Positions 1 through 64,000 of a stretch of DNA of 64,000 nt are shown here, piece by piece; the stretch's first letter is position 1, and the number at the start of each line of letters is the position of its first letter. This DNA is from Thermoanaerobaculia bacterium (GTDB lineage: Bacteria > Acidobacteriota > Thermoanaerobaculia > Multivoradales > UBA5704). The stretch is taken from assembly GCA_044226625.1 (NCBI GenBank), contig JBGAGQ010000014.1, forward strand, positions 1-64,000, in the 5' to 3' direction. The position numbers and the translations under genes are program-made. The notes beneath the pieces were generated by a model. It was given only the letters and a program-made list of their open reading frames with translations. It was not told the origin of the DNA and did no database searches.

Positions 1-964
1 CAAGTTCTGCGCGTTTTACCGCCAGCCCGGCGATCCGGAGGGGTATCTGCTGCCGTTCGAGGAGATCGGCAAGAAGATCGAGGAGACGATTGCGCTCAAC
101 GGCACCGGCGTTCTGATGCAAGGGGGCGTCCATCCCGACCTGCCGCTCTCCTACTACGAGGAATTGCTGCGGTATCTCAAGGAGCGGTACCCGACCGTCC
201 ACCTCCACGCCTTCTCGCCGCCGGAGGTGAAGTTCATCGCCAAGAAGGAGCGGATGAGCTTCTACGACGTGATCGCCCGCTTGAAGGCGGCAGGCCTCCA
301 GTCGATTCCCGGCGGCGGCGCCGAGATTCTCTCCGACGGGATTCGAAAGGACGTCCTCGCCTATCCGAAGTGCTCGTCCGAAGAGTGGATCGACATCATG
401 CGGCAGGCGCATGCGAACGGCCTGCGCACGTCGGCCACCATGATGTACGGCATGGGCGAGACGATGGAAGCGCGGATCGAGCACCTGCAGCGGATCCGCG
501 ACCTCCAGGACGAGACCGGCGGTTTCACCGCCTTCATCTCCTGGACCTTCCAACATGAGCACACCGATCTGCCCGACATCCCGGAGACCTTCGCCGAAGA
601 GTACCTTCGGACGCTCGCGGTCACGCGGCTCTTCTTCGACAACGTCGTCCATTTGCAGACCAGCTGGGTCACCCAGGGCAAGAAGATCGGCCAGCTCGCC
701 CTCTCCTTCGGCGCAGACGACATGGGCTCGATCATGATCGAGGAGAACGTGGTCTCTTCGGCCGGTACCGCATTCCGCATGAGCCAGGACGAGATGGAGC
801 ATCTGATCGAATCGGCGGGCTACGTTCCGAAGCAGAGGACGAACCTCTACGAGCGGATCGTCAGCCGCGCCGACACGGCCGATCTGGCGAAGAAGTATCG
901 CTACGCGGTCACGCCCGGAAACCGCGACCTGTTGTCGGGAGCTCTCCTGCCTGTCGTGGGCTGA
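1..964 (+). CDS. mqnC: Cyclic dehypoxanthinyl futalosine synthase (radical SAM, CofH/MqnC family), 5'-truncated by window
   Basis: Frame open from base 2 (KFCAFY.., last Cys of CxxxCxxC). Motifs MQGGVHP, HAFSPPE, SIPGGGAEIL, TSATMMYG, GADDMGSIMIEENVV. Confidence 0.85.
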   Translation, partial: KFCAFYRQPGDPEGYLLPFEEIGKKIEETIALNGTGVLMQGGVHPDLPLSYYEELLRYLKERYPTVHLHAFSPPEVKFIAKKERMSFYDVIARLKAAGLQSIPGGGAEILSDGIRKDVLAYPKCSSEEWIDIMRQAHANGLRTSATMMYGMGETMEARIEHLQRIRDLQDETGGFTAFISWTFQHEHTDLPDIPETFAEEYLRTLAVTRLFFDNVVHLQTSWVTQGKKIGQLALSFGADDMGSIMIEENVVSSAGTAFRMSQDEMEHLIESAGYVPKQRTNLYERIVSRADTADLAKKYRYAVTPGNRDLLSGALLPVVG

Positions 965-1259
965 ACGCCGAGCCGCCTTAGAGGATGGCTGTGGTTCGCA
1001 CAGAGGGCCGGCCGGGCTGCTCCGGCTCACTGCTGGCCTAAGCCAGCCCACCACCGGATTGAGCCAGCACACCGCCGGGCTGAACGAACCCGCATCGACA
1101 AACGACGGAACCGTGTCATGTCTCTCCCATTTGGCGGTGAATCCGCCGAAGACTCGATTTCTCGGGATCCGGTCTCTAAGGTTTGCGGTGTGGGAACGAA
1201 CCCACGCCAAGAGCCCGGCGGACGGAACGTGCCGAACCGGATCGACCGCGAAGTTCACC

Positions 1260-1752
1260 TTGGAGGAGATGGAACCTCCGTTGGCGGACCTGGACGATCC
1301 AATGGAGCGTACCGGCGGTCGTTCGGGGGAGCTGGAAAGTTTGTTGGCGAGCACGGACTTTCGTTTGGGAAAGCTGGAACGTCCGCGACCGAGCTTCGCT
1401 CGTCGATTGGTGGAGATAGAACGTCCGCGACCAAGTTTCGGTCGTCGTTTGGAGGAGACGGAACGCCCGTTGGAACGCTCCGAACGTCGTTTGGGGGCGC
1501 TGGAACGTCCATTGGAGCCCATTCTCCTTCCGTTGGCTCCCCATCGGGTCTCCACGGCCCTCAACGGACGATCTACGGCTCCCAAACGAACGCTGATCTC
1601 GCCCAACGGAGTTTCTATCTCGCCCAAACGGCCCGCTACGTCCTCCAATGGACGTTCTATCTCGCCCAACCGGCGACAGATCTCGCCGAACGGACGTTCC
1701 AGCTCCCCCAAACGACGATCTACGGCGCCAATGGGAGTTCCACGGCTTCCAA
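1260..1752. repeat. Degenerate 21-bp tandem repeat array with two inverted arms
   Basis: Units begin TTGG on a 21-nt grid from 1260 to 1512 (+). Complementary CCAA at 1582, 1603, 1624, 1645, 1666, 1708, then 1728 and 1749 after a 1-nt slip. 1485-1510 matches revcomp of 1692-1717 at 25/26; 1413-1426 equals revcomp of 1650-1663. Confidence 0.9.
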
Positions 1753-1945
1753 ATGAGTCTCTTTCGGCGGAAGCCGGCAAAGCCGGGTTGATTGAAATGG
1801 GAGGCCCCGCCGGTACCAGCGGTTCATGTTCAGGTCGCGCGGCTCGGGGTTCCCTCTTTTATCGGTCGTTTCTGCGGTCTCGGGTTGTGTGACACTACCT
1901 TTACGGGATTCAACGGGCGAATGACGCGCGATCGAGGGCTCCCCT

Positions 1946-2846
1946 CTAGTGAGCCCAATCGCCCGGGAGGAGCTCGGATTTGAGGTCGATCAGCCGCGAC
2001 TTGGGCAACAGTTCCGCGGTGAGCGGGTCGTCGTTCCGCCAGAGCGCCCACGCCTCTTGCCAAAACGTTTCGGCGGCCCTGGCCTCCCCTGCAAAACGGC
2101 GGGCGTGGGCCAGGTGGCCGAGGGCGTAGGCCCGCAGGCAGGCCGAGAACAGGGGTGGCACTTCACTCTTTTCAGCGACGTCCAGGGCCAGCCGGGCAAG
2201 CTCGACCGCTTCGGTCCGGCGATCCGATCCTTCGCACCTAGGGCCGCCGCCCCGTTCGCTCTCGTCGGCCAGGCGAACGGCAAGGCTCCAGCGATGGAAT
2301 ACCGGGGAGAAGCCGACCAGCATGCGGCGGTCGTCGGCGTCGAGATCGGCGAGCCGCGACCAGAGATCGTCCGCGATCTCGCGATCGGAGGCGGCCAGTT
2401 CTCCTTTCGGGCGTGTTTCCGCCGCTCGGCGTCGCCCCAAATCAGGTTTCCGATCTCGACCATTCCCGCTTCGACCCGGATGGCCATCCGGTAGAGCGCA
2501 TCGGCCGAGACCGCCCCGAGTTCCAGCGGCGGCGGCGCTTTGCGCAGCTCGCGGACGCGCACCACGGCGGTCGCCAGCTGCTCGACGAACGGCAGGGTCC
2601 ACCCCACCGCTTTCGCCAGCTTCTTCAAGGCCTCCTGAGTCGGGATTCGCTTGCCGCGCTGGTACTGCGAGATCAGGCTCTGGTCGATTCCCGATTCCGC
2701 GCGTTTGGCCGTGATCCTGCGCCGAAAGCCCGAGCGAGCCGGGGGCGCTCATCCATCTCCTTCAAATGGTTCGACGCGCCCGGCGGTGCCGCGGCGCCTC
2801 GACCGCCCTCTCCCGTTTCCGGAGGCCTTCCCTTGATCGACTTCAT
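1946..2846 (-). pseudogene. XRE-family HTH regulator with C-terminal helical/TPR-like domain, frameshifted
   Basis: Frame of ORF 1990-2628 extended upstream reads SGIDQSLISQYQRGKRIPTQEALKKLAKAVG (XRE helices). Frame switches near 2405 to the TPR-like ELARLALDVAE..RAYALGHLAHARR..AWALW. A further shift lies near 2700. Confidence 0.7.
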
Positions 2847-3152
2847 GCCGCCGCCTGAGTTGATTCCTCCGTCCGGACCGAGCGAGGCCCACGACGACGA
2901 CTGGACCTTGAAACTCGGACGGTAACTGGTTCGTCCGGGTGATCGACGACCCTTCGCCCTTGGTACGGATCGAGATCGGGAGCCGGGTGGTCGGCCTGGG
3001 GCGCCTGCTCGACTGCCGGGCGCGGTGGGAGATCGAGAAGAGGCGGGTGATTGTGGAGGTGGCTGCGGACCAGCGCGGGAACGCGCTGATCAGCGCCCTA
3101 CGCGACGAGGCGGGGCAAGGCGACGAGGCCAGAGCGCATTGGCCCCCAGTCG

Positions 3153-3543
3153 GTGAAGCCCTCGCCGTTCACCCTGCCGGCCGACGAGCTGCACCGCGTC
3201 CTCGCTGGATATCCGGGCTGGGAAATCATCGAAAACGGTGCCCGGCTCGAGCGGGTCATCCGGCTCGCCGCTCTGCGCACCGCGGCGACCGGGTCGCGAT
3301 CTGCGCCCACTTCAGCGCTCGGCAGCCGATCTGGCGCAGCGGATCGTGCGGATGGGGGTCTCGGTATCGTGTGCCTTCGACGGCGAGCGCGTGGAGGTCC
3401 GGGTTTCCGGCCACCCGGCTGGGGCTGGGGTTCGTCGAAGAGTGCGACCACGCGGGCGTGACGGGATCGTCCCGAGGAGAGGCGTCGGCATGACCGATGA
3501 CTGCGGCGGAAAAGCCGCCACCTCTTTGGCCCGTACCTGCTGA
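3153..3543 (+). pseudogene. Small hypothetical protein, possibly pterin-carbinolamine-dehydratase-like fold, frameshifted
   Basis: ELHRVLAGYPGWEIIENGARLERVIRL resembles the PCD N-terminus; continues in another frame as LAQRIVRMGVSVSCAFDGERVEVRVSG. Confidence 0.35.
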
Positions 3544-4074
3544 TCTTGCTGGCCCAAACCGACGGCGACGAAGACACGACCGAAGCGGAGGCCGCGGGCT
3601 GTCGCAAAGTGGTTGAGATGGGCGGCGGCTGGTGGGGCCTGTTCCGAAGCTGGGACGAGCCCGCGGAAGGGGACCGCCCGGTCGCGAACTTCACCGAGCG
3701 CTCCGCAGCCCTGTTCGCCGCCGCGATCTGGGAGGCTTACGCCCGCGCTCCGCTCGTCTGGCTGGACCCGACCCCGGCCCCCGAAGGGTTCTTCCGTGTC
3801 TGGCCCGCGGTCCGGAGTAGCCGAGCCGCTCGGCTGGCTGCCGATCTTCGATCCTCAGCTCGGCCAAGCGCTCGCCATGGCCGCGGCGCTAGTACGCGAT
3901 TCGGAGGCCCTTGCGACGCTGCTCGAAGCGGCCGGCGCGGAAGCGGTCGACCAGGTGGACCGGATTTTTCGGCGGCGGCTGGGGGAGCGGTTGGCGGCGG
4001 AGATTGTGGCCGGGACCGACTTCTCAACGCTAGGACAAGACAAAGTATCTGCCAGGCGAAACGCACAGGTTTGA
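3490..4074 (+). pseudogene. Hypothetical protein split across frames
   Basis: Protein-like segments in ORF 3546 (EAEAAG..WGLFRSWDEP..PVANFTERSAALFAAAI) join ORF 3613 C-terminus (LGWLPIFDPQLGQAL..ALATLLEAAGAEAVDQV); shift near 3805. Confidence 0.5.
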
Positions 4075-4099
4075 CCAAGTATGGCGATGAATTTAAGAT
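4071..4099 (+). promoter_or_regulatory. Sigma70-type promoter
   Basis: TTGACC (4071-4076), 17-nt spacer, TAAGAT (4094-4099) in an AT-rich patch; AAAGGAAGGA RBS before ATG 4133. Confidence 0.7.
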
Positions 4100-4132
4100 T
4101 CGCTTCAGATACACGAAAGGAAGGATAAACAA

Positions 4133-4489
4133 ATGTCCAAAGTGCCTTTGAGATTACTTGCAGCGCTAGTTTGTCTGATGATCTGGCCCACCGTGGCCCA
4201 AGCGAGTTGCGAGATCTGCGAGCTCGGTTCTGGTCTTGGCTCTAGCTCCCGCTGCTTTCCGGCAATCAACGATGTTGGTGTGACGTTGTGTCAGACGTTT
4301 TCTGATCCACTTGCCTGGCCTCCTTCGACCTGGTGCACCGAAGCAGGCACCTTTTGCTCCACGATCATCGTGAACGGTGGCGGCGGAGGTGCAGGTGGTA
4401 CAGGGGGAGGCGGTGGCTGCCAGGGCGGCTCGGGAGGATGCCCCGCGGAGTGTTTCAGCTGCGGTGCCGGCGGCCGTCCCCGCATCTGA
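4133..4489 (+). CDS. Secreted cysteine-rich small protein (10 Cys in mature part, Gly-rich linker)
   Basis: Sec signal ending AQA; 6-Cys domain, GGGGGAGGTGGGGG linker, 4-Cys tail CQGGSGGCPAECFSC; own promoter and RBS. Confidence 0.8.
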   Translation: MSKVPLRLLAALVCLMIWPTVAQASCEICELGSGLGSSSRCFPAINDVGVTLCQTFSDPLAWPPSTWCTEAGTFCSTIIVNGGGGGAGGTGGGGGCQGGSGGCPAECFSCGAGGRPRI

Positions 4490-4504
4490 CGGTCGGAAAC
4501 CGCG

Positions 4505-6786
4505 ATGGCTTTCTTCCCCATCCTTCTCGCCACTTTCCTTTCCGTCGGCGACACGGCCTGTATCGATTTCAGGTCGGAAGCGCGGCCGGGTTTCGAGATC
4601 GAGTCTCTCGGCAAGTTGGCGGGCGAGCTTCGGCTTCGGATGTTGTCTCCGAAAGGAGATCTGGCGCCCGTGCCAATCACCGGCGGCAAGGCGCGAGTTT
4701 GCGGACCGGCGGGCTCCGAGATCGAGGCCTCGGCCTCGGTAGCGGGATACTGGATCCGCCGCGAGACCGTGGCGTTCGGTCCTGCGGATTCACGCGGCGA
4801 GGCCAAGCTGACTCTCTGGCCGCTCGGCCGTCTGGTGGGCGAGCTGAAGCGCCCCGATGCGAAGACTCCGGCACCGCGCGAGATCCTCGTCACCACGCTG
4901 CCGCCGCGAGGGGTGCCGCGGGACCAAGAGCCCCCCAAGGGGCAGATCTCCTGTCCTGTCGATCCTCGCGGCCGATTCCGTTGCGAGCTGCCCGCGGCGA
5001 TTTACGATCTGAGCTTTTCGCTTGCGCCCTACGCCCCGGTGTATCGCTGGCAGGCGAAAGTGCCCGCGGGTCGGAATCTCGACCTCGGACCGCTCGCCCT
5101 GCGCCGCGGCGCCTCGGTTGCGGGTTGGGTGGCGACCGACGACGGTTCGCCGATCGACCCTCGCCGATGCCAGGTCCGCCTTCGGCCTCTCGAAGCCGCG
5201 GGCCGGCTCGATCCTCGCGTCGTCGACCAGCTCGAAGGGTCGCCGATCGAAGCAAACATCGGCGCGGACGGCTTTTTCCAGCTCTTCGGTGTGCGGCCGG
5301 GGGTCTACGAGATTGAGGCCGTCCTTCCGCCGTTCGCCCCGGCGCGGCGCTCTCCCGTCGAGGTGATCGAAGGGGCCGAGTCATCGCTTCGCGAGCCGCT
5401 ACGGTTTCAACCGAAGACGGAGCTTGCGTTGCAGGTCGATCCTCCACGGGATTGGCTGGGCCGGCCCTGGCGGGTGCAGGCGACGCGTTGGGTACAGAAG
5501 GGCGTGCGTAGCGATTGGCAGAACGCCTGGGAGGGAGCGACGGATGCCGAAGGCATGGCGAAGCTGCCGGACCAGACCGCAGGCCAGTACCATGTCGTCA
5601 TCTTCGATTCGCGCGGATCTCGGTTCCTCGATGACGAGTCGGTCGTCTTGGAAGGGCCTCCTGCCGCTACCCGCCTCGAGATCCGCTGGGTCGATCTCGA
5701 CGGGACGGTCCGACTGGGCCGCGAACCGCTCGAAGCCGACCTGCGCTTCGGTTTCACGATCACCGACTCTCCAAAGTTCCGTTCGGACGTGGAAGGGCAT
5801 TTTGAGGGGGTCCTGCCGAAAGACGGTCCGTGGATGGTCGAAATCCAGGCCGCCGACGGCGAATTCACATCCCAGGTGTTTGCCGAGGTCGAAGCCGATC
5901 GAGACGGCAAGGCGAGCGTATCGATCGAGCTGCCGGATACCCGGCTGTTCGGCCGCGTCACCCTGCCTGACGGGGCGCCCGCCGCCGAAGCCTGGGTGAT
6001 GCTGCAGGCCGGCGAAGTCGGAATGAGGATTCGAGCCGATGCCGAGGGGCGATTCAACTTTCGCGGCCTCCCTCCGGGCTCGGCCTTCCTTCAGGCGGAG
6101 CGAGAGCATGCGCCCGGCGTCACCATGACGGCCCATACCGACGCGCTGCCGCTGGTCGCCGACTCCTCGTTCGGTCCGGTCGAGCTGCGGCTCACGCCGT
6201 CCCGCACGCTCCGCGGCCGGGTGGTCTCGGCGCTCGGCGCGTCGTCTCGGCGAGCCTGGAAATCGAAGCGGGAGACGGACTGCCGATCCGTTCCCAAGCC
6301 CGAACGGATCTTACCGGCGAGTTTTCGGCCGAGATTCCGGCCGACGCGACCCGTGCCCGCATTGCCGTGCTCGCTCCAGGCCGCGCCTTGCAGGCGTTCG
6401 CTGTTCCGGTCGATACCGAGCCGACGCTCAACCTGTCCGCGGAGGCCGGCGACGTCGAGGTCGAAGCGCCCTGGGTGTCTGAGGCCAAAGGGCGCGAGCG
6501 GGGGATGTGGATCGCGGTCCAGAACGGCATACTCTTGCCGATGCCGTTTCTTTACCAATGGGTGGACCTGCAGAACGGCGACCGCACTGCCCTGGGTCGG
6601 GAGGGCAGAATGAAGATCGGCCAGCTGCCCCCGGCGGCTTACCAGTTCTGCAACGTCACCATGACCGATCTGATCGCGTTCCAGTTGACGGGGGCGTTGC
6701 CTCCAGGCGCTGTCTGTGCGGGAGGAGCCCTCGCGGCCGGCGGGACGCTACGCCTCAAGGTACCGAAGCCCCGGCGGTCGAACTGA
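4505..6786 (+). CDS. Exported carboxypeptidase-regulatory-like (beta-sandwich repeat) protein, frameshift near 6245
   Basis: Hydrophobic N-terminus; repeated GRV..DG.P..A.V / TDAEG.F...G..PG.Y motifs. After ~6245 the protein-like frame is that of ORF 6367-6786 (ARTDLTGEFSAEIP..VLAPGRALQAF). Confidence 0.75.
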
Positions 6787-6808
6787 CAGGCCCACCCGGC
6801 GGATTCTG

Positions 6809-6833
6809 GCGGGCTCGGTTCGGCCGAGCCCGC
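6809..6833 (+). terminator. GC-rich hairpin, possible terminator
   Basis: GCGGGCTCGG-ttcgg-CCGAGCCCGC perfect 10-bp stem just after the stop at 6786; no U-tract. Confidence 0.4.
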
Positions 6834-7091
6834 AAGCATTCACGACCGAGGCCAGTTCTCGGCGAATTCGCGCGCGAGCGCTTTCTCGGAACCAGGTGTG
6901 CCGAGGCGTTCCTCTAGGGAGGGCGAGCCGGCCGCGTCACGGTGACGCGGGGGACATTGCTTGCTCCTCGCCACCAGAGGGCCGGATTGGAAAAGCCCTG
7001 AGGTGTTCGGGAGGGTCAATTTGTCCGCCGTGTGCGGTTTGCGGTGGAACTCACAGGCTACCCGGGCCCGGGACACGAAGGTTGGTCCTCG

Positions 7092-7418
7092 TCACTCCCA
7101 GGGGATGTCCGGCATCCGCAGCCGTTCCACCTCGCGACGCTCGATCGCGCTCTCCCGCACGATCTCCTCGACGTCGTTGAGCGTCACGCCGCGGTACCAG
7201 AGATTGAGCGGCCAGATCGCGACCGTGATGCCCTGGCTGCAGTGCTTCAAGCAGCCTGTCCGCACGACCATCACACGGTCGCGGATTCCCAGCTCCTTCA
7301 CCCGATCCTTGAAGCGGTGGTAGACCTCGAGCGCCCCGCGCGGGGCGCAGCTCGGTTTGGTGGCACCCTCGGGGCGTTCGTTCAGGCAGACGAGGATCTG
7401 GATCTCGGGTCGGGACAT
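7092..7418 (-). CDS. Thioredoxin-like [2Fe-2S] ferredoxin
   Basis: ILVCLNER..PSC..G, RTGCLKHCSQG, WYRGVT motifs. Confidence 0.9.
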   Translation of the reverse strand: MSRPEIQILVCLNERPEGATKPSCAPRGALEVYHRFKDRVKELGIRDRVMVVRTGCLKHCSQGITVAIWPLNLWYRGVTLNDVEEIVRESAIERREVERLRMPDIPWE

Positions 7419-7489
7419 GGGCGGAGACTAGACGGCCGTCGGCTCGATGTAAACCCGAGATTCCGCAGTAAGATCCGGCCACTTTCGCC

Positions 7490-8359
7490 ATGGTCCGATT
7501 TCTTGTCAATCCCTCGTCGGGACGGGGTGAGGGCGCCCGTCATCTCGACCGCCTGCGGATTCTCGCGACTCACTACGGCGCGGGGATGGCCGTCTCTCGC
7601 TCAGTCGGTGATCTGCCGTCCCAGGCCTTCCGGGCCGCCCAGGAGGGCGTCGAGCGGCTGATCGTGGTGGGCGGGGACGGCACGATGCACTTCGCCCTGC
7701 AGGGTCTGGCGGGTTCGGATTGCGCGCTCGGGGTCGTTCCCCTCGGCAGCGGCAACGATCTTGCCGGAACGCTCGGGGTTCCGAAGGGGCTGGACGCAGC
7801 GGTCGAACGGGCGGTTTCGGGGGCGATCCGGAAGATCGACCTGATCCGGGTGGGGGCGATGTTCAGCGTGAGTTATCTCGGCGTCGGGTTCGATAGCGAG
7901 GTTACCCGGACGGCGAACCAGGTCCGCCATCTGCGCGGACCGATGATCTACCCCTGGGCGGTCGTCAAGACGCTCACCACCTTCAAAGCGCCACACCTCC
8001 ACGTCGAGCACGATGGCGGGTATTTCGAGGGCAAGGCGATGTTCGCGGTCGCGGCGAACCTGCCGCGGTTCGGCGGCGGCATGAAGATCGCTCCGGACGC
8101 GCGGATCGACGACGGCCTTCTCGATCTGGTGATCGTCCGCGACATTTCGAAGCTCGGGCTCCTGCGCGTCTTCCCCAGGGTCTACTCGGGGAAGCACTGC
8201 GATCACCCGGCGGTGGAGATCATCCGCACGCGGTGTGCGGTCCTATCGATCGACCGACCGATGTACCTCTACGGCGGCGGCGAGCCGGTCCGGCCGATGG
8301 CTCCCGGAGACCGGGCGGAGCTCGAAGTTCTCCCCGGAGCGCTCGCCATCGTCGCATGA
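7490..8359 (+). CDS. Diacylglycerol kinase family (YegS/DAGK) lipid kinase
   Basis: VNPSSGRG, GGDGT, PLGSGNDLA, FGGGMKIAPDA..DDGLLD. Confidence 0.9.
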   Translation: MVRFLVNPSSGRGEGARHLDRLRILATHYGAGMAVSRSVGDLPSQAFRAAQEGVERLIVVGGDGTMHFALQGLAGSDCALGVVPLGSGNDLAGTLGVPKGLDAAVERAVSGAIRKIDLIRVGAMFSVSYLGVGFDSEVTRTANQVRHLRGPMIYPWAVVKTLTTFKAPHLHVEHDGGYFEGKAMFAVAANLPRFGGGMKIAPDARIDDGLLDLVIVRDISKLGLLRVFPRVYSGKHCDHPAVEIIRTRCAVLSIDRPMYLYGGGEPVRPMAPGDRAELEVLPGALAIVA

Positions 8360-8508
8360 GCTGGCGGGCGCATGGCGGGCGCCCCAGGGTTCCGACTTGA
8401 CCGAGGCTGGGAATGAACGGCTGGGGTACTTTGTTCCGCGGGGAGCAGATTCAGCTGGTGTAGCTGATTTCGAGCCAGGGGCACGCGCTTTGCGAAGGCC
8501 CCCCTCCC

Positions 8509-8658
8509 GGTGGGGAGTAGCCACTCGCGCCATCCGAACCCGGAAGGTGCGGGGCCGGCGGTCGTCAACACGGAGCGAGCCGTTTCGGTCGCTCCCGGCC
8601 GCCCGCGAGCGCGTCTTCGTGATCGTCCGAAAACGAAGGCCGCTAGGCGAGACCACCA
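8509..8658 (+). ncRNA. yybP-ykoY manganese riboswitch
   Basis: Signature GGGGAGTAG (8512-8520), CGTCAACACGG (8563-8573), GGCGAGACC (8646-8654); GGTGG/CCACC closing stem; directly upstream of a TerC/Alx gene. Confidence 0.85.
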
Positions 8659-8736
8659 CGACACGACAACCTCGTGCCGTGGCGTCTCGTCTCCGAGCAG
8701 ACCCCACGGCCGATCTTTGGGTAGGAGATCGGCACC

Positions 8737-9678
8737 ATGTTCGACACGCCCCTCTGGCTTTGGGTCACCTTCAACGCCGCGGTCCTCGCGATGCTCGCGC
8801 TCGACCTCGGGGTCTTCCATCGTAAATCGCACGCCGTCTCGGTTCGCGAGGCCGCCATCTGGAGCGGCGTCTGGATCGCCCTGTCGCTGCTGTTCAACCT
8901 CTGGGTCTGGCAGTCCCGCGGCGGCCAGGCCGGGATCGAGTTCTTCACGGGCTATCTGATCGAAAAGTCGCTTTCGATCGACAACATCTTCGTCATCGCC
9001 CTGGTGTTCACCTATTTCAAGGTGCCGGAGAAGTACCAGCACCGGGTGCTGTTCTGGGGCATCTTGGGGGCGCTCGTCCTACGCGCGGCGTTCATCTTCG
9101 CGGGCGCTGCGCTGATCGAGAGCTTCCACTGGGTGATTTACGTCTTCGGCGCGTTTCTGATCTTCACGGGCGTGAAGATGGCTTTCTTCGGCGGCGAGGA
9201 GGTCCATCCGGAGAAGAACCCGCTCCTTCGCCTGGCGCGCCGGGTCCTTCCCGTCACGACCGACTATCGCGGCAAGAGCTTCTTCGTGCGGGAGGGGGGC
9301 AAGCTGTTCGCGACGCCGCTCTTCCTGGTGCTCCTGCTGGTGGAAAGCACCGATCTGATCTTCGCCGTCGACTCGATCCCGGCGATCTTCGCGGTCACCC
9401 GCGACCCGTTCCTGGTCTACACCTCGAACGTCTGCGCGATCCTGGGCCTCCGTTCGCTCTATTTCGTGCTCGCCGGGGTGATGGGCAAGTTCGTCTACCT
9501 GAAGCTCGGTCTCGCGGCGGTGCTGTCGTTCGTCGGGGTCAAGATGACGTTCTCCGATCTGTTCAAGATCCCCACCCCGATCTCGCTCGGGGTGATCGCC
9601 GGAGTGCTCACGATCGCGATCGTCGCCTCCCTGATCAAAGACCGTCGAGCGGGGTCGGCCATGCGAGAATCCGCTTGA
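8737..9678 (+). CDS. alx: TerC/Alx family membrane protein (Mn homeostasis)
   Basis: GYLIEKSLSIDNIFV, QHRVLFWGILGALVLR, DLIFAVDSIPAIFAVT, TSNVCAILGLRSLYF. Confidence 0.9.
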   Translation: MFDTPLWLWVTFNAAVLAMLALDLGVFHRKSHAVSVREAAIWSGVWIALSLLFNLWVWQSRGGQAGIEFFTGYLIEKSLSIDNIFVIALVFTYFKVPEKYQHRVLFWGILGALVLRAAFIFAGAALIESFHWVIYVFGAFLIFTGVKMAFFGGEEVHPEKNPLLRLARRVLPVTTDYRGKSFFVREGGKLFATPLFLVLLLVESTDLIFAVDSIPAIFAVTRDPFLVYTSNVCAILGLRSLYFVLAGVMGKFVYLKLGLAAVLSFVGVKMTFSDLFKIPTPISLGVIAGVLTIAIVASLIKDRRAGSAMRESA

Positions 9679-9679
9679 A

Positions 9680-11596
9680 ATGGCGCGCATCCATCACTTG
9701 TCGGACACTCTGATCTCGCAGATCGCCGCCGGGGAGGTGGTCGAGCGCCCGGCATCCGTGGCCAAAGAGCTGGTTGAAAACTCGCTCGACGCCGGGGCGA
9801 CGGAGATCCGGGTCGATCTCGAAGCAGGCGGTAAGCAGCGGATCTCGGTCGCCGACGACGGCTGCGGCATGGACCGCGACGACGCCCTACTCGCGTTCGA
9901 CCGTCATGCGACGAGCAAGATCGCGAGCTTCGAGGAGCTCGAACGGGTAGGGACGCTCGGCTTTCGCGGCGAGGCGCTCGCGACGATCGGCGCCGTCTCG
10001 CGGGTGGTGCTCACGACTGCCGAGCGGCCGGGCGAAGGGACACGGGTGGCGATCGAAGGGGGGCGGGTGACCGTCGCCGAGCCGTTTGCCCGCACCCGCG
10101 GTACGACGATCGAGGTCCGGTCGCTGTTCTGGAACGTGCCGGCGCGGCGCAAGTTCCTGAAGACCTCCGACACTGAGCTGCGCCGGGCGCTCGAGACCGT
10201 CCAGGGATACGCCCTGGCCCGTCCGGACGTCCGGTTCACCGTGGCGCACGAGGGGCGGGTCCTGCTCGACGCCCTCGCCGCCGAGTCCAACGCGGACGGC
10301 GGTTCAGGATCGGCGGGCGCCGCGCGGCGGATCGGCCAGATCTTCGGCGAGCCGTTCGCCCGGCAGCTCGCCACGATCCCACCGGCCGACGCGGACGCCC
10401 CCTGGGCGCGAGAGGGCGAGGTGATCTCCGGCTTGATCGGCACGCCCGAGACCGCGCGGGGGCGGCGCCACTTCACCTTCGTCAACCGCCGGCTGCTGCG
10501 CGACCGGGGAATTCTCGCCACGTTCTATCGCGCGGTGCGCGAGGAGTGGCGAAGCGAGGACTTTCCAGCTGTGTTCCTCTTCCTCGACGTGCCGCCGTCC
10601 GAGGTCGACGTCAACGTCCACCCCCAGAAGGCCGAGGTCCGATTTCGCGATCCCGCGTTTCTGGGCAGGGTCGAGCGCGCCCTCCGGCGCGGTCTCGAAA
10701 AGGCGCGCGGAGAGGAAGCGGCTCCCCTGCGCGATCTCTCCCGCTCGTTGCCCGTGGGCTCGCTCGGAACCTTCTCCTGGCAGGGGCTCGGCGGGAGCTC
10801 GCCCTACCCGACGCCGAGCACCGCGACGAATCCAGCCGAGATCGCTGAACGGCCCCACGCGTCTGAACGGTGGATCACCTCCGAGGCGCAGCCGCCGCTC
10901 GCGACGGCCTCGCCCGAGGTGACGCGTTTGGCGACCGCGGCCTATGCCCCGATCGGCGAGCGCGCGGCCGTTCCCCTGTCAGGCCGAAGCGGTGAGCGCC
11001 GGCCGTTCCGGCTGCTCGGCCAATACAAAGGGACCTTGATCCTCCTTGAGGGGCCGGACGGTCTCTATCTGATCGATCAACACGTCGCGCACGAGCGGAT
11101 CCTTTTCGAACGGCTCCGCCGCTCGCTCGCCGCGACCAGCCGGGCCGCCCAGAGGCTCGTCCATCCGATCCTCCTGGAGCTCTCGGCCGCCGAGCGGCTG
11201 CGCCTCCTGGAGATCGCTCCGTCGCTTGAAAAAGCCGGGTTCGAGATCGTCGAGATGTCCGGCACGGAGGTCGGTCTCACCTCGCTGCCTGCGGTGCTTT
11301 CCGCGGATCAGGGGGAAAAGCTGCTGCGCGCGCTCGCCTCTTCCTCGATCGGCGGCGCCGAGATCGAGGGCGCCCAGGGGGCCGAGATCCTCGCCCGGCA
11401 GATCCTCGACGCGCTTGCGGCGACCCTCTCCTGCAAATCGGCGATCAAGATGCACCATCCTCTCGCGCCGCTCGAAATGGAAGCCCTGATCGCCGAGCTG
11501 TTCGCCGCGGAGAATCCCTACGCTTGCCCGCACGGCCGGCCGGTCGTACTGCAGATGACTGACGCGGACCTCGAGCGACGCTTCGGGCGACGCTAG
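9680..11596 (+). CDS. mutL: DNA mismatch repair endonuclease MutL
   Basis: IAAGEVVERPASVAKELVENSLDAGA, GFRGEAL, DVNVHPQK, DQHVAHERILFE, CPHGRP. Confidence 0.97.
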   Translation: MARIHHLSDTLISQIAAGEVVERPASVAKELVENSLDAGATEIRVDLEAGGKQRISVADDGCGMDRDDALLAFDRHATSKIASFEELERVGTLGFRGEALATIGAVSRVVLTTAERPGEGTRVAIEGGRVTVAEPFARTRGTTIEVRSLFWNVPARRKFLKTSDTELRRALETVQGYALARPDVRFTVAHEGRVLLDALAAESNADGGSGSAGAARRIGQIFGEPFARQLATIPPADADAPWAREGEVISGLIGTPETARGRRHFTFVNRRLLRDRGILATFYRAVREEWRSEDFPAVFLFLDVPPSEVDVNVHPQKAEVRFRDPAFLGRVERALRRGLEKARGEEAAPLRDLSRSLPVGSLGTFSWQGLGGSSPYPTPSTATNPAEIAERPHASERWITSEAQPPLATASPEVTRLATAAYAPIGERAAVPLSGRSGERRPFRLLGQYKGTLILLEGPDGLYLIDQHVAHERILFERLRRSLAATSRAAQRLVHPILLELSAAERLRLLEIAPSLEKAGFEIVEMSGTEVGLTSLPAVLSADQGEKLLRALASSSIGGAEIEGAQGAEILARQILDALAATLSCKSAIKMHHPLAPLEMEALIAELFAAENPYACPHGRPVVLQMTDADLERRFGRR

Positions 11597-11630
11597 AGCG
11601 CCGGGTCTTGCCTGGTAACATCTTCGGGCC

Positions 11631-12320
11631 ATGTTCGGCCGCCGTCCACTCCATCCCCTCGAAGAGCGTCTCGACTACCGGTTTCGCCAGCCGGAGCTGC
11701 TCAAGCTCGCTCTCACCCACCGGTCGGCCGCCAACGAGCACAAGGTCGAGCGGCACTACGAGCGGCTGGAGTTCCTGGGCGACGCCGTGCTCGGCCTGGT
11801 GACGGCGGAATGGCTGTATCAGCGGAACCCGACCTTACCCGAGGGGCAGCTCTCCAAGCTCAAGGCACAGCTGGTGAGCCGATCGACGCTCGCCCCGCAT
11901 GCTGAGCGCTTGGAGCTCGGCAAGGAGCTAGAGCTGGGCGTCGGCGAGGAGCGGTCGGGCGGGCGGACCAAGGCGTCGTTGCTCGCCAACTCGCTCGAGG
12001 CGGTCTTCGGTGCCATGTTCCTCGACGGCGGTCTCGACCCGGCGCGAACCGCGATCGAGGCGATGCTCGAGACCGCGTCGACCAGCGGCGCCTCGCTCCT
12101 CTCGGTCGACGCGAAGACGCGACTCCAGGAGGTTTCGCAGGCCAACGGTGGCGAGCTTCCGGAGTACCGGCTGATCGGACAGAGCGGCCCCGATCACGAC
12201 CGAGTTTACGAGGTCGAATGCTGGATGGCGGGGCAGCTCGCAGGCAACGGGACCGGTTCGAGCAAGAAAGCCGCGGAGCAGCGCGCGGCGGCCGACGCTC
12301 TCGCCAAGCTGGGGAAATAG
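11631..12320 (+). CDS. rnc: Ribonuclease III
   Basis: ERLEFLGDAVLG signature; dsRBD with KTRLQE, GPDH, SKKAAEQRAA. Confidence 0.97.
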   Translation: MFGRRPLHPLEERLDYRFRQPELLKLALTHRSAANEHKVERHYERLEFLGDAVLGLVTAEWLYQRNPTLPEGQLSKLKAQLVSRSTLAPHAERLELGKELELGVGEERSGGRTKASLLANSLEAVFGAMFLDGGLDPARTAIEAMLETASTSGASLLSVDAKTRLQEVSQANGGELPEYRLIGQSGPDHDRVYEVECWMAGQLAGNGTGSSKKAAEQRAAADALAKLGK

Positions 12321-12333
12321 CTACCGCCGCTCC

Positions 12334-14208
12334 CTACCGTACGACGTAGTTTCGTCGCATCGCCGCCCGGCGCTCGTACTCGGGATCATCGAAGCGAGCG
12401 GCCAGCTCTTCCGACGTCGGCAGGATCATGACCATCGGCCGCCAGACGAACGGCTTGCCGGTCTCGGCGTCGACCACCTTTTGATCGGCGACCTGTCGTG
12501 TCGTTTCCGCGAGCGGACGCCCGGCAAGCGCGGCTTCGAGACCGGCGATCGTCGCCTCGTCATCGGGCTCGAGGAAGCGGAGGAGGCGACGCCCCTTGGC
12601 CGCCAGGTGGTAGTACGAAGGGACGAACGAGATGCCCGCGAGCGACAGGCGATCGCAGGCCGCGACTAGGAGCGCCATCACCTCAGCGAGCAGGCCGAGG
12701 CCAGGATGCTGCTGGCCGGGCAGGCCGAGGGAGCCCGGCGGAAAGGTCGCGCGCGGATCCTGGAGCAGCAGCCATTCGAGATGGAGGAGCGGAACGCCGG
12801 GCAGCAGGCGGCGATCGATCCGCGCACGGATCTCCATGAGCAGCTCTCGCTGGCTGGGATCGCCGTAGAGGCGCGCCATGTCGCCCGCGGGCTGGCCCAG
12901 CTCGAGCTCGATCGACGGCCGATCGTATCCGCGGGCGCGCAGCCGTTCGAGGAGGCCCGCCCTCTCGAGCGCCAGCTCGATGCCCGATCGGGAGTAGAAG
13001 CCGAGGAAGCGGCTCGGTCGCCCGAGTCCGGTACCTGGCGCGGGGGCCAGGTCCTCCTCGGTGAGCCCCCAGTCGTCGTCGGCGGGTCCGCCGTCCGCCT
13101 CGGGCCGGTCGGCCTCGTCCTCCGCGCTGAGTCGATGCGCCGGAAGCTCGTTCGCCAGAGCGCGGAAGCGCAGCAGCAGCGCCTCCTCCGAACCCGGAGG
13201 CTCGATCTCCCGGCCGCTCGCGAGCCAACCGAGGAAGCGCGCCGGATAACGCCAAGCGCCCTTGCCGTACCCTCCGGCGAGGACGATTGCGAGCCGAGGC
13301 GGAGCTTTCTGAGCCGCGAGCCGTTCGACCACGAACTGGTCGCGCGCGAGCATCCCCGCGGGCGTGACGCGCCAATCGCCGATCGCGTCGTCGCGCGCCG
13401 GGTCGGAACCCGCGACGTAGACCGCGAGGTCGGGCGCCCATCGCTCGACGAGCGGAGGAAAGTGGGCGCGGATCGCCGCGAGGTATGCGTCGTCCCCGAC
13501 ACCCGATCCGAGTTCGATCACCGTCGCGTTGTCCGCTCCGGCCGCGGTCGTGAGGTTGTGAATCGAAAAGGTGTGAGTAAGCTCGTCGCCCGCCAGGATC
13601 CTGCGAGTTCCGTCCCCGTCGTGGAGATCGAGGTCGATCACCAGGACCTTGCCCGGGTAGCCGCGGGAGCGTAACGATGCGATCGCCGCGCCAACGTCGT
13701 TGACGGCGCAGAACCGCTCGCCCCGATCGGAGAAGGCGTGATGGAAGCCGCCGCCCAGGTTCACCGCCGGTCTGGCACTCCCGGTCAGTGCTCGGGGCAC
13801 CTCCTCCCGATCGGTGATTCCGAGCGCGAGCTCGAGCGCCAGCCGCGTTCCACCCGCCATCGTCCGCTGCGCTTCAAGGAACGCCTCGGCCAGATTGTCG
13901 GGCGGCGCGAATCCGAGGATCGGCACCAGCGCCCCCGGCCGGCCGAGCGTTTCGAGGTAGTCGTCGGTGTGGACGCGTCTCAGATCGTGAAACGACATCG
14001 GCTCGGGGCGGCGGACGTCGTCGGCGCCGATCAACCCTTCCGCCGAGAGAAAGCCGAGGATGCGCTCGCCCCGCCGCGCGTCATGGCCGACGCCGGCGAG
14101 GTCGAGCGCATAGCGCGGCTCGTAGACCACCTGGAGGGTCGGGCCCGCAAAGCTGCGGGACAGCCGCCGAAGCGCGCGCCGGATCGGACCGGCGGGTGGA
14201 GAGGGCAT
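12334..14208 (-). CDS. Zn-dependent histone deacetylase family protein with extra C-terminal domain
   Basis: GGFHHA, GERFC, DLDLHDGDGT, GSDP..DD, GGY; additional ~240-aa domain after an acidic linker. Confidence 0.88.
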   Translation of the reverse strand: MPSPPAGPIRRALRRLSRSFAGPTLQVVYEPRYALDLAGVGHDARRGERILGFLSAEGLIGADDVRRPEPMSFHDLRRVHTDDYLETLGRPGALVPILGFAPPDNLAEAFLEAQRTMAGGTRLALELALGITDREEVPRALTGSARPAVNLGGGFHHAFSDRGERFCAVNDVGAAIASLRSRGYPGKVLVIDLDLHDGDGTRRILAGDELTHTFSIHNLTTAAGADNATVIELGSGVGDDAYLAAIRAHFPPLVERWAPDLAVYVAGSDPARDDAIGDWRVTPAGMLARDQFVVERLAAQKAPPRLAIVLAGGYGKGAWRYPARFLGWLASGREIEPPGSEEALLLRFRALANELPAHRLSAEDEADRPEADGGPADDDWGLTEEDLAPAPGTGLGRPSRFLGFYSRSGIELALERAGLLERLRARGYDRPSIELELGQPAGDMARLYGDPSQRELLMEIRARIDRRLLPGVPLLHLEWLLLQDPRATFPPGSLGLPGQQHPGLGLLAEVMALLVAACDRLSLAGISFVPSYYHLAAKGRRLLRFLEPDDEATIAGLEAALAGRPLAETTRQVADQKVVDAETGKPFVWRPMVMILPTSEELAARFDDPEYERRAAMRRNYVVR

Positions 14209-14217
14209 GCGGGAAGG

Positions 14218-14574
14218 CTAACGCAACTCGACCCAGGTGGCCCCCCAGCCTCCCGACTCGACCGGCGGGTCGCCGAACGAGACGACCCGCGGATCCGCGG
14301 CGAGGATCTGGCGGGTAATTTCACGCTGCACGCCGATCCCCTTGCCGTGGACGATGCGCACGCGGCGAAAGCCCGCGCCGTAGGCCGCGTCCAGATACTC
14401 GCGGACCAGACCGGGGATCTCTCGCGGCGGAAAGCTGTGGAGGTCGAGCACGTCGGTGAGGGTGAGCACCACCGTGTCGGGGAGCTCCTCCTCTTCGTCG
14501 AAGGGGACGGGCGGAGGGGCGGGCGCCGTACCGCGCCGCACCCCCTCGACCAGCCGTCGCCAGAGCCCGCCCAT
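14218..14574 (-). CDS. Smr domain protein
   Basis: LDLHSF, RIVHGKGIG, GGWGATWVEL; ATG at 14574 just after the upstream gene stop. Confidence 0.9.
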   Translation of the reverse strand: MGGLWRRLVEGVRRGTAPAPPPVPFDEEEELPDTVVLTLTDVLDLHSFPPREIPGLVREYLDAAYGAGFRRVRIVHGKGIGVQREITRQILAADPRVVSFGDPPVESGGWGATWVELR

Positions 14575-14582
14575 CTCCGACC

Positions 14583-17500
14583 CTACTTGAACAGCTTCAG
14601 GAACACGACGTACGCGACGAAACCGTCGTCGGGGCCGGCGACCGGCACGCCGAGATCGAGATTCACCACGGTCTTCCAGGGGCCGATGAAAGTCCCCGCG
14701 ATCCCGACTCCGGAGAGCAGCTCCCGGTCGAGGCCGGTGTCCTCGTCGGTCGCCCAGGCCGCGTCGCCCAGGAGGTCGAGCCGGAACAGGTCGCCGATCG
14801 CAAACCCGTAGGAGAGGTGCGCCGCCTCGACCTCTGTCGCGCGCACCCGGTTGCTCTGATAACCGTGAACCTGAGTCGAGCCGAAGAAGCCGAACTCGTA
14901 CTTGGAAAAGCGGTCGAGGTCCTGGCCTCCGAGGTAGTTCACCTGGGCCGACAAGCGGGTGAACTTCGGCAGGTTCCAGGTCTTGGCGAGCGAAGCCTCC
15001 CAACGTAGGTAGTCCTTTTTGTCCGGGTCGTAATCTGGGTTTCCAGGCAAGCCCCACGGTTCCCACTTCGAGCGGCTGTGAAAGCTGCCGGCGAGGTCGA
15101 GCCGGTACCCGGCGCGGGCGTACCGGCCGGTCAGCTCCAACCGCTGCGCGAGGTTGTTGCTCGGCAGGCGGAAGTTGCGATCGGCGGTGTCGACCCGCGA
15201 GTAGGTGGTGGAGACCAGACCGTAACGCAGCCCCCATTTGAAGAAGTTCCCGACCGGGTGGCCGAGGTTCAGGGTGAAGCTCGCGGGACGCGTCTTCACC
15301 TCTTCGGCCGGCACCTCGCGGTTGTCGCGGAAGAGCTGGTCCGAGCCGGAGATCGCCAGACCGAAAACGTCGATGCCGAAGTCGAACTTGCTGCCGAACA
15401 GTCGCGGCTGGGCGGCGTTTCCGACCAGGAGGAGGCCGCCGAAGAAGACGTTGACCTGCTGGCCGGTTCCCTTGAAGTCGAGCGAGAAGTAGTTGATCCC
15501 GGCGAGCGGCAGCGGGTAGTCGAACGAGTCGTCGTAGAACAGCCCGCCCGCGAGGAACAGCTTGTCGCGGTCGAATCCCTCCTTGACCACCCGCTCGCCC
15601 TTTTCGTCCTTGACCAGATAGCGCAGACCCTTGGCGGTATCACGGACGATCGTCGCGTCCGAAGCGTTGGCCGCCGTGCGCGCTTCGGCAAAACCGTCGG
15701 CGTTGACCTTCACCTCGGTAAGACGCGTTTCGCGCTCGACGATCGTGGCGGTGTTGACGACCGAGAGGATCTGCTGGGCGAGCACCTTGAGCGGAAGGAT
15801 GAAGCTCCCGCTGGCCCACGGTGCCGGGGCGCCCTCTGCGTCGATCGGGGTGTAGAGGAGGGTCTCCTCGTTCGAGAGGACCTCACCTTCGAGCCCGAGC
15901 TGGACCGCTCGCGTCTTCAGACGAGACGAGATCTGCTTGTCGACCCAGACCGTCCCTTTATAGAGCCGGTCCTTTGCTCCTTCGGCAGCGCCCACGGGCT
16001 CGAAATCGACCACCCAGGCCGCGCGGCCGTCGATCGTGTCGCTGCCGCGCAAGGTATAGCGGTACTGCTTGCCGAACGTGATCTCGCCCGGCATGGTCGC
16101 GGCCTTCTCGGGCTGGATCAGTGGGATCTCCGGGATGGTTTTGCTGCGCCAGCGGACGCCGTTCAAGAACAGGTTGCTCCAGACCCAGTCGGGCGGCACG
16201 CCGCGCTCCACGAAGTAGGGGCCTTCGAGCGTCGCCTCGATCGTCTGGGTGCCGGCGGCGGGGAAACGGAGGGAGGTCGAGTTGATCGCCTGGTAGTGGT
16301 CGATGCGACGATTCTGCGCGTCCTCGAACGCCTGGAGACGGCGCAGGACCTCCTCGACGGTCATCCCGCGGTCGCCGGAAACGGTGACCTTTTCCTCGAT
16401 CCCCTCCCGCTCGGCGGCAGTCGGGCGATCGAGTGCCAGGATCTCGACCGGGGCCGCATCGGCGAGGCGAACCTCGAGACCGCCGCCCGCGACCTTGCCG
16501 CTCGGTGGGCCGACCTTGCGCGCGAAATAGCTGTAGCGGACCGGCCGGCGCAGCTCCGCATCGGGGAACCGTAGCGCCATCTCCTTCGCGCCCGGTGGCG
16601 TGGCGGCGATCACCCGCACGCCGAGATCCTTGCCGCGGACGAATGCCCAGGCGTCGGCGCCGGTGGGGGTCGACGTCGGGTCGTATGACAGGTCGCCCGC
16701 GAACTCCCGGGCGAGAAGGACGAGGGGAGCGAGAAACGGAATCGGCGCGCCCGTCTGGTTTCCGGAGATCGGAGTGCCCGACGTCTGAGAGTCTGTTGGG
16801 GGAGCTGGCGCCGCCGGCGCCTGGAACAGGGTGAGCGCCACCCCCCGGGTGACGTTTCGTGCTGCTTCGACCAGGACCCCGCCGGCCTCAACCGGCGCTT
16901 CCGCCGCGTCGAGCACAACGGGGCGTCCCGGGTCGAGCTCGGAAAGCTTGGCGACCGCCGCGGTAAGGGCTTCCGCAGAGGCCGGGGCGAAGGCGACCAC
17001 CTCCAGGTAAGCGGCGATCTCTTCGGCGTAGAACGCGGTGAGGAAAGAGGGATCGGCCGGCAGCGGCCCAGCCGCGACTTTGCCTTCGGGAGCCGCGCCG
17101 GTGAGCACCACGGCAGCCCTCTTGAGGAGGAAGCCGTATTGGGCGGGATCGGCGGTCGAACTTTCCGTCGCGCCGTCCGGACGCCAGGAGACTTCGAAAA
17201 ACGCTCCGGCGGGAGCCGCAGCCGCGATCTTCGCCACCTCGCCGAGCTCCTGTTGAAGCTGGTCGAGATGCTGGGTGAGCGGGGCCGGGGTGCGGAAAAC
17301 CAGAGTGAGCCAGGGGGTGGCGCCCGCGCCGAACAGCTCGGCCGCCGGGGCGGCGTCAGCGCTGCCGTCGAGCGGGAGGTCCCAGGCCACGAAAAGGGGG
17401 CCGCCCGGTTCGAGCGTCCCGGCGGCGATCGCGCCGATCGAGCCGGACGTGGCGCTCGGATCGGCTGGAGCGGCAAGGCGTACCCCCCCGCAAGGCTGGC

Positions 17501-17612
17501 AGGGAAGAGTGGCTGCCCGAAGCGGAACGGGTACGACGAAAGTGACGAGGACGCCGAGGGCGAGGAAGAACGTCGGAACGAGAGAGAGCGCGCGCTTCAT
17601 GACGACGAGCAT
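14583..17612 (-). CDS. Large exported protein with LolA/RseB-like middle domain and C-terminal outer-membrane beta-barrel
   Basis: Signal peptide; YRYTLRGSDTIDGRAAWVVDFEP..YKGTVWVDK (LolA-like); amphipathic strands ending AYVVFLKLFK. Confidence 0.65.
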   Translation of the reverse strand: MLVVMKRALSLVPTFFLALGVLVTFVVPVPLRAATLPCQPCGGVRLAAPADPSATSGSIGAIAAGTLEPGGPLFVAWDLPLDGSADAAPAAELFGAGATPWLTLVFRTPAPLTQHLDQLQQELGEVAKIAAAAPAGAFFEVSWRPDGATESSTADPAQYGFLLKRAAVVLTGAAPEGKVAAGPLPADPSFLTAFYAEEIAAYLEVVAFAPASAEALTAAVAKLSELDPGRPVVLDAAEAPVEAGGVLVEAARNVTRGVALTLFQAPAAPAPPTDSQTSGTPISGNQTGAPIPFLAPLVLLAREFAGDLSYDPTSTPTGADAWAFVRGKDLGVRVIAATPPGAKEMALRFPDAELRRPVRYSYFARKVGPPSGKVAGGGLEVRLADAAPVEILALDRPTAAEREGIEEKVTVSGDRGMTVEEVLRRLQAFEDAQNRRIDHYQAINSTSLRFPAAGTQTIEATLEGPYFVERGVPPDWVWSNLFLNGVRWRSKTIPEIPLIQPEKAATMPGEITFGKQYRYTLRGSDTIDGRAAWVVDFEPVGAAEGAKDRLYKGTVWVDKQISSRLKTRAVQLGLEGEVLSNEETLLYTPIDAEGAPAPWASGSFILPLKVLAQQILSVVNTATIVERETRLTEVKVNADGFAEARTAANASDATIVRDTAKGLRYLVKDEKGERVVKEGFDRDKLFLAGGLFYDDSFDYPLPLAGINYFSLDFKGTGQQVNVFFGGLLLVGNAAQPRLFGSKFDFGIDVFGLAISGSDQLFRDNREVPAEEVKTRPASFTLNLGHPVGNFFKWGLRYGLVSTTYSRVDTADRNFRLPSNNLAQRLELTGRYARAGYRLDLAGSFHSRSKWEPWGLPGNPDYDPDKKDYLRWEASLAKTWNLPKFTRLSAQVNYLGGQDLDRFSKYEFGFFGSTQVHGYQSNRVRATEVEAAHLSYGFAIGDLFRLDLLGDAAWATDEDTGLDRELLSGVGIAGTFIGPWKTVVNLDLGVPVAGPDDGFVAYVVFLKLFK

Positions 17613-17661
17613 ATCTAGATTCCCCGCCGGCCTGGGACCGAGTTAGACTGCGTGCAATCCC

Positions 17662-18774
17662 ATGGAATTCTCCGGACGCATCGAGGCATTCCCACCGGGG
17701 GACCTCCTCCAGTGGGCCAAGAACGAGAGGAGCACGGGCGCGCTCGTATTTCGGCGTAGCGATCGGGAGAAGCGCGTCTACTTCAACCACGGCGAGATCG
17801 TGTCTTGCCTGTCGAACGATCCCGCGGAGTATTTCGGCCAACACCTCCTCTTGAGCGGGGCGATCACCGAGGATCAGCTCTTCTCGGCGCTGACCCACTG
17901 CACGAGGAAAGGAGTCCGCCTCGGCTCCGCCCTGTCCGAGCTCGGCATCCTGGCCCCCGAAGGGGTCCAGTCCTCTCTCCACCAGCACATCTTCGACTTG
18001 ATCTGCGACTTGTTCCTCTGGGAGCACGGCGTCTTCTATTTCGAATCGGAGATGCCGCCGGACGAAGAGATCCTTCCGCACCCGATCGAGTCGATCGGAC
18101 TGGTGCTCGAAGGTACGCGCTGGCTCGACGAGCGCGGACGGATGCGCAAGGTCTTCGTCCACGACAACGTGGTCTTGCGCCGCGGGCGCAATTGGCCGGG
18201 CAAGTCCCTCACCTCGGCGCAGCGGAAGATCGCCGAGGCGGTGGACGGCAAACGGACGCTGCGCGAGCTCTACCAGGCCGTGCGCGGCTCGTACTTCCGC
18301 TTTCTCGAGAACGGCTTTCAGCTTTGCGTCGACGAGACGCTCGACATTGAGGACGTGGGCGATCCGATCGAGTCGGGGACGCTCCAGCTTTCGGTGCTCG
18401 ACCTCCTGTTGGAGCGGGCCGCCGAGGAGCAGTCGCTGATCGCCCGCCGCCACATGGCGATTCCCCTCGATCTCCTGGAGCGGGCGGTGCCGATCTGGGT
18501 TCTCGAGCCGGCGGAGGAGGAAAAGAAGCGCATGCCCTCCCGGGCGCGCGACTTCTACGAGAGGATCGACGGCATCACCGCGCTCGCCCAGGCCTTTTCG
18601 GGCGATCCGCGTCTTCGTGGCAAAGAGATGGACCTGCTGCTCCACCAGATGCAGAAGGGACGGATCGCCCTCCTGCCGGCTCCGTTGGCCGAGCTCGATC
18701 GCGGAGCCGACGAGGCGCAAACGCCGCAGCCGAAACGCTGGTGGCGCAAGGTTTTTCCCTCCTCGAACGGCTAG
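17662..18774 (+). CDS. DUF4388 (PATAN-like) domain protein
   Basis: FSGRIEAFPPGDLLQW..STGALVF..KRVYFNHGEIV; LFLWEHGVFYF; LVLEGTRWLDE. Confidence 0.8.
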   Translation: MEFSGRIEAFPPGDLLQWAKNERSTGALVFRRSDREKRVYFNHGEIVSCLSNDPAEYFGQHLLLSGAITEDQLFSALTHCTRKGVRLGSALSELGILAPEGVQSSLHQHIFDLICDLFLWEHGVFYFESEMPPDEEILPHPIESIGLVLEGTRWLDERGRMRKVFVHDNVVLRRGRNWPGKSLTSAQRKIAEAVDGKRTLRELYQAVRGSYFRFLENGFQLCVDETLDIEDVGDPIESGTLQLSVLDLLLERAAEEQSLIARRHMAIPLDLLERAVPIWVLEPAEEEKKRMPSRARDFYERIDGITALAQAFSGDPRLRGKEMDLLLHQMQKGRIALLPAPLAELDRGADEAQTPQPKRWWRKVFPSSNG

Positions 18775-18803
18775 TGCGAGCCGGCGAGGAGTCGAGGTCC
18801 GAC

Positions 18804-19208
18804 ATGTTGGTCAAACATCTGATGACAGCGAACGTCTCGGCGCTTTCGCCGCAGGACGATCTTGCGGCCGTGCGCGACCTGATGGTCGAGCGGCACATCC
18901 GCCATGTACCCATCGTCGACTCGGAAGGTGTCCTGGTCGGCTTGGTGACCCATCGCGATCTGCTTCGCTTCACGTCCGTTTCCCCCTCGGGGCCGCCGGC
19001 CGCCGAAGGGGATCCTCTCGCTCAGATCTCGATCGAAGAGGCGATGGTTCACGACGTACGGACCGTGGCGCCGACGACCGACCTGCGGGAGGCGGCTCAG
19101 ATCATGTACGAGAACAAGTTCGGCTGCCTGCCGGTTCTCAGCGACCGCCAGCTGGTGGGCATCCTCACCGAAGCCGACTTCGTTCAGTTGATGGCGCGGG
19201 GGAACTGA
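18804..19208 (+). CDS. CBS domain pair protein (AcuB-like)
   Basis: VKHLMT..RHVPIVD..LVGLVTHRDL; FGCLPV..LVGILTEADF. Confidence 0.9.
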   Translation: MLVKHLMTANVSALSPQDDLAAVRDLMVERHIRHVPIVDSEGVLVGLVTHRDLLRFTSVSPSGPPAAEGDPLAQISIEEAMVHDVRTVAPTTDLREAAQIMYENKFGCLPVLSDRQLVGILTEADFVQLMARGN

Positions 19209-19251
19209 GCCGGCGACGCCCGTTTCGCGGAGTCGAAGCGCCGCGGCGAGC

Positions 19252-20292
19252 TCAGGGTTTCGCGCCGCGCTTCGGCAGAGTCTTCTGGAGCTTTTCCACT
19301 TCCGCGCCGATCGCGCCGAGCAGCTTGTCGGTGCGCCGTTTCCAGTCCGCTGCGCTCATCCGCTCGACCGGTGCGCTCGCCTCGACGGTGCCCGGTTGGT
19401 CGGCCGAGCCCGAGACCTTGATCCGTAGCTCGCCCCAGAGGATCGTCCAGCCGCGGCCGCTCTCGAAGATCGGCTCGAGCTTCTCGCCCGCCGCGCGCAT
19501 CGCCTGCACCACCGCCTGCACCAACCGGCCATCCTCGGAATAGGGAAGGGGAAATGTGCGGCGTGCCGAATAGGCGCCAGGCGGTAGGCGGTAGGAGTCG
19601 GTCGCGAGCAGATCGACGAAGGCCGGGTTCTCGTCGAGGGTCGAGAAGTTCGGGTCGTTCCGCGCCTTGAGGCGAGTCCGCTCGTCGAGCTGGATCGCGC
19701 GCCGAAGGGTATCGACGGCCAGCGCGGCGTACCCGGCGAGGGCGTAGTTGCTGGCCACCAGATAGTGCGCCTCGGCTGAGGTGGATTCGGCTCCGAGATA
19801 GCGCTCGAACCGCGCGCTCGCCCCTTTGAGGTCGCCCTTGAGAAGGAGGACCGCGCCGAGGTTGACGTCGTTGTCGTGCGCCGCGGGGTCGAGCCGTTCT
19901 CCCTGCTCGAACGCTTCGAGCGCGCGGTCGTAGCGCTTTTCGGCGAGGTCGAGGGCGCCCCGGTTGAGCCAGGCTTGGCGTTGCTTGGGATCGAGCGTAA
20001 GCGAGCGCTCTAGGTCGTTGCGCCCCCCTTCGAGGTCGCCCGCCTGGAAACGCGCGGTGCTGCGCAACAGCAGCGCCTGGGCGTCGGACGGGGCGGCCGC
20101 GAGCGCTTGGTCGAGGAGAGGCAATGCCTGAGCGGCCTTGCCGGCGTCGATCAGCTCGCGGGCGCGGGCGACGCTGGGATTGACCGGTTTGACCGCCTGC
20201 GGCTTTTGCGCCAAGCAAAGGGAGGCCCCGAAAACGGCCGAGGCGAGGATCAGGCAGTGCGCCAGGGCGCGAAAGGACGGCTGGAGCGTCAA
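19252..20292 (-). CDS. Exported tetratricopeptide repeat protein
   Basis: Signal peptide; TPR units (AWLNRG, AHYLVASNYA, LERSLTLDP); KARNDPNF cap. Confidence 0.85.
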   Translation of the reverse strand: MTLQPSFRALAHCLILASAVFGASLCLAQKPQAVKPVNPSVARARELIDAGKAAQALPLLDQALAAAPSDAQALLLRSTARFQAGDLEGGRNDLERSLTLDPKQRQAWLNRGALDLAEKRYDRALEAFEQGERLDPAAHDNDVNLGAVLLLKGDLKGASARFERYLGAESTSAEAHYLVASNYALAGYAALAVDTLRRAIQLDERTRLKARNDPNFSTLDENPAFVDLLATDSYRLPPGAYSARRTFPLPYSEDGRLVQAVVQAMRAAGEKLEPIFESGRGWTILWGELRIKVSGSADQPGTVEASAPVERMSAADWKRRTDKLLGAIGAEVEKLQKTLPKRGAKP

Positions 20293-21458
20293 CGACCACC
20301 TCCTGAGACGGATGCACGGCGTTTCGCTTCGATCGGGGCGGCTGCCGCGGCCGGCGGCTTCGGGGCCGGCGGGGCTCCGCGCGCGAGCGCCGCTTCGACT
20401 TCGGGCAGATCGATCAGAAGGGATCCGCCGACGGCCGCCCGTTCGGGCTCGAATTCGTAGTCCCGGATCACACGCCGGAAGACCTCTTTGAGCGCCCTCG
20501 CGCCGAGCCGGTTCGCCCGCTCGGCCTCGACCGCGATCCGTCGCGCCGCGGCGGGCGAGAGCGCGAGGTGCAAGCCGCGGCTCTCGAAGTAAGCCGAGCT
20601 CTGGCGGTAGGCCGAATCGGGCGCCTCGAGAAAGATTTGAACCAACTCGTCGACCCCAAGGTTTTCGAGCAGGACCACAGCGTCGAATCGCGACAGGAAC
20701 TGGGGCGAAAGGCCGTAGTCGAATAAGTCCTCGTTACGCAGGAACCGGCGCAGCTCGAAACGCATCTCCTCGCGCACTTGCCCGCCTTCGACGAGGATCG
20801 TCGGTTGCAGCGCCCCCTTGTCCCGGCCGATCGTCACCCGGTCGTAGACGTCGTCGTAAAGGCCCTCGAAAGCGCCCGCGCAGACGAACAGCAACCCGGA
20901 CGAATCGATCACCGCGGTGCCACCCCCGGACCACTCCGGTAGCTCGAACGGCACCGCTTCGTTCTCGATCAAGGTGAGCAGTGCTTCCTGAGCGCGCAGG
21001 CCGGGGACGTTCACCCCGCCGCCGATCTGGGAGCGGATCTTGTCGATCTCGTCGACGAAGACCAGGCCGTTCTTCGCCCGCGCGATCATCTGCTGGACCG
21101 GGGCTTGCGGCCCCAACTGCTCGCGAGCCCGCTGCATCAGCCGGCCGAGCACGGCTTCCCCGGGGCGTCCGCGTTCCGCCGCTTCGGCCAGCACGTTGGC
21201 GTGGATTCGGATAACCGTCGATCGGCCGGCGAGGGCCGGATCGTCCGCGAGGTACGACTCGACCGCTCGCATCAGCGTGGTCTTGCCGCTCCCCGAAGAG
21301 CCGATCATCAAGATGTTGCCGGTCGCGAGGCCCGCGAGATGCTTGGCGAGCGCCACCGACATCTCCCGGACGGCGTTCTCCTGTCCTAGAACGCGCCGCC
21401 CGATCGCGGCGGCGATCGCTGTCGGATCGGGAGCATCGAACCGGGCACCGGCGGACAT
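20289..21458 (-). CDS. ClpX-like AAA+ ATPase (divergent)
   Basis: VLGQENAV, Walker A GSSGSGKT, Walker B FVDEIDK, QEALLTLIE, FVCAGAF, PQFLSRF, GARAL; likely ATG at 21458. Confidence 0.85.
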   Translation of the reverse strand: MSAGARFDAPDPTAIAAAIGRRVLGQENAVREMSVALAKHLAGLATGNILMIGSSGSGKTTLMRAVESYLADDPALAGRSTVIRIHANVLAEAAERGRPGEAVLGRLMQRAREQLGPQAPVQQMIARAKNGLVFVDEIDKIRSQIGGGVNVPGLRAQEALLTLIENEAVPFELPEWSGGGTAVIDSSGLLFVCAGAFEGLYDDVYDRVTIGRDKGALQPTILVEGGQVREEMRFELRRFLRNEDLFDYGLSPQFLSRFDAVVLLENLGVDELVQIFLEAPDSAYRQSSAYFESRGLHLALSPAAARRIAVEAERANRLGARALKEVFRRVIRDYEFEPERAAVGGSLLIDLPEVEAALARGAPPAPKPPAAAAAPIEAKRRASVSGGGR

Positions 21459-21499
21459 GGGGGGCATTCTAGCCGACGCCCGCCGTGATGCCCGCGGGA

Positions 21500-24400
21500 T
21501 CAGTGCGCACCGCGGAGCGCCGGCCGGCGCGTGTCGTCCTTGATGCATTGAGCGAAGACGCCCGCTACCGGCGCCAGCTCCGGCGCCTGTTCGCTGGAGC
21601 GTATGAAGGGGCAGCGAAACGATCGCTCCTCCTGCCGGAAATAAGGACAATCCTGCGGCTCGGCGCGCTGCGGATGTTCCTCCAACTCAATCCTGGGAAT
21701 CCGGCAATGTTCTTCCAGAGCGGCGATGCTCCGATCGAGCATCGTCTCCCGGTCGTAGCTGCGCGCCTGCGCCTCCGCAAAGGCGCGGAACGTTTGGAAG
21801 CAGCCATCGGCGATCGCGCGGTTGACGCGGTCGGTTTCGAGACCTGTCGAGGCGCAGAACGCGAAGGTCTGGTTGAGATGATCCCCATCGGTGGGGATGA
21901 TCTTGAGCACCCCGCCCTGGACGATGCCCTCACAGAAATCTTGATTCCTCCCCTGGCCGGCGCGTAGGCGGTTGAGCTGGCGTCCCAGGTGCTCGAAGAT
22001 GTCCCCGAACCAGAGCATCTTGAGGTTGCTCTTCAGCTGTGCCGAACGGCGATAGATGGACAGGAGGTCGCCGTGACCGTGTTCCAATCCGCGCGGCGGA
22101 TTCGCCTCCAGAGCCGCGGCGATGAACAGCACGGGTTGCGAAAAGATCTGCTCGGCGTAGGCGGCACGATCCGAGACCTGCCGCGCGTACGAGATTTGAA
22201 CCTTCTTGAGGACGTCGATCGCGGGATAGAACGGTAGGTTGTCGAACATGCCGCCGTCGGCTAAGAGCACGTCTTCCCGGCCGAAATCGGGGAAGACGGT
22301 CGACTCCCGTCGCGGAGCGAAGATGCCAGGGAAAGCGCTGGAGCTAAGGACCGCTTCGATGAAGTCGAAGCTCGTTCCTCCGGCTGGAAAGTCTCTGCCC
22401 AGAAGGCGGGGTGTTCGGTCGCCGAGGCTCGAGGCGGTGCAGAAGAAGGAGACAGGATGCTCGCCACGATGGAACGGCTGGCGCTGGTTGAGGTGAATCC
22501 CCGCTCCTCCGCCGAGCAATCGATAGGCGGCTTGAGCGAGCAGCGAGCTGCCCATCACTTCGTATTCGATGCCCAGTCGGGGCAACGTCTCCTTTTGAAT
22601 TTTCTCGAGGAAAGCTTTCGCCGCCTCGGCATAGTGTCCAGCCACGAACTCGGTGGCGATCTTCCTCGCGTCCTGATAGGGCAGAAGGGTCAACTCCGCC
22701 ATCGCATCGACCAGCCCCGGCGGGGCGCTCGTTGCGGCAAACCCCGCGTCGGAACGGGTACCTCGCTCGATCATGCGTTGGAAATCGCGCGGGGACAGTT
22801 TGACCCGCCTCGCCCGAGTCCCCAGCTGGCGCGCGGCGTTCTTGAGCGTTCGGGTAAGGGCGATTCTCTCGTCGACCTCGCGGAATGTGTTCGCGAGCTC
22901 GCCGAGGAGGCGAAACGCCGGCCCGTCCTCGAGCACCGAGATCGCCCCCAGGACTCCGCCGATCAAGGCGCCGACCGAGGCCCCAACGATGAGGTCCGGC
23001 CGGATGCCCGCGACGCGGAGCGCTCCCAACACTCCGATGTGCGTCGCGCCGCGGAAGACTCCTCCGCTCGCGAGGAAGCAGATTCTTGGTTTCGTTCCGG
23101 TCAGATGAGGAAAGCCCTCGTGGATCTCCGCTTCGTCTTGGATCCCGAAACCGGGCACTTCCGGTTCCGTTGGCCGCTCCACGTGCAGATGACGTTGGCA
23201 CTCGCGGCAGATCTCGGCGAGGCCCGGTGCTTTCGGAAGAATCCTCTCGGCATCTCGCGGTCCGCCGTCTCGAGCGAGATGGCGCAGGAGCTCCTGGCAG
23301 GGAAGAGGAGGCATCGGGCGGTTCGGATCCGCGGAACGCGGCTTGCGCTCCGTGAGCTGTCGGATCTCTCGACCGTAGAGCCGTTCCAAGGTCCGGCGAC
23401 AGCCGGTGGCCGCCGCCCAGAGAATCTCCCCTGGCTCTGGTGCGAAAGGATTTCCGAAGGTCAACTCCTCGCCGGGAACGATCTCGTCGATGAAAAGCTG
23501 GAGTAGCCTCGTGTCGCCCCCCTCCGGCTTGGCGGCGTCCGCTGCCGTTGGAGCGCCGAAGAGGACGTTCTCCACCTCGCTCAGGAAATTGACTTCCGTG
23601 CATTCCATCTCGATATCTCGGCGCTTCGCCAATTCGAGGCTCAGCCGCACGACTTCGACGATGTTCATTCGCCCCGACGCTTCGGAACCGCCTTCGCCCT
23701 GGGACAGCGTCGGAGTGCTGGAGACCAAGTGGAGGCGGCAATCCGTGGATTCTGTTCCTTCGAGTCGCCTAGCCAACTCCCGGTTCTTCGGTTGTCTCAG
23801 GAAGGCGACCACCGCGGGGACGGGATTGCCGCGGACGGCGGAGCCGTCCACGAGATCCAGGGCCTGCGGTTTCGGCTGACCCGCGTTCGCCACGATCCAA
23901 TCGTCGACATCGGCACCCTCGACATGCCGCGGAGAGAAGAGAAAGGGCAAGGCGAGCGCGGCGCGTAACGCCTCGACCAGCCGCGCGCCGCGCCCGGCCC
24001 AGACCTGTTGTCCCACCGGGACGACGGCGAGCTCCTTTTCGAGCTGATTGAGCGGGGCTGCCACCAAGACGAGAGGGAACGGGTCGCTCTCGATCCTCGG
24101 TTCGCTGTCGGAGCTCTCCTCGCCGAAGAGCTCGTGCAGTCGGCGGTGCAAGTGGTAATCGGACAGGAGGCCCCGTTGGATTTCGAGCCGTGCGAAGAGC
24201 CTTGACGGATGGGCTTTGAGAAAAAGGGCGGACGCGACGCAAAGCCCCGCGAGAATTCCGGCGCCGATCAGTCCACCGGTCGGAAAGACCGTCTTGAGGA
24301 GCCGCAAGGTCTCGCGCAGGAGAGCGGGCGATGCGTCGAGGGTGAGGGACTGGGCGCCGCGCGAGAGGGCGCCGACGGCGAGATATAGGACGCTTGCGAC

Positions 24401-25097
24401 CGTGAAGAACGAGGTACCCCAGACCCACCATCCGAATAGCGGATGACCCAACCGGTTCACTCCACGGAGCCGTGTAGTGCGATCGAGCCGGAAGGGACTT
24501 TCCTTCACCCACTGCGGAGCGAATGCGAGGTGAAGGATCAAACCCCCGAGGACCTTGGCGCGCTTCCACTGGAACGAGAGCCAGCGGAAAACCCGGAAGC
24601 CGCCGTACGCTTCCTTCCGGCGCACGTGAGCCACGGCAAGGTCCGCGAGCGACGAGAATCGAACCGGCGACCTGGGTCAAGAGAAAGTAGCGTCTCCGGG
24701 ATTTCGCTTCGTCATCTCGCAGCGAAGGAGGGCACGAGAGGTCGGTGGACCGGCGCCATGTCGGAGTCGAGATCGATCGGATCCGGAAAGGCGCGCCAGA
24801 GAACGTCGAACGGAGAGTCGGTGAGACTCCGGAGGTAGCGGCGAAACCAGGACCAACGCCGAGCCTCGCGCTCTGGAGTGTCCGAGCCTTCCTGGTCTCC
24901 CAGCTCTCTGTAGCACCGTTGCATCGCCGCGGCCGAGAGGGCTCCGACCGAGATGCCCGACGCCAAGCCCGGTGCCGGCCGCCCGGCCGCCAGATACGCG
25001 TGGATCACGCCGGCGGCGAACGGTGCTCCTTTCCAGCCGGCGGCAAAGCACAGCGCATCGGTCGGAGGTGGATTCGAGGCGTGCTCACGGTTCGCCA
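21500..25097 (-). CDS. Tandem patatin-like phospholipase with membrane segments, frameshifted near 24630-24730
   Basis: N-part (24712-25097) has AAGWKGA and GISVG. The 1044-aa ORF has AALALPFLFSP..VDGSAVRGNP plus a second domain with SGGVFRG, GASVG, SSAFPGIF, DGG. Confidence 0.75.
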
Positions 25098-25287
25098 TGG
25101 GGCCCTCCCACGCCGAGGGCTTGAGCGCGGCCCTGCGCACTCGCCGCCCGTTGTTTCGGCATGTTTGGAGTTTCGGTCGAATTGCAGGCGCTACCGCCAC
25201 CTGGGAGGGTGGGGGTCGATGGCTTCGGAGGGTGGGTTATTTCAGCAAGGCCGGAGGGGTGACCGCGGCAGCCTTGCGTGGTGGGGT

Positions 25288-25328
25288 GACGGAGCCCAGG
25301 TCTCCGGTGGGATTCTCCGGGCTCCGTC
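25288..25328 (-). terminator. Stem-loop downstream of aldehyde dehydrogenase
   Basis: GACGGAGCCC...GGGCTCCGTC 10-bp inverted repeat ~15 nt past the stop. Confidence 0.4.
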
Positions 25329-25342
25329 GGTCGTCGCTGTGT

Positions 25343-26884
25343 TTACCCCTCGACGTCGAACTTCACCCCTTGGGCGAGGGGCAGGGCCTCTCCCCAATTG
25401 ATGGTGCAGGTCTGGCGGCGCATGTAGGCCTTCCAGGAGTCGGACCCCGCCTCGCGGCCCCCGCCGGTTTCCTTCTCTCCGCCGAAGGCTCCGCCGATCT
25501 CTGCCCCCGAGGTGCCGATGTTGACGTTCGCGATCCCGCAGTCCGAACCGGTCGCCGCGAGGAACCGCTCGGCGCTCCGCATGTTGAGGGTGAAGATCGC
25601 CGAAGAGAGCCCCTGGGGTACGGAGTTGTGGTCCCGGATCGCCTGGTCGAGGTCGTCGAACTCGAACAGGTAAAGGATCGGCGCGAACGTCTCGTCGCAG
25701 GTGATCGGCATCTGGACCTTCGCTTCGACGAGGGTCGGCTCGACGAAGAATCCCGGGCGGTCGATGCGGTGGCCGCCGACGAGGACATTGCCTCCCTCGG
25801 CTTTCGCGCGGTCGATCGCGGTCATCATGTTGTCGACGGCGGCCTGGTCGATCAGCGGCCCCATCAACGTGCCGGGTTCGGCGGGATCGTTCGGGCGGAT
25901 CGAAGCGTACGCCTTCGTCAGGCGCCGCTTCATCTCGGCGGCGATCCCCTTCTGCAGGAAGAGCCGGCGGGTCGTCGTGCAGCGCTGGCCGGCCGTTCCG
26001 ACGGCGGCGAACAGGACGGCGCGGAGCGCCAGGTCGAGGTCCGCGTCGTCCATCACCACGATGCCGTTGTTTCCGCCGAGCTCCAGGATCGCGCGGCCGA
26101 AGCGGTCGGCGAGCACCTTGCCGACCTCGCGTCCCATGCGCACGGAGCCGGTGGCGGAGATCAGCGGAACGCGCGGATCGGCGACCAGCTTCTGTCCGAC
26201 GCCCGTGCGGCCTCCCATCACGAGGGTGAAGATCGCCGGGGCTTGGTTGCGCTCGAGCACGCGGGCGGCGATCTTGGTCACCGCGATCGCGGTGAGCGGC
26301 GCCTGGTGCGACGGCTTCCAAATCGTCGAATCGCCGCAGACGGCGGCGACCATTGCGTTCCAGGCCCAGACCGCGACGGGGAAGTTGAACGCGGTGATCA
26401 CGCCCACGGGACCGAGCGGATGCCACTGCTCGTACATCCGGTGCTGGGGCCGCTCGGAATGCATCGAAAGCCCGTAGAGCTGACGCGACAGGCCGACGCA
26501 GAAATCGGCCATGTCGATCATCTCCTGGACCTCGCCCTGGCCCTCGGAGACGATCTTGCCCACCTCGTAGGTGACGAGCAGGCCGAGCTCCTCTTTGTGC
26601 TTGCGTAGCTCCTCGCCGATCTGGCGCACGATCTCGCCGCGCCGCGGAGCGGGCCAGGTCCGCCACTCTTCGAACGCCTTCACGCTCGCCGTGGCGACCC
26701 TTTCGTAGTCCTCTTCGTTGGCGAGGCGGACGGCCGCGAGCACCTCGCCGGTCCCCGGATTGAGCGATTCGACGCGCTCGCCATGGGTTTCGATCCAGGC
26801 GCCGTCGAAGGCCCCGGGATTTTCGGGGGCGATGTCGAGCGCCCGCAAAACGTCTTCAACGCGATGTGCGGTGTTGGCGGTCAT
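25343..26884 (-). CDS. Aldehyde dehydrogenase, ALDH7/antiquitin (piperideine-6-carboxylate dehydrogenase-like)
   Basis: GEVQEMIDMADFCVGLSRQLYG, AFNFPVAVW, LELGGNN, GTAGQRCTT, GAEIGGAFGGEKETGGGRE; ATG at 26884 with RBS. Confidence 0.92.
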   Translation of the reverse strand: MTANTAHRVEDVLRALDIAPENPGAFDGAWIETHGERVESLNPGTGEVLAAVRLANEEDYERVATASVKAFEEWRTWPAPRRGEIVRQIGEELRKHKEELGLLVTYEVGKIVSEGQGEVQEMIDMADFCVGLSRQLYGLSMHSERPQHRMYEQWHPLGPVGVITAFNFPVAVWAWNAMVAAVCGDSTIWKPSHQAPLTAIAVTKIAARVLERNQAPAIFTLVMGGRTGVGQKLVADPRVPLISATGSVRMGREVGKVLADRFGRAILELGGNNGIVVMDDADLDLALRAVLFAAVGTAGQRCTTTRRLFLQKGIAAEMKRRLTKAYASIRPNDPAEPGTLMGPLIDQAAVDNMMTAIDRAKAEGGNVLVGGHRIDRPGFFVEPTLVEAKVQMPITCDETFAPILYLFEFDDLDQAIRDHNSVPQGLSSAIFTLNMRSAERFLAATGSDCGIANVNIGTSGAEIGGAFGGEKETGGGREAGSDSWKAYMRRQTCTINWGEALPLAQGVKFDVEG

Positions 26885-27155
26885 GAAAACGTATCTCCTG
26901 AGAGAACGGAAAAGCGGGATTTCAGGGGAGGCGGGCCGTTCTCTCGGCCCGAGCTTCCCAAGGATACCGCAGGCGGGGGAGCGCGCCGCGTCTGCCGGGA
27001 GTGGGAATTGCGCTTTCGTCCCGCCGAAACCGCCCGACGGCTCCTCCCGCCGCACGATTTCCAGGGGTGGGCAAACTGACCTTTCGAGGCATCGGTCCGG
27101 GGCGGAATGGACACGGCGTTTCGCCGGTTCGTTTGGGTAGACTGAAAATATAGAC

Positions 27156-30128
27156 ATGTCGACCGGCGCCAAATCGGGAGAAGGGCCCGCTTTCGAGGGG
27201 GAAGGGGGAAAGACCGTCTTCCTGGGGCCGGCCGGCGCCTCCCCCGCCGCGAACAAGGGAGAGCCGCTCGCCACGCAGCCGGCCGCCGTAGAGCGCGCCG
27301 ACCTCCGCCCGGATGAGCTCGGGCGCGGCGACGTCGTCGGCCGATTCGTGATCCTCGACGTCGTGGGCCGCGGCGGGATGGGCGTGGTCTACTCCGCCTA
27401 CGATCCGGAGCTCGATCGAAAGATCGCCTTGAAGCTGGTGCGGCCGAATCGGCCGGGTGCGGGGGAGGGGCAGCTCGTTCGGGAGGCACAGGCGATCGCC
27501 CGCCTGTCGCATCCGAACGTAGTCGCGGTCTACGACGTCGGGACTCACCACGATCAGGTCTTCCTGGCGATGGAGCTGGTGCTCGGCCGCAATCTGGGCC
27601 CGTGGCTCGCCGAAAGCCCGCGCTCTGTTCGCGAGATCCTCGACGTGTTCGTCGCCGCTGGCCGCGGCCTCGCCGCGGCGCACGCGGCCGGGGTGGTCCA
27701 CCGGGATTTCAAGCCGGACAACGTGTTGATCGGCTTGGAGGGCCGCGTGCGGGTCGCCGATTTCGGCGTCGCCCGTCTTTCCGAAGCGGCGGGGGAGGAA
27801 GCGCCGGGCCGTCCCGACCTGCCGGAGGAGGCACGTTCGTCGCGGTCGACCCGGTCGACCCTGGCGGCCATGCCTGAGGCGACCCGCTGGGGCGTCGCGA
27901 TCGGCACCGTCCCCTACATGGCGCCCGAGCAGCTGCGCCGCGGTTCGGCCGACGCGCGGAGCGACCAGTTCGCTTTCTGCATCGCGTTGTTCGAGGCGCT
28001 GTATTGCGAGCGTCCTTTTGCCGGCCAGGGGGCCGTCGATCTGGTGCTCGCGATGGAATCCGGCGAGCTGCGCACGCCCAGCGCCGCCCCTCGACGCGTT
28101 CCCTCCTGGGTGCGCGCGGTGCTCGCTCGCGGGTTGGCCTTCGATCCCGCCACGCGCTATCCCTCGATGGACGAGCTGCTCACGGCGCTGTCCCACGACC
28201 CGCAGGCTGCCCGGCGTCGCTGGGCGCTCGGCGCCGCGGCGGCCGCATTCCTGCTCGTTGCGGGGCTCGGCGTGCGCGAGCTCGCGGTGCGGCGCGCTCG
28301 GGTCTGCGCGGGCGGCGCGGAGAAGGTGGATGCGCTTTGGAACGCCGACCGGAAAGAGGCGATCCATGCTGCGTTTCGGGCCTCCGGCCTACCGTTCGCC
28401 GAGGGGACGTGGGCGGGCGTCGAGCGGGCGCTCGATCGCTACGCCTCGGCCTGGGCCGGGATGCACCGGGAGGCGTGCGAGGCGACCCGCGTTCGCGGCG
28501 AGCAGTCCGAGGCGCTCCTCGATCGGCGGATGTTCTGCCTCGACCAGCGCCTGCGCGACCTCGGAGCCCTCACGGAGGTGCTTTCCAAAGCGGACGGCTC
28601 GGTCGTCGAAAAGGCGGTCGCCGCCGCTGCGGATCTACCGTCTCTCACCTCTTGCGCCGACCTCGCGGCGCTCAACGCTCGGGTGCCTCCGCCGTCCGAT
28701 CCGAAGGTGCGCGGCGCCGTGCAGGCGGTGGGCCGGGAAGTTGCTGCGGCGCGCGCGAGCTTCGCGGCCGGCCGCTATAAGGCTGGGCTCGAGCCCGCGC
28801 GCCGGGCGGCGACGGCGGCAGAGAAAGTTCCCTACCCGCCGATTCGCGCGGAGGCGCAGGTCGTCCTCGGCGGGCTCGAGGAGCGGACCGAGGACTACGC
28901 CGGTGCGCGCGAGACGCTCCATGCCGCCTGGTGGTCGGCGGAGTCCGGCTCGGACGACGAGGTGAAGACCCGCGCGGCCGTCGCCTTGATGCGGGTCGAG
29001 CGCCTGCAGACGCGCTTCGAGGAGGGAACCGACTGGAGCCGATTCGCGTCTTCGACCCTCGACCGGCTGGGGCCCGAGCCAGGCCTGCGGGCGGGCTACC
29101 TGCTGGAGCTGGGCCTCCTGCGCTCTGATCAAGGCAAGTACGACGAGGCCCTGTCCGCCCTCGACGAAGCGGTCGCGCTGCGCCGGAAGGCCTCGGATCG
29201 AGCGGAGTTGGTCGGCCCGCTCGGCAGCCTCGGTATGGTGCTCCATCGCAAGGGAGAGTACGAGCGCGCTCGAAAATCGTACGAAGAGGCTCTAGCCCTG
29301 GGCCGCCGCGAGCTGGGCGGCGAGCATCCGGAGGTTGCCGCGCTGCTTCAGCGGTTGGGAAACCTCCTGTTCGATCAGGGACGTTTCGAGGAATCGGCCC
29401 GCTACAGCCGACAGGCGCTCGCGATTCGGGAAAGAGTCCTGGGCCCCGACCATCATCAGGTGGGCTCGTCGCTCACAAGCCTGGGCAACGCCCTGTCTCA
29501 GCTCGGTCGCCCGGCAGACGCGCTGGCCTGTTACGAGCGGGCGCTCGCCACCCAGCGGCGAGCCTTCGGCGATCAGTCGCCGGCCGTGGCGGTTACCCTC
29601 AACAACATGGCGAACGTTCATTTGAATCAGCGTCGATTCGATCTCGCCGAACGCGAATTTCGACAGGTTTACGAGGTTCGGACGAAGACCCTCGGTCCCG
29701 AGCACCCGAGCGTCGCGCTCGCGCTGCACAACATCGGGATCGTGCTCGACCAACGCGGGAGGAGCGCCGCGTCCTTGCCCTGGTTCGAGAGATCTCTCGC
29801 CATTTCGGAACGGGCGCTCGGCCCGAATCATCCGACCGTGGTCGAAACCCTGATCGCGATCGCCGACGCCGAGGTTCACGCGGAACGTCCGGAGCGGTCG
29901 CTCCCTCTGCTCGAACGCGCGCTCGCGACCGTCGAAAAGGAAGAGCTGGAGGCCGACCTCGGAGGGCGAACCCGCTTCGCGCTCGCCTCGGCGCTCCGCG
30001 CCACGAAGCGCGATCCGGCGCGCGCCCGAGCTCTCGCCGAGCGGGCGATGGCGGATTTCGCTTCGCTCGGAAAAGATGGAGACACGGAGCGAAAAAAGGT
30101 CGAGGCGTGGCTTTCCGTGAGGAAATGA
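27156..30128 (+). CDS. Hanks-type Ser/Thr protein kinase with TM segment and C-terminal TPRs
   Basis: GRGGMGVVY, IALK, HRDFKPDN, DFG, YMAPE; kinesin-light-chain-like TPRs (LGPEHPSVA). Confidence 0.95.
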   Translation: MSTGAKSGEGPAFEGEGGKTVFLGPAGASPAANKGEPLATQPAAVERADLRPDELGRGDVVGRFVILDVVGRGGMGVVYSAYDPELDRKIALKLVRPNRPGAGEGQLVREAQAIARLSHPNVVAVYDVGTHHDQVFLAMELVLGRNLGPWLAESPRSVREILDVFVAAGRGLAAAHAAGVVHRDFKPDNVLIGLEGRVRVADFGVARLSEAAGEEAPGRPDLPEEARSSRSTRSTLAAMPEATRWGVAIGTVPYMAPEQLRRGSADARSDQFAFCIALFEALYCERPFAGQGAVDLVLAMESGELRTPSAAPRRVPSWVRAVLARGLAFDPATRYPSMDELLTALSHDPQAARRRWALGAAAAAFLLVAGLGVRELAVRRARVCAGGAEKVDALWNADRKEAIHAAFRASGLPFAEGTWAGVERALDRYASAWAGMHREACEATRVRGEQSEALLDRRMFCLDQRLRDLGALTEVLSKADGSVVEKAVAAAADLPSLTSCADLAALNARVPPPSDPKVRGAVQAVGREVAAARASFAAGRYKAGLEPARRAATAAEKVPYPPIRAEAQVVLGGLEERTEDYAGARETLHAAWWSAESGSDDEVKTRAAVALMRVERLQTRFEEGTDWSRFASSTLDRLGPEPGLRAGYLLELGLLRSDQGKYDEALSALDEAVALRRKASDRAELVGPLGSLGMVLHRKGEYERARKSYEEALALGRRELGGEHPEVAALLQRLGNLLFDQGRFEESARYSRQALAIRERVLGPDHHQVGSSLTSLGNALSQLGRPADALACYERALATQRRAFGDQSPAVAVTLNNMANVHLNQRRFDLAEREFRQVYEVRTKTLGPEHPSVALALHNIGIVLDQRGRSAASLPWFERSLAISERALGPNHPTVVETLIAIADAEVHAERPERSLPLLERALATVEKEELEADLGGRTRFALASALRATKRDPARARALAERAMADFASLGKDGDTERKKVEAWLSVRK

Positions 30129-30129
30129 A

Positions 30130-32091
30130 TTGGTGAGCCTTCAGCCTTTCGCCGAGATCGCGGCGGAAATCGAACTTGCCGTCCTCGAGCAGGGAGCTCT
30201 CACCAAGGCCGAAATCTTCGAAGCCTGGGATGTGGACGAAGATGTGTATAGGCAGCTTCAGGAATCATTCGCCCGGAATTCGGAAATCGAACCGGGTCCG
30301 CCGGGAAAGGGTGGTTTCAAGGCTCGGCTGAGACGGAGCCGGATTCCCGAAGAGGTCGAAGCGGAACCGATATGGGTGAGGGAAGGCTGGGAGGACCTTG
30401 CGGTCGAACGCCTCGTCGCTCTGCTCAATCACGCAACGCTAGAGAAGCTCCTGGAGGACCTTCTCTACACGATTCGGCAGGTGCGGAAGGAGATCGAAGG
30501 CGCAGATCGGCGTGGAACGAAACGAGAGTTGGCGACCGCTCTCGTCCTTCGTCATGGCGTCGACCTCCTAGCTTCCTTCGCCGTACGCGAGGCGCTTGGC
30601 CGGGCCGTCGGAGTCGACTGCCCCCGCCGATGGCACCCGGGCAAGGCGACCGCTAGCGATTTCGTCCTTCGGTTGGGTTTCCCTCCGGAGCTCGCGGGCA
30701 TCCCGGCTCCTGAAACGCTCCCCGACCTCGAGTTTCTCGAAGGGCGTTTCAAGCTCGCACCGCTTGCGGACTTTCAAAAAGAAGTCCAGCGCGGCATCCT
30801 GGAAACGCTTCAAGAGCCTCTCGGACGTCGATGCCTGGTGACTCTTCCGACCGGCGGAGGAAAGACCCGCGTAGCGGTCGAAAGCATCGCATGTTGGCTC
30901 CCGGATCATTACGACCGAGAGAAGGAGCGAGCCCATCAAGGGGCGGTTCTCTGGCTCGCCCACACCGAAGAGCTCTGCGAACAGGCGTGCGCCTGTTTCA
31001 AACAGGTATGGGAAGCGTCCGAGCACGTCTGCCCGATGGCTCTCATCCGCTTCTGGGGCGATCACCTCAAAGATCTGCTTGCCCACCAGAGCACCCTTCT
31101 GCAAGTGCTCTCCCGGCCGAACGTCGTGGTGACGACGCCTCAACGTCTGGTGAACCTGCTCGACGGTCGGGCGCAAGGAGGGGCGAGGCTACTGCGCGAG
31201 CTGGTACCTGCCCTGGGTCTGATCGTGATCGACGAAGCGCACCGTGCGGCGGCGCCCTCGTATCGCCGAATACTGAGCGACTTGGCGTCAGGGCGGAGCG
31301 TCTCGGTGGTCGGCCTCACCGCCACGCCGTTTCGCATGGAGTATCTAGGAGACGATCCCGAGGAGGGGACCCGCGAGCTTCGGGCGGTGTTCGACCGCTT
31401 GATCGAACCGCGTGACAAACTGGGGGACGACCCGCGCCGGAGGCTTCAGGAGATGGGAGTGCTCGCGCGGCCGGAGTTCGACACGATCCACACCCCGACG
31501 ACGATTCGGCTCCCCGACCCCTTGGTTTCGGATTTTCTCACCGAGGAGCAGTTGGATCGCTTGGACCGGATGCTCGCCATCCGGACGGACAATACTTCGC
31601 GCCGCTTGGCCATTCTGGAGCGACTTTTGCCTCTCGCCCAGGACCCCAATCATTCGGTTCTCTATTTCGGTCCAAGCGTTCGCGACGCCGAATGCATGGC
31701 GTTTCTTCTACGCCAGCGGGGGATTGCGGCTGCGGTCATCTCGGGGGACACCCGGGACGTGACGAGGCGGCAGGTCGTGGCTGAGTTCAAAGAAGGCGTG
31801 CTCCGCGTCCTGTGCAACTGCGAGGTTCTGACCACGGGGTTCGATGCCCCGCGGGTAACCCATGTGGTGATGGCTCGCCCGACGGTGTCCCGCGTTCTGT
31901 ATGAGCAGATCGTTGGCCGAGGATTGCGCGGTCCAAAGTTCGGCGGGACGGCGACCTGCGCGATCCTCGACTGTGAGGACAACTTTCGTGGCGCTCGGCC
32001 GCAGCTTGGCTACGAGGCGTTCCGAAAGGTCTGGTTCGATCGGCGCCGTGGGCGTCCGCCCAAGGCGACCGATTCCGCCCGAGAAACCTAG
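30130..32091 (+). CDS. SF2 DEAD/DEAH-box helicase (type III restriction Res-like)
   Basis: LPTGGGKT, DEAH, GLTATP, LTTGFDAP, QIVGRGLRG. Confidence 0.9.
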   Translation: MVSLQPFAEIAAEIELAVLEQGALTKAEIFEAWDVDEDVYRQLQESFARNSEIEPGPPGKGGFKARLRRSRIPEEVEAEPIWVREGWEDLAVERLVALLNHATLEKLLEDLLYTIRQVRKEIEGADRRGTKRELATALVLRHGVDLLASFAVREALGRAVGVDCPRRWHPGKATASDFVLRLGFPPELAGIPAPETLPDLEFLEGRFKLAPLADFQKEVQRGILETLQEPLGRRCLVTLPTGGGKTRVAVESIACWLPDHYDREKERAHQGAVLWLAHTEELCEQACACFKQVWEASEHVCPMALIRFWGDHLKDLLAHQSTLLQVLSRPNVVVTTPQRLVNLLDGRAQGGARLLRELVPALGLIVIDEAHRAAAPSYRRILSDLASGRSVSVVGLTATPFRMEYLGDDPEEGTRELRAVFDRLIEPRDKLGDDPRRRLQEMGVLARPEFDTIHTPTTIRLPDPLVSDFLTEEQLDRLDRMLAIRTDNTSRRLAILERLLPLAQDPNHSVLYFGPSVRDAECMAFLLRQRGIAAAVISGDTRDVTRRQVVAEFKEGVLRVLCNCEVLTTGFDAPRVTHVVMARPTVSRVLYEQIVGRGLRGPKFGGTATCAILDCEDNFRGARPQLGYEAFRKVWFDRRRGRPPKATDSARET

Positions 32092-33518
32092 CTGATCGCG
32101 TCCCGCTCGCGCTGCGCGAGCTTCTTTGCCAGACGGGTCCGTTCCTTCTGATAGGCCGGGTCGTAGGCGAGGTTATTCACTTCGTTCGGATCGTTCTCCA
32201 GATCGTACAGCTCGAATTCCTCCGGATAGGAGCCGTTCGCGTCGAAGTAGCGGGCGTATTTCCACCGGGTCTCGCGAATGCAACGGATGCGGTTCGCCGC
32301 GCGCACAGCGCTCGGATTGCTCGGGAATCCGGCCCGTACGTCGTCGAAGGTGAAGTAGAGATCGCCTCCTCCCGTCCCGCGGTCGGGGTTCGCGAGCTGG
32401 GGCGCGAACGAAGTTCCTTTGGCGCCCGCGGGCGGCGCGACGCCGCAGAGGTCGGAGATCGTGGGGAGAACGTCGATCAACGAGACCATGCGATCCGTGG
32501 CCTTCGCCTCAGGGAAGAGGAGGGGGTTCGAGACGACCAGCGGGATCCGGATCGTCTCCTCGTAGACGTTGAACGCCTTTTGACGCAGGCCGCCGTGGGC
32601 GAGCCCCATCTCGCCGTGGTCGGCGGTGCGAAGGACCACCGTGTTCTTCCCCAGCTCGGTCGGCTCGCCGTTTTCGTCATAGAGCAGGTCGAGAATCGGA
32701 TCGAGCTGACCGTCGATCTGCGCGACCAGATTGGCGTAGAAGTTGACGTAGTCGAGCTTGCGCTGCTTGGTTCCCAGCAGGCCGAGGCCGAATGCCGCGG
32801 TCGGGACGAGCTGCGACTGGGCGGTCGGTTTCCGGTTCGCGCGTAGGTTCTCGTTCCAGGTCGGGGGTAGCTTGACATCTCCGGCAAGGTCGGCGTCCGA
32901 ATAACCGAACGTATAGCTCTGAGGATACGAGAGCACGTCGTGCGGATTGACCAGCGAGAGCGTGAGGCAGAACGGCCGGTTCGGATCGGCGCTGCGCAGG
33001 AAGTCCACCGTCTGATCGATGTAGCGTTGATCGTGCGCGGCATAGCCACCGCCGAAATTCCGCACGTCGGTGTCCTCACCCGCATCGGGCGGCACCCATC
33101 CTTCGAAGCCGTAGATCGAGATCCCTTCCTGGAGCAGGCTGTTCTCGCCGTCCGGCCCTTTGACCAAATGAAATTTTCCGCGGTAGGGCACGCGGTAGCC
33201 CGCGGGGCGGAGCGTAGTGGCGAGATTGGGAATCGTCGGATCGAGCTCGTTTTCGGTCGGCGAGAATTTTCCGTTGTAGGTGAGCGTGTCCATCACCTGA
33301 TGCTGCGCGGGGTAGAGGCTGGTGAAGAGCGTGCTCCGGCTCGGGCTGCACATACAGGCGTTGCAAAAGGCGCGAGTAAACGAGAGCCCATGCTTCTTGA
33401 GCCGCGTGAGATTCTTCAATCGCCGCGCCTCCCAGCCGGGTGGGAAATGCTGGGTCGCGCGTTCCTGGTCGGTGATCAGGAGGATGACGTTCGGGCGAGC
33501 GGGGAGCGGACTCTTCAT
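32088..33518 (-). CDS. Cys-type sulfatase
   Basis: PNVILLITDQ, CSPSR (CxPxR), GKFHL, NPHD, ADHGE, ELYDLENDPNE. Confidence 0.92.
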   Translation of the reverse strand: MKSPLPARPNVILLITDQERATQHFPPGWEARRLKNLTRLKKHGLSFTRAFCNACMCSPSRSTLFTSLYPAQHQVMDTLTYNGKFSPTENELDPTIPNLATTLRPAGYRVPYRGKFHLVKGPDGENSLLQEGISIYGFEGWVPPDAGEDTDVRNFGGGYAAHDQRYIDQTVDFLRSADPNRPFCLTLSLVNPHDVLSYPQSYTFGYSDADLAGDVKLPPTWNENLRANRKPTAQSQLVPTAAFGLGLLGTKQRKLDYVNFYANLVAQIDGQLDPILDLLYDENGEPTELGKNTVVLRTADHGEMGLAHGGLRQKAFNVYEETIRIPLVVSNPLLFPEAKATDRMVSLIDVLPTISDLCGVAPPAGAKGTSFAPQLANPDRGTGGGDLYFTFDDVRAGFPSNPSAVRAANRIRCIRETRWKYARYFDANGSYPEEFELYDLENDPNEVNNLAYDPAYQKERTRLAKKLAQRERDAIS

Positions 33519-33659
33519 CGCGATTCTCCTCGATGGGAAACAGACAGGGTTTGGACGGGTGTCGGGATCGTACAGGATCCACCGATCGGGCTTGAGGAGA
33601 GACGAGACACCGGGGACCCGCCGTAGCGGGCCCCCGAGGGCACGGGATGCGTCGCCGCG

Positions 33660-35369
33660 CTACTCCGCGCCGGTGACCGAGGCGGCGGACGGCGCGTACT
33701 CGATGGCCGGCTGCTCGGTCGCGAGGAGACCGGTCTTTCTCCGGAGCAACGAGATCACGTGGTCGGCGGAGAGGAGGGCGCCCTCCATCCAGCCGGGCAG
33801 ATACGACATCTGATCCCCGGCGACGAAGAATCGCTGGTCGGGGAGTAGGAGACGCGCGTAAGCTTTCTTGTGGGCCTCGTTGCTACGGTTCCAATCGGCC
33901 CACCCCCCTTCGAGGAACGGCACCTGCTGCCAGGCGATCGACAGGCCGCCCGATTTCGGAACGAATTCACGGAACCGGGGGTGTAGCCGTTCGCCGCCGC
34001 GGAGCGCTTCCTCCAACCGATCGTCGAGCGACAGGTTGCCGAACCACTCGGCGGTCTTCTTGGTCGAGGAATCGTAGTTGTAGGTGCCCGTGAGCACCGC
34101 GCGCCCCTTCGAGAAGAATCCCGACGAGGGATACCAGACCTGGGTGACCGGATGGTCGATCCAGCTGATCCCGCCGAAGATTCGATCGCCGTCGAGGTCC
34201 TCCCAGAATCGCCGCTCGGCCTGCCAGCCCACCTTGCAGGTATTGGCGAGGGGAACGGTACCCACGGCGTCGAGGAACGCGGGCTCGAACGTCGATTTCT
34301 CGAGCGCCTTGGTGAGCAGCCGAAGCGGGATGGTGCTGATGCAATAGTCGGCCCGATGCAGCTTGCCGTCCGCGGTGCGTACCACCACTCCGTTGGCCCC
34401 GTTTTGAACGTTGACGACCACGGCTTGCCGAAGGATCGTCGCGTCGCCGCCCACCGCGATGGCCAACGCGTCGACGATCTTCCGCATGCCGCCGACCGGC
34501 TCGAAGAGAGTGGTCTGCCACTCGTAATCCTCGGCCTGATAGAAGCGGTGCTCCCAGAATCGGGAGCCAAACAACGCGCCACGGTCGAGCTTCGCTTCGA
34601 GCACGCCGGGCGTGACGACGCCGGGCTCCTTCACGTAGCCGCTCCGCGGGGAGCCGTTGTATTGGCGGGTGGCGCTGTCGATCTTGCCGAATGTGACCAG
34701 CAGGGAGCGAAGCTCCGCCCGCTGCTTTTCTGGGATCTCGTCGTCGAGGCACTTCTTGTCGATCGCTTTGTCGAGCAACTCGGCGATGTAACCGCGGGTG
34801 TCGTTCGCGATCCTCCGGTTTGCGATCGAAGCGCGATCGAAGGAGATGTCGGTCTGGAAGCGGTTTGCCCGCGTCTCCATGATGTAGGGCTCGAGGGCGA
34901 CCCCCAGCTCTGCGCAGAGCCCGAGCAGCGTAGTGTGATGGTAGGGGATGCGGCCGCATCCCGCTTCGAAATAGAGCCCCCGGTCATAGCGGCAGACCTG
35001 ATCCGGACGATCCTTCTGCCGGATCACGTCGCGCTTCTCCGTGGGGTCGCTGTTGACCGTGAAATTGCGGCCCCCGATGCGATCCGAGGCCTCGAGAACG
35101 CGAACCTGGAAGCCGGCTTTCTTCAAGCGGTAGGCGGCGCCCAAACCGCCCACCCCGGCGCCCAGGATCAGGACCGAGCGGTTCTCTCCTTCATCCCGAC
35201 CCAGCTCGAGCGGCGCGGTGCGGCCCGGCGTGGGCATCATCCCCATCGCGACCATGGTCTCGTAGACCGCTGAAGCCCCGCCGACCGCTCCTACCATCTC
35301 TAGGAATCGCCTGCGGGTGAAAGGTCCTGCCGGTCTGCTCTCGTTGCCGCCTTCGCCGTTCTCGCTCAT
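33660..35369 (-). CDS. Flavin monoamine oxidase / L-amino acid oxidase family
   Basis: GAGVGG, EASDRIGGR, FEPVGGM, GDQMSYLPGWMEGA; N-terminal TRRRFL. Confidence 0.9.
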   Translation of the reverse strand: MSENGEGGNESRPAGPFTRRRFLEMVGAVGGASAVYETMVAMGMMPTPGRTAPLELGRDEGENRSVLILGAGVGGLGAAYRLKKAGFQVRVLEASDRIGGRNFTVNSDPTEKRDVIRQKDRPDQVCRYDRGLYFEAGCGRIPYHHTTLLGLCAELGVALEPYIMETRANRFQTDISFDRASIANRRIANDTRGYIAELLDKAIDKKCLDDEIPEKQRAELRSLLVTFGKIDSATRQYNGSPRSGYVKEPGVVTPGVLEAKLDRGALFGSRFWEHRFYQAEDYEWQTTLFEPVGGMRKIVDALAIAVGGDATILRQAVVVNVQNGANGVVVRTADGKLHRADYCISTIPLRLLTKALEKSTFEPAFLDAVGTVPLANTCKVGWQAERRFWEDLDGDRIFGGISWIDHPVTQVWYPSSGFFSKGRAVLTGTYNYDSSTKKTAEWFGNLSLDDRLEEALRGGERLHPRFREFVPKSGGLSIAWQQVPFLEGGWADWNRSNEAHKKAYARLLLPDQRFFVAGDQMSYLPGWMEGALLSADHVISLLRRKTGLLATEQPAIEYAPSAASVTGAE

Positions 35370-35557
35370 GCCGTTCTCCTTGGACGGTGACGCATGGAGG
35401 AATCCGCTCCGAGCCCGAACAACAGGCGTTGGAGGGAGGGGCTGGCGCTTGGATGATGGTGGCGAGAAAGCTAACGCACTTCGGAAGGGAAGTGGGAGTG
35501 CAAACCGAGGTTAGCGGGGGCGCCTTGACCCCGACGCGACCTCGCCGTGACTTCCGA

Positions 35558-35908
35558 TTAGCTCCGCAGGATTTTTTCCATCGCCTTGCCCTTTGCGAGC
35601 TCGTCGATCAACTTGTCCAAGTAGCGGATTTTCCGCATCAGCGGGTCCTCGATCTCTTCGACCCGATAGCCGCAGATGACGCCGGTGATCTTCGAGACGT
35701 TCGGGTTGAGCCGAGGGGCCTCGGCGAAGAAGGTCTCGAAACTGACCTTCGCTTCGATCTGCCGTTCGAGCGTCGGCTGGTCGTAGCCCGTGAGCCAGCG
35801 GATGATCTCGTGGAGCTCCTCTCTCGTGCGCCCCTTCTTTTCCGCCTTCTGAACGTAGTGGGGATAGACGCTCGCGAACGCCATTCGGAAGACTCTCGTG
35901 TTGTCCAC
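35558..35908 (-). CDS. DUF2200 family protein
   Basis: [51 protein letters not shown]. Confidence 0.9.
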
Positions 35909-35930
35909 TGCGATCCTCGCTTTCCGCGTT

Positions 35931-36776
35931 TCAGGTCGGCTGTCGCTTCCATCGCCGATGTACCCACACCCATTGCTCCGGCACCTTTCGGATCTGGCGC
36001 TCGATTTCCACCGTCATCGCGGCGGTTGCCTCGGTCGGATCGTCGGGCAGCGCCATTTCCGGATGGACCGTCGCGCGATGGCTGCCGTCGGCGAGGCGCT
36101 CGATGAAGGTGGGGAAGACGGCGGCCTTCTGTTTGATCGCGATCTTCGCCGCACCAACCGGGGTGAACGCCGGGCGGCCGAAGAACGGCACCCACGTTCC
36201 TTCGACCTGTGTGTCCTGATCGATCAGCAGCCCGAGCGCGGTGCCTTTGCGGAGCGCTCCAAGCAGTTGGCGCGCGGCGCCGTCGCTGCCTCGTTCGATC
36301 GTCGCGGTGCCGAAGCGGGCTCGTAGGCCGGCGAGCATCTTTTGGAGCCCGGGCTCGTCGAGCGAGCGGGCCACGGCGGCGAGGGGCAGACCGTGGACCG
36401 AGAGGGCCGCGGCGAGCACCTCCCAGTTGCCGCAGTGTCCGGTAAGGATGACGATCGGCCGGCCGGCCGTGCGGGCTGCTTCGAGAAGCGGCCAGCCTTC
36501 GAGCACGACCTGGGATTTCAAGCTCTCCGCGTCGCGGCGAAGCAGGTGGAGGCACTCTCCGAGGGTCACGCCGAGATGGCGGAACGACGCGCGCGCCAGC
36601 ATTCTCCGCTCCTCGGCCGGCAGGTCGGGAAACGCGATCTGCCAAGCGAAAAGCCCGAACCCGGCGCCGAAACGTTGGGCGACGCGCCACGAGAGGCGCC
36701 CCCAGGTGCTGGCGAGCGCGCCGACCGCGAAAGCGAGCGCGCGGTCGTGCCAAAGGTTCTTTGGATCGCGGGGCAC
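35931..36776 (-). CDS. lpxL: Lipid A lauroyl/lysophospholipid acyltransferase (LpxL/HtrB family)
   Basis: [32 protein letters not shown]; last gene of the Kdo cluster. Confidence 0.85.
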
Positions 36777-36846
36777 GACGGGGGCCTAGCTCGCTATGCC
36801 CGAAGATCCTTCCAAAGGAAGGATCGCAGGACGGGGAGTCATTACC

Positions 36847-37404
36847 TCAACGCCCTGCCTCGACGAATCGCTCGACGATCACGTCCCATTCTCCCCGGGC
36901 GCGCAGGATCGCCTCGATCATCTCGCGCACCGCGCCGCGTCCGCCGGTGCGAGAGAGGACCCGATGGGCACGGGCGCGTACTTCCGGAGCGGCGTCCGCG
37001 GGCGCGAAGCTCAAGGCGGCTCGAGCGAGGAGCGGGAGGTCGGGGAGGTCGTCGCCGATCACCGCGACCGCATCGGCCGTGGTGCCCTGCGCGGCGAGAA
37101 ACTCGCCGAACGCCTCGCGTTTGTCGGAGCGGTTCTGGACGAAGGCGTCGAGCCCAAGCTCTCGCGAGCGGGCGACCAGCGCCGCGCTTGCGCGGCCCGA
37201 GAGGATACCGACCTTGAGGCCCGCCCCCTGCGCCAGCTTGATGCCGAGCCCGTCGCGCACGTCGAACGTTTTGAGCTGCTCGCCTTTCGGTCCGAAGAGC
37301 AGGCTACCGTCGGTGAGCACTCCGTCGACGTCCAGGAGCAGCCAGGCGAGTCGCCGAGCGCGCCGTTCGAGCTCCGCGTCGTCGAGGGGAACCGGCGGAA
37401 CCAT
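36847..37404 (-). CDS. kdsC: KDO 8-phosphate phosphatase
   Basis: DVDGVLTDG, FDVRDGLG, IGDDLPD, GGRGAVRE. Confidence 0.93.
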   Translation of the reverse strand: MVPPVPLDDAELERRARRLAWLLLDVDGVLTDGSLLFGPKGEQLKTFDVRDGLGIKLAQGAGLKVGILSGRASAALVARSRELGLDAFVQNRSDKREAFGEFLAAQGTTADAVAVIGDDLPDLPLLARAALSFAPADAAPEVRARAHRVLSRTGGRGAVREMIEAILRARGEWDVIVERFVEAGR

Positions 37405-38372
37405 CAGAAAAGCTCCAGACCCCAAAGGTCGTGGAGGTGGACGATGCCGACCGGTCGCCCGTCGGGACCGCAGACGAAGAGCGAGGTGATCCGCCGCTCC
37501 TCCATCTCGTGGAGCGCCGCGGCGGCGAGCTCCTCGGGCGCAATCGTCTTCGGATCCGCGTTCATACAGTCGCCGGCCGAACGGCCGAGGGGGGAATCGT
37601 CGTTCGCGAGCAGACGGCGCAGGTCTCCGTCCGAGATGCATCCGATGAGCTTGCCCCCGTCGTCGACCACCGCCGTGATGCCCAGGCCCTTCTTCGACAT
37701 CTCGTAGATCGCGTCGCGCATCGGCGTGTCGATCCGGACCGCCGGCAACGCCGCGCCGGTGTGCATCAACTGCTCGACCTTCATCAGCCGTTTGCCGAGC
37801 TGTCCGGCCGGATGGAGCTTGGCGAAATCCTCACGGGTGAATCCCTTCGCCTCGATCAGCGCCATGGCGAGTGCGTCGCCCATGGCGAGCGTGGCCGTAG
37901 TGGACGCCGTGGGCGCGAGGTCGAGCGGACAGGCTTCGCGATCGATCGCTACGGACAGGTGCAAATCGGCATGGCGGGCGAGCGGGCTTTCCCTGTTGCC
38001 GGTGATCGCGATCAGCCCAACGCCCAGACGCTTGAGCGTTTCGACGAGCCGCAGCAGCTCGTCCGTCGTTCCCGAGGACGAGGCGGCGAGGACGACGTCG
38101 CCCGGGACGATCATGCCGAGATCGCCGTGCACCGCCTCGGCCGGATGGAGGAAGAACGAGGGCGTGCCGGTCGAGGCGAGCGTCGCCGCGACCTTCTTCA
38201 TAATGTGCCCGCTCTTGCCCATTCCGGTGCAGATCACCCGCCCGGCCGAAGTGGCGAGCAGGGCGACCGCCGCGTCGAACGCGGAATCGAGCTGGTCGGA
38301 CAGGGCTCGGATCGCGGCAGCCTCGGTGGCGAAAACCTCCTCGGCGACCTGGCGCGGGGTGCGCGCCGTCAC
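37404..38372 (-). CDS. kdsD: Arabinose-5-phosphate isomerase (KpsF/GutQ)
   Basis: GMGKSGH, ASTGTPSFFLHPAEAVHGDLG, APTAST, HPAGQLG, CBS pair. Confidence 0.95.
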   Translation of the reverse strand: MTARTPRQVAEEVFATEAAAIRALSDQLDSAFDAAVALLATSAGRVICTGMGKSGHIMKKVAATLASTGTPSFFLHPAEAVHGDLGMIVPGDVVLAASSSGTTDELLRLVETLKRLGVGLIAITGNRESPLARHADLHLSVAIDREACPLDLAPTASTTATLAMGDALAMALIEAKGFTREDFAKLHPAGQLGKRLMKVEQLMHTGAALPAVRIDTPMRDAIYEMSKKGLGITAVVDDGGKLIGCISDGDLRRLLANDDSPLGRSAGDCMNADPKTIAPEELAAAALHEMEERRITSLFVCGPDGRPVGIVHLHDLWGLELF

Positions 38373-39208
38373 GCGCTCTCCTCCGTCGAGACCGCCGCGA
38401 GGGCGCGCCGGACCGCGAGGAGAGAGGCGAGCAGCTGTTCGGCGCGCTCGGGATCGAGCTGCACGGCGGCGTCGGATAGCGCCCGTTCGGGATCCGGATG
38501 GATCTCCAGGAAGACGCCGTCCGCTCCAGCGGCGACTGCGGCGCGCGCGAGCGGCTCGGCGAACCGGCGGAGGCCGCCGCTCTGCTCGCCGCCTCCGGGC
38601 ATCTGGAGCGAGTGGGTGACGTCGTAGATCACCGCGAGTCCGTCGTCCTGCATCCAGGCGAAGCTCCGCATGTCGACCACCAGGTTGTGATAGCCGAAGG
38701 AGGTACCCCGCTCGGTGACGGTGATCCGGTCGTTGCCCGTGCTCCGCGCCTTGTCGACGATCCGTCGGAGATCGTCGGGCGCCATGAACTGCCCCTTTTT
38801 GAGATTCACCGACCGGCCGGTCGCCGCGGCCGCCACCACGAGGTCGGTCTGACGACAGAGGAACGCCGGGATTTGCAGAACGTCGCAGACCTCCGCGGCC
38901 GGACCGCAGTGATGAACCTCGTGCACGTCCGTCAACAGCGGAAGCCCCGTCTCGCGCTTCACCGCCGAAAGCCAGCGGAGCCCCACCTCGAGCCCCGGCC
39001 CCCGCGGGCTCCCCAGCGAGCTGCGGTTTGCCTTGTCGAACGATGACTTGAAGATAAGACCGATCCCGAGCCGGCGGGCCATCTCGGCGAGGCGGTGGCC
39101 CATCTCGAGCGCCAGCCCTTCGGATTCGAGCATGCAGGGGCCGGCGATGACCGGAAGTTGAACGGGATCGCCGCCGATCGGCACTCCCGGTGCGAGATCG
39201 AACGACAT
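38369..39208 (-). CDS. kdsA: KDO 8-phosphate synthase
   Basis: IAGPC, FKSSFDKANRSS, QIPAFLCRQTDL, KKGQF, ERGTSFGY; ATG 39208 (alternative TTG 39256). Confidence 0.96.
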   Translation of the reverse strand: MSFDLAPGVPIGGDPVQLPVIAGPCMLESEGLALEMGHRLAEMARRLGIGLIFKSSFDKANRSSLGSPRGPGLEVGLRWLSAVKRETGLPLLTDVHEVHHCGPAAEVCDVLQIPAFLCRQTDLVVAAAATGRSVNLKKGQFMAPDDLRRIVDKARSTGNDRITVTERGTSFGYHNLVVDMRSFAWMQDDGLAVIYDVTHSLQMPGGGEQSGGLRRFAEPLARAAVAAGADGVFLEIHPDPERALSDAAVQLDPERAEQLLASLLAVRRALAAVSTEESA

Positions 39209-39257
39209 CCGAGCGCTCGACGGATCCGCCGGTTGACCCCCCGGATGGGCCGCCAAA

Positions 39258-41057
<1,800 letters not shown>

Positions 41058-41176
41058 TCAATCCGAGGTTTGGGCCGAGCGATGGGCCGAGATTTCGCGC
41101 AGGGCAAGCCGATGCCCGGGAAGGCGGCTCTCTGCGGAAGCTGTTCGGGTGGGGGCGAAGTAGCGTTGCACATCCA

Positions 41177-41206
41177 AAGCTAGCCCGCCCGGGTGGAGGC
41201 TGTCAA
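41177..41206 (-). promoter_or_regulatory. Sigma70-type promoter for pyrG
   Basis: Minus strand TTGACA (41206-41201), 18-nt spacer, TAGCTT (41182-41177). Confidence 0.55.
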
Positions 41207-41325
41207 CGTACGCGCCGGTCCGGAGCTGGCATCGATGCGGTTTGACCCGCGGGGGCAGCTGGCAGCGCCGCGGGCGCGCACCCGAGGGAGCCAACCGGGC
41301 TCAACCGGAGTGAGCGTCGCCAGCC

Positions 41326-42069
41326 CTAACCGGCCGCGAGGCGCCGCTCGACTTCCGCGAGGTCCTCGGCCGTGTCGACCCCGATCGAGGTCTCGCGGGT
41401 TTCGAGCACCCGGATCGGCAGGCCGTTCTCGAGCGCCCGGAGCTGTTCGAGCGATTCGGTTCGCTCGAGGGCGGTGGGGGCGAGGGCGGCGAAGTCGAGC
41501 AGCGCCTGCCGCTGGTAGCCGTAGATGCCGAGATGCTTGAGCGGCGTCCATCCCCCCTCGCCGCGCGGAAACGGGATGTGCGAGCGAGAGAAGTAGAGCG
41601 CTTGGCCCGTCCGGTCGAGCACCACCTTCACCGCGTTCGGATTGTCGAGCTCGTCCTCGGCGGCCTTCACCGCGAGCGTGACGATCGGGTCGCCCGGATG
41701 GCTCGCCAGGTGCTCGGCCACCTGGGTGACCGCGCCGGGATCGATCATCGGCTCGTCTCCCTGGATGTTGATCACCCCGGAAGCGCTCCAATTCCGGGCC
41801 GCCCAGGCGATCCGGTCGGTGCCGCTGGTGCAGCTCTCCGGGGTCATCTCCACCTCGCCGCCGAACCCTCGGACCACCAACGCGATCCGCTCGTCGTCGG
41901 TGAGGACGACGACCCGGGAAAGCCCGCTGGCTCGCGCGACCCGCTCGTAGACGTGCTGGACCATCGGCCGCCCGAGGATCGGGGCGAGCGCTTTGGCCGG
42001 CAGCCGGGTCGAGCCGTACCGGGCGGGGATGGCGCCGACGATTTCAATCGAAGAGGAGGTCTCGGTCAT
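41326..42069 (-). CDS. kdsB: 3-deoxy-manno-octulosonate cytidylyltransferase
   Basis: IPARYGSTRLPAK, SGTDR, NIQGDEP, ALYFSRS, HLGIYGY, ESLEQLRALE, VDTAEDL. Confidence 0.96.
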   Translation of the reverse strand: MTETSSSIEIVGAIPARYGSTRLPAKALAPILGRPMVQHVYERVARASGLSRVVVLTDDERIALVVRGFGGEVEMTPESCTSGTDRIAWAARNWSASGVINIQGDEPMIDPGAVTQVAEHLASHPGDPIVTLAVKAAEDELDNPNAVKVVLDRTGQALYFSRSHIPFPRGEGGWTPLKHLGIYGYQRQALLDFAALAPTALERTESLEQLRALENGLPIRVLETRETSIGVDTAEDLAEVERRLAAG

Positions 42070-42695
42070 GGCGTTCCGTAAGCCTCGATCGGCCTCTCGG
42101 CCACGAAGTCCCCCGGAGTCGGGCCGCCCCGGGTCCAAACCAGGCCGAGGTCGATCTCCACCGCTTCGAACGGCTCGGCGCGGACGGTCGCGGCCCCTTC
42201 GAAGGTTTCCGAGAGGAGCCAATGAGCGTTGTGAAGTCGGTAGACCTCCAACGTGGCGAGGACGGGATCGAGAATCCAGGCGTGCGGTATTCCCGCGGCG
42301 GCGTAGATCCGGAGCTTCTTGATCCGATCGAAGCGGGCCGTCGACGGCGACAGCAGCTCGCAGATCCAGTCGGGTCGCACGAGGTAGGGACCGTCGGAAG
42401 GGGACGAGAAACGCTCGCGCCGCCACCCGGCGAGGTCGGGGATCAGCAGGTTGGCGCCGAAGCGGATCTCGGGCTCCGCGAGGATCACCCAGCCTCCAGG
42501 TCCGCCCCGGCCGAACCGGAAGGGAGGGAGCAGCAGCCCGGTGAGGGCGGAGGCCGCCTCCACGTGCGGCGCCGCCGGGCGCGGAAAGGCGAACAGCGAG
42601 CCCTCGGCGATCTGCCCCTTCCATCCCGCGGGTAGATCTTCGAGATCGCGCTCCGTCGCCGGCCCGGGCGTGCTCCAGCGGAAAGGCTCGATCAT
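42066..42695 (-). CDS. Uma2 family PD-(D/E)XK endonuclease
   Basis: GGPGGWVILAEPE, PDLAGW, PDWICELLSPST..DR..K..Y, HAWILDP. Confidence 0.9.
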   Translation of the reverse strand: MIEPFRWSTPGPATERDLEDLPAGWKGQIAEGSLFAFPRPAAPHVEAASALTGLLLPPFRFGRGGPGGWVILAEPEIRFGANLLIPDLAGWRRERFSSPSDGPYLVRPDWICELLSPSTARFDRIKKLRIYAAAGIPHAWILDPVLATLEVYRLHNAHWLLSETFEGAATVRAEPFEAVEIDLGLVWTRGGPTPGDFVAERPIEAYGTP

Positions 42696-42814
42696 GAAGG
42701 GCGAGAATAACGCGATCCTCCCGGAGGAGGGAGCGTTCGGTTTGGATAGACTCCCCGGTCTTTCCGGGGGCTCGCCCCGGCTCAATCCCTCAGACGCGAT
42801 TTCGAGGTCACGCC

Positions 42815-44041
42815 ATGCGCCGTTCGATCCCGCTCTTAGCGATGCTGTTCGCCGCCGTTCCCGTCCTGGGGATTCAGGGCCTTCCGGCCTATCTCACGTT
42901 TCCTCCTGGCGTGGTCCTCTACGACACGGGAAGCCTGACCGTCGAGGACGTCGCGGAGGCGGAATTTCCTGTCGCGGAGGGCAAGACGGTCACGCAGAAA
43001 GGGAAGCACTACCGAACGTACCTCAAATTCGGCCCGGAGGACCTCTATCGCCCGGCCGCACGGACCTGGAAGGAGTGGCAGCCCGCGCTCGTCGCCTCGG
43101 GCTGGGTCGTCAAAGGCACCGATGGAGGGACGGGCTATACCCTGGTGCGGAAAGCGGGGGCGGTCGAAAGTTGGCTCAAGGTCGCGCTCGGCGACTACGA
43201 CAGCCCGTTGATCGAGCTGATCGAGAAGGGCGGTGCGGCCGCGATGGTCACCCTCGTCGCGCCCAGACCGCAGCCGGAGAAAATCGGCCCGAAAGACGAC
43301 TTCCCGTACTTCGGCCGACCGGCGGGTGCGGAGATCTCCGGTACGTCGAACGTCAACGAGCCGTTGAACGTCACGGTCGGCGGGATCGATCGAGAGACGA
43401 TGTTGGTGGGGTCGGGGTACGTTGTCAAGACGTACACGCCCCCCGCGTCGCTCTCGCGATTCGAGTTCGAATCGACCTATCGCGAGGCGCTCTCCAAGGC
43501 GGGCTGGACCGTCAAGCCGATCACCCCGGGGACGAAGATCGGCGACGGCGGGGAGATCGTCGCTCACTACGTGGAGAACGGGCGCAACCTCTGGCTGACC
43601 GCGGGGCGCGGTGCGGACAACGGCAATACGGGTCTCGCCGTCAAGGTCGCCGACCTCGGCGCGGAGGATTGGGGCAAGCGCCTCGACACCGGCTGCCGGC
43701 TCACGCTTTCAGGGGTCACCTTCGACTTCAACAAGGACACCCTGCGCCCGGACTCGATCGCTCTGCTCGAAAAGGCGAAAGAGGTCCTCGCGGCGCGCCC
43801 GGCGCTATCGGTCGAAGTTCAAGGGCACACCGACAACGTCGGCGGCGACGAGGCGAATCAGAAGCTTTCGGCCGCCCGCGCGGAAGCCGTTCGAAAGTGG
43901 CTCGTGGCGCACGGGATCGACGCCGCGCGCCTTTCGGCCCGGGGGTACGGCAAGACCGCTCCGATCGCCGACAACGGAACGGACGCCGGCCGGGCGAAGA
44001 ACCGCCGGGTCGACCTCGTTCGCGCCGGATGCAAGGGGTGA
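42815..44041 (+). CDS. Exported OmpA-family peptidoglycan-binding protein
   Basis: Signal peptide; FDFNKDTL, VQGHTDNVG, NQKLSAARAEAV, GRAKNRRV. Confidence 0.9.
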   Translation: MRRSIPLLAMLFAAVPVLGIQGLPAYLTFPPGVVLYDTGSLTVEDVAEAEFPVAEGKTVTQKGKHYRTYLKFGPEDLYRPAARTWKEWQPALVASGWVVKGTDGGTGYTLVRKAGAVESWLKVALGDYDSPLIELIEKGGAAAMVTLVAPRPQPEKIGPKDDFPYFGRPAGAEISGTSNVNEPLNVTVGGIDRETMLVGSGYVVKTYTPPASLSRFEFESTYREALSKAGWTVKPITPGTKIGDGGEIVAHYVENGRNLWLTAGRGADNGNTGLAVKVADLGAEDWGKRLDTGCRLTLSGVTFDFNKDTLRPDSIALLEKAKEVLAARPALSVEVQGHTDNVGGDEANQKLSAARAEAVRKWLVAHGIDAARLSARGYGKTAPIADNGTDAGRAKNRRVDLVRAGCKG

Positions 44042-44048
44042 AGCGGGC

Positions 44049-45674
44049 CTACCGCCCCTCGATCGCGAGCGCCACCGCCTCGGCGACCCGGATTCCGTCG
44101 ATCGCCGCGGAGAGGATGCCGCCCGCGAAGCCCGCCCCCTCGCCCGCCGGATAGAGGCCCGGTGTGCCGCGGCTCTGATAATCCTCGCCGCGGGGGATCC
44201 GGATGGGTGAGGAGGTGCGGGTCTCGACCCCCGTGAGCAGCGCGTCGGGCATCGCGAAACCACGGATCGTCCGGTCGAACGCAGGGAGCGCCTCGCGGAT
44301 TGCCTCGATCGCGAACCCCGGGAGGCTTGCCGAGAGGTCGCCGAGCCGGACCCCCGGGCGGTACGAGGGAAGGACCGAGCCGAAGCTCGTGGACGTGGCG
44401 CCGGACAGGAAATCCCCCAGAAGCTGGCCGGGGGCCTCGTAACCCCGTCCGCCGAGGTCGAAAGCGGTCTCCTCCCACCGGCGCTGGAAATCGACGCCGG
44501 CGAGCGGCCCGTCGGGATAGTCCACGGGGTCGATGCCCACCACGATCCCCGCGTTGGCGTTCGGCTCCGCCCGGTTGTACTGGCTCATACCGTTGGTCAC
44601 GACCCGGCCGGTCTCCGACGCGGCGGCGACCACCGTTCCCCCCGGGCACATGCAGAAGCTGTAGACCGAGCGGCCGTTCTTCGCGTGGTGGACTAGCTTG
44701 TAATCGGCCGCCCCGAGGATCGGGTGCCCCGCTTGCGGACCGTAGCGGCAGCGGTCGATCAACGACTGGGGGTGCTCGATCCGGAAGCCCACGGAGAACG
44801 GCTTCGCCTCGATCTCGATCCCTCGGTCGTGGAGCATTCGGAACGTGTCGCGAGCGCTGTGGCCGACCGCGAGGACGAGCCGGTCGGTCTCGATCTCCTC
44901 GCCTGAGGCGAGCCGCACGCCGCGCACCTTTTTCGGCCGGCCCGCCTCTCCCTCGTCGAGCAGCAGGTCTTCGACGCGGGATCGGAAGCGGATCTCGCCG
45001 CCCAGCGATTCGATCTTCGCCCGCAGGCTCTCGACCACCTTGACCAGGCGGAACGTGCCGATGTGCGGTTTCGCGACGTAGAGGATCTCCTCCGGCGCGC
45101 CGGCCGCGACGAACTCCTCCACCACCTTCCGCCCGCGGTGCCCCGGGTCCTTCACTTGGCTATATAGCTTGCCGTCCGAGAACGTGCCCGCCCCGCCCTC
45201 GCCGAACTGGACGTTCGATTCCGGATCGAGGCGGCCGCGGCGCCAGAACCCGAACGTGTCGACGGTCCGCTCGCGGACCTGTTTTCCCCGTTCGAGCAGG
45301 AGAGGCCGAAAGCCCATCTCGGCGAGCAGCAGCCCTGCGAACAGCCCGCACGGCCCGGTGCCTATGACGATGGGGCGCAGATCCGGGGTGCGGGTCGCGC
45401 GCACGGGAAATCGATAGGTCGTGTCCGGCCGCGGGCCGATCTTTCCGTCGGGCCGCCGGCCGGCGCGGGCAAGGATTTCCGCCTCGCGCGGGCTTTCGAC
45501 GTCGAGTTGGTAGATGAGCGCGATCTTCCCGCGCACTCGGGCGTCGAAGCTCCGCTTGGCGACGTGGAGCGCGACGAGGTCGTCGCGGCCGATCCGCAGC
45601 TCCCGGAGCGCGGCGGCGCGCAGGTCGGCCTCGGTGTGGTCGAGCGGGAGCTTGATCTCGGAGAGGCGAATCAT
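44049..45674 (-). CDS. NAD(P)/FAD-dependent oxidoreductase (uncharacterised FAD dehydrogenase family)
   Basis: GTGPCG, FGEGGAGTFSDGKL, FCMCPGG, ETRTSSP, GEGAGFAGGI. Confidence 0.9.
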   Translation of the reverse strand: MIRLSEIKLPLDHTEADLRAAALRELRIGRDDLVALHVAKRSFDARVRGKIALIYQLDVESPREAEILARAGRRPDGKIGPRPDTTYRFPVRATRTPDLRPIVIGTGPCGLFAGLLLAEMGFRPLLLERGKQVRERTVDTFGFWRRGRLDPESNVQFGEGGAGTFSDGKLYSQVKDPGHRGRKVVEEFVAAGAPEEILYVAKPHIGTFRLVKVVESLRAKIESLGGEIRFRSRVEDLLLDEGEAGRPKKVRGVRLASGEEIETDRLVLAVGHSARDTFRMLHDRGIEIEAKPFSVGFRIEHPQSLIDRCRYGPQAGHPILGAADYKLVHHAKNGRSVYSFCMCPGGTVVAAASETGRVVTNGMSQYNRAEPNANAGIVVGIDPVDYPDGPLAGVDFQRRWEETAFDLGGRGYEAPGQLLGDFLSGATSTSFGSVLPSYRPGVRLGDLSASLPGFAIEAIREALPAFDRTIRGFAMPDALLTGVETRTSSPIRIPRGEDYQSRGTPGLYPAGEGAGFAGGILSAAIDGIRVAEAVALAIEGR

Positions 45675-45836
45675 GGGGGGCGTTCCGTTTCCGGCCGTGT
45701 CGCCGGCGGGCGGGAGAGCTTATCGCCGGTCGGTCGTTCTCGAGAGCGCCTAGGAGCCCCGAGGCGAAACCCGAACGACGGAAAGACGTACATGCAAGGG
45801 CGCCCGATCTGGCGCTCGCCCTGCCTGGAGATTCTC

Positions 45837-47612
45837 ATGATCCGACGTTTGTTCGCCACCACCACCGTCTTCCTCGTCGCCAGCACGGCGTTCGCTTCGC
45901 CGGCCGATCTCGATACCCGCCGCAAGGCGCTCGACGCCCTGCTCGCGGAACAGTGGGAAGAGACCTTGAAGCTCAACCCGGAGTTCGCCTCGATCCTTGG
46001 CGACAAGCGCTACAACGACCGGCTGAGCGACCGTTCGCCCGCCGCGATCGACGACGGCTACCGCCGGGCCGAGGCGTGGAAGAAGCGGTTCGAGGCGATC
46101 GACACGACTGGCTTCCCGGAGCAGGAGGCGCTCAACAAGACGCTCATGCTGCGCGACCTCGACGAGTTGCTCGCGAACCGCAAGTTCAAGAACTGGGAGA
46201 TGCCGGTGACCCAGTTCTACGGCATCCACATCCAGGCGCCGTCGTTCGTCCAGTACCTGTCGTTCGAAACGGTGAAGGATTACGAGGACTACATCGCGCG
46301 CCTCGATCAGTTTCCGCGCGTGTTCGGCGAGACCACCGCCCTGATGCGTCAGGGGATGGCGGACCGGCTGATGCCGCCGAAAATCTTGCTCGAGAAGGTA
46401 GCAGTCCAAGCCCAAGGGATCGCCGGACAGAAGGCGGAGGAGACACCGTTCGCCCATCCCTTCGAGAAATTCCCCGAGGCGATCTCCGCGGTCGACCAGA
46501 AGCGACTGAAAGAGAAAGGGCTGGCCGCGATCCGCGGCAAGGTTCTGCCCGCCTACGTCAAGTTCACGGCCTTCGTGCGCGACGAGTACGTGCCCAAGGG
46601 GCGCAGGGAGCCGGGAGTTTGGGCTCTGCCGGACGGCGAGGCTCGCTACGCCGCCCTGGTCAAATCGTCGACGACGACCGACATGACCCCGGAGGCGATC
46701 CACCAGCTTGGCCTGTCGGAAGTCGCGCGGATCGAAGGGGAGATGCAGAAGATTGCCGTCCGCCTGGGCTACAAGGATTGGAAGGCGCTGAGCGCGGCTA
46801 TTGAGGCGAACCCGGAGCTGCACGCCCAGTCCGCCCAGCAGATCGTCGACCTCTACTCGAAGTACATCGCCCAGATGAACGAGAAGCTGCCGCAGCTCTT
46901 CGGCCTCCTGCCCAAGGCGAAGTGCATCGTCAAGCCGATCGAGCCGTTCCGCGAAAAGGACGCCTCGGGCGCCGAGTACAACCAGGGGACGCCGGACGGC
47001 TCACGCCCGGGCATCGTGATGGTGAACACCTACGAGTACGCGAAGCGGAAGACAATCAACATCGAGACGACCGCCTATCACGAAGGGGTTCCCGGCCATC
47101 ACATGCAGGTCTCGATCGCCCAGGAGCTCCCAGCGCTGCCGCCGTTCCGCCAGCAGGGGGGCAACGTCGCCTACGCCGAAGGCTGGGCGCTCTACTCGGA
47201 GGATCTCGGCGCGGAGGTCGGCTTCTTCCAGGATCCCTACAGCCTCTATGGCCACTACATGGACGAGATGCTGCGGGCGATCCGGCTAGTGGTCGACACG
47301 GGCTTCCACTACAAGCACTGGACCCGCGATCAGGTGGTCCAGTTCTTCCACGATCATTCCGGCATCGACGAGGTCGAGGTGCAGTCGGAAACCGACCGCT
47401 ACATCGCCGTGCCCAGCCAGGCACTCGGCTACAAGATCGGCCAGCTGAAGATCCGCGAGCTACGCGAGCGGGCGAAGCAGGCGCTCGGGCCGAAGTTCGA
47501 CATCCGAGCGTTCCACGATCAGGTCCTCGGCGCGGGCGCCCTGCCGCTCGACGTCCTTTCCAACCGGATCGACTCCTGGGTCGCGAGCGAGAAGGCGAGC
47601 GGCGGAAAGTAG
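45837..47612 (+). CDS. DUF885 family exported metallopeptidase-like protein
   Basis: Signal peptide from ATG 45837; HEGVPGHH, EGWALYSE, RLVVDTG, QALGYKIG. Confidence 0.9.
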   Translation: MIRRLFATTTVFLVASTAFASPADLDTRRKALDALLAEQWEETLKLNPEFASILGDKRYNDRLSDRSPAAIDDGYRRAEAWKKRFEAIDTTGFPEQEALNKTLMLRDLDELLANRKFKNWEMPVTQFYGIHIQAPSFVQYLSFETVKDYEDYIARLDQFPRVFGETTALMRQGMADRLMPPKILLEKVAVQAQGIAGQKAEETPFAHPFEKFPEAISAVDQKRLKEKGLAAIRGKVLPAYVKFTAFVRDEYVPKGRREPGVWALPDGEARYAALVKSSTTTDMTPEAIHQLGLSEVARIEGEMQKIAVRLGYKDWKALSAAIEANPELHAQSAQQIVDLYSKYIAQMNEKLPQLFGLLPKAKCIVKPIEPFREKDASGAEYNQGTPDGSRPGIVMVNTYEYAKRKTINIETTAYHEGVPGHHMQVSIAQELPALPPFRQQGGNVAYAEGWALYSEDLGAEVGFFQDPYSLYGHYMDEMLRAIRLVVDTGFHYKHWTRDQVVQFFHDHSGIDEVEVQSETDRYIAVPSQALGYKIGQLKIRELRERAKQALGPKFDIRAFHDQVLGAGALPLDVLSNRIDSWVASEKASGGK

Positions 47613-47614
47613 AG

Positions 47615-49576
47615 CTATCGGGGTGCCTGTTGCGGACGTTTCGGACGTTGCGCCGGCTCGGTTCCCCGCGGAAGCTCCAGGCGGAGCGCGAGACCGGCGC
47701 TCGACGCGCCTCCCTCGGCTTGCGCGAAGAGCCGGGCGCCGGGCAGCGACGGGTCCGGCGAGACTGATTGAATCGGCCGAACGTCCTGCTCGGGTGCGGC
47801 GACCCGGATTTCGACCGTCCGGCTCTCACCCGGCGCAAGCGGCAGGTCGGCGGGCGCTTCGAGGCACCACGACGACCGGCTCGCGCCGCAGCGGGGGAGC
47901 GCCGCGTTCGGACCGCCGAGCAACGAGAACGAGACGTTCGCCGGGCTCGACCCGGCGTTGTGTACCGTCACCTCGACGCGGCCTTCGCCACCCGGCGGCA
48001 GCGAAAGCTCCGAAGGGTGGATCGCTGCGATTTTGACCTCCGGCCGCAGGTTCACCCGTTCGAGATGCGTGCGGTAGCCGGGGACGATGTCGTACCAGGC
48101 GTCCCAGAGGGAGCCTTCGCAGCCGCCGAGGGTGGCTGTCAGAAATTCGACCGCGGCCTCGGTGAACAGCTCGAACTGCACCTGGGGATCGAGATGGGGC
48201 AGCTCGCGCGGCGCCCCCGTCGCGGGGTCGAGGTCGAACGAGAGGACCTTCTGGTTCGGCGGTCCGTCGCACAGCGCCTTCGACAGGCCGAGCGCCTGGT
48301 TGAATCCGCAGTGGAGCCCCTCGCGGATCACCAGGAACTGGCTCGGGCCGCCGTTCGCTTGAAAGACCTGCTCTGCCCCGTAGGGGGCTTCCCCGCCGTC
48401 GCAGTAACCGTACTCCCAGGACGTGCCGTTGCCGTCGGTGTCCCCTTCCTCCTGCTGGAAGCAGCCGGTCGGCAGGGAGGTCTGGATCGGTCGGCGCTTG
48501 AATCCACCCTGCGTTCCCTCGTCCTGCGCACCGAACGGCCGGGCGGCGCCGTCGTATTCGGCGGCGAGGACCCGCAACGGCTTGTCGACATGTCGCACGA
48601 GGTCGATCGGGTTGGCGAAGACCTGGCCACCGATCTCCGGCGTCCAGATTCGGAAGCCGGTCGGACAGCCCGCGGGTAGGGTGGTCCCGCTCGGGAGCGA
48701 GCACGAGCTCTCGGCGCCGGAGAAAAGCCCGCTCAGGTGGCAGCAGCGGTCCATTGCGTCGGTCGGCCGGGCCTGCCGCGCGCGGCCGTCCGGGCCGATC
48801 ACCGACTCCAGGCAGAGCGGTTGCTGCGGACATTGGCCCTGGTTCGTCGCGGCGGGCGCGGCGACCACCCCGGCCTTGATCCGGGGTTCGAGGCCGAGCA
48901 GTCGCACGGATTCGGTCGCCCCGCGCGAATGGCCGACGACGCCGATCCGGTCCAACGCGACGTGCCCCGCGAGCTTCGACGCCACGGGATCGTTCGGTAA
49001 GAGCCCGGCGTCGGCGCGCTCCAGCCAGCCGATTGCGGCGCGGGCCCGCTCGATCCAGATCGCCTCGTCCCCCGCCGTGCGGGCGAACGACGGGCAGCGC
49101 AGCGCGACGACCAGGAAGCCCTCGTGCGCGAGCCGCCGGAGGAGCCCCTCGTAGAGCAGGACGGGAGCGTTGTTGCCGTGGGAGAACAGGACGACCGGAA
49201 AACGTCCCGTAGGCAGATCGGATGAACCACGCTTGGTGGTCGGATAGATCACGACGGTACGGGCCGCACCCGCGGGCGCCGCGCACTCGGCCCCAGGCTC
49301 GAACAACCCGCCGAGCTTCGTGCAGCCGGAGGGTTCGGGCTTTATCGCTTCGATCGGTGACGGGACGGCCACCTTCGGCTCGTCGATCGCGACGTCCATC
49401 AGCCCTGACGTCGCGTCGTACGGCCGCGTCTCACAAGGCGACCGCGGTATCTCGATCTCGTGACGGCCTCCCCCCGCGCAGCCGAGGACCAAGCTGGTGA
49501 TACCGAACAGCGCGAGGGGGCGAACGATCGATGGCCTGTTGTGGGTCCTGCATCGGAGCGGAGGCGCCGGTTGCAC
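47615..49576 (-). CDS. Cys-rich alpha/beta hydrolase lipoprotein (chlorophyllase/cutinase-like) with C-terminal Ig-like domain
   Basis: Lipobox-like VLGC; PVVLFSHG, LAHEGFLV, GHSRG nucleophile elbow; start codon uncertain. Confidence 0.7.
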   Translation of the reverse strand: MQPAPPLRCRTHNRPSIVRPLALFGITSLVLGCAGGGRHEIEIPRSPCETRPYDATSGLMDVAIDEPKVAVPSPIEAIKPEPSGCTKLGGLFEPGAECAAPAGAARTVVIYPTTKRGSSDLPTGRFPVVLFSHGNNAPVLLYEGLLRRLAHEGFLVVALRCPSFARTAGDEAIWIERARAAIGWLERADAGLLPNDPVASKLAGHVALDRIGVVGHSRGATESVRLLGLEPRIKAGVVAAPAATNQGQCPQQPLCLESVIGPDGRARQARPTDAMDRCCHLSGLFSGAESSCSLPSGTTLPAGCPTGFRIWTPEIGGQVFANPIDLVRHVDKPLRVLAAEYDGAARPFGAQDEGTQGGFKRRPIQTSLPTGCFQQEEGDTDGNGTSWEYGYCDGGEAPYGAEQVFQANGGPSQFLVIREGLHCGFNQALGLSKALCDGPPNQKVLSFDLDPATGAPRELPHLDPQVQFELFTEAAVEFLTATLGGCEGSLWDAWYDIVPGYRTHLERVNLRPEVKIAAIHPSELSLPPGGEGRVEVTVHNAGSSPANVSFSLLGGPNAALPRCGASRSSWCLEAPADLPLAPGESRTVEIRVAAPEQDVRPIQSVSPDPSLPGARLFAQAEGGASSAGLALRLELPRGTEPAQRPKRPQQAPR

Positions 49577-49612
49577 CGGCTGCCCCCGCTCCTTGGAGAG
49601 GGTCTTCGAGGC

Positions 49613-52606
49613 TTAGAACAGCACCCGCACGCCGATCTGCGCCTGGCGCGGCTCGCCCGCTCCGCTCTGGACCGTGCCGTCGAAGTTGAAGATCAGGCTG
49701 GTCACCTCGGGGCGTCGGAAGTTCGCGCTATTGAAGACGTTGAACACGTCGATCGCCGGCTGGATCGTCAGGTTGCCGACCTTGAAGTCGCGCGAGATCC
49801 GGAAGTCGAGCGCGTTGAACGCGTTGTCCTTCCGGCCCAGGTTCCGGCGCGTGACCGTGCCGTCCGGGTTGATCCGGTCCTGCGGCGTGTTGGCGTCGCG
49901 CCCGTCGCGGGTGATCGACTTCGGTTGCGCCGAGCGGTAGGAGTAACGGAAGTTGACGTCGAAACCGTGAGGGGCCTGCCAGAGCAGCCAGGCGTTCACC
50001 CGGTGGCGCTGGTCGCGGTCGGAGTAGGAGTACTCCTTCTCGAGGTTGGTGACCTTCGCGTAACGGAACGAGAACGGATCGCGCTCGTTGTCGTCGTCGG
50101 AGAGGTCGCGCGACCAGGTGTAGTAGACCTGGAACTGCGTGCCGTTCGACGGCTTCTTGGTGAGGCCCAAGGTGACCCCGTTGTAGAGGCTCTTCGCGCT
50201 CGACTGAACCACCGTGAGCGTGTTGATGCCGTTCGCGCCGCCCGGCGCCAGGCCGGTGCTCCAGGGCGAGCCGAGCAGGGGATCGTTGGCGTTGATGAAG
50301 CGCGTGATGTGCTCACCCTTGGCGTAGTTGTACTTGACCAGGACGCCCAGGGTCGCGCCGATCTCGCGCTCGTACGAGACGCTCGCCTGGGTCGTGCGCG
50401 GGTTCTTGAAATCCTTGTCGAAGACGAAGACGTCGGGCAGGAACGGCGCGCCGATCTCGGAGGCAGGGATCAGGTTCGGGTAGGCCGGAACCGGCCCGAG
50501 CACGCCGGTGAGCGCGCTGTTTCGGAAGATCGTTTGGCCGATGCTGCCGTTGGTCGATCGCGACGAGGCGAGAGAGAGCCCGGGGACCCGGGCGTAGAAG
50601 ATACCGCCGTTGACCCGTACGACCGACTTGCCGTCGTTGTTCGGATCCCAGGTGAGCCCGAGCCGCGGCTGCCACATCGAGTAGTCGCTCGGAATCTTCC
50701 CATCGGACGGGAAGGTCTGCGGTCCCGCCGCGGTCGTGACCGTCTTGCCGATGAACGGCGCGAAGAACACCTCGGACGGGGGCGTGCGCGGATCGGGCTG
50801 GATCTGCGCCTCCCAGCGGAGGCCCGCCTGGATCGTCAAGTTCGACCGCGGCTGCCACTTGTCCTGGAGGAAGGCGGCCGGCTCCTTCTGGCGGATCTTC
50901 TGCCGCCCCGACTCCTCGACCGTTCGGCCGCCGACGCCCGCCTGCTGGAGGTAGAGGAGGACCGGGCCGGTGATCGAGGTCCCCGGCGGGCAGACGCCGA
51001 CCTGCGAGGTCGAGCCGTCGGAACACTCGACGTAGTGCGAGTTCCGTACGTAATTGAGGAACCCGTCGGTCGAGCTGAAAATGAATCGGCCGTTGCCGAA
51101 GCCGACGAACGTCTGTGCCGAGACGACGTCGTTGTATTCGACGCCCAGCTTGATCGAATGATCTTTCCGGAGCAGCGAGAGGTTGTCGTTGAACTGATAC
51201 CGCTCGTCGTAGTACTCGACCGGGATGAAGAACGGCTCGCCGAAACGATAGTTCTTGCCGAAGTCGAACGCCGTGTCGGGGAGCGGCCGGTTCTGGCCGG
51301 TGACGTTCGGACCCTCGTACGGCCGCGGCCGGTTCTCTCGGGCGAACTGGAACCGTAGCTCATTCAAGAGCGAGGACGATACGGTCGAGATCAAGCTGCC
51401 GGTGAGCGAGCGGGAGTCGTCCTTTTCATTGGCGTTCGCGCTGCGCCCCCAGGAGTCGACGTCGAAGGTGCCGTTCTTCTGCTCGGACTTCGTGTAGTTC
51501 AGGCGGATCGTCGCGAGGTTCGACTCGGTGGCCTGCCAGTCGAGCTTGGCGAGGGCGACGAGCGCGTCGTTGGAGCGGTCGATCGGACCGTTTTCGTCCG
51601 GGCTTCCGAGGCTGGCGAGTACGGCGACCACGCGCGGATCGATTCGGTTCGGATCGGTCTGCTTGGTCGAATCCCCCTTCTGCGAATCGAGGGCGAGGAA
51701 GTAGAACAGGTTGTCCTTGCGCAGCGGTCCTCCGAGCGTGAAGCCGCCTTGCGTCTGCGTCGAATCGAATTTCTTCGCGCGCGTGCCGTCGGGATTTTCG
51801 GCGCGCGAGGAGAACGCGTCGTCCTTGTAGAACAGGTGAGCCGTTCCGCTTCGGACGTTGGTGCCCGACTTGGTGACGACGTTGACGAACCCGGAGGCCG
51901 AGCGGCCGAACTCTGCGTTCGCGCCGTCGGCCACCACCACGACCTCCTGGACCGCGTCGAGGTTGAAGGTGAACGCCGGCCGTTGGCCGCCACGCTGCTC
52001 GCCGAAGAACGGATTGTTGAAGTCCGCGCCGTCGACCGAGACGTTGTTGCTGATCCCCTTCTGGCCGTTGATCGAAAGCTCGTCGCCATCCGGCCCCTGG
52101 ACGATCGTGACGCCCGGGGTGAGCTTCGTGTAATCGAGGAAGTTGCGGCCGTTGTTCGGCAGGTTCTCGATCGAGGCGACGTCGATGCGCGTCGTCCCCT
52201 CGGTGCGCGTGGTCTCGACCACCGGCGCGTCGGCGGTGACCAGGATCTGGTCTTCGACCGCGGAAACCTTCATGTCGAAGGTCAGGCTCACGGTCTGGCC
52301 GACGGCGAGGTCGATTCCTTCGCGCACCAGGGTCGAAAAACCCTGGAGCGCCGCGGTGATTCGGTAGGGTCCGAGCGGCAGCAGCACGCCGCGGAAACGT
52401 CCGTCCTCGTCCGAAGAAGTCACCTTCTCGAAGTTGGTCGCCGTGTTTTGCAGCGTGACCGTAACCCCGGAAAGCGGCGCGCCGCTCTCGTCGGCGATCC
52501 GCCCTTCGATGACGCCCGTGGTGGCCTGCGATTGCGCGTAGACGCCGGTCGCGAGCGCGAGCAGCAGCGCAAGGCAGACGAGGGGCGCGCGGTGGATTTT
52601 GCGCAT
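49613..52606 (-). CDS. TonB-dependent receptor (Oar/Acidobacteria type) with carboxypeptidase-regulatory N-domain
   Basis: Signal peptide, LPNNGRNF, AEFGRSASG..NVVTKSGTN, GFTLGGPL, PRLG, C-terminal PRQAQIGVRVLF. Confidence 0.93.
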   Translation of the reverse strand: MRKIHRAPLVCLALLLALATGVYAQSQATTGVIEGRIADESGAPLSGVTVTLQNTATNFEKVTSSDEDGRFRGVLLPLGPYRITAALQGFSTLVREGIDLAVGQTVSLTFDMKVSAVEDQILVTADAPVVETTRTEGTTRIDVASIENLPNNGRNFLDYTKLTPGVTIVQGPDGDELSINGQKGISNNVSVDGADFNNPFFGEQRGGQRPAFTFNLDAVQEVVVVADGANAEFGRSASGFVNVVTKSGTNVRSGTAHLFYKDDAFSSRAENPDGTRAKKFDSTQTQGGFTLGGPLRKDNLFYFLALDSQKGDSTKQTDPNRIDPRVVAVLASLGSPDENGPIDRSNDALVALAKLDWQATESNLATIRLNYTKSEQKNGTFDVDSWGRSANANEKDDSRSLTGSLISTVSSSLLNELRFQFARENRPRPYEGPNVTGQNRPLPDTAFDFGKNYRFGEPFFIPVEYYDERYQFNDNLSLLRKDHSIKLGVEYNDVVSAQTFVGFGNGRFIFSSTDGFLNYVRNSHYVECSDGSTSQVGVCPPGTSITGPVLLYLQQAGVGGRTVEESGRQKIRQKEPAAFLQDKWQPRSNLTIQAGLRWEAQIQPDPRTPPSEVFFAPFIGKTVTTAAGPQTFPSDGKIPSDYSMWQPRLGLTWDPNNDGKSVVRVNGGIFYARVPGLSLASSRSTNGSIGQTIFRNSALTGVLGPVPAYPNLIPASEIGAPFLPDVFVFDKDFKNPRTTQASVSYEREIGATLGVLVKYNYAKGEHITRFINANDPLLGSPWSTGLAPGGANGINTLTVVQSSAKSLYNGVTLGLTKKPSNGTQFQVYYTWSRDLSDDDNERDPFSFRYAKVTNLEKEYSYSDRDQRHRVNAWLLWQAPHGFDVNFRYSYRSAQPKSITRDGRDANTPQDRINPDGTVTRRNLGRKDNAFNALDFRISRDFKVGNLTIQPAIDVFNVFNSANFRRPEVTSLIFNFDGTVQSGAGEPRQAQIGVRVLF

Positions 52607-52802
52607 CTCGAACCTCCTGGAATTTTAGGATCCGTCCAGACTCTGGCGCGGGATGTTGACAACAGTATGCCGGGGAGTCAACGGCCTTGGGACCTGGGGG
52701 GCCGGCGCGGTTAGGCCCTCCGGGCCGCCTCTCTTCCGTATCCGTACCGTGTGCCGGATCCTCTCACCACCGCGGATCGAACGGTACCGGGGTCGCCGGG
52801 GG

Positions 52803-54056
52803 CTAATCGGTCGTCACGTGCTGCCAGCCGCGAACGAGCGTGTCGCTGCGCCGGTACGAACCGCCGCCGCCATAAACCAAGATTCCGAGCGGGTCTCCGG
52901 ACAGAGCGCGGTAGGCGTCGAGGCCCCGAAGCGCCGATGCGGTCACCGTCTCGGCGGTTTTGATCTCGATCGGAACTCGGCGCGTGCCGTAGTCGATCAG
53001 CAGGTCGACTTCGCGGCCGTTGGAGTCGCGCCAGAAATAGAGGGGCGGCCGCTGGCCGTGATGCAGGAAAAGCTTGCGCAGCTCGGAGACGACGAACGAC
53101 TCGAAGATCGCGCCTCGGAGGGGATACGTCTCCAGGTCCTCCGGTTTGCGCAGTCGCAACAGATGACAGAGCAGGCCGGTGTCCAAGAAGTGGAGCTTGG
53201 GTGTTTTGATCATTCGTTTCGAGAAGTTCTCGAAATGGGGCTGCAACAGGTCGATCACGTAGCTCGCGCGGAGGACCGAAATCCATTTCTTCGCGGTCGG
53301 CTGGCTGACGCCCGCATCGGCGGCGAGCGAGGAGAGGTTGAGCAGCTGGCCGCTGCGTCCGGCCGCGAGCGCGAGGAACCTCGTGAACGTGTCGAGGTCC
53401 CCGACGTTGGCGAGCGTCCGCACGTCCCGTTCGACATAGGTTCGGACGTATCCGTCGAGCCAGGTGGAAGGGCTGAGCTTGCGGTCGTAGAGCGAGGGAT
53501 AGCAACCCCGATAGAGGATCTCGTCCAGACTCGATACCTGCGGGAGGGGATCTTCCCCGCCCGCTTCTCGATTCACCTCTCGGTCCACACCGAATTCGTC
53601 GGGAGTGATCGCCTTTCGAGCGGCGATCTCCGCTACGCTGAGCGGGAGCAACTCCAGGATCGCCACCCGGCCGGCGAGCGACTGCCCAATTCGCTCCGAA
53701 AGCAGAAAGTGCTGCGACCCGGTGAGGACCAACGGCCCTCCGCGGCGCTCGTCCAGGTAGCTCTGAAGGTACGAGAACAGCTGGGGGACGTTTTGAACTT
53801 CGTCGAGGATCGCGCCAGGGCCTCGGCTGATGCGGTTCAAGAAGCGCCGCGGATCGTCGGTCGCCTCCTCCCGGTTCTGAAGGTCCTCGAGCGAAAGGTA
53901 GGCGAAATCCGGGAACGTGGTCCGGGCCAGGGTGGTCTTGCCGGACTGTCGAGGCCCGGTGAGGAAGACCGCCGGATACGAACGGACCGTCGCGGCGAGG
54001 TGGGCCTTGAGGGTACGGTCGATCACCCGATCGTTGTAGCCGAAACTGAAATCCAT
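52803..54056 (-). CDS. AAA_14 ATPase with DUF4143 C-terminal domain
   Basis: GPRQSGKTT, LDEVQ, LTGSQ, YVERDV, PKLHFLDTG, EVDLL..IEIK; GTG at 54026 is an alternative start. Confidence 0.88.
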   Translation of the reverse strand: MDFSFGYNDRVIDRTLKAHLAATVRSYPAVFLTGPRQSGKTTLARTTFPDFAYLSLEDLQNREEATDDPRRFLNRISRGPGAILDEVQNVPQLFSYLQSYLDERRGGPLVLTGSQHFLLSERIGQSLAGRVAILELLPLSVAEIAARKAITPDEFGVDREVNREAGGEDPLPQVSSLDEILYRGCYPSLYDRKLSPSTWLDGYVRTYVERDVRTLANVGDLDTFTRFLALAAGRSGQLLNLSSLAADAGVSQPTAKKWISVLRASYVIDLLQPHFENFSKRMIKTPKLHFLDTGLLCHLLRLRKPEDLETYPLRGAIFESFVVSELRKLFLHHGQRPPLYFWRDSNGREVDLLIDYGTRRVPIEIKTAETVTASALRGLDAYRALSGDPLGILVYGGGGSYRRSDTLVRGWQHVTTD

Positions 54057-54165
54057 GTCAATTCAAAGTGAAGTTTTGAATCCGCATGGATTTTCCGGTT
54101 GGTTTGCAGGACCGCGCCGCCGGGTGGGTGCTCGGACGACTCGTCGGACCTCGCGGCCGGAGAGC

Positions 54166-54205
54166 TTGACAGCTCGACAATTACACCCGTACTATTACGC
54201 CTGTA
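54166..54205 (+). promoter_or_regulatory. Promoter with two BlaI/CopY-type operator boxes
   Basis: TTGACA 54166-54171, 18-nt spacer, TACTAT 54190-54195. TACAcccGTA (54182-54191) and TACgccTGTA (54196-54205) each differ by one base from TACAnnTGTA. Confidence 0.75.
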
Positions 54206-54254
54206 GTTGGATCTGCGGCCGAACCCGTCGAGCGTCGGCGAGCGGAGGGACACC

Positions 54255-54638
54255 GTGGCGAACCTGGGGCTGACCGAGCTTCAACTGGAGATCATGCAGG
54301 TGCTGTGGCGCCGGGGGGCGGCCACGGCGACGGAGGTCCACGAAGAGATGAACGCGCGCGGGCTCGCGCCGGCCACCATTGCCACCCTCCTTCGGCGGCT
54401 GGACAAGAGGGGCGCGGTGATGCACGAGATGAACGGCCGCCAGTTCGTCTACCGGGCGCGGATCACGCCGGAGGAGACCCAGCGGTCGCGGGTTGCCGAA
54501 GTCGCCGATCGGCTGTTCCCGGGCCAGATCCCGGATTTGATCAACTATCTGCTCGCGCAGAAGAAAATCGACGCCGAGGAGTTGGCCGAGGTGAAGGCGC
54601 TGATCGAGGCGAAAGAACGTGAGGCGAGGCCGAAGTGA
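54255..54638 (+). CDS. BlaI/MecI/CopY family repressor
   Basis: LTELQLEIMQVLW, TIATLLRRLDKRGAV, GRQFVYRA; GTG start with GGAGG RBS. Confidence 0.93.
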   Translation: MANLGLTELQLEIMQVLWRRGAATATEVHEEMNARGLAPATIATLLRRLDKRGAVMHEMNGRQFVYRARITPEETQRSRVAEVADRLFPGQIPDLINYLLAQKKIDAEELAEVKALIEAKEREARPK

Positions 54639-56530
54639 TCACGCTCGAATCCGCCGTCTTTCTCCTCGTCTACGCCGCCGCGGCGGTGGCCGCTTGGCTC
54701 GCGACGTACTGCGTTCACAGCACGGTGCTGATCGGGGGTCTCTGGCTCTTGAACCGCGTCGCGCGGTGGCCGAGACCGACGCGTGAGCTGTCGTGGAAGG
54801 TGGCGCTCGTCGGCGGCGTGGCGACGGCGACGATCTCGCTGGCCACGGATATGCGGCCGCTGCTCGGCCGTTTCGAAACCGCGTCCTTCGTCGCTGCGCG
54901 TACCTGGGATCGCGTTACCGCTTCGCCTCCGCAAAGCGGAAAGAGCCCCCTTGGATCCGCCGAAGGGCGTGCCGTGCCGTCATCTCTCACCTTCGACCGG
55001 TCGGCGAGCCGCCACCGCGCGCTCGACCTCGAGAGGTTTGCGGCCCGCCTGCCCGGGGCTGCGACCGCGCTCCGGTACGTGCCGCTTGCCCTGGTTCTCG
55101 CCTGGCTGATTCGGGCCGCCGTGGTGCTGCTTCGAGTCGGTACGGCGACCGCGCGCGCAAGGCGCGCTCTGGGCGCTCGCGAAGGCGCCCCCGGCGAGGC
55201 GGCCGAGAGGTTCCAAGCGGTGGCGAGGTCGATGGGGTTGTCTCGGCCGGTCCGTTTCACGATTTCGGAGCGTCTCGCGAGCCCGGTCGCCCTCGGCCGG
55301 TCGGAGATCACGGTCCCGCGGCGGCTTCTCACCGACCTCTGCGCGGAGGATCAGTGGAGTGTGGTCGCTCATGAAGTGGCGCATCTCGTGCGCCGGGATC
55401 CCTGGTGGCTGTTGGCGGCGGCCACGACGGAATCGTTGTTCTTCTTCCAGCCGCTGAACAGGATGGCTCGCATGAGATGGCAAGAACAGGCGGAATATCT
55501 ATGCGACGAGCGGGTCGCGCGCGTTCAAGGGTCCGGGTTGCCACTCGCCCGGGCGCTCGCCCGCGTCGCCGAGTGGCTGAGTACCGAGGTGCGCCTGTTG
55601 GCGCCGGCTTTCGCGGAGACCTCGGGAACGCTGCTCGGTCGGGTCAGGGCGCTGATCGGAGGGGGCGTCCCCGAGCCGCCGGTCGGACGGCGAGCGCGGA
55701 CGGCGCTCTGGGTGGCACCGGCTCTCGTGCTGTGCGGCCCGCCGTCGTTCGCTCCGGGTTCGGTCGGCGGCTGGGGGACGGCGGCGTTTCATTGGTCCGG
55801 CGCGGTGCCCGCGGGACAGACCTTGGAGGTCCAGGGCGTGCTCGGAAGCATCCGGGTCGAGCCGTCGGAGGGCGACCAGGTCGAGGTGTACGCGACGAGG
55901 CACGGTCGCTCGACGAACCCCGACGTTCATTTCGAGGTCCTGCGGCATTCGGGCGGCGTGACGATCTGCGCGATCTACCCGGTCGATCCGACGACGCCTC
56001 GGGTCGTCCCCCCGTCCTGTACGCCCGGGGCGCCGGTCCAGTCGAACACCCCCGCCAACGACGTGGAAATCGAGTTCGTGGTGGACCTGCCGCGAGGCGT
56101 CGACGTCCGCTTGTCCACCGCCGTGGGAGACGTCACGACGGGACCGCTGCGCGGCTCGGTCGAAGCCCGGTCCGGCAGCGGCGACATCGAGATCACGACG
56201 ACCGAGCACGCGTCGGCCGAGACCCGGAGCGGCGACGTCCGTGTGTCGATGGGACAGACCCGATGGAACGGATCGTTGAGGTTGTCCACCCTCTCGGGCG
56301 ACGTCCGGCTCGCGCTGCCGGCCGAATCGAGCGTCGAGCTGTCCGCGACGACGAGAACCGGAACGATCCGATCGGATTTCGACTTGGGTCGCCCGGAGCG
56401 GGTGTCGTGGGGGGCGCGCCGCAAGCCGTCCGGAAGCGTGGGGACGAGCGTGCACGGCGTGATCGGCGAAGGGGGCCGCGAGCTGAAGCTCGAGACCCTG
56501 TCGGGCAACGTCGTCGTGAAACGAAGATAG
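54635..56530 (+). CDS. M56 (BlaR1-like) metallopeptidase fused to DUF4097 beta-repeat domain
   Basis: HSTVL, HEVAHLVRRD, FFFQPL, EYLCDE; C-terminal T.SGDV repeats; 4-nt overlap with blaI. Confidence 0.88.
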   Translation: MITLESAVFLLVYAAAAVAAWLATYCVHSTVLIGGLWLLNRVARWPRPTRELSWKVALVGGVATATISLATDMRPLLGRFETASFVAARTWDRVTASPPQSGKSPLGSAEGRAVPSSLTFDRSASRHRALDLERFAARLPGAATALRYVPLALVLAWLIRAAVVLLRVGTATARARRALGAREGAPGEAAERFQAVARSMGLSRPVRFTISERLASPVALGRSEITVPRRLLTDLCAEDQWSVVAHEVAHLVRRDPWWLLAAATTESLFFFQPLNRMARMRWQEQAEYLCDERVARVQGSGLPLARALARVAEWLSTEVRLLAPAFAETSGTLLGRVRALIGGGVPEPPVGRRARTALWVAPALVLCGPPSFAPGSVGGWGTAAFHWSGAVPAGQTLEVQGVLGSIRVEPSEGDQVEVYATRHGRSTNPDVHFEVLRHSGGVTICAIYPVDPTTPRVVPPSCTPGAPVQSNTPANDVEIEFVVDLPRGVDVRLSTAVGDVTTGPLRGSVEARSGSGDIEITTTEHASAETRSGDVRVSMGQTRWNGSLRLSTLSGDVRLALPAESSVELSATTRTGTIRSDFDLGRPERVSWGARRKPSGSVGTSVHGVIGEGGRELKLETLSGNVVVKRR

Positions 56531-56599
56531 CGTCTCGCGCGCCGGCCCCTGCCGGCGAACCTCCTTAGACGATCGACACCTTCTCGAAAGGGTACCCCG

Positions 56600-58507
56600 A
56601 TGCGAACGCCGTGCGTCGCCAAGCTCCTGCTGTCTCGAATCCTCGTGGTCGGAACGACCTGGGCCGCGGCCCTCGTCGTCGCCGGTCCCTCTTCCGCCGT
56701 CGCGGCGGTACGGCCGCCGGAACCCGTTCTGAACCCGGGCGATCCGGGGCAACTGGCCGCCTGGGCCGACCCGCTCATGGCCCGTCATCTGGCGGAGTAT
56801 CACGTCCCGGGAGCCGTCCTGGTGGTGGTCGAGGGGGGGCAGGTCGTCCTGGCCAAGGGCTACGGGTTGGCGCGGCGCGAGCCGAGCCGTCCGGTCGATC
56901 CCGAGCGAACGATCTTCCGGGTCGCTTCGATCTCGAAGGTGTTCACGGCGACCGCCGCGATGCAGCTCGTCGAGCGCGGACGGCTGTCGCTCGACCGGGA
57001 CGTCAACGCCTACCTGACGAGCTTCAAGCTTCCCGCCAGCTATCCGAGGCCGGTCACCCTGTTTCACCTGCTCACCCACACCGGCGGTTTCGACGAACGC
57101 CTGATCGCGCGCAAGGCCCGGCGCGCGGAGGAGGTGGAGCCGCTCGCCGTCTACCTCGCCCGCCGCATGCCCCCTCGCGTGATGGACCCGGGCGAATTCA
57201 TCAGCTATTCCAACCACGGCATGGCCCTCGCGGGTCATCTGATCGAGCAGACGACGGGGCGCACCTTCGAACGCTACATGAGGGAGAACGTCTTCCGGCC
57301 CTTGGGGATGCGTCGAAGCGGCTTCGAGCCGCCCGGGGACACGCCCGACTTCGCCGTGGGAACCCGGTTCCGCGGCGACGGCTACCGGTCGGTGCCGTTC
57401 GACTTCGTCCGTACGGTGCCCGCGTCGATGTTGACGACGACGGGGACCGACATGGCGCGCTTCATGATCGCCCACCTCCAGAACGGCGTCTACGAGGGAA
57501 CCCGCATCTTGAGCGACCGTTCCGCGCGTGCGATGCACCGGCGGCAGTTCTCCCAGCACCCTCTGCTCCCTGGGATCGCGTTCGGCTTCTGGGAGAGGTT
57601 CCAGAACGGCCAACGGGCTCTCTGGCACGACGGCGACCTTCCGGGCTTCGCGAGTTTGCTCTATCTCCTGCCCGAGCGCGGCGTCGGTCTGTTCGTGGCC
57701 TACGACGGCGACGGCGGGAACGAGGCTCGCGAGGAGCTCCTGGCGGCGTTTCTCGACCGGTGCTACCCGGTCGAGCCGCGAACCGTCAAGCAGGTCGCCG
57801 GCCCCGACGCCTCCCGTTTCTCCGGAACCTACCTGTTCAACCGGCGGGTGCGGCGCGGGCTGGAGAAAATCGCGAGCCAGGGCGAAACCGCGATCGTGCG
57901 CTCTCGGCCGGGAGGCGTTCTGGAGCTCGGCGGGAGACGCTTCTTCCCGGCCGGGCCTCTCCTCTTCGAGCGGGAGGACGGAAAGAGCTACCTGGCGTTC
58001 AAGCAAGACGCCGAGGGCCGGATCACGCACCTGTTCGCGGGGTCGGCGATCGCGCGGGTTTACGAACGGCGGCTCTGGTACGAAGCGCCGGGGCTTCATC
58101 TCCTGGCCTTGACGTTCTGCGCTGTTGCGTTCCTCGCGACGGTCGTCGCCTCGCTTCGCGACCGCTTCCGCTCGCGCCGCGGGGTCCGCGTCGCGCAGCC
58201 GCCGGCCTGGACGATCGCCACCGTCGTGAGCGCGCTCAATTTGACTTTTCTCGCGGGCTTCGTCCTTCTGATGGCCGGCTCGGCCGGGGAGCTCGAATAC
58301 CGGGTCCCGCCGGCCCTCGTCGGGCTGCTCGTCCTCCCCTTGGCGTCCGCCGCTCTCACGCTCCTCCTCCCCTTTCGGTCCGTGGCGGCCTGGCGTTGGC
58401 CTGGCTGGCGCCGAGGCCGACGTTGGCACTTTGCCGCGGTTGCGGTCGCCGCCCTCGGATGGATCGTGCTGCTCGGCGCTTGGAATCTGCTGGGCTTCCG
58501 CACCTGA
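56600..58507 (+). CDS. Serine hydrolase (class C beta-lactamase-like) with C-terminal membrane anchor
   Basis: SISK (SxxK), LLTHTGG, YSN, HDG; several C-terminal TM helices. Confidence 0.88.
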   Translation: MRTPCVAKLLLSRILVVGTTWAAALVVAGPSSAVAAVRPPEPVLNPGDPGQLAAWADPLMARHLAEYHVPGAVLVVVEGGQVVLAKGYGLARREPSRPVDPERTIFRVASISKVFTATAAMQLVERGRLSLDRDVNAYLTSFKLPASYPRPVTLFHLLTHTGGFDERLIARKARRAEEVEPLAVYLARRMPPRVMDPGEFISYSNHGMALAGHLIEQTTGRTFERYMRENVFRPLGMRRSGFEPPGDTPDFAVGTRFRGDGYRSVPFDFVRTVPASMLTTTGTDMARFMIAHLQNGVYEGTRILSDRSARAMHRRQFSQHPLLPGIAFGFWERFQNGQRALWHDGDLPGFASLLYLLPERGVGLFVAYDGDGGNEAREELLAAFLDRCYPVEPRTVKQVAGPDASRFSGTYLFNRRVRRGLEKIASQGETAIVRSRPGGVLELGGRRFFPAGPLLFEREDGKSYLAFKQDAEGRITHLFAGSAIARVYERRLWYEAPGLHLLALTFCAVAFLATVVASLRDRFRSRRGVRVAQPPAWTIATVVSALNLTFLAGFVLLMAGSAGELEYRVPPALVGLLVLPLASAALTLLLPFRSVAAWRWPGWRRGRRWHFAAVAVAALGWIVLLGAWNLLGFRT

Positions 58508-58573
58508 CGGCTCGTGCCGATCCGGCCGAAATCGGCGGCCACGGCGGGAGGGCGCTGGTACACTTCCGCTCCC

Positions 58574-59272
58574 ATGTCCCTTCGCGTCACCCTCCTCGGC
58601 AGCGGGACCTCAACCGGCGTGCCGGTCATCGGCTGCGCCTGCAGGGTTTGCAATTCAGCCGATCCCAGGAACCGGCGCTCGCGGCCGGGCCTAAAGATCG
58701 AGGGGGCCGAGGGGGCAGTGCTCATCGACGCCTCGACCGACCTGCGCGAGCAGCTGCTGCGCGAACCGATTTCCCGGCTCGACGCCGTAGTGTTCACCCA
58801 CGCGCACGCCGATCACATCTTCGGGCTCGACGACGTGCGGATCTTCAATTTCGTCTTCGAGCCGGGGCAGGAAGGGGGCGGTAAGCCGCAGCTCGACCTG
58901 ATCCCGATCGAGGAGCCGTTTGCGCTGCTCGGCCGCCCCTGGGTGCCGATTCCGGTCTGGCACGGCGTGATGCCGGTCCTCGGCTTCCGGATCGGCGATT
59001 TCGCCTACGTGACCGACTGCAACCAGATCCCCGAAGAGAGCTTCGAGCGGCTGGCGGGGGTCGACACGCTGATCCTCGACGCGCTCCGCTACCGGCCGCA
59101 TTCGACCCATTTCTCGTTGGCCGAGGCGGTCGACGCCGCGCAGCGGATCGGCGCGCGTCGCACCTATTTCACGCACATCGCCCACGACATTGACCACGGT
59201 CGACTGGAGCTTGCCCTGCCGGACGGCATGGAGATCGGCTACGACGGCCTCGCCTTCGACGTGGAGGGCTGA
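58574..59272 (+). CDS. MBL-fold metallo-hydrolase (PhnP-like)
   Basis: LGSGTSTGVP..GC.C.VC, THAHADH, YVTD, HSTH, THIAH. Confidence 0.9.
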   Translation: MSLRVTLLGSGTSTGVPVIGCACRVCNSADPRNRRSRPGLKIEGAEGAVLIDASTDLREQLLREPISRLDAVVFTHAHADHIFGLDDVRIFNFVFEPGQEGGGKPQLDLIPIEEPFALLGRPWVPIPVWHGVMPVLGFRIGDFAYVTDCNQIPEESFERLAGVDTLILDALRYRPHSTHFSLAEAVDAAQRIGARRTYFTHIAHDIDHGRLELALPDGMEIGYDGLAFDVEG

Positions 59273-59276
59273 GACC

Positions 59277-60632
59277 ATGCGGGATTCGAGCAAAGCCGCG
59301 GGAGCGGACTTTGGGACGATCGAGCTGCGGGCCATCCCCTCGGGCCGCCGGGTCGAGGGTGCGGTCCGGGTGCCGCCTTCGAAGAGCGTCACCCACCGCG
59401 TGCTCAACCTGGCGCTTCTCGCGGAGCGGCCTCTGATCGTCGAAAGTCCGTTGATCGCCGATGACACCCGGCTGTTCCTCGCGGCGCTCGAAGCATGCGG
59501 TTGGGGCGTCGAGGCAGTGGAACAGGGCGAGCGGGGGATGGACGAAGTCCGGCTCGTCCCCGGAGCGCGCGGTTCGAACGATTCCAGCCCGATCGAGATC
59601 TTCTGCGGCAACGCCGGGACGATGTATCGCTTCCTCGTGGCGACCCTTGTCGCGATCCCGGGGGAGTACCGGCTCGACGGCATGCCTCGGCTTCGCGAGC
59701 GGCCGATCGGCCCGCTGGTCGACGCGGTGCGGCGCCTGGGCGGCGAGATCGACTACCTGGGCAACGAGGGCTACGGACCGCTCGCGATCCGCGGCGGCAC
59801 GCTGCGCGGCGGAACGACCGGGCTCGACGCGGGATCGTCCAGCCAATATCTCTCCGCCCTGCTGATGGCGGGTCTGCGGGCGAAGGAACCGACCGTCGTC
59901 GAGCTCTCCGCACTCACCTCGGAGCCGTACGTCGACATCACGCTCGACTGGGTCCGGCGCTTCGGCGGCCGGGCCGAGCGGCTCGCCCCCGACCGGTTCC
60001 GCGTCGAGCCCTCGCCGGAGTTGGGCGTCGGGCTCGATCGGGTGCGCGTGGAGGGCGACTGGTCGGCCGCCGCCTATCCGGCGGCGATGGCCGCGCTCTG
60101 TCGCGGCACGGTGCACCTGCTCGGCATCGACCGGGATTCCGCCCAAGGCGACCGCGCCTTCGTCGATCTGCTCGGGACGATGGGCGCCGAGGTCGCCTGG
60201 AAGGGAGAGAATCTTCGGGTCTCGGGCACCGGCCGTCTGATCGGTCTCTCGGTCGATCTCGGGGCTATGCCCGATCAGGTGCCCACGCTGGCGGCCCTCG
60301 CTCCGTTTTCCGAGGGGACGACGCGGATCACGGGCGTGCCCCACTTGCGGATCAAGGAGAGCGACCGCCTCCACGCGATGGCGGTGGGGCTCGCGGCGCT
60401 CGGAGTCCCGGTTCGGGAGCTCCCAGACGGTCTGGAGATCGAAGGGGTCTGGGCGGGCCGTGACGATCTACCCATCGAGACGGTGACGATCGATCCGTTC
60501 GACGATCACCGCATCGCGATGAGCTTCGCCCTCCTCGGCCTCCGGCGCCCGGGGGTGACGATCGCCGAGCCCGGAGTGGTCGCGAAGTCCTACCCCGACT
60601 TCTGGCGCGATTTCGAGGCGTTGACGAGCTGA
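59277..60632 (+). CDS. aroA: 3-phosphoshikimate 1-carboxyvinyltransferase
   Basis: PPSKS, GNAGT..R, ERPIG, SSQYLSALL, RIKESDR, DDHRIAM, KSYPDF. Confidence 0.96.
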   Translation: MRDSSKAAGADFGTIELRAIPSGRRVEGAVRVPPSKSVTHRVLNLALLAERPLIVESPLIADDTRLFLAALEACGWGVEAVEQGERGMDEVRLVPGARGSNDSSPIEIFCGNAGTMYRFLVATLVAIPGEYRLDGMPRLRERPIGPLVDAVRRLGGEIDYLGNEGYGPLAIRGGTLRGGTTGLDAGSSSQYLSALLMAGLRAKEPTVVELSALTSEPYVDITLDWVRRFGGRAERLAPDRFRVEPSPELGVGLDRVRVEGDWSAAAYPAAMAALCRGTVHLLGIDRDSAQGDRAFVDLLGTMGAEVAWKGENLRVSGTGRLIGLSVDLGAMPDQVPTLAALAPFSEGTTRITGVPHLRIKESDRLHAMAVGLAALGVPVRELPDGLEIEGVWAGRDDLPIETVTIDPFDDHRIAMSFALLGLRRPGVTIAEPGVVAKSYPDFWRDFEALTS

Positions 60633-60642
60633 ACACACCGCC

Positions 60643-60890
60643 GAATTCGGTCGAGCGGATGCGCTGTTCGGTTTCCTGACCGGCGAATTCGTTTTCGGGG
60701 GTCCGAACATCGATTCGCGACCGGCCGAGGCCTTTTCTCAGCGGCGCGACCGCTTTTGCCATCGGTGAGACCGCTTCGCGGATTGCCGAAAACGGTCGAC
60801 CCAGTGCCGAAACCCCTCGCGGGAGTCGGAATCTCGCTTGTGCGTCCGTAGAGCGAATTCGGCGCTCAGGAAATCGCTCCGCTCGGCCAG
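60643..60890. repeat. Degenerate 21-nt-periodic intergenic element with inverted arms
   Basis: GACCGCTT at 60748 and 60769; TGCCGAAA at 60784 and 60805; GAATTCG at 60643 and 60685. 60672-60691 matches revcomp of 60854-60873 at 18/20. Confidence 0.55.
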
Positions 60891-61052
60891 CAAACCCCTG
60901 CGCGCACCGGTCTCGCGAGGCCCTCCACCCGGCCCGGCGGTCCCGACGGCCGTTCGACTCCTTCGCCAGCCCGCTTTCCGCCGCGGGCTACCCCGCCCGC
61001 GGTGCCGGTGGTAGTCTTCGCGCGATTTTTCCGCGCTCAGGAACTCGAACCC

Positions 61053-64000
61053 GTGCAGCCGATCCATTCGACTCTGCGCCCCGTGCAAGGTGCGCCCCTC
61101 GAGGCGGCCGCTCTGTCGGATCGCCATCGGATGGGTTTGGTGCTCCAAGGGGCGGCTCTACTCGCGCATCTGCAGGGGATCGGTTGGCACCTTCCCGACG
61201 GTTGGGCGGACGCCAAGGCGAGCGCGGACGGGCGGCTGGGCGGGCTTTCCGCGGCGCCCGGGCGGCTCGGGCCGATCCAGGAGCTGCTGCGCCATCTGCT
61301 CGCGCTCTGCTTCGGCTCCGGCGGCCTGAGCGGCCGGGGGACGGCGCGGCGTGCTGCGCGGGTGCTCGAAGAGGCGTGGGCACTCGATCTGGCGCCGCTC
61401 TCGGCGGAGACGGCGGTCGAGCAGGTGCTGGAAGCCGCGCCGTTTCTCTGGGAACCGCCTTTCGGCGCGGCGCGTAGGTCGCTCGCGGGACGGCGCGTTG
61501 TCGCAGGGGAGTCGGCAGATCGATCGACAGGCGAGCCAGCGCCCGAGGATGGAGGCCGGCTGTGGGTCGTCGGCCCCGGTTCCTTCCGGCGTCGCGTGCT
61601 CGCTCGGGCGGCCGGCGGAACGGCCGAGGAGACTCTCGGCGCGCTGCTCGCGAGCGTCGAGGCGCGCGAGCTCTGGTTCGGTCCCGCTTGTCTCGAAGAT
61701 CCGGGCGCTCTCGCTTCGGCGGGTCGCTTTCGGGCCGCGGTGCTCGAATGGGAGCGGCGGCCGCCCCGCGGGGGCGAGGAGCGCTTGGCGTTTGCGCGGG
61801 CGCTCGAAGCGATCGGACGGTTCGAGCGGGCGATCGATGCGGTCGGCTCCGATCGATCGTCTGCCGCGCGGCTCGTTCGGGCTCGATGCCAGCTCCGGCT
61901 CGGCCGGCTCGGTGGAGCGCGGGCCGCGCTCCTTCGATTCGAGACGGAGCCGGCCGATGCCGAGCGGACGATCGAGCTCGCGGAGCTCGGCGTGCGCACG
62001 TTCGCCAACGCAGGGGAGCCCGAGGCGGCGGCGCGCTGGGTCGCCCGCGCCCGCGACCCGGTCGGGCAGTCCGGCTCGCTCGCCGCTCGATGGGCGCTGC
62101 TCGCCGAGGTCGCGGCGCTCGACCGCAAGGACCTCGCCGCCGCCCGTGAGCACCTGCTCGAGGCGGAGGGGGCGGGGATCGAGCCGCGCGAGGTCTGGCG
62201 CCTCGACCAGGGGCGAGCTTTGTTGGCGCTCGAGGAGGGGCGGATGGACGCGGCGGCGCTCCACCTCGCCTCGGCGCTCCGCGCGGCGCGGCGGGGCCTG
62301 CCGCGTTTTGAGGCCGCCGGCCTCTGGAACGACCTCGGGCTCGCGCGCGCCGGATGCGACGATCTGCCGGGAGCCGAGCGGGCCTTTCTCCATGCCGACC
62401 GGCTGCTCGCCGGCTGCGACGGGCCGCGGAGGAAGACGCTGGCCCTTTCGAATTTGGCCGAGATCCGCCTCCGGCGCGGCCGCCTCGCCGGGGTGCGCGA
62501 GATCTTGGAGGCTTCGGCGCTCGAGAACCGCCGAGCGGGCAATCTGCGCGGGGAGATTCAGGACGCGGAGCTGTGGGCGCGGCTCGACCTCGCCTGCGGC
62601 CGGCCGGAAGGGGCGCTCACGCGGATCGAGGCGGCGCGGTTGCGGTTGCGCGAGCGGCGGATCGACTGGCGCTCCGGAGAACTCTCGGTTCTGGCGGCGC
62701 GTGCGCTCGGTTGGCTCGGTCGGGCGGAGGAGGCCGCGGTGGAATGGGACCGGTCGGCCGGCCGTGCCCGAGGGTTCCTCGAACCGGAAGAGATTCCGGC
62801 GCTGCTCGCGCTCGCTGGACGGCGCGACGAGGCGATCGCCGCCGCGAACGGCATGCCCTGGCAGCCACTGTTCGCCGCGGCGCTGGGCCTCGCATCGCCG
62901 TCCGAGGCTCCGGAAGAGGTGGAGGCCCTCGACCGTTTGGATACCGCGCGGGCGGCGCGCCTGGTGTTCGATCTCGAAACCATCGCGGGGCGGCACGGCG
63001 GCGAAAGTTTGCGGGACGGAGGCGTCGTCCCCGCCTCCCGTCGGCGAAGAGCGGCTGAGGCCCTGCGGCGGATCGGTGCGGGGCGCTTCGCCGAGCGCCT
63101 CGAGGCACGCGACGGCGGGCCCTGGCGGGCGTTCGAACGGTGGCTGTCGAGAAGAGATCGTCCGGACGACTTTCTTCCGGTCACACTGGAGCCGCTGTTC
63201 GAGGCGTTCGGTCTCGCGGACGCTCGTCTGTCGTTCGAGGAGGAGGGTGCGGAGCCGGAGGTCCTCTTCGACGGACCGGGTGGAGTGAAGGAGCATATCG
63301 CGGCTTGCGGCCGCGGCCGGTTGATCTTGCGATCCGCCGTGTTCGACGAGGCGGCGGCCGCGTTGTTCGCAGCGATCCGGCGCGAGCTCGCCGGGTCGAA
63401 GACGCGGCCTTCGGCGGAAGAGCCCGAAAGGCGAAGCGCCGCACCCGCCATTCCAACCCGTTCGGCTCCTTGGATTGGCGAGCACCCCGCGCTGGTCCGG
63501 GCGCTCGAACGAATTGCGAAGCTCGCTCCAGGCGACCTTCCGATGCTCGTCCTCGGCGAGAGCGGCACCGGCAAGGAGCTCGCGGCGCGCGAGATCCATC
63601 GGCGGAGCCGTCGGCATCGCGCTCCGTTCGTTTCGGTCAACTGCGCCGCGTTGTCGGAGAACCTCCTTCTTTCCGATCTTTTCGGCCACGCGCGCGGGGC
63701 GTTCACGGGCGCCGATCGCGAGCGGCTCGGTGTGTTCGAGACGGCGCAAGGCGGAACGGTTTTTCTCGATGAGATCGGCGATCTGCCGGCCGATGCTCAA
63801 GGCAAGTTGCTGCGGGTGCTTCAGGAAGGCGAGGTGCGACGTCTGGGCGAGAGCCTGGCTCGCAAGGTCGACGTACGCGTGGTCGCCGCGACTCATCGCG
63901 ATCTCTTGCAAGCGGTGCGGGACGGGACGTTTCGCCAGGATCTCTACTACCGCTTGCGCGGCGCGAGCGTGACGCTGCCGCCTCTGCGCGAGCGCGGTGA
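61053..64000 (+). CDS. Sigma-54 enhancer-binding protein with long TPR-rich N-terminus, 3'-truncated by window
   Basis: GTG 61053 is in frame with GESGTGKE, NCAAL, GAFTGA, FLDEIG, KLLRVLQE, DLYYRL near the window end; absent from the ORF track, consistent with no in-window stop. Confidence 0.88.
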   Translation, partial: MQPIHSTLRPVQGAPLEAAALSDRHRMGLVLQGAALLAHLQGIGWHLPDGWADAKASADGRLGGLSAAPGRLGPIQELLRHLLALCFGSGGLSGRGTARRAARVLEEAWALDLAPLSAETAVEQVLEAAPFLWEPPFGAARRSLAGRRVVAGESADRSTGEPAPEDGGRLWVVGPGSFRRRVLARAAGGTAEETLGALLASVEARELWFGPACLEDPGALASAGRFRAAVLEWERRPPRGGEERLAFARALEAIGRFERAIDAVGSDRSSAARLVRARCQLRLGRLGGARAALLRFETEPADAERTIELAELGVRTFANAGEPEAAARWVARARDPVGQSGSLAARWALLAEVAALDRKDLAAAREHLLEAEGAGIEPREVWRLDQGRALLALEEGRMDAAALHLASALRAARRGLPRFEAAGLWNDLGLARAGCDDLPGAERAFLHADRLLAGCDGPRRKTLALSNLAEIRLRRGRLAGVREILEASALENRRAGNLRGEIQDAELWARLDLACGRPEGALTRIEAARLRLRERRIDWRSGELSVLAARALGWLGRAEEAAVEWDRSAGRARGFLEPEEIPALLALAGRRDEAIAAANGMPWQPLFAAALGLASPSEAPEEVEALDRLDTARAARLVFDLETIAGRHGGESLRDGGVVPASRRRRAAEALRRIGAGRFAERLEARDGGPWRAFERWLSRRDRPDDFLPVTLEPLFEAFGLADARLSFEEEGAEPEVLFDGPGGVKEHIAACGRGRLILRSAVFDEAAAALFAAIRRELAGSKTRPSAEEPERRSAAPAIPTRSAPWIGEHPALVRALERIAKLAPGDLPMLVLGESGTGKELAAREIHRRSRRHRAPFVSVNCAALSENLLLSDLFGHARGAFTGADRERLGVFETAQGGTVFLDEIGDLPADAQGKLLRVLQEGEVRRLGESLARKVDVRVVAATHRDLLQAVRDGTFRQDLYYRLRGASVTLPPLRERG

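Follow-up and report, generated by a model that had tools for sequence, protein, structure and literature searches.

A two-armed array of 21-nt repeats in a Thermoanaerobaculia genome and its possible link to a family of small helical proteins

The window analysed in this work (the whole 64,000-nt stretch, positions 1 to 64,000 of contig JBGAGQ010000014.1) belongs to a metagenome-assembled Thermoanaerobaculia genome, G000, which comprises 6.6 Mb with 67.7% G+C in 133 contigs. Close to its left end lies an array of 21-nt repeats which, to judge from its sequence and that of its relatives, appears to be non-coding and to represent an orphan member of a dispersed repeat family, whose source copy is probably the array upstream of a gene for a 123-aa protein on contig C93 of the same genome. 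As to its role, we tentatively favour the reading that the array is a putative helically phased DNA-binding platform for this cognate small protein, which seems quite possible, if still short of probable.

The original prediction had described about 13 plus 10 units of 21 nt in two opposed arms that switch strand near position 1535, with conserved and variable units alternating in the left arm to give a 42-nt period, and had proposed to compare the periodicity with shuffled controls. All of this was borne out, the array consisting of ∼12-13 + 10 units in two facing arms with a 42-nt super-period. At lags 42, 84 and 21 the autocorrelation of the left arm (1260-1535) was 0.63, 0.53 and 0.42 (maximum of 500 shuffles 0.39); for the right arm (1536-1752) the values at lags 84, 42 and 21 were 0.62, 0.60 and 0.53 (maximum of 500 shuffles 0.42). 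The repeat structure with its 42-nt super-period thus stands far above shuffles in both arms. TRF reported a period of 42 at 1377-1469 and 1562-1715, and a hidden Markov model (HMM) of the 42-nt unit placed six units on the + strand (1260-1527) and five on the − strand (1752-1545), with the strand switch between the arms at ∼1535-1545. The extent given previously, 1260..1752, is too short for the element as a whole, since homology with other copies spans positions 1152 to ∼1760, that is ∼600 bp rather than 493 bp. The features of the region are as follows.

Positions 2..964, + strand: radical SAM gene, 3' part (CofH/MqnC C-terminal region), ending 188 nt before the element.
Positions 1152..1259, no strand assigned: outer extension on the B-arm side, kept in a subset of copies and itself not periodic.
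Positions 1187..1208, no strand assigned: stem-loop in the extension, GGTGTGGG AACGAA CCCACGCC on the + strand, weaker in the window copy than elsewhere.
Positions 1260..1535, + strand: B arm, ∼13 units of 21 nt, every other unit being conserved (TTGGGnGAGnTnGAACGTCCG) and those between variable, at a period of 42 nt.
Positions 1536..1760, − strand: A arm, facing the B arm and made up of ∼10 units of 21 nt, TTGGGCGAGATAGAACnTCC / TTGGnnGCCGTAGAn.
Positions 1946..2752, − strand: hypothetical gene (ORF without a Pfam family), its 3' end facing the element.

The radical SAM gene was assigned by its matches to PF19288 (8.4e-34) and PF04055 (2.6e-9). With the 3' end of a gene on either side, the array occupies a convergent (tail-to-tail) gap, a setting that speaks against the window copy having a local promoter role. 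A sigma-70 promoter scan of 900-2100 returned no promoter site and one terminator-like site, which is within shuffle expectation, and no Rfam family was found in the same interval at E values up to 1. The earlier statement that the array has no convincing start or ribosome-binding site agrees with our results as well.

Palindromes are a known assembly hazard, and in a metagenome-assembled source such as this, with its 133 contigs, a chimeric join or a mis-assembled inversion might have produced the one seen here. The original prediction had itself named a chimeric assembly as a possible refutation. The switch point is, however, crossed by a 310-nt contig of run X2 (1326-1635) and by a 249-nt contig of run X3, which comes from another study (1411-1653, one other letter), so the palindrome does not represent an assembly chimera; moreover, the A-to-B junction recurs in 16 other two-armed loci, spread over four other genomes plus one metagenome contig. 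The probability of an artefact is, in our estimate, next to nothing.

Read inward, the two arms do contain the regular heptads reported for them (LGKLERP and the like), with L and I/V/L three residues apart, and the 21-nt period is divisible by three. The region might accordingly be taken for two convergent small genes, or for one gene broken by an inversion, with repeats of 7 or 14 residues (RLGEIERP...), and the A-arm frame indeed starts with ATG in seven of the 12 aligned copies. The codon statistics nevertheless speak against coding. GC3 of the heptad frame is 0.60 and that of every frame at most 0.74, compared with 0.86 in 1571 long host ORFs, and codons rare in the host dominate in the array: TTG accounts for 72% of the Leu codons (host genes 6.8%), ATA for 60% of the Ile codons (0.7%) and GTA for 64% of the Val codons (2.6%). 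The synonymous log-likelihood per codon amounts to −1.72 in the heptad frame vs −0.87 ± 0.10 in genes, the lowest gene value being −1.32. The substitutions, which the original prediction had suggested to examine by codon position, show almost no third-position excess in the 12 aligned copies, identity differing little between the three positions (A arm 0.88/0.82/0.79, B arm 0.87/0.85/0.82), and the most conserved block, TTGG, takes in synonymous sites. The place of the first in-frame stop varies between copies, the extremes being a stop ahead of the switch and one over 600 codons past it. Since the ORF list shows the array to be open in all six frames, open frames as such carry no weight. A heptad-repeat (coiled-coil-like) gene, the other refutation named beforehand, would be expected to have host-like codon usage, third-position variation and a conserved start and stop, none of which was found here. 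A protein-coding array is largely excluded, and the two variants outlined above are regarded as highly improbable. Even on the dullest reading, such arrays present an annotation hazard: since most or all of their six frames are open, and since they spell out tidy heptads, they will lead gene callers to false repeat proteins.

A long RNA hairpin had also been suggested. The arms form 22 inverted-repeat pairs in many registers, the best of which is 32 nt long and 91% complementary (1482-1513 vs 1689-1720), and either strand of the window element folds into a long imperfect hairpin of −261 kcal/mol, compared with −210.5 ± 6.4 for shuffles (z ∼−8). While the strong fold was thus confirmed, selection on the pairing was not: the RNAalifold covariation term over 12 copies is +1.02, and the arms are no more complementary to their own partners (38.4) than to the arms of other copies (38.3; permutation p = 0.48). 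Hence the pairing itself does not look selected. Similarity between copies reaches 101 for A-A and 100 for B-B, but only 38 for A-B within a copy; the two arms are different sequence modules sharing only a 21-nt motif. The element was therefore copied whole, its arms having diverged beforehand.

As the original prediction had recommended, related genomes were searched for similar arrays, and inverted 21-nt arrays were found to recur in five congeneric genomes and in one metagenome contig. The family comprises 21 loci of ∼450-600 bp each. Besides the window copy, G000 carries two further loci (C9:81420-81860 and C93:114540-114790), which makes three in this genome; the other congeners hold eight (G004), seven (G002), one (G003) and one (G007), and long matches are confined to the genus within the DNA search of 41 related genomes, on which the range given for the element outside the genus rests. 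The array type was not found in G001, G005 (85% complete) and G006. Matches of 31-37 nt in G001, G011 and G013 (E 0.007-0.01) were treated as chance. A degenerate pattern scan of the genome contigs yielded at least 120 stretches, which the unit HMM marked as chance except for L038 and L135; among the matches listed, only these two were real arrays, and L085, L141 and L146 contained single weak matches. The corresponding scan of metagenome contigs provided one JGI contig with a full copy (L159). No match to the element was detected in plasmid and phage collections.

The architecture of the copies is uniform. Each of the 17 two-armed loci has its + strand units ahead of its − strand units and a distinct A arm converging on a distinct B arm; four loci are single-armed. 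In alignment A1, homologues of the B arm of the window copy are present in 11 other full copies, and its A arm is likewise homologous to the other A arms, the A-arm units of the family being TTGGGCGAGATAGAACnTCC / TTGGGCGCCGTAGAC, 21 nt each; the outer end of the window A arm is truncated relative to copies starting with a conserved ...CGATGAAGCCCCGAATGGAAGCC segment. Over the 12 full copies, identity reaches 93-98% at positions 1-4 of the unit (TTGG), 96% at position 7 and 92% at position 11, with 61-89% at the others, giving the motif TTGG-N2-G-N3-T at 21-bp phase. As the conserved positions are ∼10 nt apart within the 21-nt unit, they would lie on one face of the helix. L021 and L007, which are orthologous copies, share 80% identity over 352 nt between flanking genes of 87-89% identity; for the rest of the intergenic DNA no alignment is obtained.

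The outer extension on the B-arm side is likewise found in other copies. The window from 1152 onward is matched by G004:C163 and G004:C76, and an alignment of B-side flanks showed the extension to be common to L004, L005, L011, L015, L006 and L159. Its stem-loop occurs in all seven copies carrying the extension and folds with −7.0 kcal/mol (z −1.3) in the window, the z values being −5.0 in L004 and −3.0 in L005. A kept double change was observed in four of the 15 consensus pairs, with a covariation term of only −0.36. An origin from a tRNA fragment was considered and discarded, as ARAGORN finds no tRNA at this place in 14 loci; a tRNA-Phe does lie near L001 and L159, and its 3' end differs from the stem-loop.

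The sites occupied by the copies have little in common, flanks outside the element being unrelated in most of them. The radical SAM orthologs are 85-87% identical in all five congeners searched, and the homology ends at 942-964, the element following in none of them. Orthologs of the 1946..2752 gene (81-82% identical) occur in G003 and G006 on contigs other than that of the radical SAM ortholog. The right flank of the window copy is not syntenic in congeners, and the site of L014, a G004 copy, holds a different gene elsewhere, namely one resembling tryptophan halogenases in three other species; a clean filled/empty comparison of sites did not emerge. Arrays also occur at synteny breaks. L018, a copy in G002, abuts a truncated PIN-domain gene. 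The only insertion sequence found adjoining a copy is an IS21 beside L019/L160 in G004; it was rejected as a parent element, as it has its own ends TGTCGTTAGCCAC, cuts the element and adjoins one arm only.

On the tree the copies cluster by genome (two label changes, as few in 0 of 200 shuffles), and the window copy groups with G004 copies with a support of 95/96. Within the clade of their genome, L004 and L005, both gene-linked, sit on the shortest branches (0.051 and 0.061), which is what source copies would be expected to show.

These data bear directly on a rather unlikely alternative, namely that the element is selfish or passively duplicated DNA, a foldback- or MITE-like repeat or an ectopic-recombination copy that is functionless at this place, with the motif preserved by recent common descent or gene conversion and not by selection. 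Such an origin would agree with the variable number of loci (0 to 8 per congeneric genome), the unrelated flanks, the absence of the window copy from the orthologous site in five of five congeners, the settings of L014 and L018 and the clustering by genome, and arms made of tandem sub-repeats resemble the eukaryotic Foldback/Galileo elements (PMC3573991). However, the outer ends are ragged on both sides of the copies, with no shared terminal inverted repeat boundary, and neither a flanking direct repeat or target-site duplication nor a parent transposase was seen beside the copies. Furthermore, the copies are 62-89% identical to each other and therefore not recent, conservation within the unit is position-specific, and between species the element persists longer than the intergenic DNA next to it. 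The earlier suggestion of a self-diversifying non-autonomous element is accordingly retained only in part: a multi-copy, dispersed family clustering by genome does exist, but with ragged ends and no sign of target-site duplication, parent transposase or self-diversification.

The common A-side neighbour of five loci is the 123-aa ORF (L002 3835-4206, minus strand). The A arm lies ∼115-340 nt upstream of this gene in G000:C93, G002:C61, G004:C163, G007:C1 and the metagenome locus L159, while the window contig holds no gene of this protein family. The protein matched no Pfam or PHROGs family; its best NCBIfam match was to an unrelated family (E = 0.03), and PADLOC gave a best E-value of 0.0034, in one of 17 family members. 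Its AlphaFold model (pLDDT 85) consists of helices 8-22 and 30-89 followed by a basic tail, RPRRPPVRKKK. Fold searches with this model returned generic helical matches only (Foldseek best E = 3.6, VIA-wide best Z 6.6), the ESM Atlas contained unnamed clusters only, and no ribbon-helix-helix, HTH or other recognisable DNA-binding domain was found by Pfam or in the model.

The protein is a member of a paralog family present in 23 of 24 genomes of the window's taxonomic family, with 2-31 matches each, and absent from all 16 genomes searched in other families of the order; in public data, 1370 representative clusters were recovered at E ≤0.001. An HMM identified 19 members in G000, and the nine that were extracted are 120-138 aa long and preceded by good ribosome-binding sites. 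Upstream periodicity exceeded the 95th percentile of the genome null in nine of the ten G000 paralogs closest by tblastn. The lags, from 20 to 63 nt, were 21, 40, 42, 43 or 63, and the repeat sequences differ strongly between paralogs; five of the 19 ORFs have no clear upstream periodicity. The C109 paralog shows a stem ATCGCGGG/CCCGCGAT followed by CTTTCTTG between its array and the ribosome-binding site. In other genera, a 20/21-type array stands within 400 nt upstream of six of 20 family genes and at 460-870 nt in three more, which leaves 14 of the 20 without a TRF-detectable array within 400 nt. Within the genus, a cognate protein (≥80% identity) is encoded by G000, G002, G004 and G007, all four of which possess the window's array type; G001, G005 and G006, in which the array type was not found, have paralogs of ≤55% identity only, and G003 has one array locus and no cognate gene, a comparison that comprises eight genomes which, being kin, are not independent.

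For the census of G000, TRF arrays of at least 120 nt with periods of 20-22, 40-44, 62-64 or 84 were collected. The genome holds 73 of these, nearly all outside long ORFs, and their periods dominate the period histogram; ∼0.3% of the genome is taken up by them. They fall into 21 sequence clusters. Each of the ten arrays within 1.3 kb of a family ORF is located upstream of that ORF, and the remaining 63 are orphans, not near a detected family gene. Six of the ten clusters with two or more arrays combine one or two gene-linked arrays with orphans; in the other four, of which two comprise 13 arrays each, no member adjoins a family gene. The window array (orphan), C93 (gene-linked) and C9 (orphan) together make up cluster 8. 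Many other array types display palindromic cores, such as GGAAGTGACTTCC, GGATCAGTGATCC and GAATTCGAATTC, which are typical of sites for dimeric DNA-binding proteins. Among the 49 classifiable orphan arrays, 20 occupy convergent, 23 tandem and 6 divergent gaps; the tendency toward convergent gaps, which would suit a functionless repeat, is not significant (chi-square ∼3.3, 2 df, with a crude gene set of 3252 ORFs).

The constant position of the gene-near arrays also fits an RNA-level partnership, in which a transcribed repeat RNA would act with the small protein, either in the manner of type III toxin-antitoxin systems or as a sponge or scaffold, and in which the window copy would give a long imperfect hairpin RNA. 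In agreement with this, the array directly precedes the gene in ten of ten gene-near cases, array sequences differ among paralogs while the proteins stay homologous, a stem separates array and ribosome-binding site in the C109 paralog, the window element folds strongly and a conserved stem-loop flanks the B arm. Yet the protein, modelled as all-helical, matches no ToxN/CptN/TenpN-type or other defence family (PADLOC, Pfam), the hairpin is devoid of covariation and of within-copy complementarity excess, no Rfam match exists, and most arrays (63/73) are orphans without a gene. In addition, the two arms have opposite orientations relative to the gene (A antisense, B sense), so that no single transcript could contain all units in one orientation. 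We consider an RNA partner unlikely.

For the array as a putative DNA-binding platform, one of the options in the original prediction and still the preferred reading, several lines of indirect evidence can be cited. Constraint is on nucleotides (TTGG and positions 7 and 11 at 21-bp phase), the element is kept between L021 and L007 while other intergenic DNA diverges, and the arm architecture is fixed in 17 of 17 two-armed loci. Arrays stand upstream of the 123-aa gene and of most paralogs, six clusters join one or two gene-linked arrays to orphans, the cognate gene and the array type co-occur among congeners, and the gene-linked L004 and L005 have the shortest branches. The palindromic cores of many other array types and the confidently helical model with its basic tail point in the same direction. 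On this model, each 21 bp, or two helical turns, would offer one binding site, in two opposed blocks, and the cognate protein encoded on C93 may coat the array cooperatively. The gene-proximal array would serve autoregulation of the 123-aa gene, whereas the orphan arrays, the window copy included, might act as additional chromosomal landing pads, having presumably arisen by duplication from the gene-linked copy.

Several observations count against the platform, however. The protein has no recognisable DNA-binding domain, only ten of the 73 arrays are near a detected family gene, four of the ten multi-array clusters have no adjoining family gene, five of the 19 family ORFs lack clear upstream periodicity, and 14 of the 20 genes from other genera lack an array within 400 nt. 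The unit of the window array is not palindromic, the copy lies between two 3' ends, where a regulatory role is not obvious, and its 21-nt period is also a multiple of three. Arrays upstream of genes would equally fit a repeat RNA partner, and genome-wise clustering with ragged ends would fit functionless duplicative spread.

A broader interpretation, conceivable though doubtful, is that of a two-part system in which an expanded set of small helical proteins is matched by private 20/21-bp-phased arrays, each serving as an ‘address’. One array would be placed at the protein's own promoter and same-type orphans would be scattered round the chromosome, where paralog-specific nucleoprotein filaments might mark or organise many sites. 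If the arrays do prove to be platforms, this lineage would have multiplied a module of ‘protein plus private repeat address’ about twenty-fold, with dozens of remote copies, and would provide a natural set of orthogonal protein-DNA pairs and, in soil and wastewater bacteria of the Acidobacteriota type, a new kind of system for marking chromosomes. Literature searches over titles and abstracts yielded nothing on 20/21-bp arrays in Acidobacteriota, on the 123-aa family or on such an organisation.

Comparison with known repeat systems supports the original view that the array fits no REP, CRISPR or MITE design. Alignment A1 shows homology between the 16-nt variable parts of copies from different genomes, which excludes these parts as spacers, and half of the units are inverted, unlike the direct repeats of CRISPR. 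BrickBuilt, a MITE of Porphyromonas gingivalis, and the REP/BIME elements are described in PMC4596501 and PMC3733652 as small, non-coding, multi-copy intergenic elements with internal tandem repeats. In being small (∼450-600 bp), non-coding, multi-copy (21 loci) and dispersed, our element resembles a MITE, but no defined terminal inverted repeats or target-site duplication were seen; the direct repeats of BrickBuilt are enclosed by terminal inverted repeats, whereas the element here is ragged-ended. REPs are single palindromes of 20-40 nt in high copy, whereas the unit TTGGGCGAGATAGAACGTCCG is not palindromic and the element is present at three loci in G000 and at 0-8 loci per genome. The Foldback transposons (Drosophila FB, Galileo) have long inverted arms of short tandem sub-repeats and are dispersed (PMC3573991). 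The window element shares inverted arms built of tandem sub-repeats with them; those elements are eukaryotic, however, and here the arms are different modules (A-B 38 vs A-A 101 and B-B 100) and no transposase, defined termini or target duplication was found.

The repeat units of type III ToxI are ∼36 nt long. In type III toxin-antitoxin loci, the protein is restrained by units cleaved from a repeat RNA whose gene lies immediately upstream (PMC8860590), and the repeats vary between homologous systems (toxIN, cptIN, tenpIN; PMC8860590 and PMC4627078). A tandem array immediately upstream of the protein gene (10/10 gene-near arrays) is common to both. On the other hand, the units here are 20, 21 or 42 nt long in 7-20 copies, compared with a few units in type III systems, the two arms are opposed, orphan arrays dominate, and the 123-aa protein is all-helical and belongs to no toxin family, showing no resemblance to endoribonucleases of the ToxN/CptN/TenpN type by Pfam, PADLOC or its model.

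Plasmid iterons are spaced at 20-22 bp. The parC-ParR system of plasmid R1 and TubR-tubC have tandem short repeats upstream of a small-protein gene, the R1 parC being divided into two separate repeat blocks and the repeats being private to each homologous system, as described in PMC2241845 and PMC6009700. In contrast, the arrays described here are chromosomal, multi-copy (73 arrays, 19 paralogs) and mostly orphans, binding is only putative, the 123-aa protein has no ribbon-helix-helix or HTH domain, and the element has no plasmid or phage match. The window copy itself, with no family gene on its contig, does not adjoin a small-protein gene in the iteron manner, whereas the gene-linked copies and the paralog arrays do present tandem sites at about two helical turns beside such a gene. 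What is shared with iteron- and centromere-like arrays is the helically phased tandem repeat directly upstream of a small-protein gene, with a sequence private to each system; the two-part system proposed above would amount to their chromosome-wide analogue, with the window array as one of its remote landing pads.

A census of the whole source genome (G000, contigs C1-C133) counts 73 tandem arrays that are 120 nt or longer, have periods of 20, 21, 42 or 63 nt and fall into 21 sequence types. Two of these types, GGAAGTSACTTCC and GTCCCGTATTCTGGAATTAC, are represented by 13 arrays each, and palindromic cores (e.g. GGAAGTGACTTCC, GGATCAGTGATCC, GAATTCGAATTC) are found in many of the arrays.

Examples of tandem arrays in G000, and short period-21 repeats detected in the window by TRF
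C109:48366-48741, tandem array
C123:4193-4467, tandem array
C14:17325-17633, tandem array
C40:30180-30545, tandem array
Window 39067-39107, tandem repeat of period 21, 2.0 copies
Window 60732-60776, tandem repeat of period 21, 2.1 copies

Both of the short repeats are probably intragenic. The contig of the window also carries, beyond the 64-kb window, a 42-nt-period array of a different type (C132:103242-103572; GGATCACT.../GATCCCGCGCGAA), belonging to sequence cluster 5, the gene-linked member of which lies at C1:25473.

The orphan copy of the element on C9 of G000 (locus L001) is directly adjoined by a vapBC-like pair, encoding a VapB/CcdA-like antitoxin and a PIN-domain toxin and preceded by tRNA-Phe (L001 positions 3316-4474). 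The PIN gene adjoining the element on C104 of the congener G002 (L018) is reduced to its C-terminal third. A tryptophan-halogenase-like ORF of 533 aa (G000:C86:121089-122687) is found in G000, G003 and G006; G004 has an element copy at exactly that site instead. Another G004 copy (L160, C145), which is devoid of the A arm, harbours an IS21-family element (L160 positions ~923-3601; IstA and IstB, ends TGTCGTTAGCCAC / GTGGCTAACGACA) inserted at the inner end of the B arm.

In the gene-linked copy on G000:C93 (locus L002), the spacer separating the array from the gene of the 123-aa helical protein contains two copies (L002 positions ~4300-4345 and ~4495-4540) of a G/C-rich ~45-nt motif, GGGTCCCTCCCC...GGGGGG.AGTTAGGAGGGGGGCGA, which looks REP-like and is not present in the orthologous spacer of G004 (L004). 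Three G004 loci (L004, L011 and L015) share an additional conserved segment ~60-200 nt past the B-side stem-loop, in which AAATCTAG...CTAGATTT encloses CGAGAC...GTCTCG as a nested inverted repeat and TTTTGG follows, an arrangement resembling a terminator on the A-reading strand.
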